A stretch of DNA of 64,000 nt from Candidatus Latescibacterota bacterium (GCA_965248265.1 CBDFJF010000002.1:1-64000), one strand, 5' to 3'; positions 1-64,000 are shown, counted from the first letter of the stretch. The notes: generated by a model from the sequence alone, not told the origin. Translations and numbers: made by a program.

Positions 1-327
1 CTCAAGTTCGGGTGCTCGGTGCTGGAAGAGGCTCAAGCGGCGGCCAAGCCTGAAGACAGTGGATACGGATTCTTCAACGAGAAGGGCGAGTGGGTGCCGC
101 TCACGAGTGAGGTGGAGAAGATTCCGGTCAGGCATAAGGACGTGGTGAAGGAATACACGGAACTGTACGGCCAAGCGTGGTGTGAGTGGATCGGTAAGCT
201 ACCACTATGGAAGCTGTTCCTGTTGGCCAAAGCACCCAGCCACATCGATCGCATGGCCGATGTCATCTTCGAAGGGGCGGCCCGGTACCGGCAGCCACAA
301 CGCAAGGGAGCGACTGAGGGAAACTGA
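1..327 (+). CDS. Phage tail assembly chaperone (gpG-like), 5' partial
   Basis: The frame is open from base 1 and ends GAG GGA AAC TGA with slippery heptamer G GGA AAC (318-324). It lies directly upstream of the tape measure gene. Confidence 0.75.
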   Translation, partial: LKFGCSVLEEAQAAAKPEDSGYGFFNEKGEWVPLTSEVEKIPVRHKDVVKEYTELYGQAWCEWIGKLPLWKLFLLAKAPSHIDRMADVIFEGAARYRQPQRKGATEGN

Positions 328-680
328 TCGAGCACCTGAGGGACTGCGTCCATCTGGTGATGGATGAAGACACCTTATGGTGCTCGAGTTGTCCCATGAT
401 CGAGCAAGTAGAGCATGCAGCCATTGAACAGACCTGTAGAGATTGCCGCGCCAGCGACCAAAACAAGGACGTCGCCTTTCAGGACCCGTACTTCCGGCGC
501 ATCTGGAAAGCGGCCCATCTCAAGGTGGCAGGCGTGCCGGTGATGGACCTGGCAACGACCCTGGACGATGTGTTGGCCATTCACACAGTGGAATCCGAGA
601 TGAAGCGCATAGCCCAAGATCAGGCCGAAGCCCAGGCGCGCAACGACCACGACGATGGTGGAGAGTATGAGGACGAGTAA
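318..680 (+). CDS. Tail assembly chaperone -1 frameshift extension (gpT part of gpGT)
   Basis: The -1 frame is open from the heptamer (GGG AAA CTG ATC GAG CAC...) into ORF 357..680, which carries CxxC...CxxC. Confidence 0.75.
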   Translation, partial: GKLIEHLRDCVHLVMDEDTLWCSSCPMIEQVEHAAIEQTCRDCRASDQNKDVAFQDPYFRRIWKAAHLKVAGVPVMDLATTLDDVLAIHTVESEMKRIAQDQAEAQARNDHDDGGEYEDE

Positions 681-3402
681 AGTCGTCTTAGAGGCCGAAT
701 ACGAGGACAATGCGTCGGACAACTTCGAGCGCAGTTTCCGTGGTATGCGTGGTGACATCTCTTCGACGGAAAAGACGGTTGCTCGCATGGAGAAGTCGTT
801 CGTCTCCCTCAAGCGGGTCGTCATCGGTGCGTTCTCAATCGAAGTCGCACGTCGTCTGGCTGCCTTCGAGTTGGACATCGTCAAGCTCAACGATCAGGTC
901 AACATCGCCTCGTCCTCGTTCGAGCGCCTGGCTCGCAAAGCGGGTACCGACGCGACGACTGAGCTGGCCAAGCTGAGCAAAGCGACGCAAGGCACGATCT
1001 CGGATCTGGAGTTGATGCAGCGCGTGGGCGCGGCGGTCGATGCGGGTCTCACCTTCGAGCAGGCCCGTACTGCCATGCAGTTTCTGCGCGCCTACTCGTT
1101 GGCTTTTGGCAAGGATTTCAACCAACTCGTGCAGACGATCTTCACCGGACTGCAGCGCGGCTCGGTGCTGTTTTTGGACGACGCCGGCATCATCCTTTCT
1201 GCGACGGACAAGATGTTCGCTGGGCTGGGTGACCTGGAGAAGAAAACGGCGCTGGTGAATGAAGCCGTTCGGTTGATGGGCGAGAAGCTGAAGAACCTGG
1301 AGGTTCCCGCCAACAGTGCCAGTCTTGAAATCGACCGCGTCGCTGTGGCCTGGACGAATTTGAAGATCGCCCTGGGTGATCAGGACAGTGCGGCGGGTGG
1401 ACTCCGACTGGTGACGGATCTTCTTAGCGCAGCCGAAGGCAACGTGCGTGCGTTCTGGGAACTGAACCGGCAGATGAACCTGATGGACATCAGCGCCAAA
1501 AACTTCCTGGGCATCGAGCTGAACGAGCGCCAGCGGCGCATCGAAGAGCAGCACTCACCTCAGATGAGCGAGCCGATGGGGTTGACCCCCGAGCGACCTC
1601 GGCGCTATGAGACGCAGCGACGCTACCGCACTGGCATGTTGCCAGGCATAACGGTTCACCCTGGGCGCGAAGAGGAGGAGCGAACTCCTCTGGGCGGCGG
1701 AATGCCCAGTCGCAACCTTGATGTCGAGGTGACGATCGGGCGCAAGAAGCGGGAGTTGGAACTCCAGGCGATCCAAGATCTGGACGCTCGTGCTCAAGCT
1801 GAGCTGCGGCGAGCACAGGCAGCCGAGTCCGCTCAGCTGCTGATGGACGGCGCGAACGATTTGCAGCTCAAGGCGCTGGGCAAACTCCATCTGCAAGAAA
1901 GACAGCGACTGACTACTGAGCAGGAGATCATCATTGCCCAGGCCGAGGTGAACAAACGACGTCAGCAAGAGCTTCAGGTCGTTGATGGGCTGGTCGGGGT
2001 GATGTCGCGATTGCAGCCGCAGCTGCAGGGGTTCTTCTCGGCCGCCTCCAACCTGGCCCGTGGGGACATGATTGGAGCAGGTGTGAGCGCTGTGCACGGT
2101 GTTCTCGATGTCTTTGGTGTGGCTCGTGATCCCATCGATCGCTTTGCGGATCAAATTCGCAGTGTCGCTGAAGCAGCACGCGAAACCAACCGCTCAGTCC
2201 ACGGCTTGTTGGAGGAGTACTCAGGCACTTCAGCGGAAATCAAGGCTCTTCAGGAAAACACGTTCGAGCCGCTACGACGATCCATGGAACTACTCCAAGA
2301 GGGCTCCAAGGAGCAGAGTCACACGGAGTTTCTTCTAAGCTTCTTCGAAATGCTTCGACTTGCGGAGGGGTCAGCAACACAGAGCGGAAAGATTATTCCA
2401 AAGTTTCAGCAGGCACTTGACGAGTCTGGGTTGCACATCGATCAATTCCGAGACATGATCGACCTTGCCTTTGGTAAAGACAGTACGATCGTCGACGCGG
2501 CCAAGCGCATGTTCGAGGTCGCTGATGCCGCGAACACAGCAGCTGAGGCCATGCTGCCGCTAGAGCGCGCCTTGCGCTCCGAGTTCTTTGTTCGTGAGAC
2601 CCAGCTTAGGGAGCAGGCATCGATCCAGGCGCGTGCGGCCGGCGCCGACCCCCTCGCTCAACGTCGCATTTTTATGGAGTTGTCCAAGCGCATCGAAGAC
2701 AGCCGCCGCACCGAAGAGGTGCGACGCCGTCATCTCTCCGGCACGGCGACGACAAGCGCAGCCAAACCGGCGATCACGACGGGTGGCGGCACGTCGGGTA
2801 CATCCGATCCCTTCCAGTTGAATCTGACCCCTACGCAAAAGCCCTGGCACGAGACCGTGGAGATGTATGTGGACGAGGCGGGTCGCCATGAGCCCACGCA
2901 CTGGAGCAATCTGGTGGATATCCCTGTGGGTCTTAAGGAGTATGAGCGTCGTTGGTGGCAGACGCTGGAGATGGTCGAGGATCTACGCTACCGTCACCGC
3001 CCCACGCACTGGAGCAATCTGGCCTACATCCCGCACGATCTGACCAAGTTCCGCAGGCACTGGAGCGACACGGTTGACATGTACTTTGACGCCAACCGCC
3101 ACGAGCCCAGGCACTGGGGCAATCTGGCCTACATCCCGCACGATCTGGCCAAGTTCCGCAGGCACTGGAGTGACGTTATTGAGTTGGATCTGACCCCAAT
3201 CTGGTTGGACCCGTCGCAGCTGATCAGGCTTACCGCGAACCGCACTCGCCTCCCGATCACGTCGTTGATCGACTTCGGTTCCTTGCAGTCGGCCGTGCTC
3301 GGCATCGTGTCCCGGGCACAGAGAGACCGTCAGAGCGCATCATCAGAGAGACGGCGCCTGATGGAGGCACAGCATGTGTCGCGAGGCTACCAGCCGCTGT
3401 AG
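667..3402 (+). CDS. Phage tail tape measure protein
   Basis: ~910 aa, Ala/Leu/Glu/Arg-rich helical protein after the frameshifted chaperone. GGAG precedes ATG 667 (the ORF track starts at 655). Confidence 0.85.
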   Translation: MRTSKVVLEAEYEDNASDNFERSFRGMRGDISSTEKTVARMEKSFVSLKRVVIGAFSIEVARRLAAFELDIVKLNDQVNIASSSFERLARKAGTDATTELAKLSKATQGTISDLELMQRVGAAVDAGLTFEQARTAMQFLRAYSLAFGKDFNQLVQTIFTGLQRGSVLFLDDAGIILSATDKMFAGLGDLEKKTALVNEAVRLMGEKLKNLEVPANSASLEIDRVAVAWTNLKIALGDQDSAAGGLRLVTDLLSAAEGNVRAFWELNRQMNLMDISAKNFLGIELNERQRRIEEQHSPQMSEPMGLTPERPRRYETQRRYRTGMLPGITVHPGREEEERTPLGGGMPSRNLDVEVTIGRKKRELELQAIQDLDARAQAELRRAQAAESAQLLMDGANDLQLKALGKLHLQERQRLTTEQEIIIAQAEVNKRRQQELQVVDGLVGVMSRLQPQLQGFFSAASNLARGDMIGAGVSAVHGVLDVFGVARDPIDRFADQIRSVAEAARETNRSVHGLLEEYSGTSAEIKALQENTFEPLRRSMELLQEGSKEQSHTEFLLSFFEMLRLAEGSATQSGKIIPKFQQALDESGLHIDQFRDMIDLAFGKDSTIVDAAKRMFEVADAANTAAEAMLPLERALRSEFFVRETQLREQASIQARAAGADPLAQRRIFMELSKRIEDSRRTEEVRRRHLSGTATTSAAKPAITTGGGTSGTSDPFQLNLTPTQKPWHETVEMYVDEAGRHEPTHWSNLVDIPVGLKEYERRWWQTLEMVEDLRYRHRPTHWSNLAYIPHDLTKFRRHWSDTVDMYFDANRHEPRHWGNLAYIPHDLAKFRRHWSDVIELDLTPIWLDPSQLIRLTANRTRLPITSLIDFGSLQSAVLGIVSRAQRDRQSASSERRRLMEAQHVSRGYQPL
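2845..3180 (+). repeat. In-frame tandem repeats (~105-108 nt, 35-36 aa) in the tape measure C-terminus
   Basis: HWSNLVDIP / HWSNLAYIPHDLTKFRRHWSD / HWGNLAYIPHDLAKFRRHWSD. The DNA copies near 3008 and 3113 are near-identical over ~60 nt. Confidence 0.85.
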
Positions 3403-3408
3403 TGGCCG

Positions 3409-3786
3409 ATGGCGACGATCAAATTGGACACGGGCGCGGCCTCGATCACGATCCAGGCCCCCAAGTTTCCCTACATCCCTGGCGAGGATCAGCCCGTGAT
3501 CGTGAATCGCACCATGAACGGGGGCGCCAAGATCGCCGACATGGGCGACGGCACCGACTTCGAGGATCCCCAGCTACACTTTCGCCAGCAGTCGGACGCC
3601 GACTTTGTTGCCATGCGCGATTACATCCAGGACACGCTTTCGATGAGTAAGACGGCCTTCACCTACACGGATCCGTTTGGGACCAACCACACCAACATGC
3701 ACTACCTGGATGGCCTGCGGGAGTTCGAGCAGATCAACGGCAAGTGGAACGGCATCATCCAGCTGTTCAAGGACGTGAGTGCGTGA
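3409..3786 (+). CDS. Putative distal tail (Dit-like) protein
   Basis: 125-aa beta-rich protein immediately after the tape measure gene, with an FTYTDP motif. Assigned mainly by position. Confidence 0.55.
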   Translation: MATIKLDTGAASITIQAPKFPYIPGEDQPVIVNRTMNGGAKIADMGDGTDFEDPQLHFRQQSDADFVAMRDYIQDTLSMSKTAFTYTDPFGTNHTNMHYLDGLREFEQINGKWNGIIQLFKDVSA

Positions 3787-6485
3787 TGTTATGGCCCCTA
3801 ATTTTTCTGGCGAGTTTTTCAATGGCTAAGGACCTGACGGGCACGACGGCCCTGACTGAAAAGGACAACGCCTGGTACCGCATCGCCTGGTTGGCCGAGA
3901 TCGACGCGGACGCGCCGGGCGTTCCGGTCACGACCAAGCGCCACGGCTCGCGCAAGATCACGGTGGGCGCCAACACGTATGGGGACAATCTGGCTGTGGG
4001 TGGTCTGGAGATGGAGTGGACGCGCATTCGCGTGGGGGGCGGCCTGGCCTCGGTGGGCAAGGCCCGGCTGGTGCTGGTCAATCTGGAGAAGGTTTCGAAC
4101 GACGTCGACACGTTCTTTTTCGAGAACGACGAGATGCGCATCTACCTGCTGTTCGTCACCGGGGCGGAGACGGCCTCGGACCCCATCGAGATGATGCGGC
4201 TGGTGATCGAGGACTATCCCTACTCGCCCACCCAGATGACGTTCGACGCCATCGACGGCTCGGACAAAGATTTCCGTGAAATCCCGGCCGAGCGGGTCAA
4301 CCTCATCGACTACGTCCAGCCGCCGATGGATTCGGTGGGCAAGGTGATCCCCGTGGCCTTTGGGGTGCTCAACACGGGACCCTTCGACGGGGCGGGCGGC
4401 TTCTCCGTGCTGGCCCCATGCCGCTGCGTGGATCGCTCCAACTACACCTTTACCAGCTGCGTGCAAAACGACGTCAACGGCAAGCCCTTCCAGTACTACC
4501 CGCAGGCCAAGCGGCGCGGCGAGGTCCTCAACTACACGCAGACGGGCGGCTTTTTTACCATCAACGACCAGACGCGCGAGATGTGGGTCGCCCCCATCCT
4601 GCCGCGTGGTACCAACGACGTGACGGATTGGTTCGATACGGGCGATGGGGACCACACGGTCGGCTCCGCCATCGTCCTCAACTCCAATTTGGACGTGGAC
4701 ATGGGCGGTGTGCCCAAGCTGGGCACGCTGACGGCCATCACGCTGGAGATCAAGGCTTCGGGTAGCTACGACTACGAGGTCTTCTACAACGCCGTCTCCA
4801 AGGCTTCTGGCTCGGCCACAAACGATAAGAGCATTACCCTCACCGCCGCCGACCACACGGACGATTGGGCCTTCGAGCTGTATCACGTCGAGATCGACGG
4901 CACGGGCGCGGCCACCATCAACGAGATCTACCTGAAGCTGTCGTATGACGACCAGCAGACGCTGGATCGCCAGAGCCTGACCATCTACCAGGCGATCACC
5001 GGGTTTGAGGATCTGACGGCCTACTACAACAGCGACGGTGCGTCGAATCCGGTGATCACCTCGTCGGGCGCACCGCTGGAGAATCCGGCTCACGTCATCG
5101 AGGCGGTGATGCGGGCCAAGGTGCTGATGAACTTGAGCACGGACGTGGTGGATTTGACGGCCCTGGACACGGCGGCCACGGACCGTACGGGGTGGAAGTT
5201 CGCGTTCTCGTTGGATCAACCCGTGCATATCGCCTGGCTCAACGAGTTTTGCTTTGAGTCGGGCATGCACGTGTTCAAAAGTTTTGAGGGCAAGTGGAAG
5301 GTGGTGGCCCAGGAGAAGAGCCGGGTGCCGGCGCACACCTTCCTGGGTGACGTCAACATGGCCGTCCTCAACCCGCTGGATAAGCCGTCGAAGTGGGAGT
5401 ATGACTTCACGGTGGCGCGCACGCCCAACCGCGACCTGATCAACGAGGTCATCCTGCGCTACGGACTGGACCGGGCCACGGGCGAGTACACGAAGATCAA
5501 GGTGGCCTCGGGCCGGCACCGGGTGAAGGGCACCTGCACGGTGACCGGCTCCACGAAGCTGCTCGATGATGCTTCGGCGACCTTCGTTACAGACGGCATC
5601 AAGGACGACGAGGGCGTCTACGTCGAGGGCGATCAGGACTATCTGGTCGACAACGTCAACTCCGAGACGCAGCTGCTGATAAAGCACGCCTCGGCCGGCC
5701 AGGTCAACGACTCCTCTGCGGGCACCAACTACTATGTCGGTCCGAATTTGGACGGGCGCATGAAGCGCTCGCAGCTGCGCTACAAGACGGAGAACAGCCT
5801 GGGCCGGGAGCAGACGGAGGATGTGTCGGTGGCCGGTGGCTACACATCTGACCTGATTCAGGACGACACCACGGCGACGAATTTCGTCGATCACATCGCC
5901 GAGTGGCGTTCGCAGCGCCGGCTGCTGCCTGAGTTCGCCACCTTCTTCAACGCGGTGGATGTGGAGCTGGGGGATGCGGCCTGGATCGATCACCCCTGGT
6001 TGCCACCCAGCAAACGTCCCATAGCGATTGGTACGCTGAGCGCAACGCAGACGGCCGGGGCCGGCACGGCGCAGTCGACGAACAACGGGCTGCTGCGAGT
6101 CAACGATTACGTCCTCATCGGCAGCGAGGTGGAGAAGGTCACGGCGGTCACCTACGCCACCAATGCGTTCACGACGACGCGGGCGCAAGCGAACACGAGT
6201 GCGGCCGAGCATGCATCAGGGACGACGTTTTACCGACTCAACCGCACGGCTTTCGAGATCACCGGCCTGCAGCCGGACGTGGAGCTGGCGCAGCTGCGCA
6301 TCGAGGCGCAGGAGATGCCGCCCAGCTACAAGCCGATCGGCCGGGTGTCGGCTGCGGGGTACGACGTGTATGGGGTAGCGGACGCTGATGAGCGCACGCA
6401 GTCGGGCTGGGTGACGTTGACCAGCGAGCGGGTTCAGGAAGAGGACGAGTACTCGAACATCTCCTACGTGGGGCCGAGTTCATGA
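3786..6485 (+). CDS. Phage tail tip / baseplate hub protein
   Basis: ~900 aa with IPVAFG, ENPAHVIEAVMR and DVELGD motifs typical of tail-tip proteins. ATG overlaps the previous stop (alternative start 3822). Confidence 0.7.
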   Translation: MLWPLIFLASFSMAKDLTGTTALTEKDNAWYRIAWLAEIDADAPGVPVTTKRHGSRKITVGANTYGDNLAVGGLEMEWTRIRVGGGLASVGKARLVLVNLEKVSNDVDTFFFENDEMRIYLLFVTGAETASDPIEMMRLVIEDYPYSPTQMTFDAIDGSDKDFREIPAERVNLIDYVQPPMDSVGKVIPVAFGVLNTGPFDGAGGFSVLAPCRCVDRSNYTFTSCVQNDVNGKPFQYYPQAKRRGEVLNYTQTGGFFTINDQTREMWVAPILPRGTNDVTDWFDTGDGDHTVGSAIVLNSNLDVDMGGVPKLGTLTAITLEIKASGSYDYEVFYNAVSKASGSATNDKSITLTAADHTDDWAFELYHVEIDGTGAATINEIYLKLSYDDQQTLDRQSLTIYQAITGFEDLTAYYNSDGASNPVITSSGAPLENPAHVIEAVMRAKVLMNLSTDVVDLTALDTAATDRTGWKFAFSLDQPVHIAWLNEFCFESGMHVFKSFEGKWKVVAQEKSRVPAHTFLGDVNMAVLNPLDKPSKWEYDFTVARTPNRDLINEVILRYGLDRATGEYTKIKVASGRHRVKGTCTVTGSTKLLDDASATFVTDGIKDDEGVYVEGDQDYLVDNVNSETQLLIKHASAGQVNDSSAGTNYYVGPNLDGRMKRSQLRYKTENSLGREQTEDVSVAGGYTSDLIQDDTTATNFVDHIAEWRSQRRLLPEFATFFNAVDVELGDAAWIDHPWLPPSKRPIAIGTLSATQTAGAGTAQSTNNGLLRVNDYVLIGSEVEKVTAVTYATNAFTTTRAQANTSAAEHASGTTFYRLNRTAFEITGLQPDVELAQLRIEAQEMPPSYKPIGRVSAAGYDVYGVADADERTQSGWVTLTSERVQEEDEYSNISYVGPSS

Positions 6486-8590
6486 ACGAGCCCAATCAAT
6501 ACGCCTACAGCGCCCTGGGTGAGCGCTTCGCGGTCGAGGATCCAACTGACGTCGACCGCATGAACAACTCGCGCATCAAGAACGACCATCTCTATGAGGC
6601 GCTGAACACGTCGGGGTTCATGAGCACGACGAACCCGGTGAGCACGGCGATGGTGCTCTCGCGCAAGAGTCTGGTTCGCTTTCCAGATACGATTGAGACG
6701 GGCACCGACGAAAACGCGCAGCGGGTGATTTTCGTTGACCTCGACGACCCCGACCAGATGTGGGACCTCGACGAGTTTATGCAACTGGCTCAGGCGACGT
6801 CGTGGTATGCCGAGCTTGGAGCACCGCCGATTCACGGCGCGATGTGGATTACAGAGGACCAACAAAGTCTGATCTGGTGGGACCGTGAAGCCGGGTCAAT
6901 TTACATGCAATTTGACACTGGCGGGACGGATGGGACAGACGCAAATTTCATCGCCGGAACTACCGGATGGCACGAGGATGTTCATTTTCTCGATGGTGTT
7001 ATCCGAACGGTTAACGACGGGTGGGCCGCGATTGAAATAGATTTGCTTTTAGACCGCGCACACGACCACACAACTGTTGGAATTCGCGAGCACTTTGGCG
7101 ACATTTCGGACCGCAACGCCGGGACTGGATATTACACGCTCGTGGCGAGCGTCGCGGTCGGGCATAACAACATTTATTCGGTTGGGGCCTGTCGCGACCC
7201 CGAAAAAACGGACTCCTTAGGCCGCCCTCGCCATTGGTGGGCGTGCGGTCACAGCGCCGGAACCTCAGTTTACAATCCCACCGACGAGGACTGGTACGAC
7301 ACTTCGAGCGTCAGCGACTTTGCCGACCTCGTGTTATCTCCTGGGGGTGAATTGGTTTTCATCCAAAGCACCGGGACGCGTGACTCTGTGTTTTTGCGCC
7401 GCAGTGTCTTCACGATTACTGCCGACGCGTGGGGGAGCGATGAAGCCATCGACAACAACGCGAGCGATGGGAGCGACATCGATTGGACAAATGCTGCCGT
7501 TTTTGAACGCCCCGCAGTTTTGCCGTCGCGCTCTTGGAACGGCGATGGCTCTTCGCAAATCTTCATACCGAGTGACCAAGGGATGTATATCGCACACCTA
7601 AACGCCGCCGACCAAGACGCCAAGGGTGGCCTGATTCGATTCACAGACTCAGAGGCAACGCCGTATATGAAAGGCGACGTGCGGGCCGCGTGGCCACTGG
7701 CGAACGTCAACGACCTGACGCCAGCCTCGCACAACCTGACCAACAACAACACCGTGACATTTGCGTCCGGCGGACCTACCGGCAGTTACGCCGACTTCGT
7801 TTCAGCTTCGAGTATGTCGCTGCAATTGGCCGACCATGCCGACTTTGACGGCGTGACGGCCTTTTCCGCGATGCTTTGGTTTAAACTGGACATTGCATCG
7901 GGGGCCGTTCGAGGAGTCGCCACCAAATGGGATCTAAGCCTCGGCTCTAATCAGTCTTGGCAGTTCAAACTCAATTCGGACGAAACGCTTTCGATCTCGC
8001 TCGAAAATAGCTCGTCAACCACAATAACCCAGACGTCCGTGGCGCTCTCTACGGGGAAGTGGTATCACTGTGCGGTTTCATGGGACGGCACGACCATGAC
8101 GGCTTACTTGAACGGGCAAGCTTTCGGGTCGGGCGCGTTTTCGGGAACGATGGACAACTCTACGGCGGCTGTATTTTTGGGAGCGTTCGACTCAGACGGG
8201 GCGGGCACTCCGAGTAGTTTTATCGACGGCCAGATCGGCGGTGTTGTCATTAGCGCTACAGCCATTACAGCGGCAGAAGTCTACGCCGAGTTCGCGCGCG
8301 GGAAGCAACGCCTGACCTCGACGATCGACCCGCAAGACTCAATCCCCGACCTCGACGTTGCCGCGACGGCCGCCGATCCGAGCGGGCGATACGTGATCGT
8401 CGCCTACGACAACAAGACGGTCCACATTTTCAACGAGTTGGGGGTGCCGGTGATCTCCGACACCTATCCGGGGACCACGTTGCGGGATGTGGCGGTGAAG
8501 TCGTATCCAGGGCAGGACACACCTTCGTATATCATGGCGGGCTCGGACCAAATTGAATTTGTGCAACCAGACAGGAGACTACTCGGGTGA
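6482..8590 (+). CDS. Tail fibre / receptor-binding protein with LamG-like (concanavalin A) domain
   Basis: GKWYHCAVSWDGTTMTAYLNG and FIDGQIGGVVIS LamG-like signatures; ATGA overlap with the upstream gene. Confidence 0.75.
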   Translation: MNEPNQYAYSALGERFAVEDPTDVDRMNNSRIKNDHLYEALNTSGFMSTTNPVSTAMVLSRKSLVRFPDTIETGTDENAQRVIFVDLDDPDQMWDLDEFMQLAQATSWYAELGAPPIHGAMWITEDQQSLIWWDREAGSIYMQFDTGGTDGTDANFIAGTTGWHEDVHFLDGVIRTVNDGWAAIEIDLLLDRAHDHTTVGIREHFGDISDRNAGTGYYTLVASVAVGHNNIYSVGACRDPEKTDSLGRPRHWWACGHSAGTSVYNPTDEDWYDTSSVSDFADLVLSPGGELVFIQSTGTRDSVFLRRSVFTITADAWGSDEAIDNNASDGSDIDWTNAAVFERPAVLPSRSWNGDGSSQIFIPSDQGMYIAHLNAADQDAKGGLIRFTDSEATPYMKGDVRAAWPLANVNDLTPASHNLTNNNTVTFASGGPTGSYADFVSASSMSLQLADHADFDGVTAFSAMLWFKLDIASGAVRGVATKWDLSLGSNQSWQFKLNSDETLSISLENSSSTTITQTSVALSTGKWYHCAVSWDGTTMTAYLNGQAFGSGAFSGTMDNSTAAVFLGAFDSDGAGTPSSFIDGQIGGVVISATAITAAEVYAEFARGKQRLTSTIDPQDSIPDLDVAATAADPSGRYVIVAYDNKTVHIFNELGVPVISDTYPGTTLRDVAVKSYPGQDTPSYIMAGSDQIEFVQPDRRLLG

Positions 8591-9414
8591 CGATCGCCGT
8601 GCCACATGCAGTGACGCGCGAGATACGCGGCGCGATGCCGTTCTCGGCGATCGTCGACATCGACGGCGTTCACAACCCGAAGACGGGCGGCTTCCACCAG
8701 ATCGACGACGCCATCGACGCCGGGCACAAGTCGATTTTCGTCAGGGACGGAACCTACAAGTCCTTCACTGCCGACGTCGCCAACCTCACAATCATGGGCG
8801 AGTCGATTGATGCGATTGTTGACGGTAGCCTGACGACGGCGCACGGCTGTACGCTCTCGGCGGCGCATGTAAAGCTTATTGGCCTGACCTTCAAGACGAC
8901 GTCTGGCGGCGGCGACACGATCTCGGGCATCGACTGTTCCGACGCGGCAGGGGACTATTTCCTTGTTGATCGGTGCCACTTCCCCGGTTCGGATCACAAC
9001 GGGATAGACGTCGCCGTCGCTATGAACGCGCCGGTTATCCAAAGCTGCACATTCACCGGCACCTTCGATTCCAGTTGTGTCACGTTTGGCAATAACACAC
9101 AGCATGGGAAGCTTTTGTTCTGTCAGTTTACATCAGTCACCACCGGGAACGCGATTCACGTTGGGCCATCTTGGGGAACGGTTATTCAGGGATGTGGCTT
9201 CTACCTGTGCTCTTCAAAGGCCATCAACATCTGCAACTCGGCGACGGTGTTTGGCCCATGCATCGTTGGTAATGTATTCAGGGACAATACCGGATACGCC
9301 GTCGATGTCGGGGCGCTCGCGGAGGACGGCATTATCACCAACAATATTTTCCACGGCGACACACTGAACGGAACGGGCACAAGTTTCACGATCGCTAACA
9401 ACGAGACCTTCTAA
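8587..9414 (+). CDS. Right-handed parallel beta-helix (pectin-lyase-like) tail-associated protein
   Basis: IDDAIDAG..IFVRDGTY N-terminal cap and repeated IQSCTF/IQGCGF/IVGNVF/ITNNIF rungs. Confidence 0.7.
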   Translation: MTIAVPHAVTREIRGAMPFSAIVDIDGVHNPKTGGFHQIDDAIDAGHKSIFVRDGTYKSFTADVANLTIMGESIDAIVDGSLTTAHGCTLSAAHVKLIGLTFKTTSGGGDTISGIDCSDAAGDYFLVDRCHFPGSDHNGIDVAVAMNAPVIQSCTFTGTFDSSCVTFGNNTQHGKLLFCQFTSVTTGNAIHVGPSWGTVIQGCGFYLCSSKAINICNSATVFGPCIVGNVFRDNTGYAVDVGALAEDGIITNNIFHGDTLNGTGTSFTIANNETF

Positions 9415-9755
9415 TGACGCTACTGACTGAGGCTACGATTGACGAGATTAACGCCGAACTGGCGATGCGCACGGCGTCTGCGAATGCGGCCGAAGCTCAG
9501 CTCACAGCAGACGCGGTGCAAGCCTTCGTTGACGCTGATGCCAAGCTGAGTGCGGCCGCGATCACAGCGACAGCGGACAGTATTGATCCGGTGTGGGTTG
9601 TTCTGAGCTTCCCTGCCGATACGCCAGGACAGCCGCTGTTTTGGGCGGGTGTGGTGCAGCAGTTTGGCGGCACTGTGCTGGGATCGTACCAGCTGCGGTG
9701 CAATGTAGGAACTGCCAAGGCGTCGTTGTCACAGGTTTCAGCGCTTCTGCCGTAG
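9414..9755 (+). CDS. Hypothetical phage protein
   Basis: 113-aa ORF, TAATG-coupled to the previous gene and last before the terminator. Confidence 0.65.
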   Translation: MTLLTEATIDEINAELAMRTASANAAEAQLTADAVQAFVDADAKLSAAAITATADSIDPVWVVLSFPADTPGQPLFWAGVVQQFGGTVLGSYQLRCNVGTAKASLSQVSALLP

Positions 9756-9780
9756 TCTGAAGGCGTGCAATAATTGCATC

Positions 9781-9814
9781 AACTGCGTTCGGCTGTGCCG
9801 AACGCAGTTTTTTT
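9781..9814 (+). terminator. Rho-independent terminator of the phage late operon
   Basis: Perfect 13-bp stem AACTGCGTTCGGC-TGT-GCCGAACGCAGTT followed by a T run. Confidence 0.9.
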
Positions 9815-10619
9815 ATCCATTATCGCGATTTTGGCGAAAAATTATCGCAAGCGGCAATACCTGACCGGTGACGAAACGGGCTTCGTCCGAAGCGAGGTAG
9901 ATCGCCAGGTAAGCGATATCAACGGGCTCGCCGACCATCTCCAGGGGTTGGAAGCTCCAATGGACGATCCGGCTCTCGTCACCGAAGCGTTCAATGAATT
10001 CCGCTCGCGCTTCGGGTTTCAGCCTGCGAGGCACCAGGTCGCGATCGCCACCCAAATAGATGGCGCCAGGGCTGACGACGTTGACGCGGATGCGTGAGGG
10101 CGCCAGCTCCGCAGCCAGCGCCCGAGTACCACCGATGATGCCGCCTTTCGTAGTGGCATATACGGTATTGCCTGGGCTGCCTTCAATTCCATGGACTGAA
10201 GCCATGTTGATTATGGAGCCCTTACCTCGCTCCTTCATCAGTGGGACGGCCAGCTGGCAACCCAGGTGCATGCCGCGCAAGTTGGCGTCCATCTGTCGGT
10301 TGTAATCCTCGTCCGTCACCCGGTCGACGGGAACATCCGAGCCGACGCCGGCGTTGTTGACGAGGATATCGAGGCCGCCGAAGTGCTCTACCGTGGTCGC
10401 GAACAGTGCCTCCATCTGCTCCCGCACACCCACGTCGGTAGGAAAAGCCAATACCTCGCCGCCCAACTCTTCGACTTCGGACTTCACCCGCTCGAGCTTG
10501 TCGGCGGAGCGCGCGGCAATGACGATCTTTGCTCCGTGCTGGGCGAAGAGCAAGGCGATGCCGCGGCCGATGCCCTGGCCGCCCCCGGTGATGATGGCGA
10601 TCCTGTCTTTGAGTCTCAT
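9813..10619 (-). CDS. SDR family oxidoreductase, C-terminus probably replaced by prophage DNA
   Basis: TGGGQGIG, NNAG and YATTK motifs. It ends FVTGQVLPLAIIFRQNRDNG instead of the usual TGQxxxVDGG. Real start is MRLKDR at 10619. Confidence 0.85.
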   Translation of the reverse strand: MRLKDRIAIITGGGQGIGRGIALLFAQHGAKIVIAARSADKLERVKSEVEELGGEVLAFPTDVGVREQMEALFATTVEHFGGLDILVNNAGVGSDVPVDRVTDEDYNRQMDANLRGMHLGCQLAVPLMKERGKGSIINMASVHGIEGSPGNTVYATTKGGIIGGTRALAAELAPSRIRVNVVSPGAIYLGGDRDLVPRRLKPEARAEFIERFGDESRIVHWSFQPLEMVGEPVDIAYLAIYLASDEARFVTGQVLPLAIIFRQNRDNG

Positions 10620-11488
10620 TCCTCTTCCTCCCCGTTCAGTGCACGGGCATACTCTTCCCGCTTCACGGTATCGGCAAACAGTAAATCCGCGCTGTCTTCC
10701 AGCACATCCGCGACCAGTCCCTGATCCCCCAGCCGGAACATGGCCCGTGTGGCCAGCTCGGTGTCGATGTCGCTGACCAGCAGCTCTTCGCGCATGAGTT
10801 CCGTCTGTGCGTGGATGCGGCCATCCGGCGCCACGATCATGCTCCGGCTGTTCTGGTGCGGAGGAAGGCAGGCGTTGCACGAGGCGAACCACACCGTGTT
10901 CTCGGCGGCGCGAGTGACGATCATGGCGTGGTGAACGGGAATTTTCCAGTCATTCGGACGCGTGGTGTTGTTTTGCGGGTGGAAGATGATCTTCGCGCCA
11001 CCACGCACGCACTCAGCTGTGGTCTGGGCGAAACGCAGTCCCTCGAAACAGATAACCACGCCCACGGTCACGCCGAACAGATCGAACGTGTGTTGCCCGA
11101 TGCCCGGTTCGTAGGCCACCGCATCCAGCGGCGTGAGCATGGTCTTGTGGTGCACTCCCAGGAAGCTACCATCTTGGTCAATGACCAGCGCGCTGTTGTA
11201 GGGTTTGCCGCCATCCGACTTCACTTCAGTACCCAGGATGCAGGCCATACCCAGCTGTGCGCAGCGCGCCGATACTTCGGCGTGCACCTCACCCAGCCAA
11301 TCCATGGGAACTGGGTCTTCGGTCGAGGCAATGTCAACTCGATACCCGAAGGTCTGCGTCTCAGGGAAGCACAGGATCTGCACATCCTGAACCCCCGCGC
11401 TGTCGACGGCCTCCATGATGGACCGGCGATTGTCCTGCCGGTTTGCTGTCTGTCGCGTCTGCGCCAGAGCGATGCGTAGTTGAGTCAT
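10616..11488 (-). CDS. Carbon-nitrogen hydrolase (nitrilase superfamily)
   Basis: LCFPE, HHK and VVICFEG give the catalytic Glu-Lys-Cys triad. Confidence 0.9.
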   Translation of the reverse strand: MTQLRIALAQTRQTANRQDNRRSIMEAVDSAGVQDVQILCFPETQTFGYRVDIASTEDPVPMDWLGEVHAEVSARCAQLGMACILGTEVKSDGGKPYNSALVIDQDGSFLGVHHKTMLTPLDAVAYEPGIGQHTFDLFGVTVGVVICFEGLRFAQTTAECVRGGAKIIFHPQNNTTRPNDWKIPVHHAMIVTRAAENTVWFASCNACLPPHQNSRSMIVAPDGRIHAQTELMREELLVSDIDTELATRAMFRLGDQGLVADVLEDSADLLFADTVKREEYARALNGEEEE

Positions 11489-11551
11489 GATCTGTCTTCT
11501 CCAGCTATGCCCGGCCGTAGGCCACCGGGATCGGCCTGGTTTGTAGGAGCA

Positions 11552-11713
11552 CTACTGGTCCTTGTCGGTAGTTGACGATGTGGGTCCGAGTGCCCGCGCA
11601 ACGAATCCAGCGAAGTCTCCGGAGGCCCTCACGGCTACGTACAGGGCTATCACATAAAACAGGCCGCTCGCCGCGAAAAAGACGATCTCCCAAATGGCTT
11701 TCCAGGTTTCCAC
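11552..11713 (-). CDS. Small single-TM membrane protein next to the symporter
   Basis: GTG start (METWKAIWEIVFF...) with one hydrophobic helix, directly downstream of the SSS gene. Confidence 0.55.
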   Translation of the reverse strand: METWKAIWEIVFFAASGLFYVIALYVAVRASGDFAGFVARALGPTSSTTDKDQ

Positions 11714-11736
11714 GTTTTCGTCTCTCTTTGAGAAAT

Positions 11737-13287
11737 CTATTCCATGTCGTTGAAATCGAGTGGCCGGGCCGGGTGCGACCGCTGGGTCAGCCATGCACCC
11801 ACCACCATGCCGAGTCCCCCCAGAATCAAGCTGAGCAAGGCGGGGAGACTGGAACTTTCGACCAATGGGATCAAAAAATCAGGTACCGATTCCGGAAACA
11901 GGTTCATGATGAGGAAGTTGATCGGAGCCAGCGCGCCAAGGATGAGGGCGCAGTAGGCACCGGGTGTGTTGGCGCGTTTCCAATACAGTCCGAGGGCAAC
12001 CGTGCCCACGGTGCCGGCCATGTACAGGGTTCCCGTAATGAACATGAACTTGAAGGCGGTCTCAGGCATCCTATCTATGTAGTAGATGCCGAATATTCCC
12101 AGGAAGGCGGCCAGCAAGACGACGACGATTCGCGTCCACAGGACCTGCTGAGTGCTGGAGAGTCCGCCCCAGGTATCGTCGTCCTCTTCACGGCCGCTGA
12201 GGTCGCCTTTGACGATGGCTCTGAGTGGGGAGATGACATCACGAACGATGACACCGCTCCAGGCAAGCAGATAGCTGTCGTGCGTTGACATGAAGGCGGC
12301 GAACATGCCCGCTAGCAGGATGCCGGCCAAGCCTACGGGCAGCAGCGCGCCCATCATTTCCGGCATGGCAGATTGACCGTCGCGACCAGGGTCGTTGAAG
12401 TAGGCCAGCGCGGCCGCACCCCAGAGCATGGGAATGACGGCCCGGCCCACCGCGGTGCCGCTTTGGACCCAGAGCACGCGGCGGGCAACGCGGGAGTTCT
12501 GCGCGCTCAAAGCGCGGGTCAGCTCCGGTTGCCAGAGAATGACGAAGAAGGAAATGCAGATGAAATAGGAAATGAAGGTCCATCCGAAGGCGTCGTTGTG
12601 GAGGGGATCGAACCCGGACAAGCCGTGGTGACGCTCAACCGCGTCGACGATGCGGTCCCACCCCAATTCGGGTGCGGTTAAAATAAAGTAGGTGCCGAAC
12701 AGGAAACCGATCGACAGCAGGATGTACTGTGCAAAATCGGTGAGGACGACGGATACCATGCCCCCCATCAGGGTATAGAGGACGACGACGACGAGCATGG
12801 CGATCATGACATAGTTGACGGATTCCTGGGGAAGGCCGGTGAAACCGACGACGAATTTGCTGCCGAGGATGGGAAACAGGCCCATGTTGATGGTGCCGGC
12901 GATGGCGAGAATGCAGCCACCAAGCAGTCGTACTCCACGTGAGTACTTGATCTCATAGAATTCGGGCACTGTCATGACCCGCAAGTGTCGGAGCCGGGAA
13001 ATGATAAAGCCGGTGCGGCCGACGACCATCTGGGTGATGGCGGCGATGACACCGATGAGGAATGGGGCGAACCCGTTGCGGAAGCCCTCCTCGGCGAAAT
13101 ACATGACCGTGACCAGGCCGAGACCGGTGGAGATCATACTGGCGGCTCCCATGTGGGTGCCCAGTGACCGTCCGGCCACCAGAAAATCGGCGATGCCACG
13201 GATGGATCGCCTGGCCAGAACACCGGCGAGAATGGTGGCGGCGACGTAGCCAACGACGATGGTCAGATCGATCCAGCTAAGTCTCAT
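11737..13287 (-). CDS. Sodium:solute symporter family transporter
   Basis: DFLVAGRSLG, YTLMGGMVSVVLTDFAQ and AAFMST motifs; ~13 TM helices. Confidence 0.92.
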   Translation of the reverse strand: MRLSWIDLTIVVGYVAATILAGVLARRSIRGIADFLVAGRSLGTHMGAASMISTGLGLVTVMYFAEEGFRNGFAPFLIGVIAAITQMVVGRTGFIISRLRHLRVMTVPEFYEIKYSRGVRLLGGCILAIAGTINMGLFPILGSKFVVGFTGLPQESVNYVMIAMLVVVVLYTLMGGMVSVVLTDFAQYILLSIGFLFGTYFILTAPELGWDRIVDAVERHHGLSGFDPLHNDAFGWTFISYFICISFFVILWQPELTRALSAQNSRVARRVLWVQSGTAVGRAVIPMLWGAAALAYFNDPGRDGQSAMPEMMGALLPVGLAGILLAGMFAAFMSTHDSYLLAWSGVIVRDVISPLRAIVKGDLSGREEDDDTWGGLSSTQQVLWTRIVVVLLAAFLGIFGIYYIDRMPETAFKFMFITGTLYMAGTVGTVALGLYWKRANTPGAYCALILGALAPINFLIMNLFPESVPDFLIPLVESSSLPALLSLILGGLGMVVGAWLTQRSHPARPLDFNDME

Positions 13288-13446
13288 TCGCGGTCCAGAT
13301 GGAAGGGTGGCCGGGGTGGTTTTCATTGACCGTCCCCGGGGCTTCCATTATTATCAAAAGTTCCAATTCAATCAATAGGTTAGCGCACCCCGGCAGGGCC
13401 GTTTGGAGCTCTTCAAGAGACACCAGGCACAGGAGACACGGCGAGA

Positions 13447-14418
13447 ATGAACGGTCTCAGCGAGACTCAGGCGGACCAGTACGCCAGGAAGGGATTCGTC
13501 ATGGTCCCCGACGTGTTTGATCCCGCCGATCTACAACCTCTGCGAGATGAGTTGACGGACGTCATTCACTCCTGTGCCATCGAGCTAAAGGCCGCGGGCA
13601 AGATCAGTAGTCTTTACGAGGACGAGCCGTTCGAGCGTCGCCTCACCAGGATCATGGCTGAATCAGAGGAGGTCATGCACGCCCTAACCGGCAAGGGGGG
13701 AGGCGGCCACAGCGGCAAGGCGTTTTTCGAACTCATCACCCACGAAAAGTTGCTAACCAGGATAGAATCGTTGGTCGGCCCCGAGATCGTGGGCTCCTCG
13801 GTCTATCGCATTCGCGCCAAGGTCCCCGGTTATGACAGGGGGGTGGTACCATGGCATCAGGACTCGGGGTACTTCAACCCGTTCTGCGATGACAAGCTGA
13901 TCGTCACTTGCTGGATTCCCCTCGTCGACACGACACCGGAGAACGGCTGCCTGCAGGTGTTGCCGTACTGCCGGTCCGACGGAGTAGTCGAGCACCATCG
14001 TGGCGGCCCCAACGGGTACCTGGCTATCAAGGATGAGAATCTGCCGGCCGGAGAAGCCGTCACCGTGCCGATGCCTGCAGGCGGGGTGTTGTTCATGACC
14101 AACTGCACTCCGCACATGTCGACGGCGCACCAGGTTGATATGGTGCGCTGGGCCATCGACGTGCGTTATCAATCCGCACAGCTGCCGAACAATGTAGACG
14201 AACCTCCGGAACGCTACGACGCCACCTTGCCACTGAGCGAGATGGCCTGCTACCCTCCAGAGGCGGATTTCGTGATCAAGAGTCCCGAGAATCCGGATTC
14301 TGAGATCTCGAATTGGGAAAAATTCCAGGAGATTCGCCAGAGTTATCAGGACCAACGACCGAGTTTCAAGGGCAGAGGTTGGGAAACCTGGGAAGCGCTT
14401 GACGGCGTGGCCGGGTAA
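13447..14418 (+). CDS. Phytanoyl-CoA dioxygenase (PhyH) family protein
   Basis: PWHQDSGY, WIPLVDTTPENGCL and the distal His in TPH. Confidence 0.9.
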   Translation: MNGLSETQADQYARKGFVMVPDVFDPADLQPLRDELTDVIHSCAIELKAAGKISSLYEDEPFERRLTRIMAESEEVMHALTGKGGGGHSGKAFFELITHEKLLTRIESLVGPEIVGSSVYRIRAKVPGYDRGVVPWHQDSGYFNPFCDDKLIVTCWIPLVDTTPENGCLQVLPYCRSDGVVEHHRGGPNGYLAIKDENLPAGEAVTVPMPAGGVLFMTNCTPHMSTAHQVDMVRWAIDVRYQSAQLPNNVDEPPERYDATLPLSEMACYPPEADFVIKSPENPDSEISNWEKFQEIRQSYQDQRPSFKGRGWETWEALDGVAG

Positions 14419-14460
14419 ACTCACAGACACCACATGGCAATCAAAGAGGAGCGTTTTTCG

Positions 14461-14958
14461 ATGATACGGAGAGCTATTCTGTTGGCGCTGGCATGCTCAT
14501 TGGCCGTATTGGTTGGCGTCGCTGGTTGTTCCGGAGACGGCACCACCCTGGGCCCATCCGGGACACCAGATACCGCGATGAACGGCGACAACGGTGACAA
14601 TGGGGAAAACGGTGACAATGGCGACAATGGTGACAACGGTGACCCCACGGTGACCCTGGCGACGTTGAGCGCGGAGATATTCACCCCCAACTGTGCCGTC
14701 AGCGGCTGCCACGCAGGGCCCAACGCCTCCAATGGGATGTCGCTGGAGGCCAGTGTGATCGCAGATGAGATTATCGGCATAACCAGCACACGGGATGGAT
14801 CTACCCTGCGCATCGCCCCCGGCGATCCGGATAACTCGCTCATTGTACAGAAGGTGCGTGGTGAAGCAGGGAGTCGGATGCCGCTGAGCGCACCGGCACT
14901 GTCGGCGGAAGCGATCGCCAAGCTTGTCGAATGGATCGAAGCCGGTGCCAATCCCTAG
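14461..14958 (+). CDS. Lipoprotein with cytochrome c-like domain (CxxxxCH)
   Basis: Lipobox VAGC, CAVSGCH, PGDPDNSLI, RMP (Met ligand) and WIEAGA. Confidence 0.7.
   Translation: MIRRAILLALACSLAVLVGVAGCSGDGTTLGPSGTPDTAMNGDNGDNGENGDNGDNGDNGDPTVTLATLSAEIFTPNCAVSGCHAGPNASNGMSLEASVIADEIIGITSTRDGSTLRIAPGDPDNSLIVQKVRGEAGSRMPLSAPALSAEAIAKLVEWIEAGANP
14581..14643 (+). repeat. Seven 9-nt tandem repeats encoding (NGD/E)7
   Basis: aacggcgac aacggtgac aatggggaa aacggtgac aatggcgac aatggtgac aacggtgac. Confidence 0.9.
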
Positions 14959-15003
14959 CCACCACGAAGACCACCACAGAATCAGCAGTACCAGGAGAAT
15001 ACG

Positions 15004-16158
15004 ATGACGACGACAGTCGAGTCCGCCGTGCGCGAACGCTACAGTGAGGCGGCAAAGGCACCGGAAGCAGCACTGTGCTGCCCCGTCCAGTACAATCCGC
15101 AATATCTGAAGATCATCCCGGAAGAGATCATCGAGAAGGATTACGGTTGCGGCGATCCTTCCCAGCATGTGGGCTCCGGAGAGGTCGTCGTAGACCTGGG
15201 CTCGGGTGGCGGTAAGAGCTGTTTCATCGCCTCGCAGATCGTCGGTGCCGAGGGCAAGGTCATTGGCGTGGACATGAACGATGAGATGCTCGCATTGGCC
15301 CGCAAGTACCAACCGGAGATCATCGCACAAGTCGGCTATGACAACGTCGAGTTCCGGAAGGGACGCATCCAGGACTTGAGTCTGGATCGCGATCTCTTAG
15401 ATGTCTGGCTGCGGGACAATCCGGTCACGGACGAGTCATCGCTGCGGCTGATGGAAGAAACGGTTTCCAGATTTAGGCAGGATCAGCCGCTGGTGGCCGA
15501 TGACTCGGTTGACGTCGTCATCAGCAACTGTGTCCTCAACCTGGTTTCTGATGACGAGAAAAAGGAATTGTTCGGCGAGGTGTTCCGGGTGCTGCGGCGC
15601 GGTGGCCGGGCGGCTATCAGCGACATCGTCGCCGACGAGCCCGTCCCGCAGGAACTCAAGGACGATCCTGAACTGTGGAGTGGCTGCGTCTCTGGCGCCA
15701 TGCAGGAAGAGGAGTTTCTCAAGGCCTTCGAGAGCGCCGGCTTTTATGGCATCGAAATAACGAAGCGGGATGAGCAACCCTGGCGCGTGGTTGGGGGCAT
15801 CGAGTTCCGCGCCGTCACCGTTGTCGCCTACAAGGGCAAGGAAGGCGCGTGCTGGGATCACAACGAAGCCCTCATCTATCGTGGCCCCTTCAAGTCGGTG
15901 AGCGATGACGATGGACACACCTTCGTGCGCGGTCAGCGTGTCGCCGTGTGCCGGAAGACGAGGGCAATCTTCTCCCGCGCCCCGTACAGCGACTACTTCG
16001 AGGTCGTGGAGCCTCTAAACGCGGTTACCGAGCCGGAGCCGTTCCCCTGCGACAGCGGCACTCTGCTGCGCCATCCGCGGCAGACGAAGGGGGAGGATTA
16101 CGGTCTGACGACGGAAGCGGGTGCGTGTTGCGAACCGGAAGAGGGAGCGTGTTGCTAG
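15004..16158 (+). CDS. arsM: Arsenite S-adenosylmethionine methyltransferase (ArsM/AS3MT-like)
   Basis: LCCP, YGCGDP, DLGSGGG, ISNCVLNL and WSGCVSGA conserved Cys motifs; Cys-pair C-terminus CCEPEEGACC. Confidence 0.75.
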   Translation: MTTTVESAVRERYSEAAKAPEAALCCPVQYNPQYLKIIPEEIIEKDYGCGDPSQHVGSGEVVVDLGSGGGKSCFIASQIVGAEGKVIGVDMNDEMLALARKYQPEIIAQVGYDNVEFRKGRIQDLSLDRDLLDVWLRDNPVTDESSLRLMEETVSRFRQDQPLVADDSVDVVISNCVLNLVSDDEKKELFGEVFRVLRRGGRAAISDIVADEPVPQELKDDPELWSGCVSGAMQEEEFLKAFESAGFYGIEITKRDEQPWRVVGGIEFRAVTVVAYKGKEGACWDHNEALIYRGPFKSVSDDDGHTFVRGQRVAVCRKTRAIFSRAPYSDYFEVVEPLNAVTEPEPFPCDSGTLLRHPRQTKGEDYGLTTEAGACCEPEEGACC

Positions 16159-16542
16159 CCACAAGGGGTTTTCGAAATCCACTCCGATTTGCGAGTCGTC
16201 CTCATCGAAGGCGGCTTCGGTTGGCTGCCACCGCTGATGTGGCGGCTGGACAAGAATTACAAGGGACTGCGCAGCGAGGTGCCCTGGTTCAAGAAACTGC
16301 CGAGCGAGTACATCCGTGAGAACATGCGGTCGACGACGCAGCCGATGGAAGAGCCTGACGATCCCCGGCATTTGATGTCGATCCTGGAAATGATCGGAAG
16401 TGACGATTTTCTGATGTTCGCAACCGATTACCCACACTGGGATTTCGACGCACCGGATCGCGCGCTTCCCGCCACGATCACCGCAGATCTGCGTGAACGC
16501 ATCACGGTGACGAATGCGACGGAGCTGTATGAGTTCGCGTAA
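16159..16542 (+). pseudogene. C-terminal fragment of an amidohydrolase_2 family protein
   Basis: GVFE..DLRVVLIEGGFGW and FATDYPHWDFD match only the last third of the family; the N-terminal HxH metal motif is absent. Confidence 0.75.
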
Positions 16543-16903
16543 CGGGGAGGTCGACGTCGGTCCAATAGAGGAGTTCACGGCGGGTCAGCCGAAGCGAGTC
16601 GAGGTCGGCAAACGCGCTCTGGTCGTGGTTCGTCGTGATGCCGATGTGTTCGCACTCCGCGACATCTGCCCCCACATGGGAGCACCGCTGTCGAGTGGAC
16701 GTGTCGGCGGCACCACGCTACCCTGCAAACCCGGCGATGAGATCGAGTACGGACGCCAGGACGAGATTCTTACCTGTCCATGGCACGGCTGGGAGTTTGA
16801 GCTGACCACGGGTAAGACCCTGTGCAATCCAGAACGGGCAAGAGTGCGCCGATACGACGCCAGAATCAGGGACGGCCGCGTTTTCGTCGATATGGGAGCC
16901 TGA
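16529..16903 (+). CDS. Rieske [2Fe-2S] ferredoxin
   Basis: CPH...CPWHGWEF motifs. Confidence 0.92.
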   Translation: MSSRNGEVDVGPIEEFTAGQPKRVEVGKRALVVVRRDADVFALRDICPHMGAPLSSGRVGGTTLPCKPGDEIEYGRQDEILTCPWHGWEFELTTGKTLCNPERARVRRYDARIRDGRVFVDMGA

Positions 16904-16906
16904 GGG

Positions 16907-18016
16907 TTGCCAGAGACGACTTCGCCATTGATGAGGGCAACTCCTGCCGAGGCTGGCATGTCGGAGGAACAGCTCGAGGTGGCGTCTCAGATACTGAACA
17001 CGGAGATCGATCGCGGTGGCATCAGCGCCGCCACCCTCCTGGTTGCCAGAGGTAATGAGGTCGTCTTCGATGCCGGGTTCGGCCGGTTGCGTCCCGAGGA
17101 TGGGCCGGCAGTTGCTCCCGACTCCATATTTCTGGTGGCTTCGATCACCAAGCCGGTGACGGCGATCGCGCTGATGCTGCTGGTCGACCGCGGCCTGGTC
17201 TGCCTGGACGATCCGGTATCCCTATACATCCCAGAATTCAACGGCAGTGATCGCGTGCACATGACGGTGCGGCAGCTGCTCACGCATACCTCGGGCATGC
17301 CGGACATGCTGCCGGAAAACGAGGATCTGCGGCGGGCCCACGAGCCTGTTTCCACTTTCGTGGAAAGGGCGATCACGACACCGTTGCTGTTTGCGCCGGG
17401 CACAGCCTTCCGCTACCAGAGTAAGGGCATCCTGCTGGCAGCCGAGATCGTGCAACGGGTTTCGGATCAGGCCCTGCGTGACTTCGAGGCAGAGCAGATC
17501 TTCACGCCGCTGGGCATGAACCGGACCGTATTGGGTCTGGGGTCACTGGAGGTGTCTGAAACGGTCTGGTGCTCGACGACGATGGAGGAGTCGAAGGACG
17601 ACCGCTCGTGGGGGTGGAACACACCATACTGGCGCGACTTCGGCGCGCCATGGGGAGGCATGCACACGACGACGAACGATCTGGCCATGCTGTTGCAGAT
17701 GGTGCTGAACGGGGGTCAACTAAGGGGCCGCCGGATTCTGAGCAAAGCAAGCGCAGAGGCCATGTTGACGAATCAGAACGAGGGACTCGGGGCACCGTGG
17801 GGGATCGGTTGGGCGCTGTCACGAGCGCAGCAGTGGGATTTTTTCGGAACACTGGTCTCACCAAGCACTTTCGGCCACGCCGGCGCCACCGGCACGGTCG
17901 CCTGGGCGGATCCGGAGCGCTCTCTCTCGTGCGTCTGCCTGACCAACAACAACGTCAATGAAGGCAGCTTGTTGCGCCGCGTCTCGAATGCGGTCGTGGC
18001 CGCCGTCGAAGACTGA
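16907..18016 (+). CDS. Serine hydrolase, beta-lactamase family
   Basis: SITK (SxxK), LLTHTSG, FRYQS and FGHAGATG motifs. Confidence 0.9.
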   Translation: MPETTSPLMRATPAEAGMSEEQLEVASQILNTEIDRGGISAATLLVARGNEVVFDAGFGRLRPEDGPAVAPDSIFLVASITKPVTAIALMLLVDRGLVCLDDPVSLYIPEFNGSDRVHMTVRQLLTHTSGMPDMLPENEDLRRAHEPVSTFVERAITTPLLFAPGTAFRYQSKGILLAAEIVQRVSDQALRDFEAEQIFTPLGMNRTVLGLGSLEVSETVWCSTTMEESKDDRSWGWNTPYWRDFGAPWGGMHTTTNDLAMLLQMVLNGGQLRGRRILSKASAEAMLTNQNEGLGAPWGIGWALSRAQQWDFFGTLVSPSTFGHAGATGTVAWADPERSLSCVCLTNNNVNEGSLLRRVSNAVVAAVED

Positions 18017-18032
18017 GTCGAAACGGGCAATC

Positions 18033-18524
18033 ATGACCGCCGATGCCGATCTTCAACGCCAGGTGATGGGGCGCTTTGCCACGGGCGTCACCGTGGTCAC
18101 CACCCGCCATGGGGAGGAGATCAGCGGTATGACCGCCAACGCCGTCATCTCCCTATCCCTCGATCCGCCGTTGATTCTGGTGTGTGTCGATCTCGAAGGC
18201 TCCATGCACGGATTGCTGAAGGCGGGCGGATGCTTCGCCGTCAATGTACTAAAGGCCGGTCAGCAGGAGCTTTCCACGCGGTTTGCCAAGCCCGGACCCA
18301 AGGATTTTTCCGGTATTGAGCTGAGTGCGGCACAGACGGGGGCACCCATCTTCGCCAGCGCTCTGGCCTACGCCGATTGCAAAGTCGTCGACATTGTTCG
18401 GGGTGGCGACCACGATATGTTCATTGGAGAGATGCTGACGGGAGAAACTCATGAGGGCGAGCCGCTGATATTCTACAGCGGGCAATACTCCAACCTGGTA
18501 GCAAGCGAAAATCAAGGGAGCTGA
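18033..18524 (+). CDS. Flavin reductase family protein
   Basis: RFATGVTVVT, SLSLDPPLILV and GGDH motifs. Confidence 0.92.
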   Translation: MTADADLQRQVMGRFATGVTVVTTRHGEEISGMTANAVISLSLDPPLILVCVDLEGSMHGLLKAGGCFAVNVLKAGQQELSTRFAKPGPKDFSGIELSAAQTGAPIFASALAYADCKVVDIVRGGDHDMFIGEMLTGETHEGEPLIFYSGQYSNLVASENQGS

Positions 18525-18611
18525 AGTGACTGAACAACGAGGATTGCGCAGCAGCATCACAACACAGGGACACCGCATGGCAGGCCCAGCCGGGTGAACG
18601 CGGGGTAGGTA

Positions 18612-19316
18612 CTACTGCGCGAAGTCGATCCGCACCGTATCGATCATCACCAATCCCTTGGGAAGCCGATCCTCATCGACCAGGTAGTCGGCCCCGGCCC
18701 GCAACAGATGCAGATCCTCGACGCCCGCGCCGGCAGCTGCGATCTGCAGTGGGAACAGGATCAGCAGGATGTTGACGTTCACATCTGCGAGGACCTCCTC
18801 GATATCTGCACAGCCGCGAGTATCCAGCAAGTCGTGGCGTCCACCCAGACACGTCCACATGTCAGGATCCGGAGTCAACGTCACGGACTGTTCGCTCCAA
18901 TCCTCACGGACTCGGAACGGCTGATCGTGAAGAGCCTGATTCACCATCTTGCCGCGGATCTGGGAAATAACCAGCAGCAACAGTCGAGATCCCTTCAGAT
19001 CCAGCTGTCCTCTCAAACGCAGGGTTAGCCGGGCATCGGTGAAATCGGTCGGATGTCCCTCGTCCAGAAACCTGTTGCCGACGTAGGGAAGCGGGGGGCG
19101 GTCCTCGAGCTCATACCACCTCTTGTGCGTGTAGAGCCACATCAGCATGTGCAGGTAACCGGCACCCGGCGGCGCGTGATTGGCGTCCAGGAACCAGGGA
19201 CTGTGGCAATAGGCTACACCATCCCATACCGGGAGGGCATACCGGCGATCGGCGTACCACCCACCGGGCCCCTCGTCGAAGGTTTCGATGTAGCTGTCTT
19301 TCACGTTCATGCGCAT
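18612..19316 (-). CDS. Hypothetical protein
   Basis: 234-aa ORF overlapping the end of the IMPase gene; no family recognised. Confidence 0.7.
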   Translation of the reverse strand: MRMNVKDSYIETFDEGPGGWYADRRYALPVWDGVAYCHSPWFLDANHAPPGAGYLHMLMWLYTHKRWYELEDRPPLPYVGNRFLDEGHPTDFTDARLTLRLRGQLDLKGSRLLLLVISQIRGKMVNQALHDQPFRVREDWSEQSVTLTPDPDMWTCLGGRHDLLDTRGCADIEEVLADVNVNILLILFPLQIAAAGAGVEDLHLLRAGADYLVDEDRLPKGLVMIDTVRIDFAQ

Positions 19317-20101
19317 TCGGAGGGCAAATGCCTTCCCACAATCTCCAGCGCGGCCTCATGAAGCAGTCCATTGGAAGCTAGCAGGCTCGTCTTCTTCAGG
19401 GGTAGATCGCCATCGTTACAAGATGTCACACGGCCGCCAGCTTCTTCGACGAACAAGCGTCCAGCGCCGAAATCCCACGGTTGCAGCTGGTACTCAAAAA
19501 ACAGACCGAACATCCCCATGCCGACCTGGCACAGATCCAGCGAGGCCGTGCCCATGCGACGAATGCCATGGATGTTGCGCCCGAACAGCTCGCCAATGGC
19601 CGCCAGCGTCGCTTCCATGATCTTGCCACGATCGTAGTAGAAACCGACGCCGACCAGGACCTGGTCGAGCCCCATCTCCTCGCCGACGTGAACGCGGGTG
19701 CCGTTGTGGAAGGCGCCCTGGCCTTTGACGGCCTCGTAACAATCGTCGCGCACCGGGTTGGTGACGACGCCACACATCGGCTGGCCATCGTGGTAGTAGG
19801 CGACGGACACGGCGAAGTGGGGCACTCGGTGGGCGAAGTTGTTGGTACCGTCGACCGGGTCGATGACCCACAAGTGTTCGACATCGGTATCGGAGCCCGC
19901 GTGCACTTCCTCTCCCAGTACGGAGTGGTCAGGGAAGTTGTGATGGATCACCTCGACGATGCGCTTCTCGGCATTGACGTCGGCGTCGGAGACCAGATTG
20001 TAGGGCTCCTTGCTGCGCATCTCCACGCCGTCGCGGAAGTAGCCGGCGACAATCTGGCTGCCGGCGCTGACCGCCTCTCTGCAGACCTGCATTTCCTTCA
20101 T
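19307..20101 (-). CDS. suhB: Inositol monophosphatase family protein
   Basis: GEE, WVIDPVDGTNNF and QPWDFGAG motifs. Real start is MKEMQV at 20101. Confidence 0.88.
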   Translation of the reverse strand: MKEMQVCREAVSAGSQIVAGYFRDGVEMRSKEPYNLVSDADVNAEKRIVEVIHHNFPDHSVLGEEVHAGSDTDVEHLWVIDPVDGTNNFAHRVPHFAVSVAYYHDGQPMCGVVTNPVRDDCYEAVKGQGAFHNGTRVHVGEEMGLDQVLVGVGFYYDRGKIMEATLAAIGELFGRNIHGIRRMGTASLDLCQVGMGMFGLFFEYQLQPWDFGAGRLFVEEAGGRVTSCNDGDLPLKKTSLLASNGLLHEAALEIVGRHLPSECA

Positions 20102-20323
20102 CAAGTGTTGACATCCTCCATGGCGGCTTTTGGGTCTCTTGCCAGCGGCCCCTGTTACCATCAGTCCAGTTGCACGATCTGAGCCAAGCAACAGACCTAA
20201 ACCAAACAGTAACACTATGGAGGGCCTCACGATATCACGAGTGGCCAGTTTCTGGAGCAGCAGACCCGAATTCAGACTCGAATCAGACGAATTCAGGCCT
20301 CCAACAAGGCGGCTGGGGCCAAG

Positions 20324-20494
20324 GTGATGGGTCTGGCGTACGAGGAGGCGAGGAGGTACAGGCATACATATGTCGGACAGGAACATATCCTGCTGGCACT
20401 TGCCCAACTTGGGGAGTCAGCTGCAGCAGCACTGGAGGCATGCGGCGGTTGGGAATTTCAGGGGGCAATTGGCCGCTCTCAGGGAATACTCTGA
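20324..20494 (+). pseudogene. Isolated Clp N-terminal repeat fragment (56 aa, absent from the ORF track)
   Basis: Translation VMGLAYEEARRYRHTYVGQEHILLAL matches the Clp_N repeat consensus. Confidence 0.6.
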
Positions 20495-21504
20495 TGATCG
20501 CGGTCCCGCACTCGATACCAACAAAGCAGCTCATCGACTGAGGGTAACTCACGCCCGCTCCCCTCGGGAGTATCTACATACAGAAACGCCGTTGACGAAT
20601 GGGCGAAGGGCTTGGCCTCCTTCTTGTTCGGCACATTGAACTCCATCCTAAAGCGCTTCTGAAACCGCACGGCATCAGCTTCATGTACTCGGTACATGGC
20701 AACCATTGAATTCAAGGCATCCTTTACCGGCAGGCCGTGCAGTGGACCTTGGAAGCAGCCGTCGCGGAAGTACCATCCTCCCATGAAGTAGTCCTCCAGG
20801 CCGGTGCCGACGATGCGGGCGGTATCCCAATCGTCATCGATATAGATGTACTCCGGGGCTTCAAGGTAACCCAGATAGTTGTGTGCCTCAGCCTGTATGG
20901 AGAGGGTGCAGCCGGCGTAGTGTCCGTGACCGGTGGCCTCAGCCAAGTGCAAGGGCTCGGGGCCGGCGTTGCGTCCGGTGTTGAACTGGGCGTGGAAGTA
21001 GCCGAACTCATTCGGCAGGTCGTCGGTGAGTTGATACAGAAAATTGGCGTAGACTTCGGTGTCCGTATCGCGATCCCGGTTCTCTACTTCGATACGAAAG
21101 CTGGAGGTGAATCCCATCGGAAAGCTGCAATAGAAGCCGCCGCTGGACATGCCCAAGTATTTGGAGGTGAAGTTGGCGGTTTCGCACAGTCCGATGCCAA
21201 AGAAGTCGCCGATCGGTGACTCCACTGCCGGTCTCTCGGCGCCGTCCCAGTAGATCCGGATGATCAGGGTTTTCAGAATTGACGGGCATACCGGAGCCTC
21301 AGTCCGCCAGTTACGCCAGAACCATCCCGGAAAAGTCAACCACAGCTGTGCGATGTAGCCGCGGCCTTGCACGTCGGCGAGAGTCGTCGTCTGACCGCGC
21401 GCAACGTTGAAGGTCTTGTCGAGGTCGCCGTCGAAGGTGTTGGACTGGTGAGTCTCCTCAGTCCTCAGTTCCATCATGCTGGTAAAGTTCATGGTTGACT
21501 TCAT
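20479..21504 (-). CDS. DUF2961 / GH172-like glycoside hydrolase
   Basis: IRIYWDG..PAVESPIGDFFG, GTGLEDYF and YRVH..D motifs; start uncertain. Confidence 0.85.
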   Translation of the reverse strand: MKSTMNFTSMMELRTEETHQSNTFDGDLDKTFNVARGQTTTLADVQGRGYIAQLWLTFPGWFWRNWRTEAPVCPSILKTLIIRIYWDGAERPAVESPIGDFFGIGLCETANFTSKYLGMSSGGFYCSFPMGFTSSFRIEVENRDRDTDTEVYANFLYQLTDDLPNEFGYFHAQFNTGRNAGPEPLHLAEATGHGHYAGCTLSIQAEAHNYLGYLEAPEYIYIDDDWDTARIVGTGLEDYFMGGWYFRDGCFQGPLHGLPVKDALNSMVAMYRVHEADAVRFQKRFRMEFNVPNKKEAKPFAHSSTAFLYVDTPEGSGRELPSVDELLCWYRVRDRDHQSIP

Positions 21505-21588
21505 CCTTCGGCTTTGTGTTACCAGGGGGAAACAAGAATGGCCCTTTTTCGGGGCCATTCCATTTGAACGAGCTGTGCGAGCGGAGAA

Positions 21589-23556
21589 TCAGCGATTCGC
21601 GATCAGCGACTCGACGACGCTGGGATCTGCCAGGGTCGAGGTGTCGCCGATCTGATCCATTTCATTGGTGGCGATCTTTCGCAGGATTCGGCGCATGATT
21701 TTACCCGAACGCGTCTTCGGCAATCCCGGCGCCCAGTGGATGACGTCGGGTGTGGCGATGGGGCCGATGACGGTGCGCACCTGCTGCTTGAGCTCGCCGC
21801 GCAGCTCCTCCGTGTACTCCACTCCTACGTTTAGAGTTACATACGCGTAGATGCCCTGGCCCTTCACCTCATGTGGAAAGCCGACGACGGCGGCTTCAGC
21901 TACGTTGGCGTGGGCGACCAGGGCGCTTTCGACTTCAGCGGTACCCATGCGGTGCCCGGAGATGTTGATGACGTCGTCGACACGACCGGTGATCCAGTAG
22001 TAGCCATCTTCGTCACGGCGGCAGCCGTCGCCGGTGAAGTAGTAGCCCTTGTACTGCTGGAAATAGGTCTCCTCGAAACGCTTGTGATCCCCGTAGATTG
22101 TGCGCATTTGGCCTGGCCAGGGAGCCTTCATGGCGAGGACGCCACTGACGTCGTTGCCCTCCAGCACTTTGCCGCCCTCGGCCTCGAGGATCACCGGTTC
22201 AATGCCGAAGAAGGGTAGCGTCGCCGAGCCTGGTTTGGTCGGGATGGCACCTGGAATCGGCGTGATCAGGATGCCGCCGGTCTCCGTCTGCCACCAGGTG
22301 TCGACGATGGGACAACGTTCCTTGCCGGCATTGCGGTGGTACCACATCCAGGCTTCCGGATTGATCGGTTCACCGACGGTGCCCAGTACCCTCAGCGAGG
22401 GCATGTCGTACTTAGCCGGCCATTCCTCACCCTCGCGGGCGATGGCTCTGATGGCGGTCGGGGCGGTGTAGAACTGGTTGACCTTCCACTTCTCGATCAC
22501 GGCCCAGTAACGGCCCGGATCGGGGTAGGTCGGGATGCTCTCGAACATGACGGTTGTAGCGCCATTGGCGAGGGGCCCGTAGACGATGTAGGAGTGACCG
22601 GTTACCCAACCGATGTCGGCGGCGCAGAAGTAGATGTCGCCGTCGTGGTAATCGAAGACGTACTTGTGCGTCGTCGCGGTGTAGACCATGTAGCCGCCGA
22701 CGGTGTGCTGGACGCCTTTGGGTTTGCCCGTGGATCCAGAAGTATAGAGGATGAACAGCGGGTCCTCTGCATTCATCTCCTCACAGGGACAATCGGGGCT
22801 GGCATCCTCGACCAGGTCGTGCCACCAGAAATCGCGGCCTTCGACCATTTCGCAGGGGATGTCGGGGTTGTCTTTGACGCGCTCGACGACGACGCAGGTC
22901 GTCACCGGCAGGCCCATCTCCTTTTCGGCATCCGTCATGGCCTTGTCGGCGACCGGCTTCATCGGCAAGGGTTTGTCGGCGCGATGGGTGCCGTTGCAGG
23001 TGATCAGGGTCTGACAGGTGGAGTCGACGATACGGTCCGAGAGGGAGTCGGCCGAAAATCCACCGAAGACGATGGAATGGACGGCACCAATACGAGCGCA
23101 TGCCAGCATGGCAATGGCGAGTTCGGGAACCATGGGCAGGTAGATGGAGACGCGATCCCCTTTCTGCACTCCACGCGATTTGAGCACGTTGGCGAATCGG
23201 CAAACCTGCTCGTGTAGCTGCTTGTAGGTCAGGGTGCCGTCTTCGCCGGGCTCGTTGCCCTCCCAGATAATGGCCACCTGGTCGCCGCGGTCACCCAAAT
23301 GCCGGTCCAGGCAATTGTAGGTGATGTTGGTTTTGCCTCCGGTGAACCACTTGATCTTTATCGGGGCCTTGTCCATGTCGTAGTTGTAGGCCCGCACCGT
23401 CTCCCACTTTTTGAACCAATGGAATCCTGATGCCTTTTCGGCCCAGAAGCTTTCAGGATCGGCGATGGAGCGGTCATACTCGGATTGGTATTCCTCCAGA
23501 CTCTTGAAATGGGCTTTCTGGCTGAACAATTCCGACGGGGGAAACACGTCACTCAT
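21589..23556 (-). CDS. acs: Acetyl-CoA synthetase
   Basis: [20 protein letters not shown] and [11 protein letters not shown] motifs. Confidence 0.97.
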
Positions 23557-23661
23557 GGGGAAATCTCTCCTGTAGTGGTGCGTTCAGCATCCACACGTAA
23601 TAGCACACGCCCGTTTGCAGTAGAGTAATATGTGCAGACGGTCGGGTCAGGCAAAGGCGGT

Positions 23662-24384
23662 TCACTGGGGTACTGCCACGGCCTGCGTCGTCGTCGCCGG
23701 CGAGGCGTGGTGATTCCAGCCGCGTAACACCAGATTCTCGCAAAACCGGTGAACGTCTTCCTTGCGGTCCTTCCCTGAAAACACGCGAACGAACACGACC
23801 TTGCGAGGCTTGTCGGATTGATTGGAAACCGAGCCGTGCACGGTAAGATAGTGGAAGAAGATCACATCTCCGGGCCCGGCCTCGATCGGCGTGGCCTCTT
23901 CGAATGGAAACTGCCGGTGGAAGGCGTCGTCGTTCGCCGATGACTTCTCCAGGCGACCGCGCTTGTGTGAACCCGGGTAGACTCTCAGGCAGCCCATCTC
24001 CTCCGTTGACTCGCTGACGTGAATCATGCAGCCGATCATGGTATCGCTCACGGTCGGCAGGTAGCTCCAGTCCTGGTGCATGCGAAAGGGCCCCACGGCT
24101 TCGGTGCGCTGCTTCTGAAACAGTGTCGTGTGGTTCAGCACGATGTCGGGCCCGACGAGCTGTTCCACCAGGTCGAGAAGCCTGCTGTCGAGGATGAGCG
24201 ACATCCACAGGCCCGAGTACTGGTGCACGTTCCGCGTCATGATGATGCCGTCGTCGTTGACCGGGCCGCATTGCTGCACGACTCGATCGAACTCTTCTTC
24301 CAGCCTAACCATCTCTTGCGGTGGAATAACCCCCCGGGCCACGCAATAGCCATTCTCATCGAAGAAACTCGCAAGGTCGCTCAT
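23662..24384 (-). CDS. PhyH family dioxygenase
   Basis: MHQDW, GCLRVYPGSHK and TVHGS motifs. Confidence 0.88.
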   Translation of the reverse strand: MSDLASFFDENGYCVARGVIPPQEMVRLEEEFDRVVQQCGPVNDDGIIMTRNVHQYSGLWMSLILDSRLLDLVEQLVGPDIVLNHTTLFQKQRTEAVGPFRMHQDWSYLPTVSDTMIGCMIHVSESTEEMGCLRVYPGSHKRGRLEKSSANDDAFHRQFPFEEATPIEAGPGDVIFFHYLTVHGSVSNQSDKPRKVVFVRVFSGKDRKEDVHRFCENLVLRGWNHHASPATTTQAVAVPQ

Positions 24385-24503
24385 AGTCAGATTATGCTTT
24401 CTGATGACTGCCGCCGCATCCCACTAGTGCAACGGCACGATGTCATCCTTCAAATGACACCTTCCGGGTGCTTGTTTGATACTGGTAAGGCGCCGTCGAT
24501 CGG

Positions 24504-24998
24504 TTACTCGGTTGCAAGCAGCTCCTTCAGAACTCGATCTATGTACGGTCCCAAGACGTGCAGACGCGAGAATTCAGCGACGATGGTGGCGGCCATGTCT
24601 TCAGGTCCGAACTTGATCTCACCCTTGATGGGTTTGGCTCGACCGGCTTTATAGCCAGGCCACGATGAGATCAGCTCAGCAGGCTCCGACAGAGTATGCC
24701 AGATCTTCGTAAAGTCTGATCCTTTCTTGTGGCTGCCTGGAAAGGTTGGCTGGTGCAGTATGTGCAGGACGAAGGGCAACTTTGACTTCATGAGCTCTTT
24801 GTCACTGACCCAGGTCTCGATGTGAATGCCCATGCCATCGTCGTTGAACCAACCCTTCTTGGAGAGCTGAAGTCCGGACCATGCAGCGCCGCCATCATCC
24901 GGGCCGGTATGCCGCAATGTCCAGTTGTCCCCATACCAGCTCAGCTGGCGGATCTGGTGCTCTGCGGTCTTCAGCCGGACTTCAACATCGCTGGACAT
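24504..24998 (-). CDS. Hypothetical protein
   Basis: 164-aa ORF with a GAGG RBS, co-oriented with its neighbours. Confidence 0.65.
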   Translation of the reverse strand: MSSDVEVRLKTAEHQIRQLSWYGDNWTLRHTGPDDGGAAWSGLQLSKKGWFNDDGMGIHIETWVSDKELMKSKLPFVLHILHQPTFPGSHKKGSDFTKIWHTLSEPAELISSWPGYKAGRAKPIKGEIKFGPEDMAATIVAEFSRLHVLGPYIDRVLKELLATE

Positions 24999-25016
24999 GG
25001 TTGCCTCGGCTCTCCC

Positions 25017-25907
25017 TCATGTGGCAGCCCTGGACGGAATCCGTTCAAAGCCAAGTTCGGCTTGAGCCCTGCGGTACTCCTCCAGCACACCGTCTTCGGA
25101 GACAAACGGCTTGTAGACGAGTCGGAGGTTGAAGGTGTATCTCCTGCCCACTTGGTAGTCTTCTTCCGGTATTACCCACTCGAAGTCCCAGGCCGGGCAT
25201 GCTTGGCCCTCGATCAGACTGGCGCCGCCGCCCGTTGGTGAACAGAAGAACCTGAGCCATTTCGGCGTGTCGAAGACGAGGATCATCGCCATGTTCCCCA
25301 GTCGCCCGAAGTAGAACGGCTCATCGAAGGTCTGATCGTGCCGGTCCCAGTGAAAGGGGCGGTCGTCCGCCCGGCGCTCGCGCCAGTCACTCCTGACGGG
25401 CCAGCTCTCAAGTTGCGCGTCCCGAATGTACGATGGGGCGATGTTTCCCTTGACGCCGTGCTGTGGGGATATGTATCGATGCCATTCGCCACTGGAAAGG
25501 AAATGCAGCCGTGGGTCCTCAGGGCAGTTCATGTAGCAGCACCAGGAAACCTCCCTGAAACTGCACCCCGGCCGCCGAAGGTCTGATTGGTCGGTGAAGG
25601 TCAGGACATGGTCGACGTAGTACGGCGCGCGGACCCTGTATTCGGCGCGTACGTCGACCGGATATGATTCGTCCGCGGCCCGCACGAGCGCGGCTGTCGT
25701 ATCATCCACGACCTCGAGCGTAGGCGACTTTCCCCTGATCTCTCCGGGAATGAGACCGGCAAAGGAATTCCCGAAGGCATTGAACTGTCGGTGCTTCGAT
25801 GTCAGGGACCAGAGACCGCAATACTTCTGTCCGCCTACTCCGTTTCGAGACGCATCACCGACAACGGCTTGAATCTCGTCAGTTTGCAGCAACGCACAAT
25901 GGAGCAT
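25017..25907 (-). CDS. Hypothetical protein (beta-rich, possibly mutarotase-like fold)
   Basis: 296-aa ORF starting 13 nt after an attC R' site. Confidence 0.7.
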   Translation of the reverse strand: MLHCALLQTDEIQAVVGDASRNGVGGQKYCGLWSLTSKHRQFNAFGNSFAGLIPGEIRGKSPTLEVVDDTTAALVRAADESYPVDVRAEYRVRAPYYVDHVLTFTDQSDLRRPGCSFREVSWCCYMNCPEDPRLHFLSSGEWHRYISPQHGVKGNIAPSYIRDAQLESWPVRSDWRERRADDRPFHWDRHDQTFDEPFYFGRLGNMAMILVFDTPKWLRFFCSPTGGGASLIEGQACPAWDFEWVIPEEDYQVGRRYTFNLRLVYKPFVSEDGVLEEYRRAQAELGFERIPSRAAT

Positions 25908-25920
25908 CTGTTTTCTCTTC

Positions 25921-25979
25921 GGATAACGCCGGGCATCAGCGATGGCGATTAGTCGTCCGCCTGCGTGCCCTTGTTTGGC
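25921..25979 (-). other. attC recombination site 1 (59 bp)
   Basis: Minus strand: GCCAAAC AAGGG CACGCAG ... CTGATG CCCGGC GTTATCC, i.e. R''/L''/L'/R' architecture. Confidence 0.75.
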
Positions 25980-25991
25980 GATTGCAGCACT

Positions 25992-27089
25992 TTACGTAAG
26001 CCACCAGTGGTAAATGTTGGTCTTGTTCTTTTCGTATGCGTGAGATGCCTGAACCAGCAGTCGCTCGGGCACTCGCCCATCCGGGTCGTGGACAAGCACG
26101 TTGTTCGAGTACGCTCCGGCGCCCGCGCTCTGCATCCGCAGGTAACGCCCTTCATCCCAGTGGATGCCGTCGCGCGAGGTGTAGAGAACGAAGTGTCCGT
26201 GAATTTCGTCTTCTCCCTTGCTGCCGCTGCGTCCGTGCAATACGAAGCCGTCCTTGAACGCGGCCATTTGCGGATTGCGGATCTGCTTGGCGAAATACGC
26301 CGTTTGCGGTTCGCCCCAAGTCTGTCCGGCATCAGTGCTGATCATATAGTCGAGGTGCTTTTCGTCGTTCTGGTTGTAGACAAAGGCACTCAGTCCGGTG
26401 TCCGGGAGAAAAGCCAGTGCACCATATCCGCGCTGCAGGCTCTCGAACGGCAGCACGCTACGACGGGTAAAAGTGCAGCCCTGGTCTTCGCTGACGTAGA
26501 GCGAATAGTGGTGCTCAGGAAGATTGCCGTACCAAGCTATCCTGCTGTCGTTATATAGCTCGAGCACGTAAATGACATCTTGGTGATACAGGACGTCCCA
26601 GATACGCCCGGGTTCGTCGCCCATGGGTTTCGCATCCTCCCAGGTGCTGCCGCCGTCCGTGCTGCGCAGGACGGTCGGTACCGCCAGCGGCTGCCAGGTG
26701 AAGTTGTTCTCCGCGATATTCGCGCACTCCAGGCAAAACAGAAGAATGGCGCCATCGTTCGTGCTTACGGCTTTCTCGCACATCACGGAGCGGCCCCTGC
26801 CGGCCTCGTACACCCGCTTGGAGTACTCAAGCGGAGCTGGATTGCTCCAAGTGCGACCGCCGTCCTCGGAGCCCTTGTATTCCATCCACCCGTCTCCTGT
26901 ATGGCCGTCGTTGGCGTCCGAGCAGTTCGAGTAGAAGGCCAGTATCTTGCCTGGTGCATGTTCGACAAGGGCATGCCCCAAATGCCCACTGCGACCCTCC
27001 TTCGAGTGATCCACGAACAGCATGCCGTCGTTTGGTGGGCTCGGCGGATCAATTTCGAAGGGATAGTTGTCGGTGTTCCTGGTATTCAT
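25992..27089 (-). CDS. Sialidase/BNR-repeat beta-propeller protein
   Basis: Asp-boxes SEDGGRTW, STDGGSTW, SEDQGCTF, STDAGQTW and SRDGIHW. Confidence 0.88.
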   Translation of the reverse strand: MNTRNTDNYPFEIDPPSPPNDGMLFVDHSKEGRSGHLGHALVEHAPGKILAFYSNCSDANDGHTGDGWMEYKGSEDGGRTWSNPAPLEYSKRVYEAGRGRSVMCEKAVSTNDGAILLFCLECANIAENNFTWQPLAVPTVLRSTDGGSTWEDAKPMGDEPGRIWDVLYHQDVIYVLELYNDSRIAWYGNLPEHHYSLYVSEDQGCTFTRRSVLPFESLQRGYGALAFLPDTGLSAFVYNQNDEKHLDYMISTDAGQTWGEPQTAYFAKQIRNPQMAAFKDGFVLHGRSGSKGEDEIHGHFVLYTSRDGIHWDEGRYLRMQSAGAGAYSNNVLVHDPDGRVPERLLVQASHAYEKNKTNIYHWWLT

Positions 27090-27113
27090 CGCGTGCTCGC
27101 TTTGCCTCCACTA

Positions 27114-28337
27114 TCAGCGTCTTGGCCGACGTTGCCACCGTGGCCAGTCGATGGTATTGCGATCCGGTGCACCCTTGGTGCTGTACGGCAGCTCATAGAG
27201 ATGCACGGCGAGTGGCGCGAAGGCGTCTTCGAGGACGCCGTTGTCAACGTCGATCAGACGATTCTCGGAACGGACCGCGGCTTGCGGTGCGAATCCGACT
27301 TCGGGAACCGGAACAGTAAATCGGGCTTTGATTAGTGACGTGGCGCCGTTGACCGCGATCAGGAAGTAGCCGGTCGGGGTCTTGCGTAGTGACACATAAA
27401 GCGATCCCCCGTCGCCCTCCATCATTTCTGTCTTGAGCTCGCCCGGCGCCTGCGGCGACACCAGATACGGCGTTAGAAGTTTTAACTCCGCCGTCAGGTC
27501 CGCCCACTGTGCGCACTCCGCGGGATTATCGGTCACCCACCATGTCCAGCCCTCGCCCATATAGTGAAAGCTGAAATAGGTGACGCCGCTGATGCCGTGC
27601 GCTATTGCCATGTAGGTCATGCAGCGGACCTCGGTGATCGTCGGGTGACGGTTGTGGGGCGGATCCCGCAGCGGTGCCATTTGTATCCACTGCCAGCTCG
27701 GCTTGCCCGAGCCCTTGATAGTGTTTTCGGAGTAAGAAGCGACCGCGGTCACCGAGGCGACGGGAACGGGATACGTGTCGTCCGAGTGGATGTCGGCGAC
27801 ATGGGCGTAGTCCTGATGATCCTTGAGCCGGCCGACAGCCAGGTTGATCCATACCGGATGTAGAGGATCGAGCCGTTTGATCAGGTCGTAGACCGGCTCG
27901 AAATCCTCAGGCGGATACCGGTACGGATTGTTGGGGTGGTTCGGCTCATCCTCGAGCTCCCATACCAGCAGTCCGGGGTGGTCGCGACAGTCGAGAACGA
28001 TCTGCTCGAGCAACTCCAGATCCTTCCACACACCGTTGCCGACGGAAGCAGCCGCGTACATGCCGTTGGCGTACGCATCGTCGATGTCCGCACGAAACGA
28101 CTGCGGATCCGTCTTCAATCCATGGGTCGCAACCAGATTGAAGCCCATCGCGCTGGCCTCCGGCAGTGAATGATGCCAGTGTGCTGCCCAGCCGATTCCG
28201 ACCGGAAAGAACGGCTTGCCGTTTACATAGAGACCTTCGGCCCGTAGCTCGACCTGCTCTACGGGTGGCAGTGCTCCGGCGCGCGCCGATATCGCACAGA
28301 GCGCCAGAGTTCCGATGAAACACGACGCTTTCTTCAT
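27114..28337 (-). CDS. Secreted putative glycoside hydrolase (TIM barrel)
   Basis: Signal peptide; VNGKPFFPVG, WELEDEP and DTYP motifs. Confidence 0.65.
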   Translation of the reverse strand: MKKASCFIGTLALCAISARAGALPPVEQVELRAEGLYVNGKPFFPVGIGWAAHWHHSLPEASAMGFNLVATHGLKTDPQSFRADIDDAYANGMYAAASVGNGVWKDLELLEQIVLDCRDHPGLLVWELEDEPNHPNNPYRYPPEDFEPVYDLIKRLDPLHPVWINLAVGRLKDHQDYAHVADIHSDDTYPVPVASVTAVASYSENTIKGSGKPSWQWIQMAPLRDPPHNRHPTITEVRCMTYMAIAHGISGVTYFSFHYMGEGWTWWVTDNPAECAQWADLTAELKLLTPYLVSPQAPGELKTEMMEGDGGSLYVSLRKTPTGYFLIAVNGATSLIKARFTVPVPEVGFAPQAAVRSENRLIDVDNGVLEDAFAPLAVHLYELPYSTKGAPDRNTIDWPRWQRRPRR

Positions 28338-28352
28338 ATTGCATTCTCCCTA

Positions 28353-29120
28353 TCAGAACTTGCCGTTGTCATTCTTCCAATCTGTCCGGGGAGGAACTGC
28401 TTCCGTCGTATCCCAGTGCTCCACAATCTTCCCTTCTGAGAGCCGAAAGAGGTCATAGAATGAAGTGTGGATGCCGTCAAGCGCTCCCTCATTGACCGAG
28501 AGAACAAAGTTCCCTTCTGCCAAAAGACGATGGTTTCTCCTGTATTGGATGACACTGCTCCCGTTGGCATTGCGTTCGGCCAGCGCCACTCGGAGCAGCG
28601 ATAGATCGTCGCCGATACCCGGGTTGTGCTCGGTGTAGCAAGATCCATTTAAGTAGTTCTCAAGCCTGTCAATCTTGCCGCTGATGAGGACCTCATCCAC
28701 AAAATCACGAACGCAATCCTGGTTGGATGCTGTGCTGTCCAGGTCTTCTGCGGTTGTAGGCCCATCGATCATGGAGTGACCGGAAGGATTGGGCCCTTCT
28801 TTCTCCTGAATGTTGTCCCAGTGCTCAACGGTCTGGTCACCCTCAAACCGAAAGATCTCGAATCCGACTCTCAGGCTACTAAAGTCATACTCTGTGTGTG
28901 CAAACACGTAGTCACCATCTGAAAAGACACGCACGACATCGACGCGTGGAGATGTCTTGGCGATCCGCTTGAACAGCACGGCCAAGCCTTCACCTCCCTC
29001 GAGGGTCTCAGGATTGTGCTGGATGTATTTGTGCGGATTGACTACAGCTACAGCCTCCTCCTCGCCGGTCTCGATGCCCTTGAGGAGAGCTCGTATTAGT
29101 TCCTTTCTTCTTCTCGACAT
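28353..29120 (-). CDS. Tandem SnoaL/NTF2-like domain protein
   Basis: Two repeats, YIQHNP...VEHWD and YTEHNP...IVEHWD; GGAGG RBS just after attC 2. Confidence 0.85.
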   Translation of the reverse strand: MSRRRKELIRALLKGIETGEEEAVAVVNPHKYIQHNPETLEGGEGLAVLFKRIAKTSPRVDVVRVFSDGDYVFAHTEYDFSSLRVGFEIFRFEGDQTVEHWDNIQEKEGPNPSGHSMIDGPTTAEDLDSTASNQDCVRDFVDEVLISGKIDRLENYLNGSCYTEHNPGIGDDLSLLRVALAERNANGSSVIQYRRNHRLLAEGNFVLSVNEGALDGIHTSFYDLFRLSEGKIVEHWDTTEAVPPRTDWKNDNGKF

Positions 29121-29140
29121 GAAGCCTCCTGCTTCCGTGC

Positions 29141-29262
29141 CGCCAACGAAATGATGAGCTGCGCTGTTTACGCCCGGGCCGTCACTGACCTCGATTACCG
29201 CCGGGACACAGCAAGCAGCTTCTGGTCACCAATGATTCGGTCCGCTCGATCATGCGTTACGC
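29141..29262 (-). other. attC recombination site 2 (122 bp)
   Basis: Minus strand: GCGTAAC GCATGATCGAGC ... GCTCATCATTTC GTTGGCG, with one extrahelical C. Arms are nearly identical to attC 3. Confidence 0.85.
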
Positions 29263-29266
29263 ATGA

Positions 29267-30186
29267 TCATCCCTCTATTCTGCCAAATCGTTGTAGCGTC
29301 AACAGCTTCTCAATGGTTATGACACCCGACCACTCAGTCTTGGCCTTCTTCCATTCATCTGGATAGGCATCATCCCACGACCAGGTTGGGCTCCATGACC
29401 CATCTGCGTTCTGAGTAGAAATCTCGTAGTCGAGATTTGCGGCAACTGCTTCCTCAAGCCCGCAATAAATGGAGATTCAGGGGTGCTAACCACCTGCAAT
29501 GGTCTTAAGCTGTATCCTTTCCAGGCTTCCGGATCGCAAGCAACAGTGTCCACTATGAGTTGCCGGATCCGACCTGCCACCTGCTGTCGATAGTCGACTG
29601 GGAGCGACGCAGTCTGGAGCATGCGCAAGCAGCAAAGCAAGTCGTGCATTTCGATCTTGTCGAGTTCCTGCAACTCAAACAGAACCCTAGCGGACACAGG
29701 CGTGAGGATCTCCGTCGGCGCATGTTGCCGGCAGTCGTGGAGATATCCGAGGATCTCCGCAGTTGGATTGAGAGAGAACTCCTCAAACTTCTCCATACGT
29801 CCAGCCTGATACCACCAGGGAGCCCGAGGGCTCATCTCGGCTTCTTCAGGGATGCTTCTCCAGCTTTGCTGAGCTTCATCAAATGTCTTCACAAGGAAGT
29901 GCACTGCGCGAGATAGCATCCAGTGCTTCGTGGGCAGGCTGAGCTCTCTGAATATCTGAAAGGCGATAGAAGTGCAGAGCGCAGAGCTCTCAGGCGCACG
30001 CAAGTCAGGCTCAAGAGCATTGCCGAACCCTCCGTCTTCATTCTGAAACTTGGCAAGAGCGTCCAAGACATCGCTCTGTGGTGCATCACCGAATGCGTGG
30101 TCGTACCGCGTCATCTCGAGTGGACGTCCCTGAGCCTGTAAAAACCGCCCCGCAGCTTTCAGGGCATCTTTGCCTAACATTTCCAT
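29267..30186 (-). pseudogene. Prenyltransferase/squalene-cyclase-repeat-like protein with a 1-nt frameshift
   Basis: FQNEDGGFGNALEPD at the N-terminus. The second repeat (TQNADGSWSPTWSW) continues in another frame after GCGGGC near 29460. Confidence 0.7.
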
Positions 30187-30441
30187 ATCATTCTCTCTTG
30201 CACAACGCCCTGCAGGGCGGCACAGACCGTATCTCATCTCGCCGGTTGGACGATCTTCGCGAACTCCTCCTTGATGAAACCAACGATCGATTTCCGTTCG
30301 CTGTTGCCGATGGTCTGGCCACCAGCAATGACGTGACACGTCTTGGGCAGCCGATCGAGTTCGTCCATCGAAATGCCGTGCAACAGGGGGAGATCTGTGC
30401 GCGCGACGTTCATCCTTCTCGACGAGCATCGTTGCAATCTT

Positions 30442-31224
30442 TCAGACAGGCGCCTGCACCTTCGCACCGAGCTCGACCAGGCCTTCGACCATTCCCCTGA
30501 TTCGCGCGCTGTCGCTGTTGAGAAAAGCTTCGTGGGGCCGGAATATTCTACCGTCTGGCTTGTAGCGCATCAGTGCGGCTATGTCGTCACCGTTCCTGAT
30601 TCTGGCCCCGAACTTGAAAGCGATGTAGCGGCGCTCGTTTTTGAGACTGCCAAACACAGAGTGAAACAGACACTGGTCGAAGAATATGACGTCGCCAGGA
30701 TGGGACTCGAAAGGGTAACATGGAATGGACGGTTCATCTGCGCCGTAGAGTTTGGATTTGTCCTTTTCATGGTGTAGCGGTTTGAGCATCTCGTGAAATG
30801 GGGATCGGTGGGAACCGGGGATCACACGCAGGGCGCAGGATTCCTTCCTCGTCGGATCGAGATACACGTGAACCTTGATGGTCGCATAATCGAGTTCGCC
30901 CTGTCTGTCGGAATGCCAAGTGGCCTGACTGCGTCCGCAGACCCACTCGGACCCGGTCCAGATGAACCCTCGCCCAAGCAGTTGTTCGACCGTCTCGTAG
31001 ATCCGGTCATCCTCAACCAGTTTGGCCAGCTCGGGATCTCTTTCGATCACGTAGTCGATGACCTTGGAGGCGTCGCTCCCTTTCTTGATCTGCTCGATCC
31101 TGGGTGAATCTCTCATATGCTCGAAGCGGCTCGTGATCCTCCCCGTCTCTTCTGGCGAGAATGCCTGCCGCAAGACGAGAAACCCGAATGTCTCGAAGTG
31201 CGCTACCTGCTCTTTCGTGATCAT
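30442..31224 (-). CDS. PhyH family dioxygenase
   Basis: FETFGFLV, WHSD, LRVIPGSH and LFHS motifs. Real start is MITKEQ at 31224. Confidence 0.85.
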   Translation of the reverse strand: MITKEQVAHFETFGFLVLRQAFSPEETGRITSRFEHMRDSPRIEQIKKGSDASKVIDYVIERDPELAKLVEDDRIYETVEQLLGRGFIWTGSEWVCGRSQATWHSDRQGELDYATIKVHVYLDPTRKESCALRVIPGSHRSPFHEMLKPLHHEKDKSKLYGADEPSIPCYPFESHPGDVIFFDQCLFHSVFGSLKNERRYIAFKFGARIRNGDDIAALMRYKPDGRIFRPHEAFLNSDSARIRGMVEGLVELGAKVQAPV

Positions 31225-31444
31225 GGCCTTGCTTCCTCCAACGGCGTCGGGGTTTCTATACGTCGACCCACAGCCGGTGCGGTCGCTTGTTCCTCCTTCA
31301 GAGTTTGTCCCGTGAGGAAAACGGTTGCACCTGCCTCGCCCAATCCCAGCGCTAGCCCTTGCCCACACCGCGGCTTGCGCCGGTAACGAGCGCGACCTTT
31401 CCCGTGAGAGAGCCACCAGTTGTTTCACTGGATTTCATTTGCAT
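31221..31444 (-). pseudogene. N-terminal remnant of an SDR oxidoreductase
   Basis: LTGKVALVTGASRGVGKG then a frameshift to LALGLGEAGATVFLTG; truncated afterwards. Confidence 0.75.
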
Positions 31445-31574
31445 GTTATCATTTCATCCAAGTAATGGTTTGTCTCAAAGAGAGTCAGCACAGGGCGGTT
31501 TGCCCTTCCAGGAGATAAGGTCGATAGACATCATTGCGTCCCATGCCGTTTCCTGACTCGGTAATGGTTTGTCA

Positions 31575-31696
31575 TGATAACGAAATGATGACCTGCGCGG
31601 ATCACGCAGTCACTTTCGTTGGCCTGCGTTCGCCTCGTAGACCCGCCCCGAGGCGTCAGACTCACTGAGTTCGGTCAGGTCGATCATATGTTATGT
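31575..31696 (-). other. attC recombination site 3 (122 bp)
   Basis: Minus strand: ACATAAC ATATGATCGACC ... GGTCATCATTTC GTTATCA. The GNAT stop codon lies inside R''. Confidence 0.88.
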
Positions 31697-32269
31697 AGAC
31701 GTCTTCTCCTCTGCACCGAGAAAGTGCCCGAGGATCACTGTGTCCGCATAGCTTCCATCTTCGAACTTCATGTCGCGGACCCCTCGACCCTCACAGACGA
31801 ATCCGTGCTTCTTGTACAGGGAGATGGCCGCCTCGCTCGTGGAGAATGCGAAGAGCCCCAGCTTCTCTATCTGCTCGGAAGCGTGCGCCCAGTTGACCAG
31901 GGCCCGCATCAGGCCGTCGGCGACTCCCAGACATCGGCGCGTACGATGAACCCAGACGGAGTGCACATCAGCGAAGTGGGCCGTTCGCCGGTACGCACCC
32001 CCCTCGGCCCTAGCCGTCCCAATGACGCGAGAGTCGTCGCAAGCCACCAGATACACGGAGCCCGTGTGGCCGTTGAGTCGATCTATCTCCTTCGCTTCGC
32101 CCGCAGCTGTGAGTTTTTTTTCGTCCCCCTCAGCCAGGGTCCAAGGACCTTCCGCCGCCACCTCCCGGCAGAGCGCAACCAGATCCTCTGCATCCTCCTC
32201 GCGTGCCGCTCGAATGACGGCAGTAGTACCATCCCGCAGTCTCACATCCCGTGGCTCGATCATCGACAT
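31691..32269 (-). CDS. GNAT family N-acetyltransferase (gene cassette)
   Basis: IRAAREEDA, RRCLGVA and AISLYKKHGF motifs; stop codon overlaps attC 3. Confidence 0.88.
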   Translation of the reverse strand: MSMIEPRDVRLRDGTTAVIRAAREEDAEDLVALCREVAAEGPWTLAEGDEKKLTAAGEAKEIDRLNGHTGSVYLVACDDSRVIGTARAEGGAYRRTAHFADVHSVWVHRTRRCLGVADGLMRALVNWAHASEQIEKLGLFAFSTSEAAISLYKKHGFVCEGRGVRDMKFEDGSYADTVILGHFLGAEEKTST

Positions 32270-32324
32270 TCCAGCGCACTGTCCTCGCGAGTCTGACAAT
32301 CAACCCCGGAGTAACCCATTCGTG

Positions 32325-32352
32325 TTGGTCCTACTGCATGCCCTTGTTAGGT
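32325..32352 (-). other. Truncated attC (R''/L'' half only)
   Basis: Minus strand: ACCTAAC AAGGG CATGCAG, containing the stop of the upstream gene; no matching L'/R' half found. Confidence 0.7.
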
Positions 32353-32757
32353 GGCACCCGACTTGATCCAATCAACGGCCGTTGAACGTTGACCAAAATA
32401 TCCAGTGGGAAAGCTCGCCGGGCCCTCTCGCACTGGTTCGGCTCCAATAAGCGGCATACCTGCTGGCATAACAAACGCGAATCTCGCAACTCCAACAGCG
32501 TTGTACCTTGGGATGATGTTCTCGTCACGCCAGCCCGAGTTCATTCTGTCCATCGGCATCTTGAACTGAACGGAGTCCACGAGACACCCGGGGCGGCGCT
32601 TTGTCTCTACACAACCTGCAAACGTACTCAGCCAATTGTTGAATTCGTCTCCGGTCATTTCTGCTGTAGTGTCATACCATCGAATTTCGACTATCTCCAA
32701 GAGCGGCCGGTCGATAATTTCACCCCACTTATCCTCATACAGGATCTCGCTTGTCAT
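32347..32757 (-). CDS. Hypothetical cassette protein (possibly SpoIIAA-like)
   Basis: 136-aa ORF with a GAGAGGA RBS, bounded by complementary cassette ends. Confidence 0.75.
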   Translation of the reverse strand: MTSEILYEDKWGEIIDRPLLEIVEIRWYDTTAEMTGDEFNNWLSTFAGCVETKRRPGCLVDSVQFKMPMDRMNSGWRDENIIPRYNAVGVARFAFVMPAGMPLIGAEPVREGPASFPTGYFGQRSTAVDWIKSGAT

Positions 32758-32820
32758 GGTTCCTCTCTATAGGTTGCGTTTGTTATAAGTTATCATTTCG
32801 ACCTCCAAGGCCCACTTGCC

Positions 32821-32939
32821 ACCTAACGAAGAAATCAGCGGCGCCTGGTGAGCGCCTTTGGCACATTGCCAACCGAAAGTTCCGAGGAACGCTGATTCAC
32901 ATGCACTGTACCTGTTGTCCGCTGCAATTCATGTTAGCG
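32821..32939 (-). other. attC recombination site 4 (119 bp)
   Basis: Minus strand: CGCTAAC ATGAATTGCAGCGG ... CCGCTGATTTCTTC GTTAGGT. Confidence 0.88.
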
Positions 32940-33059
32940 AGACTCTATCCAACAGCAAGGCTCATTCGGTTGGCCTACGACGAGCAGGGTCAATTGCAAA
33001 TCCGAAAAACACCAGCATTTCGCAGCGGATCGTTCTTGCTGCTCCTTCCGAAAAGATCA

Positions 33060-34064
33060 TCACTGATAATCACGCAGTATGCGTTCAAGATCCTCGATGT
33101 AGGCGCATGTTCGAGGTGGCAAGACTCGGGCAGCAGTCCAAAACCACGAAATACCTGCTGCCTGCATCGCGTGTCTGATTGCCACGTAGGTATCGTCTGG
33201 TGTCACTCGAGTACCGCCGTGCCGTTCATAGCTGTCCCAGAACTCATCCCGGAACTCGGTTGTCCCGTAGATTTCGCGTGGTTGTCGGACATCGAACTCT
33301 GATTCAATGTGGAGTTGATCTTCGAGAAGATCGCCATGGCATGCGTTCTCGAAGTCGATGACACCTGTGACATGACCACTACCATCGACCAATAGGTTGT
33401 GTAGGACGGCATCTCCCCAAACGAATGACTGGACCGGCGGGGGAACCACGGCAGTTGTTGTTGCAAGGAGTTCCCTGATGACGGGGATGCGGTCACGGGC
33501 GGTCGGGGGAAGCGTGGAAATCAAGTCGTTGTCATCGAGCAACTGACTGGTAAGCCTTTCGCGCCAATCAGATAGACCTCGCCGCGGCAAATTGCTGCCA
33601 TCGTGGTCAATCCGGTTGAGCGTCGCCGCAATTCGTCCATACTCCTGAAGTATCTGGTGTTGGACGGCCAACTCCGAGTTTTCGAACATCTCGCGGGCCG
33701 GTTTCCCAGGCAGCTCATCGCAAATCAGATACGGATGACCAAACGGCCCGTCGTCCTCGTCGCATATGCTGATAGCACCGACCGGCAGGTTTGTAGCCGA
33801 CCTGATTATCTTGAGTGCGTAATCCTGAACCCGTAAAGAGAAGCCTTCTCTGAATTTGATCTTCACGAAGTACGTCTTTTGCGGTGTATTAGCCTTGTAC
33901 ACCGCGTTTACCATGTTGGCTTCTTGTGCTTCCCATAGCTCCAGGGGCCCAAAGCCGTGTTTGTCGAACGCAAGCGCCGCCTGACGCTTGCTGAACACCG
34001 GCTTCTCGGTGACGGCTCGCTTGAAGGCTGCCCGATCGACCTCTTGGATCTCTTGGGTCACCAT
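33060..34064 (-). CDS. Aminoglycoside phosphotransferase/choline kinase-like protein (gene cassette)
   Basis: YFVKI, WGDAVLHNLL (variant of HGDxxxxN) and VIDFE motifs. Confidence 0.8.
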   Translation of the reverse strand: MVTQEIQEVDRAAFKRAVTEKPVFSKRQAALAFDKHGFGPLELWEAQEANMVNAVYKANTPQKTYFVKIKFREGFSLRVQDYALKIIRSATNLPVGAISICDEDDGPFGHPYLICDELPGKPAREMFENSELAVQHQILQEYGRIAATLNRIDHDGSNLPRRGLSDWRERLTSQLLDDNDLISTLPPTARDRIPVIRELLATTTAVVPPPVQSFVWGDAVLHNLLVDGSGHVTGVIDFENACHGDLLEDQLHIESEFDVRQPREIYGTTEFRDEFWDSYERHGGTRVTPDDTYVAIRHAMQAAGISWFWTAARVLPPRTCAYIEDLERILRDYQ

Positions 34065-34082
34065 TTCTCAATCAACGTGTCT

Positions 34083-34199
34083 CGCTAACACAGGGATGAC
34101 CTGCGAGCGGAATTACCCTCAGCTCAGATGCGCCATGCGAAGTGCCGATTCGATTGGCTGAAACACTGTTGAAACGTCTAATGAGATCCCATGTTAGAA
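34083..34199 (-). other. attC recombination site 5 (117 bp, partly degenerate)
   Basis: Minus strand: TTCTAAC ATGGGATC ... CGCAGGTCATCCCTGT GTTAGCG. The right arm resembles attC 3. Confidence 0.75.
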
Positions 34200-34267
34200 G
34201 CACACGAGCAACCAACTCTCAGGCTCCTTCGGCCCTCTCCTTTGGAGGGGCAAGGTTGTCTTGTGGA

Positions 34268-34423
34268 TCAGTCTTCCTTGAGAAGCTCATCGAATTGGAT
34301 GCCAGAACCAAGATTGTGGACGTCTGCTCTCAGGATGCCTTGTCGGTCCACAACGAAATTCCTGGGAAATCCGGTGATGGTCGCAACGACACGCCATGCA
34401 TCTCTCACGTCATCGTCGTCAGG
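34268..34423 (-). pseudogene. C-terminal fragment of a TlpA/redoxin-like protein
   Basis: ITGFPRNFVVDRQGILR cis-Pro segment, with no start and no CxxC. Confidence 0.5.
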
Positions 34424-34589
34424 TCATGCGGGCGCGGGCGTCCTCTTGACTCACAAGCTGACCGCCGTTCGCCTGACTGATGCCTCTCTCTATCTTGTGG
34501 ATCAGATAGAGCCGCTCGATCCCGTCCTCAACACTAGCGTCGTCCGGTAACTCCTCAATTGCTCTTAGCATCTGCTGTTTCAGTTCCAC
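34419..34589 (-). CDS. Small antitoxin-like protein of the type found upstream of RelE/ParE toxins; toxin absent
   Basis: IEELPDDASVED..RLYLIHKIERG..QLVSQEDAR pattern. Confidence 0.6.
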   Translation of the reverse strand: MELKQQMLRAIEELPDDASVEDGIERLYLIHKIERGISQANGGQLVSQEDARARMT

Positions 34590-34770
34590 GCCCTGGACCT
34601 CCGATAGGATTTGCAGCACCCGGCTATCTTGCGGGCGCCAGTCTTGTTTGAACCGAATAGTTGTATTGTACTGTTCCAGCGATTCCGATGCTGCAATTTG
34701 TGCCCAACTTCGACAGTGTCAGTGAGATCATCTCCCATTTGCGCGCTCAAGCCTCGGCCGACCTGGGTGG

Positions 34771-35085
34771 CTATGCGGTCGAAAGTGGCTCTATCCGAGC
34801 CAATTCTTTTTGATATTGTTGTTCCAACTCCCACAGGTCCCTGGTGTGTTGGGCATTCATCCAAAACTCAGGTGAGTTTCTAAATAGACGAGCCAGCTTC
34901 AGAGCCATTATCGGTGAGACAGCGCGCCGTTCGCGTAGGAGTTCGTTGATGCTCTGACGAGAGACTCCCACGGCAGTAGCCAAGGAAGTTGTCGTCAGTC
35001 CGTAATCGGGGAGAAAATCCTCGCGAAGCATTTCACCAGGGTGTGTGGGAGGTATGGTTCGCCTCCGCGTGTTAGCTATGGCCAT
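34771..35085 (-). CDS. higA: HigA family antitoxin
   Basis: PTHPGEMLREDFL, an HTH, and SPEFWMNAQ. Confidence 0.92.
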   Translation of the reverse strand: MAIANTRRRTIPPTHPGEMLREDFLPDYGLTTTSLATAVGVSRQSINELLRERRAVSPIMALKLARLFRNSPEFWMNAQHTRDLWELEQQYQKELARIEPLSTA

Positions 35086-35098
35086 GGTCGTAACTCCC

Positions 35099-35285
35099 TC
35101 AATGATAGTCTGTGATTTCCACATCGTAGGCGTCTCCATCGACGAATCGAAAACAGATGCGCCATTGGTTGTTGATCGAAATAGAATGTTGTCCTTTGCG
35201 GTCCCCCCTCAAGGGATGCAGGCGGTTACTGGTCGGAGTTCGCAGATCCCTCAAGCTCTGAGCGAGGTCGATGTACTCCAATCAT
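35099..35285 (-). pseudogene. higB: HigB toxin with N-terminal deletion
   Basis: NRLHPLRGDRKGQHSISINNQWRICF..EITDYH is present, but only ~60 aa remain and the upstream ATG (35285) is out of frame. Confidence 0.8.
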
Positions 35286-35294
35286 GACCTGTAA

Positions 35295-35313
35295 TGTCAC
35301 GCGTCACGTGACA
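35295..35313. promoter_or_regulatory. Palindromic operator upstream of higBA
   Basis: TGTCACG-CGTCA-CGTGACA inverted repeat ~10 nt upstream of the higB ATG. Confidence 0.6.
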
Positions 35314-35329
35314 CTTGGCAATCGCCCGT

Positions 35330-35908
35330 TCACTTTCCTCGGCCGTGTCGGTACCGCAGCAACCCAACCAGCGTCTTCGCATCCACAATCTCCCCCGCAT
35401 CCAGTGCCCGCCAGATCTCCGCCTCCTCTATCTCCACCACCTCGATATCCTCCCCCTCCACCTCGAGACCACCGCCCCTGTCCACCCGATCGACATCCTC
35501 AACCTCGGCGAAGAACAGGAAGATCCGCTCCGATGATCCACCAGGTGTCAGATAGAACGAGCCGACGAACTCGAGCTCCCTGGCTCGGTACCCCGCTTCC
35601 TCCAGCAACTCCCGCCGTGCCACCTCCTCCGGCTCCTGCCCTGGTTCAATCACTCCCGCTACTGTCTCGAGCAACCAGCCCGGCCCCTTCTCATGCGTGG
35701 AATAGCGGAACTGCCGCACGAACACAAAGCACCCTCGCCCTGCATTGTGCACGATTACTGCAGCTCCATCCCCTCGTTCCAGGTGCAGCCGCCGCAAAAC
35801 CGGGCTCATACTCCCGTTCCTGCGCTGGTGGCGAAACTGGACTTCCTCTATTTTGAAAAAGCCCTCGAAGACACAATTCCTCGAGTGGATTTCTACCTTT
35901 TCCGTCAT
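35330..35908 (-). CDS. NUDIX hydrolase (ADP-ribose pyrophosphatase-like)
   Basis: AGVIEPGQEPEEVARRELLEEAG Nudix box, RQFRY, TPGGSSE and DAKT motifs. Confidence 0.92.
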   Translation of the reverse strand: MTEKVEIHSRNCVFEGFFKIEEVQFRHQRRNGSMSPVLRRLHLERGDGAAVIVHNAGRGCFVFVRQFRYSTHEKGPGWLLETVAGVIEPGQEPEEVARRELLEEAGYRARELEFVGSFYLTPGGSSERIFLFFAEVEDVDRVDRGGGLEVEGEDIEVVEIEEAEIWRALDAGEIVDAKTLVGLLRYRHGRGK

Positions 35909-36041
35909 CGCTGCTCTCTCTGAAGTTTTCCGGATTGACAGATTCAACCAACAAATAGCACACGTGGACTCCCCTGTCCAAGGCCACGCGGCCACCAGGA
36001 AACGGGGTTCGAAGTAGATAAAATAGGAGACACCCAATATC

Positions 36042-36890
36042 ATGAATTACGGTCAGGCAGGCTGGGGCAAGACCAATCGGATGGCCCAGGTATTTAGACC
36101 CGACAACAAAGGCAACGTGCACACGGTCATGCTGGCCGTTGATCATCCGTACTTTTACGGCCCCACTACGGGACTGGAAGATCCCCGTGAAACCATCCGG
36201 CCGCTGGTGCCCTATGCCGACGCCATCTCACCGGCCAAGGGCAGTCTGGTGTTTTCGCTGGACCCGCTGGTGCCGACGCCCGTTATCCTGCGCGTCACCG
36301 GCGGCAACAGCATGACGCGGCGGGAAGAGCTCTCAAACGAGCACATCATTACATCCGTAGAAGAAGCCGTCAAACTGAATGCCGTTGGCGTCTCGGTGTC
36401 CGTCTACATCGACACCGAGCACCAGTCGCAGACCCTGCGCAGCCTGGGCGCCCTGGCCAATGAAGCCAGCAAGTACGACCTGCTCGTTCTCGGTATCACC
36501 GCCGTCGGCGCCAAACTGGAGCCGATGGTCAAGGGGGAAGGGGAGGGGAGCGCCGATTTCGATGCGGCCCGCTACTTCGCCCACGCCGGCCGCATCATCC
36601 AGGAGAACGGCGCCGACATCGTCAAGACCTATTTCGTCGACGGCTGGGACGAAGTCCGCAATGGCATTCAGGCGCCAATCGTCATTGCCGGTGGCAAGAA
36701 GGTGCCCGAAAAAGAAGCCCTCGAGTTCACGTCGCAGGCCATCCAGGCCGGTGCCGACGGGGTCGACATGGGTCGCAATATCTTCCAGTCAGAGAATCCG
36801 GTGGCCATGATTCAGGCCGTGCGCTCGGTTGTGCACCAGGGCAATACACCGGAGCAAGGACTCGAGTTGTTCGAGAGCTTGCGGAGTTAA
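36042..36890 (+). CDS. lsrF: LsrF-like class I aldolase/thiolase
   Basis: MLAVDH, GADIVKTY, VIAGGKK and GVDMGRNIFQS motifs. Confidence 0.8.
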   Translation: MNYGQAGWGKTNRMAQVFRPDNKGNVHTVMLAVDHPYFYGPTTGLEDPRETIRPLVPYADAISPAKGSLVFSLDPLVPTPVILRVTGGNSMTRREELSNEHIITSVEEAVKLNAVGVSVSVYIDTEHQSQTLRSLGALANEASKYDLLVLGITAVGAKLEPMVKGEGEGSADFDAARYFAHAGRIIQENGADIVKTYFVDGWDEVRNGIQAPIVIAGGKKVPEKEALEFTSQAIQAGADGVDMGRNIFQSENPVAMIQAVRSVVHQGNTPEQGLELFESLRS

Positions 36891-36895
36891 CCTGC

Positions 36896-37924
36896 GTGAA
36901 AGTCGGCGTCTACCATAACAACAGCGACGTACGCCTGGAGGAGCGAGCCACTCCCGAAGTAGGTCCTGGCGATCTGTTGATGGAAGTGAAGGCGAGCGGA
37001 ATCTGCGGCAGCGACATCATGGAGTGGTACCGCATAAAGCGCGCCCCCCTCATCCTCGGCCACGAAGTAACCGGCGACATCGTCGAGGTCGGGGAGGGAG
37101 TGGAGGGATTCTCGGTCGGCGATCGCATCTTCTCCACGCATCATGTACCCTGCTACGAGTGCCGCGATTGCCTCAATGGGTATCACACCGCTTGCGAGGT
37201 TTTCCACGGCGAGAACAATTTCGACCCGGGTGGCTTCGCCCAGTTCCTGCGCATCAGCGGGCGATCTGTTCCCATGGGCACGATGCGGCTGCCGGACGAG
37301 GTGTCGTACGACGCCGGCTCCTTCATCGAGCCGCTGGGCACGGTCGTGCGCGGTCAGCGTGAGATTGGCATCACCCCCGGAGAGACCGTGCTGTTATTGG
37401 GCAGTGGTCTGATCGGCCTGCTGCAGATCAAGCTGATGCGTGCCCTCGGTGTCGGCCGCATAATCGCTACCGACATCCAGGACTACCGACTACAACAAGC
37501 CACCCGCGTCGGCGCCGACCATGTCTGCAATGCAGCTGGGGATGTGGCCGCGTTCGTGCGCGAAGTCAACGGCGGCCGCCTGGCCGACAAGGTCATCGTC
37601 AGCACGGGAGCGTTATCGGCTGCACAGACGGGGCTGCAGTGCGTGGAAAAAGGAGGCACCGTCCTGTTCTTCGCCGTACCCAAACCGGACGAAGAGCTCA
37701 ACATCGACATCAACGCCTTCTGGCGGGACTCCAAGAGCGTCAAAGTCAGCTACGGCGCTGCGCCCATCGACAATCAACAGGCCCTTGATCTGATTCGTAC
37801 CGGCCGGGTCGAGGTCGAGGACATGATTACACACCGCCTGCCTCTGGACGACATCGGCGAGGGCTTTCGCCTTACCTGCGACGGGACGAACAGTCTCAAG
37901 GTCATCATCGAGCCGAATCGATAG
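36896..37924 (+). CDS. Zn-dependent alcohol/polyol dehydrogenase
   Basis: GICGSD, GHE, CYECRDC...C and GSGLIG motifs. Confidence 0.92.
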   Translation: MKVGVYHNNSDVRLEERATPEVGPGDLLMEVKASGICGSDIMEWYRIKRAPLILGHEVTGDIVEVGEGVEGFSVGDRIFSTHHVPCYECRDCLNGYHTACEVFHGENNFDPGGFAQFLRISGRSVPMGTMRLPDEVSYDAGSFIEPLGTVVRGQREIGITPGETVLLLGSGLIGLLQIKLMRALGVGRIIATDIQDYRLQQATRVGADHVCNAAGDVAAFVREVNGGRLADKVIVSTGALSAAQTGLQCVEKGGTVLFFAVPKPDEELNIDINAFWRDSKSVKVSYGAAPIDNQQALDLIRTGRVEVEDMITHRLPLDDIGEGFRLTCDGTNSLKVIIEPNR

Positions 37925-38012
37925 CACCTGACGATCCGCTTCGGCCAGTGAGTTTCCATGACACCGGGTACGAGTCTGCTGGCACATTGTCATTGACCAA
38001 ACCAAGTCCCGA

Positions 38013-38390
38013 CTAAAGCTCGACCGCTCGCGCGACCCTCCCATCGACCACTTTAAGTCTTGTCCCGCATGGCGCATGCTGCAGCTCCGAATCCGACCCG
38101 AGTACATCCGCACCAAAATTTTCACCGCACACCGGGCATGAATACTGTCTCGCGGTCAGCCGCTCGAAGAAGACCTTGGTAACGAACACGCATGCAAGCG
38201 CACTGGCGATTGCAGTCACGTACATGTCTGAGTGATTGAACGATGATCTGGTGAGCAGGAAGGCACTACCTTCGCCAACCAGCCAGGCCAGCGGACCAAG
38301 AAAAGCCCACCTCAGGTTGAGGTGCTTTCTCTTCAGCGTGGCTCGCAGGAGTGCATAGGCGCCTGACAGGCCAATGATTTCAAGCAACAT
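38013..38390 (-). CDS. Small membrane protein with C-terminal zinc ribbon
   Basis: Hydrophobic helices followed by CPVC...HAPC. Confidence 0.6.
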   Translation of the reverse strand: MLLEIIGLSGAYALLRATLKRKHLNLRWAFLGPLAWLVGEGSAFLLTRSSFNHSDMYVTAIASALACVFVTKVFFERLTARQYSCPVCGENFGADVLGSDSELQHAPCGTRLKVVDGRVARAVEL

Positions 38391-38461
38391 TCCGTGCTCC
38401 AGGCGTCAACTGAACACAGCTTCAGTTCGGGCAAGGGACGTCTACGATGGAAGGCGCACTC

Positions 38462-39709
38462 TCAAGCTCGAAATACGTCTCCGATGATCTGTACACCAAC
38501 CTCATCACCCGCCTCCGCTCGCTGTCCCGGCTCAAGCACGACCACTCCGTTGGCCCCAAGCATGGAAGTCAGGATATGCGAGCCCTGAGCCCGGTAAGCG
38601 GTGTCCGCCATCAACTGATCGCCATCCCAATCAAGGCGGGCGCGCTGGTACTCCCGGCGATCACCGCCGTTGCCGACCGGGTGACGCATACGAGCGCGCG
38701 CTGTCGGCAACAGCCAGTCGCTCTCCGCAAACCCGGAGGCCTTGCGCACGGCCGGTCGTACGAACTGAAGGAACGACATCAGGCTTGAGACGGGATTTCC
38801 CGGCAGGCCGAAGAATGGCTTGCCGCGCAGCAGGCAGAAGAACAGGGGTTTGCCCGGTTTCATGGCGACCCGCCACAGCACCTGCTCGGCTTCCATCTCT
38901 TTGAGGATGTCTTTGATGAAGTCGTACTCGCCGACGGAGACGCCGCCGGAAGAAAGGACGAAATCGCTGCCCAATGCCATTTCGATGGTGCGACGGATCT
39001 GGTCCTCGTTGTCTGGGGCGGTGGGCAGCATGACCGGTACTCCGCCGTGCGCCAGCACCATGGCAGCCAGGCTGGCGGTGTTGCTGTTGACGATCTTGCC
39101 CGGCTCCAGGGGCTCATCGATTTCTACCAGTTCATCGCCCGTCGAGAGAATAGCGACGGTCGGTTGGCGGTACACGGGCACAAAGGTTCGTTGTAGCGAG
39201 GCCAGGACACCGACTTCGCCAGCAGTCAAAACGGTGCCGGCAGGCATCAGGACTTCCCCCGTGCGCATATCCTCGCCGCTACGGCGTATATGGGTGCCCT
39301 TTTCTTCAGGCACCATGATGTCGACACTCGACTTCTCTGTGGCCTTGGTGTCCTCGACCTTGATAACCGTGTCGATGCCGGCAGGTATGGGCGCGCCGGT
39401 CATGACGCGACTGGCCTGCCCCGGTCCGACCTCTTTCTTTCCGATGTAGCCAGCGGGGATTTCTTCGATGACCTCAAGGCTCACCGGATTCTCCGCCGAC
39501 GCGCCGGCAATGTCGTCGAAACGGACGGCATAGCCATCCATGGCGGAGTTGTCGTGCGGCGGGTTGTCGTAGGTCGCCTTTTCGTCGCGGGCGAGCACAC
39601 GGTTCAGGGCGTCCAGTAGGGACACCCGCTCGACACCGAGGACGTTGATCCGCGCCAGTACCAGTTGCTGCGCTCGTTCCGGAGTGGTCACTGCATTCGA
39701 GTCAGTCAT
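38462..39709 (-). CDS. moeA: Molybdopterin molybdotransferase
   Basis: NSAMDGYA, MTGAPIP, STGDEL, SGGVSVG, MKPGKP and GLPGNPVS motifs. Confidence 0.95.
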   Translation of the reverse strand: MTDSNAVTTPERAQQLVLARINVLGVERVSLLDALNRVLARDEKATYDNPPHDNSAMDGYAVRFDDIAGASAENPVSLEVIEEIPAGYIGKKEVGPGQASRVMTGAPIPAGIDTVIKVEDTKATEKSSVDIMVPEEKGTHIRRSGEDMRTGEVLMPAGTVLTAGEVGVLASLQRTFVPVYRQPTVAILSTGDELVEIDEPLEPGKIVNSNTASLAAMVLAHGGVPVMLPTAPDNEDQIRRTIEMALGSDFVLSSGGVSVGEYDFIKDILKEMEAEQVLWRVAMKPGKPLFFCLLRGKPFFGLPGNPVSSLMSFLQFVRPAVRKASGFAESDWLLPTARARMRHPVGNGGDRREYQRARLDWDGDQLMADTAYRAQGSHILTSMLGANGVVVLEPGQRAEAGDEVGVQIIGDVFRA

Positions 39710-39713
39710 GGAT

Positions 39714-41012
39714 ATGAAAATACCGAGTGATCGAGGCCAGACAAGGCGGCGGGGACGCCTGATGCTCATCCTGCCAGCATCAACCTACAATACGATTGAG
39801 TTCATGACCGCGGCTGGGAAGTTGGATGTTGATATCGTCGTCGGTTCGGATCGGGGGCAGGTGTTGGAGTCGCAATTGCCGGCCGGATTGCTGCAATTGG
39901 ACTTCGACGCGCCCGATCACGCGACCCAACAGATTCGCGACTATGCAGCGCAATGGCCCCTGGATGCGGTGATTGGCGTTGACGACCACACGGCGCTGCT
40001 GGCCTCTGTGGCCAGTGAGGCGCTCGGGATTCCGCACAACGCGGCCGACGCCGTGCGCGCTGCCGGCAACAAGCTGCTGATGCGCCGGAAACTGGCTCAG
40101 TCGGAATTGCCCAAGCCGGGGTTCGAGGTCGCGGACTTGAGTGCGGATGTCGCTGAGATCGCCGCCCGCGTGTCGTATCCGTGCGTGCTCAAGCCGTTGT
40201 TTTTGGCGGCCAGTCGCGGGGTCATTCGGGTCGATGACGCGGTGCAGTTCGATGCTGCCTTCCAGCGCATTCGCAGTCTGCTTACCCAGCCGAAGATCAC
40301 CCGCAGGGGCGGCGAGGCAGCGCAGTTCATTCTGATCGAAGATTTCGTGCCCGGAATCGAGGTAGCCGTTGAGGGTTTGCTCACTGATGGCCGGCTGCGG
40401 GTTCTGGCTGTGTTCGACAAGCCGGATCCACTGGAAGGGCCTTATTTTGCAGAAACTATTTACGTGACTCCTTCCAGGCTCGACGACCAGGTACAATCTC
40501 GGGTGGCGGCGCATGTCGAAAAGGCAGCTGCGGCCCTCGGCCTTCGCGAGGGCCCGGTCCATGCCGAGTTGCGGCTGGGCAGTCGTTCTGAATCGGATGA
40601 TATCTTTGTCATCGAGATTGCCGCGCGCTCCATCGGCGGCTTGTGCTCGCGGGTTCTCGAATTCGGCGCCGGTATATCGCTGGAAGAGCTGGTCCTGCGC
40701 CACGCACTGGGGTTGCCCGTGGACGCGCTCGAGCGCACGGGTGTTGCAGGCGGGGTGATGATGCTGCCGGTCCCGGTGCGTGGGCGGTTGTGTGGGGTGG
40801 ATGGGATTGACGCCGCCGGCATGGTCCCCGGTATCGAGGAGATCCTCATTACTATTCCAGCTGGGAAAGAGGTTTTCCCATTGCCCGAGGGGGATCGCTA
40901 CCTGGGATTTCTCTTCGCCAAAGGGGATTCTCCTGCTGGCGTCGAGGCCTCGCTACGGGAGGCGTACGGGAAGCTGCACGTCGTGATAGAAGCTGAGGAG
41001 GAGATGGAGTGA
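39714..41012 (+). CDS. ATP-grasp ligase (L-amino-acid-ligase-like)
   Basis: NKLLMR, YPCVLKP..ASRGV, IEDFVPG.E and EIAAR motifs; start uncertain (39708, 39714 or later). Confidence 0.88.
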   Translation: MKIPSDRGQTRRRGRLMLILPASTYNTIEFMTAAGKLDVDIVVGSDRGQVLESQLPAGLLQLDFDAPDHATQQIRDYAAQWPLDAVIGVDDHTALLASVASEALGIPHNAADAVRAAGNKLLMRRKLAQSELPKPGFEVADLSADVAEIAARVSYPCVLKPLFLAASRGVIRVDDAVQFDAAFQRIRSLLTQPKITRRGGEAAQFILIEDFVPGIEVAVEGLLTDGRLRVLAVFDKPDPLEGPYFAETIYVTPSRLDDQVQSRVAAHVEKAAAALGLREGPVHAELRLGSRSESDDIFVIEIAARSIGGLCSRVLEFGAGISLEELVLRHALGLPVDALERTGVAGGVMMLPVPVRGRLCGVDGIDAAGMVPGIEEILITIPAGKEVFPLPEGDRYLGFLFAKGDSPAGVEASLREAYGKLHVVIEAEEEME

Positions 41013-42376
41013 ACGAGGGTCAACCGAAAGCAGTCGGCGCCACCCTGACGGAGGGTCCTGTCGCGCGCGTGCTGGCCGGGCTGGCGGGGCCGATGGTCAT
41101 CGGCATGTTTTCCGTCGTCGCCTTTAACCTGACGGACACCTACTTCGTGGCTAGGCTCGGTACCCGTGAGCTGGCCGCCATCAGTTTCACGTTTCCAGTC
41201 GTCTCCGTCATGTTCGGTATTGCCATGGGCCTGGGTACCGGGACGATTTCGGTGGTGTCGCGGGCCATCGGCAGCGGCGACCAGGACAGGGTGCGGCGGA
41301 TCTCCTCTGACAGTCTGATGCTCTCATTGCTGACTGTGCTGGCGGCAGCGGCCATCGGTATGCTGACGATCGATCCATTGTTCCGGGCATTGGGCGCCGG
41401 CGACGACGTGCTGCCTCTGATACGTCAGTACATGACCATCTGGTATCCGGGTATGGTGTTCCTGGTCATGCCGATGGTGGCCAATGCATCGATCAGGGCT
41501 TCCGGCGACACCAAACTGCCGGCGTTCATCATGACGTCCGGCACCCTCGTCAACATGGTGCTGGATCCGCTGTTGATCTTCGGCCTGTGGGGCTTTCCCC
41601 GATGGGAGTTGAAGGGGGCGGCTGTCGCTACCGTGATAGCTCGCGTGCTGATTTTGATAGCGTCGTTGACGATCCTCCACTTCCACAAGAGGATGCTTGA
41701 CTTCAGGCCGCCGGGCCTGCGTCAACTGCTGGATTCGTGGCGCCAGATTACCACCCTGGCCATCGCCGCCTCAGCCACCAACATGATGCCTTCGGTTGCC
41801 GTGGCCTTCGTAACCAGGCTCATCGCCGAATTCGGTGCCGGCGCCGTGGCCGCCTGGGGCGCCGGTTCCCGGGTGTCGCACTTCGTGCTGATTCCGGTGT
41901 ACGCTCTGGGCTCGGGTCTGGTGCCGTTCGTGGGTCAGAACTGGGGAGCTGAGCGCTACGACCGGGTGCGCCTGGCACGGCGTTACGCTTACCGCTTCGT
42001 CTTTCTGTGGGGAGCCGCCATGGTCGTCCTCCTGCACCTGGGTGCGGAGTCGATCGCCGTGCATTTCAGTACTGACGCCGAGGTGGTCAACAACATCGTG
42101 CGGTACTTGTGGATCGTCCCCCTCGGGTTCGGCATGATGGGGGTCTTCTTCATGACCGAGGAAACCCTCAATGCGATCGGACGGCCGGCTGTCGCCACGC
42201 TCACGACAGCCATTCACATGTTCCTCCTCTACGCACCCCTGGCCTACATGGGGACCCGGTGGTGGCAGATGACCGGGCTGTTCTTCGGCGTCGCTGGCGC
42301 CGACATCCTCGCCGGATTCGTCGGTGTCATCACCGTGCACCGGCTGTGTCGCGAGCGGGAGGCGACCTGCATCTGA
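41009..42376 (+). CDS. MATE family efflux transporter
   Basis: DTYFVARLG, GDTKLP, LDPLLIFG and GQNWGA motifs; GTGA overlap with the ATP-grasp gene. Confidence 0.92.
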   Translation: MNEGQPKAVGATLTEGPVARVLAGLAGPMVIGMFSVVAFNLTDTYFVARLGTRELAAISFTFPVVSVMFGIAMGLGTGTISVVSRAIGSGDQDRVRRISSDSLMLSLLTVLAAAAIGMLTIDPLFRALGAGDDVLPLIRQYMTIWYPGMVFLVMPMVANASIRASGDTKLPAFIMTSGTLVNMVLDPLLIFGLWGFPRWELKGAAVATVIARVLILIASLTILHFHKRMLDFRPPGLRQLLDSWRQITTLAIAASATNMMPSVAVAFVTRLIAEFGAGAVAAWGAGSRVSHFVLIPVYALGSGLVPFVGQNWGAERYDRVRLARRYAYRFVFLWGAAMVVLLHLGAESIAVHFSTDAEVVNNIVRYLWIVPLGFGMMGVFFMTEETLNAIGRPAVATLTTAIHMFLLYAPLAYMGTRWWQMTGLFFGVAGADILAGFVGVITVHRLCREREATCI

Positions 42377-42392
42377 ACTCACACCTCGCAGT

Positions 42393-43886
42393 TCATACAA
42401 TGTTGGCAAGAGCAAACTGCTCTTCAGTGGGTTCCGCTCAGCAGTACCACGGTTCCGTCAGGTAGGGAATCGTCGCAGGCACCGGTACATCGTCGATGTA
42501 GCGCGGCGTTTGCAGTCCGAGGGCCTCGTGTGCCAGGGTCCAGATGGCACCGAAGACCTGGCGCCGTGTTGCTGGAGTTCCCTGGTCCTGACAGACGGCT
42601 ACGCAGACGCGTTCGAAGAGGGTGTCCACGTGCGGGTCGGGATGCATCCACGGATAGCCGAGCTCTTCCGCCTCGAACGGTTGGAGGAAGGCGCGGACAT
42701 GCTCCAGCTCGAGCAGGCGTGACCCTTGTGGAACCAGCAGCCGGATGGCCAGCTGCACCGGGGCGACCTGGTCGACGAGGTCCAGCTCGGCCAGCAACTG
42801 CAGCAGCTCCAGGTAGGATGATGGAGTCGTCCACGGCGTAAAGGAGATGAAGGTCGGGTTCAGTACCAAACCCGTGTCCCTGCACAACTGCGCCACGCGG
42901 ACGAAGTCCTCGCGCGTATGTCCCTTGTCAAGGATTCGCAGGACCTCGTCGTCGACGGACTCGACCGCAGAGGTGACGAAGGCGCAGCCGGTTTCGTGCA
43001 GCGCTGACAGGCGGTCATGGTGTTTCAACAAATGCTCGATCTTGATGGTGACGTCGTAGGAGACATCAGGAAATTCGGCATGGAGCTGCTCGACGAGGGC
43101 GAGTCCATGCCCGACGCCATTGAAGAAGTCCGGGTCCCCGAATGTCACGTGGCGTGCCCCAGCCTCGATTTGTTGACGTATATCATCGAGGACGACGTCG
43201 CGCTGGACGACGCGAAAACGGCCGTCATAGACGGGCACGACCGGACAATGCCGGCACCGGTGCTTGCAACCGCGACTGGCCTCGACGTAACCGACGGTCC
43301 GGGTTTTGTCTCCGACGACCAGTTGAGCGTACTCGTGCAGTTGGGGCAGGTCGCTACGGTCGGGGAGCAGAAACTGCTGCTTCTCAATCCAGGTTGAGGT
43401 GATGCCGGCGTGCTCGGCAGTGGCAGGAGACGCCAACCGTTGGCACAGCGCCAGCAGCTCGGTTTCGAATTCGCCTGCCAACAGCGTCTCCACACCCAAT
43501 GCCCTCAAATGACTCGTGTTGACGACCGCGTAGAGACCGAAGGCGCAGATGTGGGCCGTCGGATTGAGCTCGCGGACTTGCCTGATGAGTGGTAGAGCCA
43601 GTCGCGTGGCCGTGTGCATGGGCAGATAGAAACCGATTACGTCGGCGTCCGCGGCCGTGTGCTCTGGCAGTTCGCCTACGGCAAGGTCGACGCAGTTGAC
43701 CTGATGATGCGCGCGGCGCAACCAGGCCGCCGGAGAAGCGAGCCCGAAGGGCTGCCGACCGAGCTCGTAAGTGGAGATCAGGAGGACGTGGAGAGGTCGA
43801 TGGACCTCGAAGGGCAAGGCGATGCTGCTACGGAGACTTGGACTGCTGGTAGTAGGGATTGTCCCCATCGGCATGGTCCGTGACAT
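42393..43886 (-). CDS. CUAEP-tail radical SAM selenoprotein (Sec at UGA 42438-42440)
   Basis: CKHRCRHC radical SAM motif and a B12-binding-like N-domain. TGG TAC TGC TGA GCG GAA CCC reads W-Y-C-U-A-E-P, open to TGA 42393. Start uncertain (TTG 43817 possible). Confidence 0.88.
42408..42424 (-). promoter_or_regulatory. Putative bacterial SECIS hairpin
   Basis: AAGAGCA-GUU-UGCUCUU; the loop G is 21 nt after the UGA. Confidence 0.7.
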
Positions 43887-44415
43887 CGTAGATCTCTTCG
43901 ATTTCCGGTACCGCTTCCTTGATCATCACCTCGATGCCCTGCTTGAGAGTGACGTCGGCCATGCCGCAACCCTGGCATCCTCCGCCCAGCTGCAGGTAGA
44001 CGGCATTGTCCTTGACATCGATCAGGGACACATGGCCCCCGTGCGAGGCCACGGCCGGGTTGATGCGCTCTTCGATAACCTGCCGGATCTTGTCGACGAC
44101 GGGTCCGGAGATATTGGGTGGGGTCACGCCCGGGCGTTCGACCTTGAAACCGCTACCCATGAGGCCGTCAACGTAATCGACGTTGGCTTCCTCCGCGTTC
44201 GGCAGGCTGTCCGCATCGATATAGACGTTGAAGCCCTCGAACTCGATAACGGTGTCATCGCTGGTGTCCTGATCGTGGGCGATAAAGGCCATCTTGAAGT
44301 CGACCTTTAGAGGCGACACGGCCGTGGCACCCAGGCGAAGCCCCTTGACCTTGGTCTCACTCGAGTCGATCAACTCGATGATCTTTTCGCGGGCTGCTTC
44401 CGTTATCGTGACCAT
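43828..44415 (-). CDS. nfuA: Fe-S biogenesis protein NfuA-like
   Basis: Degenerate A-type N-domain plus NifU C-domain INPAVASHGG...GGGCQGC. Confidence 0.88.
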   Translation of the reverse strand: MVTITEAAREKIIELIDSSETKVKGLRLGATAVSPLKVDFKMAFIAHDQDTSDDTVIEFEGFNVYIDADSLPNAEEANVDYVDGLMGSGFKVERPGVTPPNISGPVVDKIRQVIEERINPAVASHGGHVSLIDVKDNAVYLQLGGGCQGCGMADVTLKQGIEVMIKEAVPEIEEIYDVTDHADGDNPYYQQSKSP

Positions 44416-44557
44416 ACCGGTATCCTAGGGAATGCTGAGGACGACGACGCGGCTCCGCCGAGTCGTTTCCAGAATGTAGATGTCCCGCACCGTAAGTCAA
44501 TCAGGACGCTCAATAACAACTCGATAACAACTCAATAACAACAGGCTATGTAGCGCA

Positions 44558-46738
44558 TTGGAAAGACGACAGATCACTATCCGTTTGGCCCTGGCAGCAT
44601 CAGGACTGTTGCTGGCAATTGGTGCGGCCGAATTCGCGCTCAGACTCATGGCCGGGTCTGCGGTCGTCCCAGGTGATGCTGCGGTTGAGGCGGCGGTCCC
44701 CACGGATGCCGGTGCTGGCATCATGCATCGGGAAGGGCTGGATGGCACCGGTCTGGGGTGGGTTCCAAGGCCGGGAATCGTGCGCCAGAAATCCGCACCC
44801 GACGGCGATCTCTTCACGATGCGGATCAACTCCAGAGGTATGCGGGGTCCCGAACTGGAGCAGCGACGATCCGGTCATCGGCGGATCCTTTTTCTGGGTG
44901 ACTCCTTCACCATGGCCGGGCAATTGCCGGAAGAGGATACCTTCGTCCATCGGGTCGGCGACCTGCTGCGCATGGATCCTGGGGTCGATGTCGAAGTCGT
45001 CAACGCCGGCATCAATGGCTACAGCACCTACCAGGAAATGGCCCTCTACAAGCGTCACCGGCGAGCACTGCTCCCGGATACTGTTGTCCTGTGTTTCTTC
45101 CTGGGCAACGATTTCCGCGACAACATGGTGCATACTTCCGAAGCGCGTCGTCTGCGAAGAGAGCTTTTGCCTCGAGGGATGCGCTACTTCGACCGCCATC
45201 GGGACCGGTTTCTCTACGGCATCGATGGGGTTCGTCTCACCGATCCACTGTCCGGTCAGCTGCTGCGGGAGCCTTCGCGGTCGTGGCTGGTCTCCCTGAC
45301 GCAGCATTCCTCGCTGGCTCGTCTCCTGATCGCGCGGGTTGCTCTGATTCAGGGACGAATGAGTTCCGACCTGGATCTGCTCGACTCAAATCATCGGTAT
45401 TATTTCTATGAAATCGGTCTGTATCAACAGAAACAAGACGGGCTGTACCAGACGGCGACCGAGATTACCCTGGATTGCATTGACGAACTGGACGTGGCCG
45501 TGAGGGCGGATGGTGGAGAGCTGCTGGTGGCGTTGATCCCCTCACAAAGCCAGGTGGTTCCCGACTACTGGCGCCACACGCTGGATCAACTCGGGCTGGA
45601 GGAGTCGGATTTGGGTTCAGTCGATATGCGTTTCCCCAATCGCCTGCTCACTGAGTTTCTGGATAAGCGGTCGATTCCCGTCGTCGATATGACCGATGAC
45701 TTCGTCAATGCGACCGGTCCCAAAACACTATTTCTAGCAAACGAGGGGGATCGCCATTTCAGCGCCCAGGGACACCGGGTGGCGGCAACGGCGATCGCGA
45801 CGTTGGTGCGCGATCACAGTGCCCGACTGCGGGATCCTGCCGTGGACATGCGCAATCAGGCCAACGCCCTTGTCGCGGCTGGAGATTTTGAGGCCGGCGA
45901 AGAGCTTCTGAAAAACGCGATCGAAGTTTCGCAGGGTTGGCACGCGCCGTACCAGGATCTTGCCGCCGTCTATAGCCGGCTGGGTGCATTGGAAAGAAGC
46001 GTCGCCATGCTGACTGCGGCCGACCGGCTGTCGCCACTGGATCCCGAGTGGTTGCGGAACCTGGCACGTCTGCATCTGGCCATAGGCGACACGGCTCAGG
46101 CCATGGCCCGGTACGATCGCGTGCTGGAACGTGATCCGTCTCATTCGGTGCGTGGCGAGCTCAAACACCTATACAGGGCACTGCGGCAACCGCAAAAGGC
46201 TCGGTTGCTGGATGAAGAGCACGCAAGACTGCAGGCACGAGAGGTCAATCTGCGCCGCAGCCAGGTCGAGCGCACCGCACGAGATCCAATGGCCCACTTC
46301 GCGCACGGCAATTCCCTCGAGACCGCTGGCGACCTGCCCGGTGCTCGCCAGGCTTACGAAAGAGCGCTGGCATTGCGACCGGATTTCGCCGAGGCCGGCG
46401 TCAACCTTGGAGCACTATATGTAGGCGAAGGCCGCCTGGATGAGGCCGCTACGGCGTTCCAGAACGCACTGGAGGCAGACCCGAGCCGGGTGGAAGCGAT
46501 GAACAACCTCGGACTCATCTATCGTGAATGGGGCCGTCTTGAGGAGGCTCGCGAGCTCTACCTGAAGGTGCTAGGACTGCGGCCCAATCTGGCTCAAGCC
46601 CACTTCAACCTGGCTCTCGTCTACCGTGGGTTGGGGCTCAAGGACAAGGCCATCGAGCATTTGACCAAGGCGGTCCGCCTGGATCCGGGGATCAAGGAGC
46701 TGTATGACTTCTCGGCGAAGCCCGCGGGCCGGGACTAG
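44558..46738 (+). CDS. SGNH/GDSL hydrolase fused to TPR repeats
   Basis: INSRGMRG, LGDSFT, NAGINGY, GND and DRHFS motifs, then multiple TPRs; N-terminal TM anchor. Confidence 0.85.
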   Translation: MERRQITIRLALAASGLLLAIGAAEFALRLMAGSAVVPGDAAVEAAVPTDAGAGIMHREGLDGTGLGWVPRPGIVRQKSAPDGDLFTMRINSRGMRGPELEQRRSGHRRILFLGDSFTMAGQLPEEDTFVHRVGDLLRMDPGVDVEVVNAGINGYSTYQEMALYKRHRRALLPDTVVLCFFLGNDFRDNMVHTSEARRLRRELLPRGMRYFDRHRDRFLYGIDGVRLTDPLSGQLLREPSRSWLVSLTQHSSLARLLIARVALIQGRMSSDLDLLDSNHRYYFYEIGLYQQKQDGLYQTATEITLDCIDELDVAVRADGGELLVALIPSQSQVVPDYWRHTLDQLGLEESDLGSVDMRFPNRLLTEFLDKRSIPVVDMTDDFVNATGPKTLFLANEGDRHFSAQGHRVAATAIATLVRDHSARLRDPAVDMRNQANALVAAGDFEAGEELLKNAIEVSQGWHAPYQDLAAVYSRLGALERSVAMLTAADRLSPLDPEWLRNLARLHLAIGDTAQAMARYDRVLERDPSHSVRGELKHLYRALRQPQKARLLDEEHARLQAREVNLRRSQVERTARDPMAHFAHGNSLETAGDLPGARQAYERALALRPDFAEAGVNLGALYVGEGRLDEAATAFQNALEADPSRVEAMNNLGLIYREWGRLEEARELYLKVLGLRPNLAQAHFNLALVYRGLGLKDKAIEHLTKAVRLDPGIKELYDFSAKPAGRD

Positions 46739-46755
46739 GCCCGTTCACTCGAACT

Positions 46756-47124
46756 TCACTCGATGTCCTGCCCGAAGACGACGTCCACGCCGTTGGGATC
46801 GCGAACGCTGAAGTCCCTGATTCCATAGGGCCGGTCGCCGATCTCAACCGCGATTGCGCCGCCAGCTTCCTTCACTTCGTCGTGCATCGCGTCGGCATTC
46901 TTGACCCATTGAAACAGATGGACCCCGGCGGGCTGTGTGTCACCTTTGACAAAATGGATGGCGGAATTGTCCCGCCATACGACGCAATAGTCGTCGTCCC
47001 CGTAGTCCCACGTAAACCCGAGGATATCACGGTAGAAGGTGGCCGTCGCCTGAACATCGGCCACGTGCAGGACGGGTGTCCCCTGGATGAATTGGGCCGG
47101 TGACGCTGTCGGAGGATTTGGCAT
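46756..47124 (-). CDS. VOC/glyoxalase-bleomycin resistance family protein
   Basis: FYRDILGF and PYGIRDFSVRDPNG motifs. Confidence 0.9.
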   Translation of the reverse strand: MPNPPTASPAQFIQGTPVLHVADVQATATFYRDILGFTWDYGDDDYCVVWRDNSAIHFVKGDTQPAGVHLFQWVKNADAMHDEVKEAGGAIAVEIGDRPYGIRDFSVRDPNGVDVVFGQDIE

Positions 47125-47150
47125 AGTATGGCTCCTGGTTGATTGGTCGT

Positions 47151-47639
47151 CTAGAAATCACAGTCATCCGGTAGGGGTTGCTGCGTCGCCAGGTTTGCCG
47201 CGAATCCCGTTGCAGGACTCTCGGCTGTGAAGCCGTCGCTGACCGAACCGTGCAGCGTCTGACCTCCGTACCCGGACGTGTTCATGTGGGCGCGCACCCA
47301 CACGGTCTGCTGCGCCTGGATGTCCACGCCGCCGCCGCTACGCTTGAACGGTTGCTCGGTGACGTGGGAATGCAGGAGTACGCGCCGGTAAACGAGTTCA
47401 CCCTCTTCGCTGACGACTTCCCACCAATCGGCGTACTGATCGCATCCGGTATCCGGACTGGCCACGGTGACGGAGAATATGAAGCTCCCCGGTTCTCCGG
47501 AGGCGCTCACTTCGATGACATCGGCGGGCGTGGCCGCGGGAGTATCCCCGGTGTCATCAGGGCCGGTCGTGCCTGGTGTGCTCGTGGACGATCCGCACGA
47601 GCAGGTGACCAGCAAGGCCCCCAATACCGAGCACAGCAT
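47151..47639 (-). CDS. Conserved hypothetical lipoprotein
   Basis: Lipobox-like TCSC; DTGCDQYADWWEV, LLHSHV.EQPF and VRAHMN (possible metal site). Confidence 0.7.
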   Translation of the reverse strand: MLCSVLGALLVTCSCGSSTSTPGTTGPDDTGDTPAATPADVIEVSASGEPGSFIFSVTVASPDTGCDQYADWWEVVSEEGELVYRRVLLHSHVTEQPFKRSGGGVDIQAQQTVWVRAHMNTSGYGGQTLHGSVSDGFTAESPATGFAANLATQQPLPDDCDF

Positions 47640-47817
47640 GCGCCGACCTCGGGGCGATAGTGGCTCGAGTGGGGGAGAGTCGAGCACGTGGGTGTTCGTG
47701 CACATGGTCTCAAATGAAAGGCATGAGTCGCCGGGGGCAAGTGGACACACGCAGGGCCATGCGTTTCCTTTTTCGGCTGTTCACTGATGGGACGGTTTCT
47801 TCGGAGGGACTAGAATC

Positions 47818-48621
47818 TTGAAAGCAGCACAACTGACGGCACCAAAAAAGTGGGATCTCGTCGAGGTCGAGAAACCGCAGGCACGTGAAGGCTACATCCT
47901 GGTGCGGATGGAATACGTCGGTTTGTGCGGGTCGGACAGGCCGTTCTTCGAGGGGGTGGCGTCGGCCTATCCGCTCGATCCCGGGGACACCGGTCACGAG
48001 GCCCTGGGAATTGTCGAATCCTGTCCGTCGGGTCGCTTTCAACCGGGACAACGGGTCCTGATCTGGGGACACGATCGCGGTCTCTTCCAGGAGTTTGTAC
48101 TAGCTCAGGAGGGTTTGTGTGTGGGCATGCCCGCAGAAGGTGAGCCGGAAATCATGCTGATGAGTCAGCTCCTCGGCACGGTCATCCACTGCATGCTCAA
48201 GCTCGGTAATGTTATCGGCAAGAAGGTCGTGGTCATGGGGCAGGGTGCCGTGGGCCAGCTGTTCGATGCCACGCTGCGCAACCTGGGAGCACAACAGATC
48301 ATCGCCATCGATCCGCAGGCGCACCGGCTGGAAACAGCGCGGTTGATGGGCGCAACTCATACCATCGACGCCAATCATGAGGATGTGAAGTCCGTCGTCG
48401 CCGAGATCACGGACGGTGATCTCGCCGAGATCGTGACCTCGGTCGGACCCAACCCGCACCACGACTTCGTCATCGCCCACCAATGGATTCGTGAGGGACG
48501 GATCGACGTGCGTCCGATCGTCACCCACGTCATGCCGTTCAAGCAGATCCAGCAAGGCTTCGAGACCGCCTACGAGTGTCCGGAAGAACACGCAGCGGTG
48601 AAGGTCGTGCTCAAATTCTGA
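47818..48621 (+). CDS. Zn-binding dehydrogenase, short and possibly internally deleted
   Basis: GLCGSD, GHE and GQGAVG motifs; only 267 aa. Confidence 0.75.
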   Translation: MKAAQLTAPKKWDLVEVEKPQAREGYILVRMEYVGLCGSDRPFFEGVASAYPLDPGDTGHEALGIVESCPSGRFQPGQRVLIWGHDRGLFQEFVLAQEGLCVGMPAEGEPEIMLMSQLLGTVIHCMLKLGNVIGKKVVVMGQGAVGQLFDATLRNLGAQQIIAIDPQAHRLETARLMGATHTIDANHEDVKSVVAEITDGDLAEIVTSVGPNPHHDFVIAHQWIREGRIDVRPIVTHVMPFKQIQQGFETAYECPEEHAAVKVVLKF

Positions 48622-48632
48622 AGAGGCAGCAG

Positions 48633-49196
48633 ATGGATACGCTGGGTCGCGGTCAGCTGGCATGGACGGGAGAGCACTGGATCAACTACTTGCGGTTGCC
48701 CGGAGCCGCCGAGGACAGCGGCAAGGTCAGTCTCTATTGCGCTCATCACACGCCTGCCGGCCGCGGTCACGTGGCTACCGTAGAGATCAGTGGAGACCGG
48801 GGTTTTAGCGGACTATGCACGGATAACCCTGATCTGGCATCCTTCATCAATGCCACGATGCTGTCTGGCGAATGCTCATTGCCTCTGGTGGAGGCTTCTT
48901 TCGAGCGAGAGGGCGACATCCGGAAAGAGCCGGTATGGACGATCACAACGGCTGACCGTCAGATCCGCGCCGGCTGGAGCCAGATCGCCTCGCCCTACGT
49001 CGGGCCGCCGACGCTCAACCCCAAGATCATCTTCACGGTCCTGTTCTTCGCGTCCTGGGGCTCGTTGTCCCTGGATGGCACTCCCGTGCCTGGCGAGCCC
49101 TACCAGCGAGAGGTGTGGGCGAGGAATCTTCGTCAACCGCACAGCTCATGTTGCTTCGCGCTGGCGGAAACCATGGTGACTGGACAGGAGTCATGA
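48633..49196 (+). CDS. Hypothetical protein
   Basis: ATG with a GAGG RBS after the dehydrogenase; 187 aa. Confidence 0.65.
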   Translation: MDTLGRGQLAWTGEHWINYLRLPGAAEDSGKVSLYCAHHTPAGRGHVATVEISGDRGFSGLCTDNPDLASFINATMLSGECSLPLVEASFEREGDIRKEPVWTITTADRQIRAGWSQIASPYVGPPTLNPKIIFTVLFFASWGSLSLDGTPVPGEPYQREVWARNLRQPHSSCCFALAETMVTGQES

Positions 49197-49200
49197 CATG

Positions 49201-51723
49201 TCAATCGGCCATGCCCCGGAACAAGTCTGAGACCCCGGTCACCGCGGACTCGACATCGATGTCGCAGACCTGTCCGATCGTGCGCACGATGGGCGCGATC
49301 TGCTTTTCTATGTAATGCTCGTAGTCCAGGCGGGCGTTGATGTGGCCGACCGGTTGCGGCCCTTCCACCGTCATCACGTAGTGGATGGTGCCCGATGGAT
49401 TGGACATCTGCCGCGCCGCCACCACATGGGGTGGATTGGATTTCGTGTAGCTGGATAGAGGCTTGCGCAGGCTCTTGCGGTAGACGAGTTCACCATCGTG
49501 CTCACCGCCGCGGACCGAGTCAATCCAACGCAACACCCGGGATTCGATTTCCATCGCAGGGATATCGCGGAACAGCTTTTCGAGCAGGTCTCTCTGCAGC
49601 TGATGCGCCAGGTCCGTCCAGTCCCGTCGCACGGCCTCCATGCCGATTATCTCCAGCTGCGAGCTGGTCGGTGAATCGCAGAGCAGGCCGGCATAGCCCT
49701 TGGCGCGGCCCCGATCTTCACTGCCTCGCGTCGGCGGAAGAAAAAAGCGGGTGTAGTACTTCTCGAACTCGAGCTCGAGGTAGGACGGCAGTCTAAAACA
49801 CTCACGCACGTGGGTCGTCAACTCGTCGTTCACCCATCGGCACAACTCCCGTCCACGCGTCAGGGCTTCTTCGACCGAGATGTCATCCGCCAGATGCATG
49901 TCGATGAAAAGGGAATCGGTGTCGCCGTAGAGGACGTCAGCTCCCTTCGCCTCCTCCAGCCGCTGACGGACCCACTTGAGGACGTAGTGTCCGAAGCCTG
50001 TGATGGCCCCGGCGAGTTGCTCCTCGGCAAAGCGGCATGAGCCAGTAGCCAGAACGCCATAGAACGAATTCATGACGATCTTGTAGGCATAGGAAGCAAG
50101 CTGGTCGCCCTCCGACTTGGCCTGGTCGCGGCTGCTGAAGAAGCGCTCCAGCAGACCGGGTAGAATGCCCTTGTCGCGATCGAAGGCTGCTCCATTGGGG
50201 GCGATGATGGCCTCCTGACTACCGCCCATTACTCTGGCCCGGATATGAGACAGCGGGTCGATGTTGAAGGTGTGAATGATCGAGGGATAAAGGCTCTTGA
50301 AGTCGAAGACGAAAACGTGGTGGTAGAGCCCCACCTTGGAAGGCATGACGAGCCCGCCGGGAGCACTTCCAAGGTGTACGCGATCGACGTCGTTGGTCGG
50401 CGCCACCATACCGCGTCGGTGCAGTTCGCCGATGTAGAGAAAATCAAAGGCGGCAACGCTGCCCCAGGCGCGTTCGAGAGGAAGGCCGGTGAGCAGGCTG
50501 CGGCGCAGACTCAGCTCGATCAGACCTTCGTGGCGCAGGATGTCTCGCACCAGGCGTGAGTCTTCAAGGCAGTACTCACAGAATCCGGCGCGGTCTTCGC
50601 GGAAGGCCTCCATAATGCGCTCGGGCATGCTCTCGTCGGAGTTGGCTTCCACGGTCTTGCCCCGTCCGACAACGACACGAGCAACCGTACCCAGGCGATA
50701 GTCGTCGAAGCGCTGCGGCGTGGTACGGATCAGGTGCAACGCATCGAGAACCTCGCGGCCGTAGACGACCATGCGGCTGGCGCCCCAGACCTCACCCTCT
50801 CGGTACCAAGAAGCGTCGTTGCTGCGGCCGAGGTTGAACGGCAATCCGAGTTCCCGGCAGCGGCGCTGCAAAACGGGTAGATCGAAATCGACGAGGTTCC
50901 AACCGCTGAGGATATCCGGGTCCACGTCGCGAATGCGGGCCGCGGTGGCTTTCAGCAACTGGCGCTCGTCGGCATGGCATTGCAACTCGGGCGGGTCGTC
51001 GGGTCCGGGCTCACCGACGATGTGGATCTCTGCGATATCTCCAATCTGATCAACTGATACGTCATTTTGAACGCTATCATCCCGAACAATGCTACTCTGA
51101 ATGTCCGCGCCTTCCCGCGGACTGACAGCCCCAGTGGAAACACCGCTGCCGGAGGGAGACGGCACTGCCATACCCACGAACGAGATGGCCAGCACCTGGG
51201 AAGCGTCAGGCAGGGTCTCGATGTCGAGGACGAGGACGGAGAGCGCCGGTTGCCAGTCACCCGGTTCCATTACCGGATCGGTGTAGACGCGGTCGACTCC
51301 GGTGCCGGGGCGCCAGGAGCCGGAAATGCGAACACTGCCCCGAATGCCCCGATCCATCAGGTACTGTCGGGCAAAGACGACATCCGCTTCGTAGGTGCGG
51401 ATCTCGTCTTCACGCAGCTTTTCTGCGATCGACCGCAAGCGCTGGACGCGTTTGGCCGCGACTCGGACGACGGTTTCCCCGTCCATGGTCGTCCAGTCCG
51501 TTTGCTCGAGAGCGAGATCGTTACCCGCGCCGGCCGTCTGCCGGACAGCATCGGCATCGCTGTCACGGACGTAGAAGGATGGGCGCTGCTGGTGATCGGC
51601 CAGAGCGAAGGTCTCTCCCGACTCCAACCGCCCCACCGCGAACACGATAGTGCGATCGCCCCGGTTGCGCTGGAACACGTGCAGGAGAAATCCGTTTTCG
51701 GGCTGGTCGAATGGCTCCGACAT
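49201..51723 (-). CDS. polB: DNA polymerase II (family B)
   Basis: Exonuclease motifs LDIET and GWN..FD; polymerase motifs DFKSLYPSII, KIVMNSFYG and YGDTDS. Confidence 0.95.
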   Translation of the reverse strand: MSEPFDQPENGFLLHVFQRNRGDRTIVFAVGRLESGETFALADHQQRPSFYVRDSDADAVRQTAGAGNDLALEQTDWTTMDGETVVRVAAKRVQRLRSIAEKLREDEIRTYEADVVFARQYLMDRGIRGSVRISGSWRPGTGVDRVYTDPVMEPGDWQPALSVLVLDIETLPDASQVLAISFVGMAVPSPSGSGVSTGAVSPREGADIQSSIVRDDSVQNDVSVDQIGDIAEIHIVGEPGPDDPPELQCHADERQLLKATAARIRDVDPDILSGWNLVDFDLPVLQRRCRELGLPFNLGRSNDASWYREGEVWGASRMVVYGREVLDALHLIRTTPQRFDDYRLGTVARVVVGRGKTVEANSDESMPERIMEAFREDRAGFCEYCLEDSRLVRDILRHEGLIELSLRRSLLTGLPLERAWGSVAAFDFLYIGELHRRGMVAPTNDVDRVHLGSAPGGLVMPSKVGLYHHVFVFDFKSLYPSIIHTFNIDPLSHIRARVMGGSQEAIIAPNGAAFDRDKGILPGLLERFFSSRDQAKSEGDQLASYAYKIVMNSFYGVLATGSCRFAEEQLAGAITGFGHYVLKWVRQRLEEAKGADVLYGDTDSLFIDMHLADDISVEEALTRGRELCRWVNDELTTHVRECFRLPSYLELEFEKYYTRFFLPPTRGSEDRGRAKGYAGLLCDSPTSSQLEIIGMEAVRRDWTDLAHQLQRDLLEKLFRDIPAMEIESRVLRWIDSVRGGEHDGELVYRKSLRKPLSSYTKSNPPHVVAARQMSNPSGTIHYVMTVEGPQPVGHINARLDYEHYIEKQIAPIVRTIGQVCDIDVESAVTGVSDLFRGMAD

Positions 51724-51858
51724 CAGCGCGCCTTCCTGTCGATCAGGGAGCAGGGGTCCTTCACGGATCGCCGAACGGCGACCTCCACCATAAAGATCTC
51801 AATCGGAGAACACCGGTTCAAGCAAAATGAGGGAAGGGGCCGGCGACTTGGGCCAGGT

Positions 51859-52830
51859 TCAGTCTCGGAGGATCTCCACGTACACGGTGTCCGGGATAGC
51901 AGAGCCGAAGTAGCCAATGCCGTCGCCCTCAATCGAGAACACGGGCTCGTGGAAGTTGCCGTCCTCCTCCTGTACCTCGTCAAAGGTCTGCAGGAAGCTG
52001 GCGTAGTTGGCATCCGCGGCGTAGACGGTGATCTCGTGTCGACCATAGAACCAGACGTCCCACCAGAAAATCTGCATCGACGACTCACCGGGTCCAAGCG
52101 GGGTATTCTGGATCCATTCGAATTCGTAGATGAAATCGCTCAAATCGAGATCATCTGCAGACTCGTCGGTGAAGGGGTTGTCGTAGATGAAGGATTCAGG
52201 TGAGGGAGTCAGCGGCACCGCCGTCATCAGGTAGAAGTCGATACCGGGTGAACGCTGGATCGTGATCTCGGGCACGATCACCTCGTCGTTCGCATTGCGC
52301 TCGCGGTAGCGGTACCGGTCGTGACTCAAATTGGTGATCCGGAAGCCGGGGTCGGGCACCGTCGTCGTGACGTGGGCGAACAGCTCCTCTCCCTCTATCT
52401 CGGCGCTTACTTCCAGGCGATAGCTGGCGCCGTGCCGGATGGTCAGGTCCTCCTCTCCCTGATAGGCGTAGTAGCTGTTGTCGAAATCGATAAAGGGTCC
52501 GAAGGGTGATTCGACGGGTGCGAAGGTGAGGGGAAACTGCTGCGCAGTTTCTTGGTCGATGATGACGGCAACCGCCTCCGGCAACAATAGCGACGTTTCC
52601 CTCAAATTGTCATCCAGGCGGAAGTTGCGGGCAATGTGGATTTCGTTCACCGGGTGATCCGGCATCAGCAAACCCGATATGACGATGCGCGGTTCGTAAC
52701 TGGTGTTGGTCACCTGCACTTGCGGGTCGCCACATGCCAAACAGAAAAATGACACCGCGAGGCTGAGAGAGACCCCTCCGGTGTGGCAACGATCGTGCTG
52801 GTGCTCCCATCGTCGCATTGAATTTCTCAT
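51859..52830 (-). CDS. DUF4249-like lipoprotein partner of the TonB receptor
   Basis: Lipobox LAC and C-terminal IEGDGIGYFGS; coupled to the receptor stop codon. Confidence 0.75.
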   Translation of the reverse strand: MRNSMRRWEHQHDRCHTGGVSLSLAVSFFCLACGDPQVQVTNTSYEPRIVISGLLMPDHPVNEIHIARNFRLDDNLRETSLLLPEAVAVIIDQETAQQFPLTFAPVESPFGPFIDFDNSYYAYQGEEDLTIRHGASYRLEVSAEIEGEELFAHVTTTVPDPGFRITNLSHDRYRYRERNANDEVIVPEITIQRSPGIDFYLMTAVPLTPSPESFIYDNPFTDESADDLDLSDFIYEFEWIQNTPLGPGESSMQIFWWDVWFYGRHEITVYAADANYASFLQTFDEVQEEDGNFHEPVFSIEGDGIGYFGSAIPDTVYVEILRD

Positions 52831-55160
52831 CAGAAGGTGAAGTCGACGCCCAGCGTCGGCAGCAGCGGCATCATGCCCTGGGTATCCACAGCGGGTAGGC
52901 CGTTGAAATACTTGTAATCCATGAACCAGATGTTCTTGCGATTACCGGCGTTGAACAGCTGCACGTAGGGCGCCATCGACCAGCTGCCGAAGTCGCGGAA
53001 ATAGGTGAGGCTGATATCCAGCCGTGTATAGGCCGGCAACCGCACATTGTTAATACGGGTCGGAGCCAATTCCAGACTGTTCCCCGGATGAGACGGGCTT
53101 GCCGCGATGATGTACCCGGACCCCGGCTCGGTGATGGGTTGGCCAGTACCGTAGACGTAGGTGGCTCCGATCGACCACTTGCCAGCGTCGGCCTTCTTCC
53201 GGCGCCCGCGCAGTTTGCGCCAGCCATTCTTCAGGTCCAGGCCGCTGATGAAGTTAACGGTGGATGTACGGTCGTGACGTGGGGAGAAGGAGCGGTCCTG
53301 GTTGGTGTCGTCGAACTTAAAAGTCGTGCGCGCCAGCGAATAGGCGAGCCAACCCGTGAGCGCCCCCGAGTCTTTACGTAGCAGAATCTCAAGTCCGACC
53401 GAGTCGCCATCACCCCGGTCGAACAGGCCCTTGGTGTTAGTAAAAATGGGATCGTCGTTGGCGTCATGTCCGGTCTCCTCCAGTTCGGGAAGGAAGGCCT
53501 GGTCGAACTGGTAGATGTTGTGGTAATCCTTGAAGAAGGCCTCGACCTCAAAGGCAAACCGGCGTTTGAACTCCTGTTGCCAGCCGACGATGGCATGGAT
53601 GGAGCGGGATTCGTCCTGGTGATCGTTTGAGACGGTGAAGATGTCGGTGAAGGCGAAACGGGGAATCCGATGCAGGTACTGGTAGTAGACACCCGTGGCG
53701 GCTCTGATGTTGGCCGTGTCCGTGATCCTGTGCTTGACGGACAGGCGCGGTCCGAGGTTATGAAAATCCTTTTTTGAGTCGAAGAAGTTATAGCGCAGTC
53801 CCGCTTCGATCTCCCACAGCGGATCCGGCCGCCATTGGCCAATCCCGTATGCGACGTAATGGTGGGGACGATGGCGCACGTCGACGAGTCCCTCTGGGAA
53901 GACCTGGGAGTAGCGGACATTCAGATTCTTCTGCTCGAAACCAAAGCGGGTCTGAAACTGCTGTGACCGATGATGCTCAAGGGTCCCCTTGAAGGTCAGG
54001 TCCGAGACAAAATTGCGTTCGCGCACGTCAGCAATTTCGAGCACGAAGTCGGACGAGAACCGACTGCTCGTGACCCAGAAGGTGGAGAACAGTTTCGGCG
54101 TGAAGACCCGCGTCCAACGGGCGCTGGCCGTCTTGTTGCCCCAGTCCGTCGTAAAGCCGGTCTGCTCGGTGGCATCCGGGTTGAAGACGAGATCGAGGAA
54201 GTCGCGTCCACCATACCCGCTGATGGTCAGGTTGTCGCGGCCCAGGTCGAAGAACGCCTTGAAGTTGCCATCGTAGAAGTAGTAGTCGGGGATCTCGTCG
54301 AGGGCGCGTGCGACGGTCTGGTCGAAGTAGGTGCGCCGGAAAGACCCCGATAGAGATCCGGTATCACCAAGAGGTCCCTGCAGCGTCGTCTTCGCCGACA
54401 GCAGGCTCAAAGCGGCCGAACCCTCGAACTCCTCACGGTTGCCGTCGAGGTTGGTGACGTCGAGGACGGACGACAACCGGCCTCCGTGCTCCGCCCCGAA
54501 TCCCCCTTTTGAAAGCTCCACTTGTTTTATCGCATCAGTATTGAAGGTCGAGAAAATGCCGAAGGTGTGCTCCGGGTTGTAGACGTCGGTGCCGTCGATC
54601 AGATAAAGATTCTGATCGGGTGTGCCTCCGCGCACGTAGAGGGCGGAGGAGAAATCGGACAGCGGCAGGATGCCTGGCAGGGTCTGCAGCGAACGCAGCA
54701 GGTCGGCCTCGGCCACCTGCGGGATTGCCCGGACTTGCTTGGGTGTCAGTCTGATTTCGGAGATCGGCTTCTCGAAGAGGCGATCGACCGTCCGCATCGA
54801 GTCGGCGCGGATGACGACTCCCTCTGCCTCGATGCTCTCGGGTAGGAGATGGAGATCCAGTACCAGGCTCTCGGATCCGTCGATGATGATCTCGCGGGTG
54901 GATGACTTGTAACCGATGTAGGTGCACACCAGCGTGTAACGACCGGCGTCTATCTCGAGGAGGACGTAGTAGCCGCTGAGGTTGGAGACCGCACCGATCT
55001 GATGATCACGCAGGAAGACGGTGGCACTGATGAGGGACTCGCCATCCTCGGCGTCGTAGACGAACCCGCTGATCGAAGCCCTGTCGCCGGTGGCGTCAAG
55101 GCGTGCAACGAAACAGCACAAGATGCAAAGGATGACGAGCAGCGGATGCAGTCTACACAC
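52830..55160 (-). CDS. TonB-dependent receptor with carboxypeptidase-regulatory-like N-domain
   Basis: ISGFVYDAEDGESL, LYVRGGTPDQNL and C-terminal Phe; probable GTG start at 55160. Confidence 0.9.
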   Translation of the reverse strand: MCRLHPLLVILCILCCFVARLDATGDRASISGFVYDAEDGESLISATVFLRDHQIGAVSNLSGYYVLLEIDAGRYTLVCTYIGYKSSTREIIIDGSESLVLDLHLLPESIEAEGVVIRADSMRTVDRLFEKPISEIRLTPKQVRAIPQVAEADLLRSLQTLPGILPLSDFSSALYVRGGTPDQNLYLIDGTDVYNPEHTFGIFSTFNTDAIKQVELSKGGFGAEHGGRLSSVLDVTNLDGNREEFEGSAALSLLSAKTTLQGPLGDTGSLSGSFRRTYFDQTVARALDEIPDYYFYDGNFKAFFDLGRDNLTISGYGGRDFLDLVFNPDATEQTGFTTDWGNKTASARWTRVFTPKLFSTFWVTSSRFSSDFVLEIADVRERNFVSDLTFKGTLEHHRSQQFQTRFGFEQKNLNVRYSQVFPEGLVDVRHRPHHYVAYGIGQWRPDPLWEIEAGLRYNFFDSKKDFHNLGPRLSVKHRITDTANIRAATGVYYQYLHRIPRFAFTDIFTVSNDHQDESRSIHAIVGWQQEFKRRFAFEVEAFFKDYHNIYQFDQAFLPELEETGHDANDDPIFTNTKGLFDRGDGDSVGLEILLRKDSGALTGWLAYSLARTTFKFDDTNQDRSFSPRHDRTSTVNFISGLDLKNGWRKLRGRRKKADAGKWSIGATYVYGTGQPITEPGSGYIIAASPSHPGNSLELAPTRINNVRLPAYTRLDISLTYFRDFGSWSMAPYVQLFNAGNRKNIWFMDYKYFNGLPAVDTQGMMPLLPTLGVDFTF

Positions 55161-55165
55161 GTAGA

Positions 55166-55996
55166 TCAGGATTTCGGCCTTTTCGGCGGTACCGCCGAGA
55201 CCCCGGTCAGACCGCCGCTGACGCGCAGCACCTCTGCCGTGATCCACGAGGCCGCCGGGCTGCACAGGAAGGCCACACCCTCGGCGATGTCCATGGGCTC
55301 CCCCCAGCGGCCCAGGGGGACTGCCTTGCGCACCCGCTCGATGATCTCCTCTTCGGAGATACCGAGGGAGGCACTGCGCTGTGCCATGTTGGATTGGTTG
55401 AAGGCCGTGTACACGGGACCCGGGCAGACGGCGTTGACGCGAATGCCGTAGGCGGCCAGCTCCACGGCCAGGGTTTCGGTCAGGCTGATGATGCCGGCCT
55501 TGGCGACGTTGTAGGCGCCGACGAGGGCTGCCGGACTCTGGCCGTTGATGGAGGAAATGTTGACGATGCAGCCCGACTCCTGGCGCTCCATGATGGCGCC
55601 TCCTGCACGGCAGCAATAGAAGGTACCGGTGAGGATGACGTTGAGAACCCGGTCCCACTCCTCGTCCGTGGTCTCGGTCACGGAGGCCACTTTCTGGTTG
55701 AGGCCGGCGTTGTTGACGAGGATGTCGAGGCGGCCGTTCTCCCCGAGATCCTCGAAGAAGCTCGCCACCTGAGCGCTGTCGGCGACATTCAGCAACGCAC
55801 TTGATACCTGCAGGCCATCCGCCTGCAGGCGCTTTGCCTCGGCAGCCGCCTTTTCCTCTTGAACATCGCCGATGATGACATGGGCGCCGTCGCTGGCAAG
55901 CCGTTCGACCATGGCCAGGCCGAGTCCCTGGGCGGCACCGGTAACTACGGCGGTCGAGCCCTCCAACGGGTAGGATGATGCTGGTTTTTCTGTCAT
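55166..55996 (-). CDS. SDR family oxidoreductase
   Basis: TGAAQGLG, NNAG and YNVAK motifs. Confidence 0.92.
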   Translation of the reverse strand: MTEKPASSYPLEGSTAVVTGAAQGLGLAMVERLASDGAHVIIGDVQEEKAAAEAKRLQADGLQVSSALLNVADSAQVASFFEDLGENGRLDILVNNAGLNQKVASVTETTDEEWDRVLNVILTGTFYCCRAGGAIMERQESGCIVNISSINGQSPAALVGAYNVAKAGIISLTETLAVELAAYGIRVNAVCPGPVYTAFNQSNMAQRSASLGISEEEIIERVRKAVPLGRWGEPMDIAEGVAFLCSPAASWITAEVLRVSGGLTGVSAVPPKRPKS

Positions 55997-56030
55997 GCCA
56001 TTTTCCCTCTCACGTAGCGGGCGTCGCCGA

Positions 56031-56975
56031 TCAGTACCCCAGTCGCTTGTCGATAACTCCAACCAGGGGTTCGCCGGCAAGGTCGCGGCGCAGGTTTTCG
56101 CAGACCAATTCAACGCAGCGCTGCATCCGCAACGGCGAGGCGCCGGCCGTGTGCGGGGTGAGAACGACGTTGTCGTAGTTCCACAGTGGATGATCGTCAG
56201 GTAGCGGCTCGGTCGGCGTCACGTCGAGGCCGGCTCCGCCGATGTAACCCTTGTCCAGCGCCTCCAGCAGTGCCGCTTCGTCGACGATATTGCCGCGGGT
56301 GACGTTGATGAGGATGGCGTGGTCCGGCATCTGCTTGAAGGCCTTACCATCGAACATGTTTTCGGTCTCCGGCGTCAATGGCGCGCAGACGGCGACGACG
56401 TCGGACTGGGCCAGCAGCTCGAAGAACCGATCCATCTTCCAACAGTCTTCGACGTACTCTGGTAGCTGGACATCCACCGGGTCCACGGCGAGGATGCGCA
56501 TGTCGAAACTGGCGGCCCGCCTGGCCAGTTCGCGACCCGTGCCGCCGAACCCGACGATGCCGAGTGTGAGCCCGGTGAGTTCCCACGAGGCATCGCGGAT
56601 CGGCCACTTCTTCTCCCAGGTGCGGTGGCGGACCGCCACGCCGATGCCACGGGTCACGGCCAGTAGCAGGGCGAGGGCATGCTCAGCAAGATGAGTACCC
56701 ACATGGCCCTTGGCGCTGACGAAGGTGACCTCACTTTCGACCAACTCGGGGAACAGGTGACGGTCGATGCCTGCCCCGGCGCTGATCAGCCAGCGCAGCC
56801 GCGCGGTTCGGGCGAACTGGTCAGGCAGCAGCGTTCCCAACACCACTTCGGCTTGTGGCAGTGCCTCGTCCAGCTGCAGGTCATTCTCAGGCACGATGAG
56901 CTCCACCTGGTCGCCGAGTGCCCGTACTTGGTCGGCCAACTCTCCCAGGTCCATGTTCACGTCCAGGACTTTCAT
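56031..56975 (-). CDS. D-2-hydroxyacid dehydrogenase
   Basis: GIVGFGGTG, INVTRG, AGLDV..EPL and LTPHTAG motifs. Confidence 0.92.
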   Translation of the reverse strand: MKVLDVNMDLGELADQVRALGDQVELIVPENDLQLDEALPQAEVVLGTLLPDQFARTARLRWLISAGAGIDRHLFPELVESEVTFVSAKGHVGTHLAEHALALLLAVTRGIGVAVRHRTWEKKWPIRDASWELTGLTLGIVGFGGTGRELARRAASFDMRILAVDPVDVQLPEYVEDCWKMDRFFELLAQSDVVAVCAPLTPETENMFDGKAFKQMPDHAILINVTRGNIVDEAALLEALDKGYIGGAGLDVTPTEPLPDDHPLWNYDNVVLTPHTAGASPLRMQRCVELVCENLRRDLAGEPLVGVIDKRLGY

Positions 56976-56997
56976 TTCCGTATCCTCGGGTGTTCAA

Positions 56998-58617
56998 TCA
57001 GTGTCTCATGTCACCGAATGCGGCAGTGACCAGGGCACGAGTGTAGTCGGTCTGAGGAGCGGCGAAAAGGTCGTGAGCGGCCCCGTGCTCGACGATGACG
57101 CCGGACCGCATCACCATGACGTAATGGGCCAGCGCGCGCATCACTCTAAGGTCGTGACTGATAAACATGTATGAGAGGCCGTGACGGGCCTGCAAATCTC
57201 GCAGAAGCTGGACGATCTGAACCTGGACCGTGCGATCGAGGGCACTCGTCGGCTCATCCAGTATGACCAGTCGGGTCTTTAGCACCACCACGCGGGCTAG
57301 AGCCACGCGCTGGCGTTGGCCACCGGAGAATTCGTGAGGGTAGCGATCCATTGTTTGTGGATCGAGTCCTACTTCTTGCATGACAGCCGCCACTCGCTCG
57401 CGGCGTTGGGTCCTCGTCATCTCCGATTCATGCACACGCAGACCCTCCTCGATGATCTGCAATGCCGACAATCGCGGGCTGAGGGAACCGTAGGGATCCT
57501 GGAAGACGATTTGCAGCTGGCGTCGCAGTGGCCGCATCTGCTTGACACTCAAGGCTTGCAACGGCGTTTCGCCGAACTGGATCGAGCCTTCACTGGCAAT
57601 CAACCGCAGAGCGGCCAATGCCAGGGTGCTTTTGCCCGATCCGGACTCACCGGCGATGCCCAGGGTCTGGCCTGGCGCGATATCGAAGTTGACACCATCC
57701 ACGGCTTTCACGTGTCCACGTGTACGCCGCAACAAACCGCCCCGGATCGGGAACCACACGCGCAGATCTCGGGCTGCCATCAATGGCGCGGCTGACTTGG
57801 AGACCGGCGGAGGAGGAGGCAATTCAGTTTGTAACAGGCTGCGGGTGTAGGGGTGTTCCGCGGCTGTCGTGAACAACGTCTCGGTCGGGGCTGATTCCAC
57901 CGTCCGACCCTGGTGCATGACGAACACCCGCGAGGCGATCGTACGCACCAGCCCCAGGTCGTGTGTGATCAGCAGAATCGCCAGGCCGGAATCGTTCTGG
58001 AGCTTTTTCAGTAATATTAGAATTTCGCTCTGTGTAGTAACGTCGAGGGCCGTCGTCGGCTCATCAGCGATCAACAAGTCAGGGGCATTGGCCAGGGCCA
58101 TGGCGATCATGACGCGCTGCCGCTCGCCGCCGGACAGTTCGTGGGGCCAGGCATCGATCTGCGTCGCCGGGTTCGCGAGCTGAACCTCGGATAGCAACTC
58201 CAACGTGCGTGAGCGCGCCTCCGGCTTGGCCAGGCCCCGATGGAGGATGAGGGCTTCGGCGATCTGCTTGCCCACCGAGTGCAACGGGTTCAGCGACGAC
58301 ATCGGCTCCTGAAAGATCATGGCGATGCGATCGCCACGGATGGCCCGCAACCGGTCCTCGCCGGCGCCCAACAATTCCTCTCCCTCGAAGCGGATGCTGC
58401 CATGCGGGTGATGGGCTGTGGGGTATGGAAGCAACTGCAATACGGACAAGCCGGTGACGCTCTTGCCGGATCCCGATTCACCCACCAGGGCAACCGTTTC
58501 GCCTCTGGCGATATCCAGACTGGCTTCGACAACGGCTTCAACGTCAGCGGCCTCAGCGTCCGCCCCTTGTCCCTGGCGAAAACTCACTGCCAGTTTGTCG
58601 ATCGTCAGCAGACTCAC
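56998..58617 (-). CDS. yejF: ABC transporter ATP-binding protein (duplicated ATPase)
   Basis: Two GESGSGKS Walker A motifs, LSGGERQR and FSGGQRQR. Confidence 0.88.
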
Positions 58618-59663
58618 GATCCCGGCTCCGGGGATGAATCCGTGAACGTCCTGCGCGGGTCGAAGGCGTCACGCAGGGCTTCACCGATGAAGACGAGCAG
58701 CGATAACAACAGCGCAAGCACCGCGAACGCCGTGATGCCGAGCCAGGGCGCGTGCAGGTTGCGTTTGCCCTGGCTGAGCAACTCCCCCAGTGACGGCGAC
58801 CCCGGGGGCAGGCCGAACCCGAGGAAGTCCAATGACGTCAGCACGGTCACCGAGCCGGTAAGGATGAACGGCAGGAAGGTCAGGGTCGAGACCAGGGCAT
58901 TGGGCAGGACGTGGCGGAACATGATGGTGATGTCGCCGACACCGAGAGCTCGTGCAGCGCGTACGAAATCGAAGTTGCGGGCCCTGAGGAACTCCGCCCG
59001 CACCACGCCCACAAGGCTCATCCAGCTGAAAAGCAGCATCAGTCCTAGCAGCCACCAAAAACTCGGCTCCACCAGGCTGGCCAGGATAATCAGTAAATAA
59101 AGTGTCGGCAGACCTGACCAGATTTCGACGAAGCGCTGAAACAGCAGGTCGACGAGGCCGCCGAAGTACCCCTGTACGGCGCCGGCAACGATGCCGATGA
59201 CGCAGCTGCACAGGGTCAGGGTCAGGCCGAACAACACGGAGATGCGGAAGCCGTAAATCAGCCGGGCAAACACGTCGCGCGCCTGGTCATCGGTGCCCAT
59301 CAGGTTGTCGGTGCTGGGTGGCGAGGGCACCGCTTGCCGCAGCTCGTAGTTGATGGTGCGGTAACTGTAACGGATCGGCGGCCACAGCATCCAGCCGTCG
59401 GCCTCGATCAGTTCGCGCACGAAGGGATCGCGATAGTCGGCCTCCGTTTCGAACTCGCCGCCGTAGGCGGTCTCAGGATAGCTGACGAACACGGGGAAGT
59501 AGGTGCTGCCGGCATGGCGCACGATCAACGGGTGATCGTTGGCGAGGAACTCGGCGGGCAGGGTCAGCAGCAACAAAACCAGCAGGATTCGCAGGCTCCA
59601 CCAACCCCGACGGTTGGCGCGGAAATTCTGCAGACGCCGTCGATTGAGTGAATTCAATCTCAT
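58614..59663 (-). CDS. yejE: ABC transporter permease
   Basis: FRANRRGWWSL, YPETAYGG and GTDDQARDV motifs. Confidence 0.9.
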   Translation of the reverse strand: MRLNSLNRRRLQNFRANRRGWWSLRILLVLLLLTLPAEFLANDHPLIVRHAGSTYFPVFVSYPETAYGGEFETEADYRDPFVRELIEADGWMLWPPIRYSYRTINYELRQAVPSPPSTDNLMGTDDQARDVFARLIYGFRISVLFGLTLTLCSCVIGIVAGAVQGYFGGLVDLLFQRFVEIWSGLPTLYLLIILASLVEPSFWWLLGLMLLFSWMSLVGVVRAEFLRARNFDFVRAARALGVGDITIMFRHVLPNALVSTLTFLPFILTGSVTVLTSLDFLGFGLPPGSPSLGELLSQGKRNLHAPWLGITAFAVLALLLSLLVFIGEALRDAFDPRRTFTDSSPEPGS

Positions 59664-60760
59664 ACCTGGCGATCCTCGAAGTCGATGCGTCGATCCACGA
59701 CCATGTAGGTGAGATCACCGATCAATTGGACGACCAGACCCAGCAACGTAAACAGGTAGAGGGTCGCGAACACGACCGGATAGTCGCGCTCGACGGCGGA
59801 CTCGAAACCGAGAAGGCCGAGTCCATCCAGCGAGAAAATGATCTCCGTCAGCAATGCGCCTGTGAACAGGATTCCCACGAAGGCAGCCGGGAACCCGGCG
59901 ATGACGATGAGCATGCCATTGCGGAACACGTGTCCGTAGAGGACCCGTCGTTCGCTGACCCCTTTGGCGCGTGCAGTGATTACGTATTGCTTGCCGATTT
60001 CCTCCAGGAAGGAGTTTCTCGTCAACAGCGTCAGACCGGCGAAGCCACCGATGACGAGCGAGAGGATCGGCAGACACAGGTGCCACAAGTAATCCAGGAT
60101 CTTTGCCCCGAGAGACAGCTCTGCCCAGTCAGCGGAAGTCAGACCCCGCAACGGGAACCACTGCGCGTACTCCCCGCCGGCAAACAGGACGATCAGCAGA
60201 ATGGCAAAGAGGAATCCGGGAATGGCGTTACCGATGACGACGGCGGCCGATGTCCACACGTCGAAGCGCTCGCCCTGGCGCACCGCCTTGGCTACTCCCA
60301 AGGGAATGGAGATGCCGTAGATGAGCAGCGTTGTCCACAGGCCAAGGGAAAGGGAGACCGGAATTTTGTCCAGAACGAGATCGATCACCGAGCGATCACG
60401 GTAGAAGCTGTCGCCGAAGTCGAAGGTCAGGTAGCTGCCCAGCATCTTCAGGAAACGCAGGTGCGCCGGTTGGTCGAAGCCATACAGGCGTTCGAGTTCG
60501 GCGAGCAGCTCTGGGTCCACCCCGCGCGCCCCTCGGTACCTCGATTGTGCCGTGCCCTCGGACCAGGGCAACTCCTCACCTCCGAGTGCATCGTCTCCGG
60601 CGACGCGGGCAGTCGCCGCCACATCGTGACCCTGCATGCGGGCGATCAGGCGCTCGACGGGTCCTCCCGGAGCAGCCTGCACGATGACGAAATTGATTGC
60701 CATGATCCCAAACAGCGTAGGAATCATCAGCAGCAGGCGACGAAGGATGTAAGCAGTCAT
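59660..60760 (-). CDS. yejB: ABC transporter permease
   Basis: MTAYILRRLLLMIP, APGGPVE, YRGARG and TARAKG motifs. Confidence 0.9.
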   Translation of the reverse strand: MTAYILRRLLLMIPTLFGIMAINFVIVQAAPGGPVERLIARMQGHDVAATARVAGDDALGGEELPWSEGTAQSRYRGARGVDPELLAELERLYGFDQPAHLRFLKMLGSYLTFDFGDSFYRDRSVIDLVLDKIPVSLSLGLWTTLLIYGISIPLGVAKAVRQGERFDVWTSAAVVIGNAIPGFLFAILLIVLFAGGEYAQWFPLRGLTSADWAELSLGAKILDYLWHLCLPILSLVIGGFAGLTLLTRNSFLEEIGKQYVITARAKGVSERRVLYGHVFRNGMLIVIAGFPAAFVGILFTGALLTEIIFSLDGLGLLGFESAVERDYPVVFATLYLFTLLGLVVQLIGDLTYMVVDRRIDFEDRQV

Positions 60761-62583
60761 CGGACCCACCAGGTGCGAATGATCCCCAGATCCTTGCCGG
60801 GCAGCGTGTCTGGTCGCCCGAACTTATCCCAGGTAATCAAGCGGTCGTCGACGGCGTGCCACAGCGGGATGACGTAGTGGCCCCATTGCAGGGCCCGGTC
60901 CAAGGCGCGGGCGATGGCGACCTGGTGATCTCGGTCCGATGCCGCGATCAGCAGCTCGACTAGCTGATCAACTGCGGGATCGGCGATGCCGGCGTAGTTG
61001 CGAGAGCCGGGAGAATGAGCCGCTTTCGATGTCCAGTAGTTTCGTTGCTCGTTGCCGGGGCTGTCGTACTGTCGCCATGAGCGGACGATGACATCGTAAT
61101 CGAACTCCTGCAGCCGGTTCCAGTACTGAGAGGTGTCGACGGTGCGGATCCGCGATTGGATGCCCAGTCGTTGCAGGTTCTGTTGAACGGGGCCGAGTAC
61201 GCGCTCATAGGAGGAGCGGGAGAGCAGGAACTCGATCGTCATCGTCCTTCCGCTGGGATCCACCAGCACTTCATCAGTGACCTGCCACCCGGCTGCCGCG
61301 AGCAGACGGCGAGCCTTGCGCAGGTTGGAGCGCAGACCGTGGCCATCGGTACTGGGTGGTTGGTAGACGGCGGTGAACGCTCTCTTCGGCAGGAGGTCGC
61401 GGTACGGCTCCATGATCTGAAGCTCCAGTGCGTCCGGTGTAGCGGTAGCCGCCATTTCCGAATTGCCAAAGTAACTGCTGCTGCGCAGATAGACTCCGTG
61501 GAGCTGGGTCGCGTTCGTCCACTCGAAGTCGAAGGCGTAGGCGAGGGCTTCGCGCACGCGGGGGTCCCGGAACTTGTGCCGCCGGGTGTTGAAGACGACA
61601 CCGTGCATTCCCTTTACCCGTCGATGCGGCAAGCGCTCCTGCACCAGCCGTCCTTCCAGCAACGCCGGCGTGCTGCGATAGGCGGTTGCCCACTCCCGCG
61701 CGCTGCCCACCGAACGAAGATCGTACTCTCCCGCCTTGAGGGCCTCGACCGCTACGGTCTCGTCGCGGTAGTAGTCGTAGCGAATGCGGTCGAAGTTGTA
61801 CTTCCCCACCCGTACCGGAAGATCCTCGTCCCAGTTGTCCTCGACGCGTCGATAGGTGATCGAATGACCAGGATCGACTGACTCGATCCTGTAGGGGCCG
61901 CTTCCCAGCGGCGGTTCCAGGGTCGTGCGATCGAAGGATCGCCCGCTCCAGTAGTGCTTGGGGAGCACCCGCAGCTGTCCCAGGATCAGGGGCAGTTCGC
62001 GGTTGTCCGTAGCGGACAAGGTGAACTTGACGACGTGCCGGGAGACGGCCTCCACCCGCTCGACGTCGGAGTAGAAACTGCGATAGAACGGGGTGCCTTC
62101 CCGGATCAGGGTCTCGAAGGTGAAGACGACGTCGTCGGCCGTGATCGGCACGCCATCGTGCCAACGCGCCTCCTGGCGTAAATGGAACGTCACCGAGGAG
62201 CGGTCATCAGGGCACTCGATGGTGTGCGCGAGCTCTCCGTACTGGGACAGTGGCTCGTCAAGTGACTGGGTAGTGAGGCGGCTGTAGATGAGGAAGGAAC
62301 CGCGTGCCGACACCCCCTTGAGGATGAACGGGTTGAGACTGTCGAAGGTGCCCACGGCCGCCAGCCGCAACTCGCCGCCCTTGGGCGCGCGCGGATTGAC
62401 GTAGTCGAAGTGCTCGAAGTCGGGGTCGTACTTTACGGTGCCGTGAATACCCAGTGCATGGCCGCGATAGACTTCCCCCGCGTGGCAGGGGAGGCCGCCG
62501 AAGAGGAGCGGCGCGAAGGTGAGGAAAACGATGTATGGGATTCGGTGACGCAAGGTCAACGTCGGCACAGAGGCGATAGACAT
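60757..62583 (-). CDS. yejA: ABC transporter substrate-binding protein
   Basis: HFDYVNPRAPKGG, GTFDSLNPFILKG and SPGNEQRNYW motifs. Confidence 0.9.
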   Translation of the reverse strand: MSIASVPTLTLRHRIPYIVFLTFAPLLFGGLPCHAGEVYRGHALGIHGTVKYDPDFEHFDYVNPRAPKGGELRLAAVGTFDSLNPFILKGVSARGSFLIYSRLTTQSLDEPLSQYGELAHTIECPDDRSSVTFHLRQEARWHDGVPITADDVVFTFETLIREGTPFYRSFYSDVERVEAVSRHVVKFTLSATDNRELPLILGQLRVLPKHYWSGRSFDRTTLEPPLGSGPYRIESVDPGHSITYRRVEDNWDEDLPVRVGKYNFDRIRYDYYRDETVAVEALKAGEYDLRSVGSAREWATAYRSTPALLEGRLVQERLPHRRVKGMHGVVFNTRRHKFRDPRVREALAYAFDFEWTNATQLHGVYLRSSSYFGNSEMAATATPDALELQIMEPYRDLLPKRAFTAVYQPPSTDGHGLRSNLRKARRLLAAAGWQVTDEVLVDPSGRTMTIEFLLSRSSYERVLGPVQQNLQRLGIQSRIRTVDTSQYWNRLQEFDYDVIVRSWRQYDSPGNEQRNYWTSKAAHSPGSRNYAGIADPAVDQLVELLIAASDRDHQVAIARALDRALQWGHYVIPLWHAVDDRLITWDKFGRPDTLPGKDLGIIRTWWVR

Positions 62584-62688
62584 CGAGAGGCCGCAAACCT
62601 AACTTAGCGCCAACCATCCTGTCAAAGAGGTGCCCCGAGAAGCTAACGCTTGACGCCGCCCTGGTAGAGGAGGAACAACACAGTAGCC

Positions 62689-63051
62689 ATGCAGATTAAT
62701 TCGACGATCGCAATGATGCTCTTGCTCGCCACGTGGATGGGATCCTCGTCCTGCGACATGATACCCTTTCTCGGTGACGATTCGGAACCGGTAGCGCAGG
62801 GGGTTATGAGGCAAGCGGATCAACTGGCGACGCAGGCCGAAGACATGGCTGCCGTCGCCCTGCAGATGCAGGAGAAGGCCAAGACTCTAAAGGTTGAGTA
62901 CACGCTGCTTCAGAAGGAAGCCGACGCAGCGAAGGTGAAGTGGGAAACGATGGATGAGCAGGCCAAGGGTATGAAGCAACAGGCTGCCGATATGAAATTA
63001 CGAGCCACCCAAATGAAAAAACAGGCAGAGAAGCTCAGTAGTGGGAAATAG
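62689..63051 (+). CDS. Small coiled-coil putative lipoprotein
   Basis: GAGGAGG RBS, signal peptide ending SSC, then an Ala/Gln/Lys/Met heptad helix. Confidence 0.7.
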   Translation: MQINSTIAMMLLLATWMGSSSCDMIPFLGDDSEPVAQGVMRQADQLATQAEDMAAVALQMQEKAKTLKVEYTLLQKEADAAKVKWETMDEQAKGMKQQAADMKLRATQMKKQAEKLSSGK

Positions 63052-63067
63052 TCCGTTGCGAGGTCGG

Positions 63068-63877
63068 TTATTCCAGGAACTGATGCCGCACGCCCAACAG
63101 ATTAGCCGCCGCGGAAACGAACCCGGCGACGACTAGCCACTTGAGCCGGCTGCCGTGCTGGTGCCGGATTCCCCTCGCGTACAGGTAGATGGCATAGAGC
63201 AGCCAGGTAGGTAGTGCCATCCAGATTTTGGGATCGCGCCCTCCCAGGAATTCACCCGGCGTATCGAACAGCCACATTACCCCCATCGCCAATCCGACGG
63301 TGAAGAATGAGAAACCGGCGCCGGCAGCGTAGAAGGTCGCGGCGCCGGCTGTGTCGAGAGCTGGCAGGAAGCGGTGCAACTGGCCCTGTTTCAGCATCCG
63401 CATCTGGATCAGGTAGATCACGGCGGCGCAAAACGCGAGTGCGAAGCCCACATATCCCAACAGGGTGACGAGCACGTGCACGCCCAGCCATGGAAACTGC
63501 AACAACACCGATTGGGCACTCTCGAATCGTACCGGCATTAACAACGGGTAGAGCAAGCTGAGGAACGCCAGGGGGGCTACGACCATGCCCACATTCGGAA
63601 CGCGACTCCAGCGTTCGGCGACTAATCCGATGATGACGAAGACGACGACGAGGAGTGAGATGAGGGGCAGCATGTTGGAGAGTGGTGATCGTTCCGAGAA
63701 AAAGAAATGCAGGCCGAGACCGATGGCGCTCACGATGGCCCCGAGGAGGAGCGCCCGGCGCCCCCACACGTGCAGGTCGGTCTTATTCAGCAACAGGAAT
63801 TGCACTTGAAACAAGAGGGTCGCGATCAGGTAGAGGAGCAACGAAAAGCAGAGAAACACGATACAGGCCGTGGTCAC
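63068..63877 (-). CDS. ccsA: Cytochrome c assembly protein (CcsA/HemX-like)
   Basis: Multiple TM helices, WLGVH and DPK..TWLLY motifs; coupled to hemA. Confidence 0.82.
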   Translation of the reverse strand: MTTACIVFLCFSLLLYLIATLLFQVQFLLLNKTDLHVWGRRALLLGAIVSAIGLGLHFFFSERSPLSNMLPLISLLVVVFVIIGLVAERWSRVPNVGMVVAPLAFLSLLYPLLMPVRFESAQSVLLQFPWLGVHVLVTLLGYVGFALAFCAAVIYLIQMRMLKQGQLHRFLPALDTAGAATFYAAGAGFSFFTVGLAMGVMWLFDTPGEFLGGRDPKIWMALPTWLLYAIYLYARGIRHQHGSRLKWLVVAGFVSAAANLLGVRHQFLE

Positions 63878-64000
63878 GTGCGTTCACTCCCGTCCAGGTT
63901 GAAAATGCGGCGAATCATGTCCAGTCCCAGGTAGCCATCGTCAGCGCTGGCCAGCTCTTTTATCTGTACTGATGGTTCGTGCAGTAGTTTATTGGCATAT
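63874..64000 (-). CDS. hemA: Glutamyl-tRNA reductase, 3' end (partial)
   Basis: Own translation YANKLLHEPSVQIKE...IRRIFNLD matches the HemA dimerisation-domain motif NKLLHxP. Confidence 0.8.
   Translation of the reverse strand, partial: YANKLLHEPSVQIKELASADDGYLGLDMIRRIFNLDGSERT

Follow-up and report, generated by a model that had tools for sequence, protein, structure and literature searches.

What is made by a locus in which a radical SAM selenoprotein, an ATP-grasp ligase, a MATE pump and an NfuA-like iron-sulfur carrier lie side by side? The genes belong to a stretch of 64,000 nucleotides from Candidatus Latescibacterota bacterium (GCA_965248265.1 CBDFJF010000002.1:1-64000), the whole of which we call the window. 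A sequence-only reading had proposed that they make and export an organo-arsenic (or other metalloid) compound, perhaps a Trojan-horse peptide. The features that bear on this question, with positions counted from the first nucleotide of the window, are:

15004-16158, (+) strand: ArsM-like gene, 26-27 kb from the module; NF040538 351.7 bits, PRK11873 216.7 bits
38462-39769, (-) strand: moeA, with all three MoeA Pfam domains
39762..41012, (+) strand: ATP-grasp ligase of the L-amino-acid-ligase type; ORF opens at 39645, alternative starts 39708 and 39714
41009..42376, (+) strand: MATE efflux pump; TIGR00797 208.2 bits, cut-off of 147.4 passed
42393..43886, (-) strand: CUAEP-tail radical SAM selenoprotein, longest ORF; NF040546 628.8 bits
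42408..42424, (-) strand: SECIS-like hairpin, 7-bp stem AAGAGCA/UGCUCUU with loop GUU, beginning 16 nt past the UGA
42438..42440, (-) strand: in-frame TGA, predicted selenocysteine U483; frame conserved beyond the codon in related loci
43828..44415, (-) strand: NfuA-like Fe-S carrier; Pfam Fe-S_biosyn 44.6 and NifU 87.8 bits

The gene layout described in the sequence-only reading is indeed present. The ligase and moeA stand head-to-head, the MATE GTG start and the ligase stop share 4 nt (GTGA), and this pair of genes converges on the nfuA/radical SAM pair with 16 nt (42377-42392) between the MATE and radical SAM stops. The NfuA-like gene adjoins the radical SAM gene on its upstream side in the same direction. 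All three ligase domains, i.e., ATPgrasp_N (36.9 bits), ATP-grasp_4 (113.5 bits) and LAL_C2 (55.6 bits), exceed their Pfam cut-offs. The NfuA-like protein joins an A-type domain without cysteines to an Nfu domain with a CxxC motif (GGGCQGCG), i.e., the two-domain build of NfuA; it scores 154.3 bits against TIGR03341, under the curated cut-off of 269, and tblastn detected no other full-length copy of its gene in the genome.

The radical SAM enzyme and its selenocysteine codon

Translated with table 11, the radical SAM ORF stops at the TGA at 42440-42438, while a selenocysteine at this codon extends the protein as ...EPWYC-U-AEPTEEQFALANIV, up to the TGA at 42395-42393. The match to NF040546, the profile for CUAEP/CCAEP-tail radical SAM selenoproteins, covers model positions 1-467 of 468 and passes the cut-off of 500; the core motif CxxxCxxC (CKHRCRHC) corresponds to C207/C211/C214 and the tail pair to C482-U483. 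The start of the gene is uncertain (candidates are ATG 43886, 43874 or 43868, or TTG 43817), with conservation from residue 34 on, and the genome holds one copy. In score, tail motif and Sec site alike, the enzyme is a member of this family with no difference from it; the family has 560 representatives at E<=1e-30, and is so far merely catalogued, being called 'uncharacterized' where it appears in Haft's 2022 preprint (10.1101/2022.07.06.499078).

The tail W[YF]C[U/C][A/S]EP is in frame in the window and in all 80 related loci (one of them, L077, stops at a contig end inside the motif), and the codon at the Sec site is TGA in 56 of the 80 and TGC or TGT (Cys) in 24. A hairpin of at least 5 bp with a G-U-containing loop, placed 15-16 nt past the codon, accompanies 51/56 TGA forms vs 5/24 Cys forms, a comparison between related sequences for which a Fisher p-value is exaggerated; 28 different arm pairs occur, with compensatory changes in the arms. 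The genome also encodes selA (560.9 bits), selB (332.8 bits), selD (352.2 bits) and a tRNA-Sec. Given the conserved tail frame, the hairpin at a fixed place and the Sec machinery in the genome, the Sec reading goes beyond chance, and by these sequence criteria the TGA at 42438-42440 is decoded as selenocysteine. A quick tree indicates that Sec and Cys were exchanged at least seven times.

A dedicated ligase and an iron helper

The ligase gene stands next to that of the radical SAM enzyme in 51 of the 80 loci, across many phyla (39 downstream, 4 upstream, 8 convergent). Among 168 genomes of the window's phylum it is present in 33/33 with the enzyme vs 0/135 others, and among 401 genomes of a second phylum 70 have both, 2 the enzyme only, 8 the ligase only and 321 neither; none of the counts is independent, the genomes being related. 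In 24 of the 70 genomes of the second phylum that have both genes, the two are not linked, and the ligase was found elsewhere in 10/14 genomes of loci with an unlinked pair. The ligase is thus a dedicated, co-inherited partner of the radical SAM enzyme, even when the genes are not neighbors. What counts against our main reading below is that the ligase was not found in four radical SAM genomes (L009, L013, L017, L076) nor in 2/72 enzyme-bearing genomes of the second phylum, the assemblies being possibly incomplete in both cases.

The nearest solved relative of the partner ligase is BL00235 (PDB 3VOT), matched end to end at 235.6 bits. BL00235 and BacD have the same three-domain ATP-grasp architecture as the partner ligase, although the similarity is distant, and we know of no radical SAM partner for BL00235. 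According to Table 2 of PMC6920838, BL00235 forms Met-Gly and Met-Met, and it therefore activates a 2-amino-4-X-butanoate.

An iron or iron-sulfur helper is the other recurring element. All 29 loci of the window's phylum have NfuA upstream of the enzyme gene, and of 52 linked enzyme-ligase pairs 48 come with either NfuA or YggX, never both together, the helper being NfuA in the window's lineage and YggX in other phyla. Where the radical SAM gene is elsewhere, the helper remains beside the ligase (L119, L121-L123). The membership of NfuA in the locus, as supposed in the sequence-only reading, is conserved in this phylum.

The remaining genes fared differently. MATE, which had been taken as the exporter, and moeA, noted as head-to-head with the ligase, were each found in 0/80 related loci; both are lineage-specific and common only to one sister genus (G101), where a MATE orthologue, 66% identical, follows the ligase. 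Among 148 non-redundant neighbors, exporters, resistance genes and regulators do not recur, which also counts against the main reading; Rrf2 regulators and class-V aminotransferases appear twice each. In Acidobacteriota the pair sits amid housekeeping genes (aconitase, G6PD, glucokinase, Lgt), surroundings that fit poorly with a Trojan-horse antibiotic. The window thus carries one lineage's version of a widespread module, in which a CUAEP/CCAEP-tail radical SAM enzyme is joined by a dedicated ligase and by a helper for iron or iron-sulfur.

Relationship to ArsL

The second-best match of the radical SAM enzyme is the ArsL model NF040542, with 299.3 bits, under the cut-off of 450, and homology over positions 1-407 of 423; a true ArsL from genome G845 scores 682.9 bits on the ArsL model and 337.9 bits on the CUAEP model. 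In the alignment, the CC/CU of the CUAEP/CCAEP tail falls on the vicinal Cys-Cys of ArsL, and the N-terminal B12-like domain and CxxxCxxC core are common to both. The relationship to ArsL that had been suggested is borne out: over its whole length the enzyme is a genuine ArsL paralogue, and ArsL is its nearest characterised relative. The ArsL tail is described as binding As(III) and as dispensable for SAM cleavage, though required to form the C-As bond (bioRxiv 10.1101/2024.02.01.577332; bioRxiv 10.64898/2026.04.29.721666), and all three of its cysteines are given as required in the latter preprint.

Each of the two enzymes ends in a flexible C-terminal tail with a vicinal Cys-Cys or Cys-Sec, and each frequently comes with an ATP-grasp ligase as well as a metal or cluster helper, the partner ligase of the CUAEP enzyme belonging to a different subfamily. 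The ArsL tail (RCCLKC), however, offers three soft ligands, while the CUAEP tail (C-U-AEP plus 10-40 more residues) offers two, which counts against the main reading; C301, a possible third ligand, is present in 80/81 close relatives but has been lost from the ArsL representative and from about eight divergent members. The helper is a CobW-type GTPase with ArsL and NfuA or YggX with the CUAEP enzyme, the CUAEP/CCAEP family is far more widespread than ArsL, and ArsL stands among arsM, arsQ, arsN and ars resistance genes, whereas the CUAEP module has no such ars gene context.

Each of the six ArsL-type loci that we inspected is part of an arsenic island, four of them with a CobW-type metal-chaperone GTPase, and an own ATP-grasp ligase plus MFS pump is found in 35/36 plasmid records and also in genome G845. 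The cassettes taken from Alicyclobacillus pAACI01, Pantoea pSUH1_C, Bacillus cereus pBFR_2, Priestia p9 and genome G845 comprise a CMD protein, ATP-grasp, MFS, ArsM, an RCCLKC radical SAM enzyme and a CobW GTPase. They share the design of the module (ArsL-type enzyme, LAL-type ligase, pump, metal helper), but unlike the window's module they lie in arsenic-resistance islands, carried by plasmids or by IS-flanked DNA. Identity among their ligases is 35-39% in the three compared (G845, B. cereus, Pantoea), and only 21-30% to the window's type. Given that ArsL islands have an own, different ligase, 'ArsL-type enzyme plus ligase' is a shared design; the low identity to the partner ligase makes this an analogy of design and not orthology, a further point against the main reading.

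No association of the module with arsenic genes

A set of 18 arsenic-island proteins (ArsR, ACR3, ArsB, ArsC, ArsD, ArsH, ArsI, ArsN1, ArsQ, ArsM, aquaporin and others) gave just three weak matches in 123 module loci (1.6 Mb). The gene at 15004-16158, put forward as an ArsM-type gene some 27 kb from the locus, is present, though its scores lie below the cut-offs (500 for NF040538, 263 for PRK11873) and it is therefore ArsM-like rather than a curated ArsM. Its proposed link to the module did not hold, as ArsM-like genes show no co-occurrence with it (3/33 genomes with the module vs 4/135 without) and were found in 0/22 module-bearing genomes of family f3. ATP-grasp recurs as a neighbor of the enzyme, and MATE and arsM do not. 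The module shows no association with arsenic genes, and the atom that it alkylates is probably not arsenic; its context argues against arsenic and gives a weak hint of sulfur, selenium or iron-sulfur metabolism.

What the module may make

It is probable that the module makes an amino-acid-derived compound. Our main reading, to which we give a probability of roughly 45%, takes the ArsL-related enzyme, the amino-acid ligase and the NfuA or YggX helper as one module. The radical SAM enzyme would transfer the SAM-derived 3-amino-3-carboxypropyl group to a soft atom X held on the C-terminal Cys-Sec, in the manner of ArsL, the product of this step would be a 2-amino-4-X-butanoate, and the ligase would form a dipeptide from this and another amino acid. 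That the ligase acts on the enzyme's amino-acid product had already been proposed; the analogy with the ArsL-island ligases agrees with this, and the reaction itself is predicted. NfuA or YggX would keep the 4Fe-4S cluster of the radical SAM enzyme charged, a cluster that may be labile owing to ArsL-type iron-carbon chemistry, and here, as well as in a single sister genus, the ligase-coupled MATE pump may export the product. More specifically, the tail might carry a non-arsenic soft atom (a persulfide-like sulfur or selenium, or another metal(loid)), with ArsL-type transfer leading to dipeptides from a new amino-acid class, a version that we hold to be conceivable but rather doubtful.

In the version closest to the original proposal, As(III) on the Cys-Sec tail would be aminocarboxypropylated, methylated by the ArsM-like enzyme, ligated and exported by MATE as an arsinothricin-like peptide. 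Such a pathway draws on the kinship with ArsL and the alignment of CC/CU with its tail, the ligase and pump of genuine ArsL islands, the ArsM-like gene within the window and the MATE-ligase coupling here and in G101, but it is quite unlikely in view of the distribution of ArsM-like genes, the scarcity of arsenic-island matches when all inspected ArsL-type loci lie in islands, the confinement of MATE to one lineage, a tail without the third cysteine required by ArsL, and the housekeeping setting in Acidobacteriota. These same surroundings would suit a function in iron-sulfur or redox homeostasis, in which a thiol, selenol or metal-binding molecule is made, or a repair performed, by canonical 5'-deoxyadenosyl chemistry with the Cys-Sec as a redox or H-atom-donating arm, comparable to that of thioredoxin reductase, rather than as a holder of substrate. 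The constant NfuA or YggX, which stays with the ligase even when the enzyme gene has moved away, the Rrf2 regulators and class-V aminotransferases, and the repeated Sec/Cys exchanges, usual for redox-active residues, agree with it. However, the helpers may merely service a labile cluster, the sole characterised relative holds a substrate with its tail, and the ligase is of the free-amino-acid type, so that we regard homeostasis as unlikely.

Protein or RNA modification by the enzyme-ligase pair would resemble diphthamide formation, where Dph2 adds an aminocarboxypropyl group and ATP-dependent Dph6 then amidates. A comparison with Dph2 is made in bioRxiv 10.1101/2024.02.01.577332 and bioRxiv 10.64898/2026.04.29.721666. 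The chemical order, aminocarboxypropyl transfer followed by an ATP-dependent amide bond, is the same, and the lack of recurring exporter, resistance and regulator genes is in keeping with it; yet the ligase is a three-domain free L-amino-acid ligase that matches BL00235 from end to end, and a conserved candidate target gene was not found near the module loci, which leaves this an improbable explanation. That the gene order is due to chance and the genes are independent describes moeA, MATE and ArsM well enough, as these turn out to be unrelated or lineage-specific, but for the enzyme and ligase it is contradicted by their co-occurrence in two phyla, paired even when unlinked, and we consider it hardly credible.

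If the version with a non-arsenic soft atom is right, a new class of 2-amino-4-X-butanoate amino acids would be made into dipeptides by a dedicated ligase, in a pathway common in soil bacteria (about one in five of the sampled genomes, in two phyla) that requires constant cluster repair by NfuA or YggX. Through DUF169, which is linked with this enzyme as well as with HgcA-like corrinoid cassettes, the module would then connect with a wider, so far unexplored organometal(loid) biochemistry.

Adjacent Cys-Cys or Cys-Sec arms occur outside this family as well. The Gly-Cys-Sec-Gly tail of thioredoxin reductase and the vicinal Cys-Cys tail of the mercuric reductase MerA are mobile arms that bring reducing equivalents or a metal ion to the active site, and while their folds and chemistry are unrelated to those of the window's enzyme, the arm itself is alike, a resemblance only.

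Anatomy of the locus and reading of the in-frame TGA

Five genes occupy positions 38462-44415 of the window:

from 38462, minus strand: moeA, head-to-head with the ligase gene
39645/39762-41012, plus strand: LAL-type ATP-grasp ligase
41009-42376, plus strand: MATE pump, its GTG start overlapping the ligase stop
42440-42438 (TGA, stop of the table 11 ORF), with Sec read-through to the TGA at 42395-42393, minus strand: radical SAM gene
43828-44415, minus strand: nfuA-like gene

The gene arrangement described by the sequence-only reading, i.e., convergent operons separated by ca. 16 nt and a moeA gene head-to-head with the ligase, is present in the sequence. Read through, the radical SAM protein, single copy in this genome, ends in ...EPWYC-U-AEPTEEQFALANIV, with its final stop 16 nt from that of the MATE gene, and scores 628.8 bits against NF040546, the model for CUAEP/CCAEP-tail radical SAM (seleno)proteins (cut-off 500).

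A scan of the collection for relatives of this protein found 561, and the best 80 loci of these were analysed. The tail is in frame in all 80; its variable codon is a TGA in 56 (of which L077 ends with its contig inside the tail motif) and encodes Cys in 24. A hairpin 15-16 nt past the codon, with a stem of at least 5 bp, is present in 51 of the 56 TGA forms vs 5 of the 24 Cys forms (p-values for this difference overstate the case because the sequences are related); its position is fixed, it is built from 28 different arm pairs, and its loops include AGUUG, AGUU, and GGU. The genome also encodes selA, selB, selD, and tRNA-Sec. These three lines of evidence (tail frame, hairpin, and Sec machinery) argue that the TGA is selenocysteine and that the predicted product is a real selenoprotein, belonging to a family that is catalogued but uncharacterised. 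The selD gene (G000:C2:1010876-1011799, outside the window) contains an in-frame TGA of its own, so the selenophosphate synthetase is itself probably a selenoprotein.

Two flanking regions deserve a mention. Divergent from nfuA, positions 44558-46738 encode a protein of 726 residues that combines a GDSL/SGNH hydrolase-like part at the N-terminus with TPR repeats at the C-terminus and has no conserved adjacency to the module of CUAEP/CCAEP enzyme, partner ligase, and NfuA or YggX (one weak match in 80 loci). At 36042-37924, a gene for an LsrF-type 3-hydroxy-5-phosphonooxypentane-2,4-dione thiolase (302.3 bits, cut-off 297) precedes one for a zinc alcohol dehydrogenase, and the two may serve the catabolism of a sugar or an autoinducer-2-type compound.

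A dedicated partner ligase

When the proteins of the window were run by tblastn against the 80 loci, the ligase was recovered at 51 (39 directly downstream and co-directional, 4 upstream, and 8 convergent as in the window). Among 14 genomes lacking it at the locus, ten have a high-scoring orthologue elsewhere, and it was not found in the genomes of L009, L013, L017, and L076. The unlinked ligases have no conserved neighbour but YggX (3 loci) or NfuA (1 locus). No replacement partner emerged at ligase-less loci, whose neighbours are heterogeneous (among them glutamate-synthase-like, methyltransferase, oxidoreductase, integrase, deacetylase, and amidohydrolase genes). Plasmid records gave no match to a partner-type ligase at E<=1e-60.

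Co-inheritance is strict in the phylum of the window, where the radical SAM family exceeds its cut-off in 33 of 168 species genomes, every one with one TGA. A profile built from 18 partner-ligase sequences (A1) scores 380.9-635.5 bits in exactly the same 33 genomes and does not exceed 190 bits in the remaining 135 (the match in G009 is in two pieces, of 380.9 and 192.6 bits). The ligase lies inside the 1.5-kb flanks of the enzyme at 25 of the 29 loci fetched, and in 3 of the 33 genomes the two genes are on separate contigs or at a distance of 1.3 Mb. The phylum to which locus L007 belongs was sampled likewise as a second case:

Enzyme and partner ligase in 401 sampled genomes of the second phylum
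Both genes: 70
Enzyme only: 2
Ligase only: 8 (one is the unpublished genome G205)
Neither gene: 321

The genes of these 70 genomes are within 5 kb of each other in 42, at 5-35 kb in 4, and elsewhere in 24. No test across such genomes is exact because they are kin. Nevertheless, the genes tend to be both present or both absent, also where linkage is lost, a pattern that marks enzyme and ligase as a functional pair, and the ATP-grasp ligase, already proposed from the window as a component of the pathway, is a dedicated partner.

Iron helpers

NfuA occurs in 13 of the 80 loci (tblastn with the window protein), and a small ORF beside many ligases is YggX, an Fe(2+)-trafficking/oxidative-damage protection protein (PF04362, 118-121 bits; NF003817, 123 bits), present in 37 of the 80.

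Helper genes at 81 loci, the window counted
Ligase and YggX: 35
Ligase and NfuA: 13
Ligase alone: 4 (two at contig ends)
YggX alone: 2
NfuA alone: 1
No ligase, YggX, or NfuA: 26 (many are short contigs)

At none of these 81 loci do NfuA and YggX occur together, and an iron or iron-sulfur helper accompanies nearly every linked copy. The companionship of nfuA noted in the window extends across its phylum, with NfuA directly upstream of the enzyme at 29 of 29 loci fetched.

Accessory genes and wider surroundings

Other components of the proposed pathway fared differently. MATE and MoeA were found at 0 of 80 loci (tblastn with the window proteins), which rules both out as core members: the export component and the head-to-head moeA are common to the window and one sister genus only (G101, each protein 66% identical, order as in the window), and in four other module-bearing genomes of the same family the ligase converges directly on the enzyme. 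The G101 locus (L129:2481-3902) has a DDE_3 transposase directly upstream of nfuA and is rearranged, with a BNR-repeat gene inserted between MATE and the enzyme.

Neither does the ArsM-like gene at 15004-16158, pointed out earlier in the same window, belong to the core. It scores under both ArsM cut-offs, and its relatives, present in 7 of the 168 phylum genomes, do not co-occur with the module (3 of 33 genomes with it vs 4 of 135 without); none was found in the 22 genomes of family f3, every one of which has the module. In the interval 13447-16158 the gene is preceded by an ORF that weakly resembles PhnY*, a methylphosphonate hydroxylase (48.6 bits, well short of the cut-off), and ten ORFs scanned at 8.6-19.3 kb yielded no ars resistance gene.

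In Acidobacteriota the pair sits amid aconitase, glucose-6-phosphate dehydrogenase, glucokinase, a phosphoglucose-isomerase-like gene, a HAD hydrolase, and Lgt. A survey of 237 candidate ORFs lying no farther than 2 kb from the module, reduced to 148 non-redundant neighbours (one per cluster), found no Pfam family in more than 4 of them (Rrf2 and class-V aminotransferase twice each), and arsenic, MATE, or MFS families were absent among the 25 commonest of 181 neighbour families.

Relation to ArsL and the question of arsenic

Very few canonical radical SAM enzymes are known to break SAM at the "wrong" bond, and ArsL, the arsinothricin C-As bond synthase with an RCCLKC tail, is among them. The comparison with ArsL drawn from sequence alone stands as full-length homology and stops short of family membership: the ArsL model (NF040542) is the second best for the radical SAM protein (299.3 bits, positions 1-407 of 423), below its cut-off of 450. 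A search of representatives gave 560 proteins at E<=1e-30; among the top 150, almost every full-length protein has W[YF]C[C/U]AEP or stops at the Sec site, a few terminate in unrelated sequence, and an ArsL-type ...KRCCIKC end occurs only in P0116 (36% identical). This ArsL-type protein aligns end to end, its vicinal CC falling on the CC/CU column of the family. The single ArsL-type sequence sits on a long branch that joins the 3 outgroups in a tree built by a quick method with 61 representatives of the family, and a metagenome scan with P0116 gave 21-26% identical matches only. C301, a candidate third soft ligand, is kept in 80 of 81 close relatives and absent from the ArsL-type protein and about eight divergent members, which rules it out as a universal third tail ligand. 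In the accounts of ArsL itself, the tail binds As(III) via three cysteines and is required for C-As bond formation and dispensable for SAM cleavage, and an iron-carbon species with the aminocarboxypropyl group is formed (10.1101/2024.02.01.577332; 10.64898/2026.04.29.721666).

True ArsL loci provide the contrast. Among 401 genomes of one order, a single ArsL was found (G845, 682.5 bits) alongside 44 sub-cut-off cross-matches, one in the unpublished genome G608; within the 68 genomes of its own family, only G845 has it. Its locus (L148, G845:C62) encodes on one strand a LAL-type ATP-grasp, a weakly ArsM-like protein, an MFS transporter, ArsM (NF040539, 352.8 bits), and ArsL. As a query, this ArsL retrieved 37 plasmid records, of which 36, highly redundant and representing about five lineages, are annotated as ArsL or RCCLKC-tail or are near-identical to such records. 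An island ATP-grasp lies on the same plasmid within about 5 kb in 35 of these 36, the Pseudomonas amygdali arsQ-arsL-arsM plasmid being the only one without. The remaining record, annotated as CUAEP/CCAEP-tail, comes from a cultured strain, Thermomicrobium roseum DSM 5159 (L154, megaplasmid, 796591-798027), where the CCAEP-tail gene is flanked by genes for a PLP aminotransferase and an MFS transporter. All six ArsL-type loci inspected sit among ArsR, ACR3 or ArsB, ArsC, aquaporin, and ArsN1 genes, with a CobW-type GTPase also in four. L148, L150-L153, and the 35 plasmid records have a LAL-type ATP-grasp of their own, often with an MFS pump, ArsM, a CMD-family protein, and a CobW-type GTPase.

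The island ligases (G845, B. cereus, and Pantoea) are 35-39% identical mutually, but only 21-30% identical to the ligase type of the window, and score 83-143 bits on the A1 profile vs 610-647 for true partners. A search of 123 module loci (1.6 Mb) with 18 arsenic-island proteins gave three weak matches only (an ArsR-like stretch in L007 and a methyltransferase in L022). The module is without arsenic association, the organo-arsenic context proposed for the locus is not borne out, and we consider arsenic an improbable acceptor atom.

The ligase in ArsL islands appears to have been overlooked: in the main texts searched, we found no paper linking arsL clusters to an ATP-grasp ligase. Its presence suggests that arsinothricin-type compounds may exist as dipeptides or peptide forms.

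Proposed function

Based on homology and on the parallel design of the ArsL islands, we postulate that the enzyme would make an unusual 2-amino-4-X-butanoate (X being the alkylated atom) on its Cys-Sec arm and that the ligase would convert it to a dipeptide; BL00235, the nearest solved relative of the partner ligase, makes Met-Gly and Met-Met (Table 2, PMC6920838). NfuA or YggX could service the cluster that such chemistry may damage, as CobW-type GTPases might in ArsL islands, and MATE would export the product in the lineage of the window. The main texts searched name the family once, as uncharacterised, and yielded no account of CUAEP/CCAEP function. The family is much larger than that of ArsL and occurs in roughly a fifth of the sampled genomes of two soil phyla; what was a vague orphan cluster becomes a defined, expressible, and testable system of the enzyme with a specific amino-acid ligase and an iron helper and with no tie to arsenic genes.

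Some loci carry other neighbours. At L013 (9643-13903, Terriglobia, no partner ligase found), the genes after that of the CUAEP enzyme, in the same direction, encode DUF169, CpaM (NF043040, 253.9 bits), and an HgcAB-like fusion (NF043039, 329.2 bits), the latter two above their cut-offs; DUF169 is listed beside Nitrospina HgcA-like genes in a figure legend (bioRxiv 10.1101/648329). DUF169 (COG2043) occurs at eight loci, six of the 80 and two from the phylum of the window (L010, L013, L017, L026, L050, L069, L089, and L091), just downstream of the enzyme in seven and about 3.7 kb away in L017, and the eight copies have four invariant cysteines in common.
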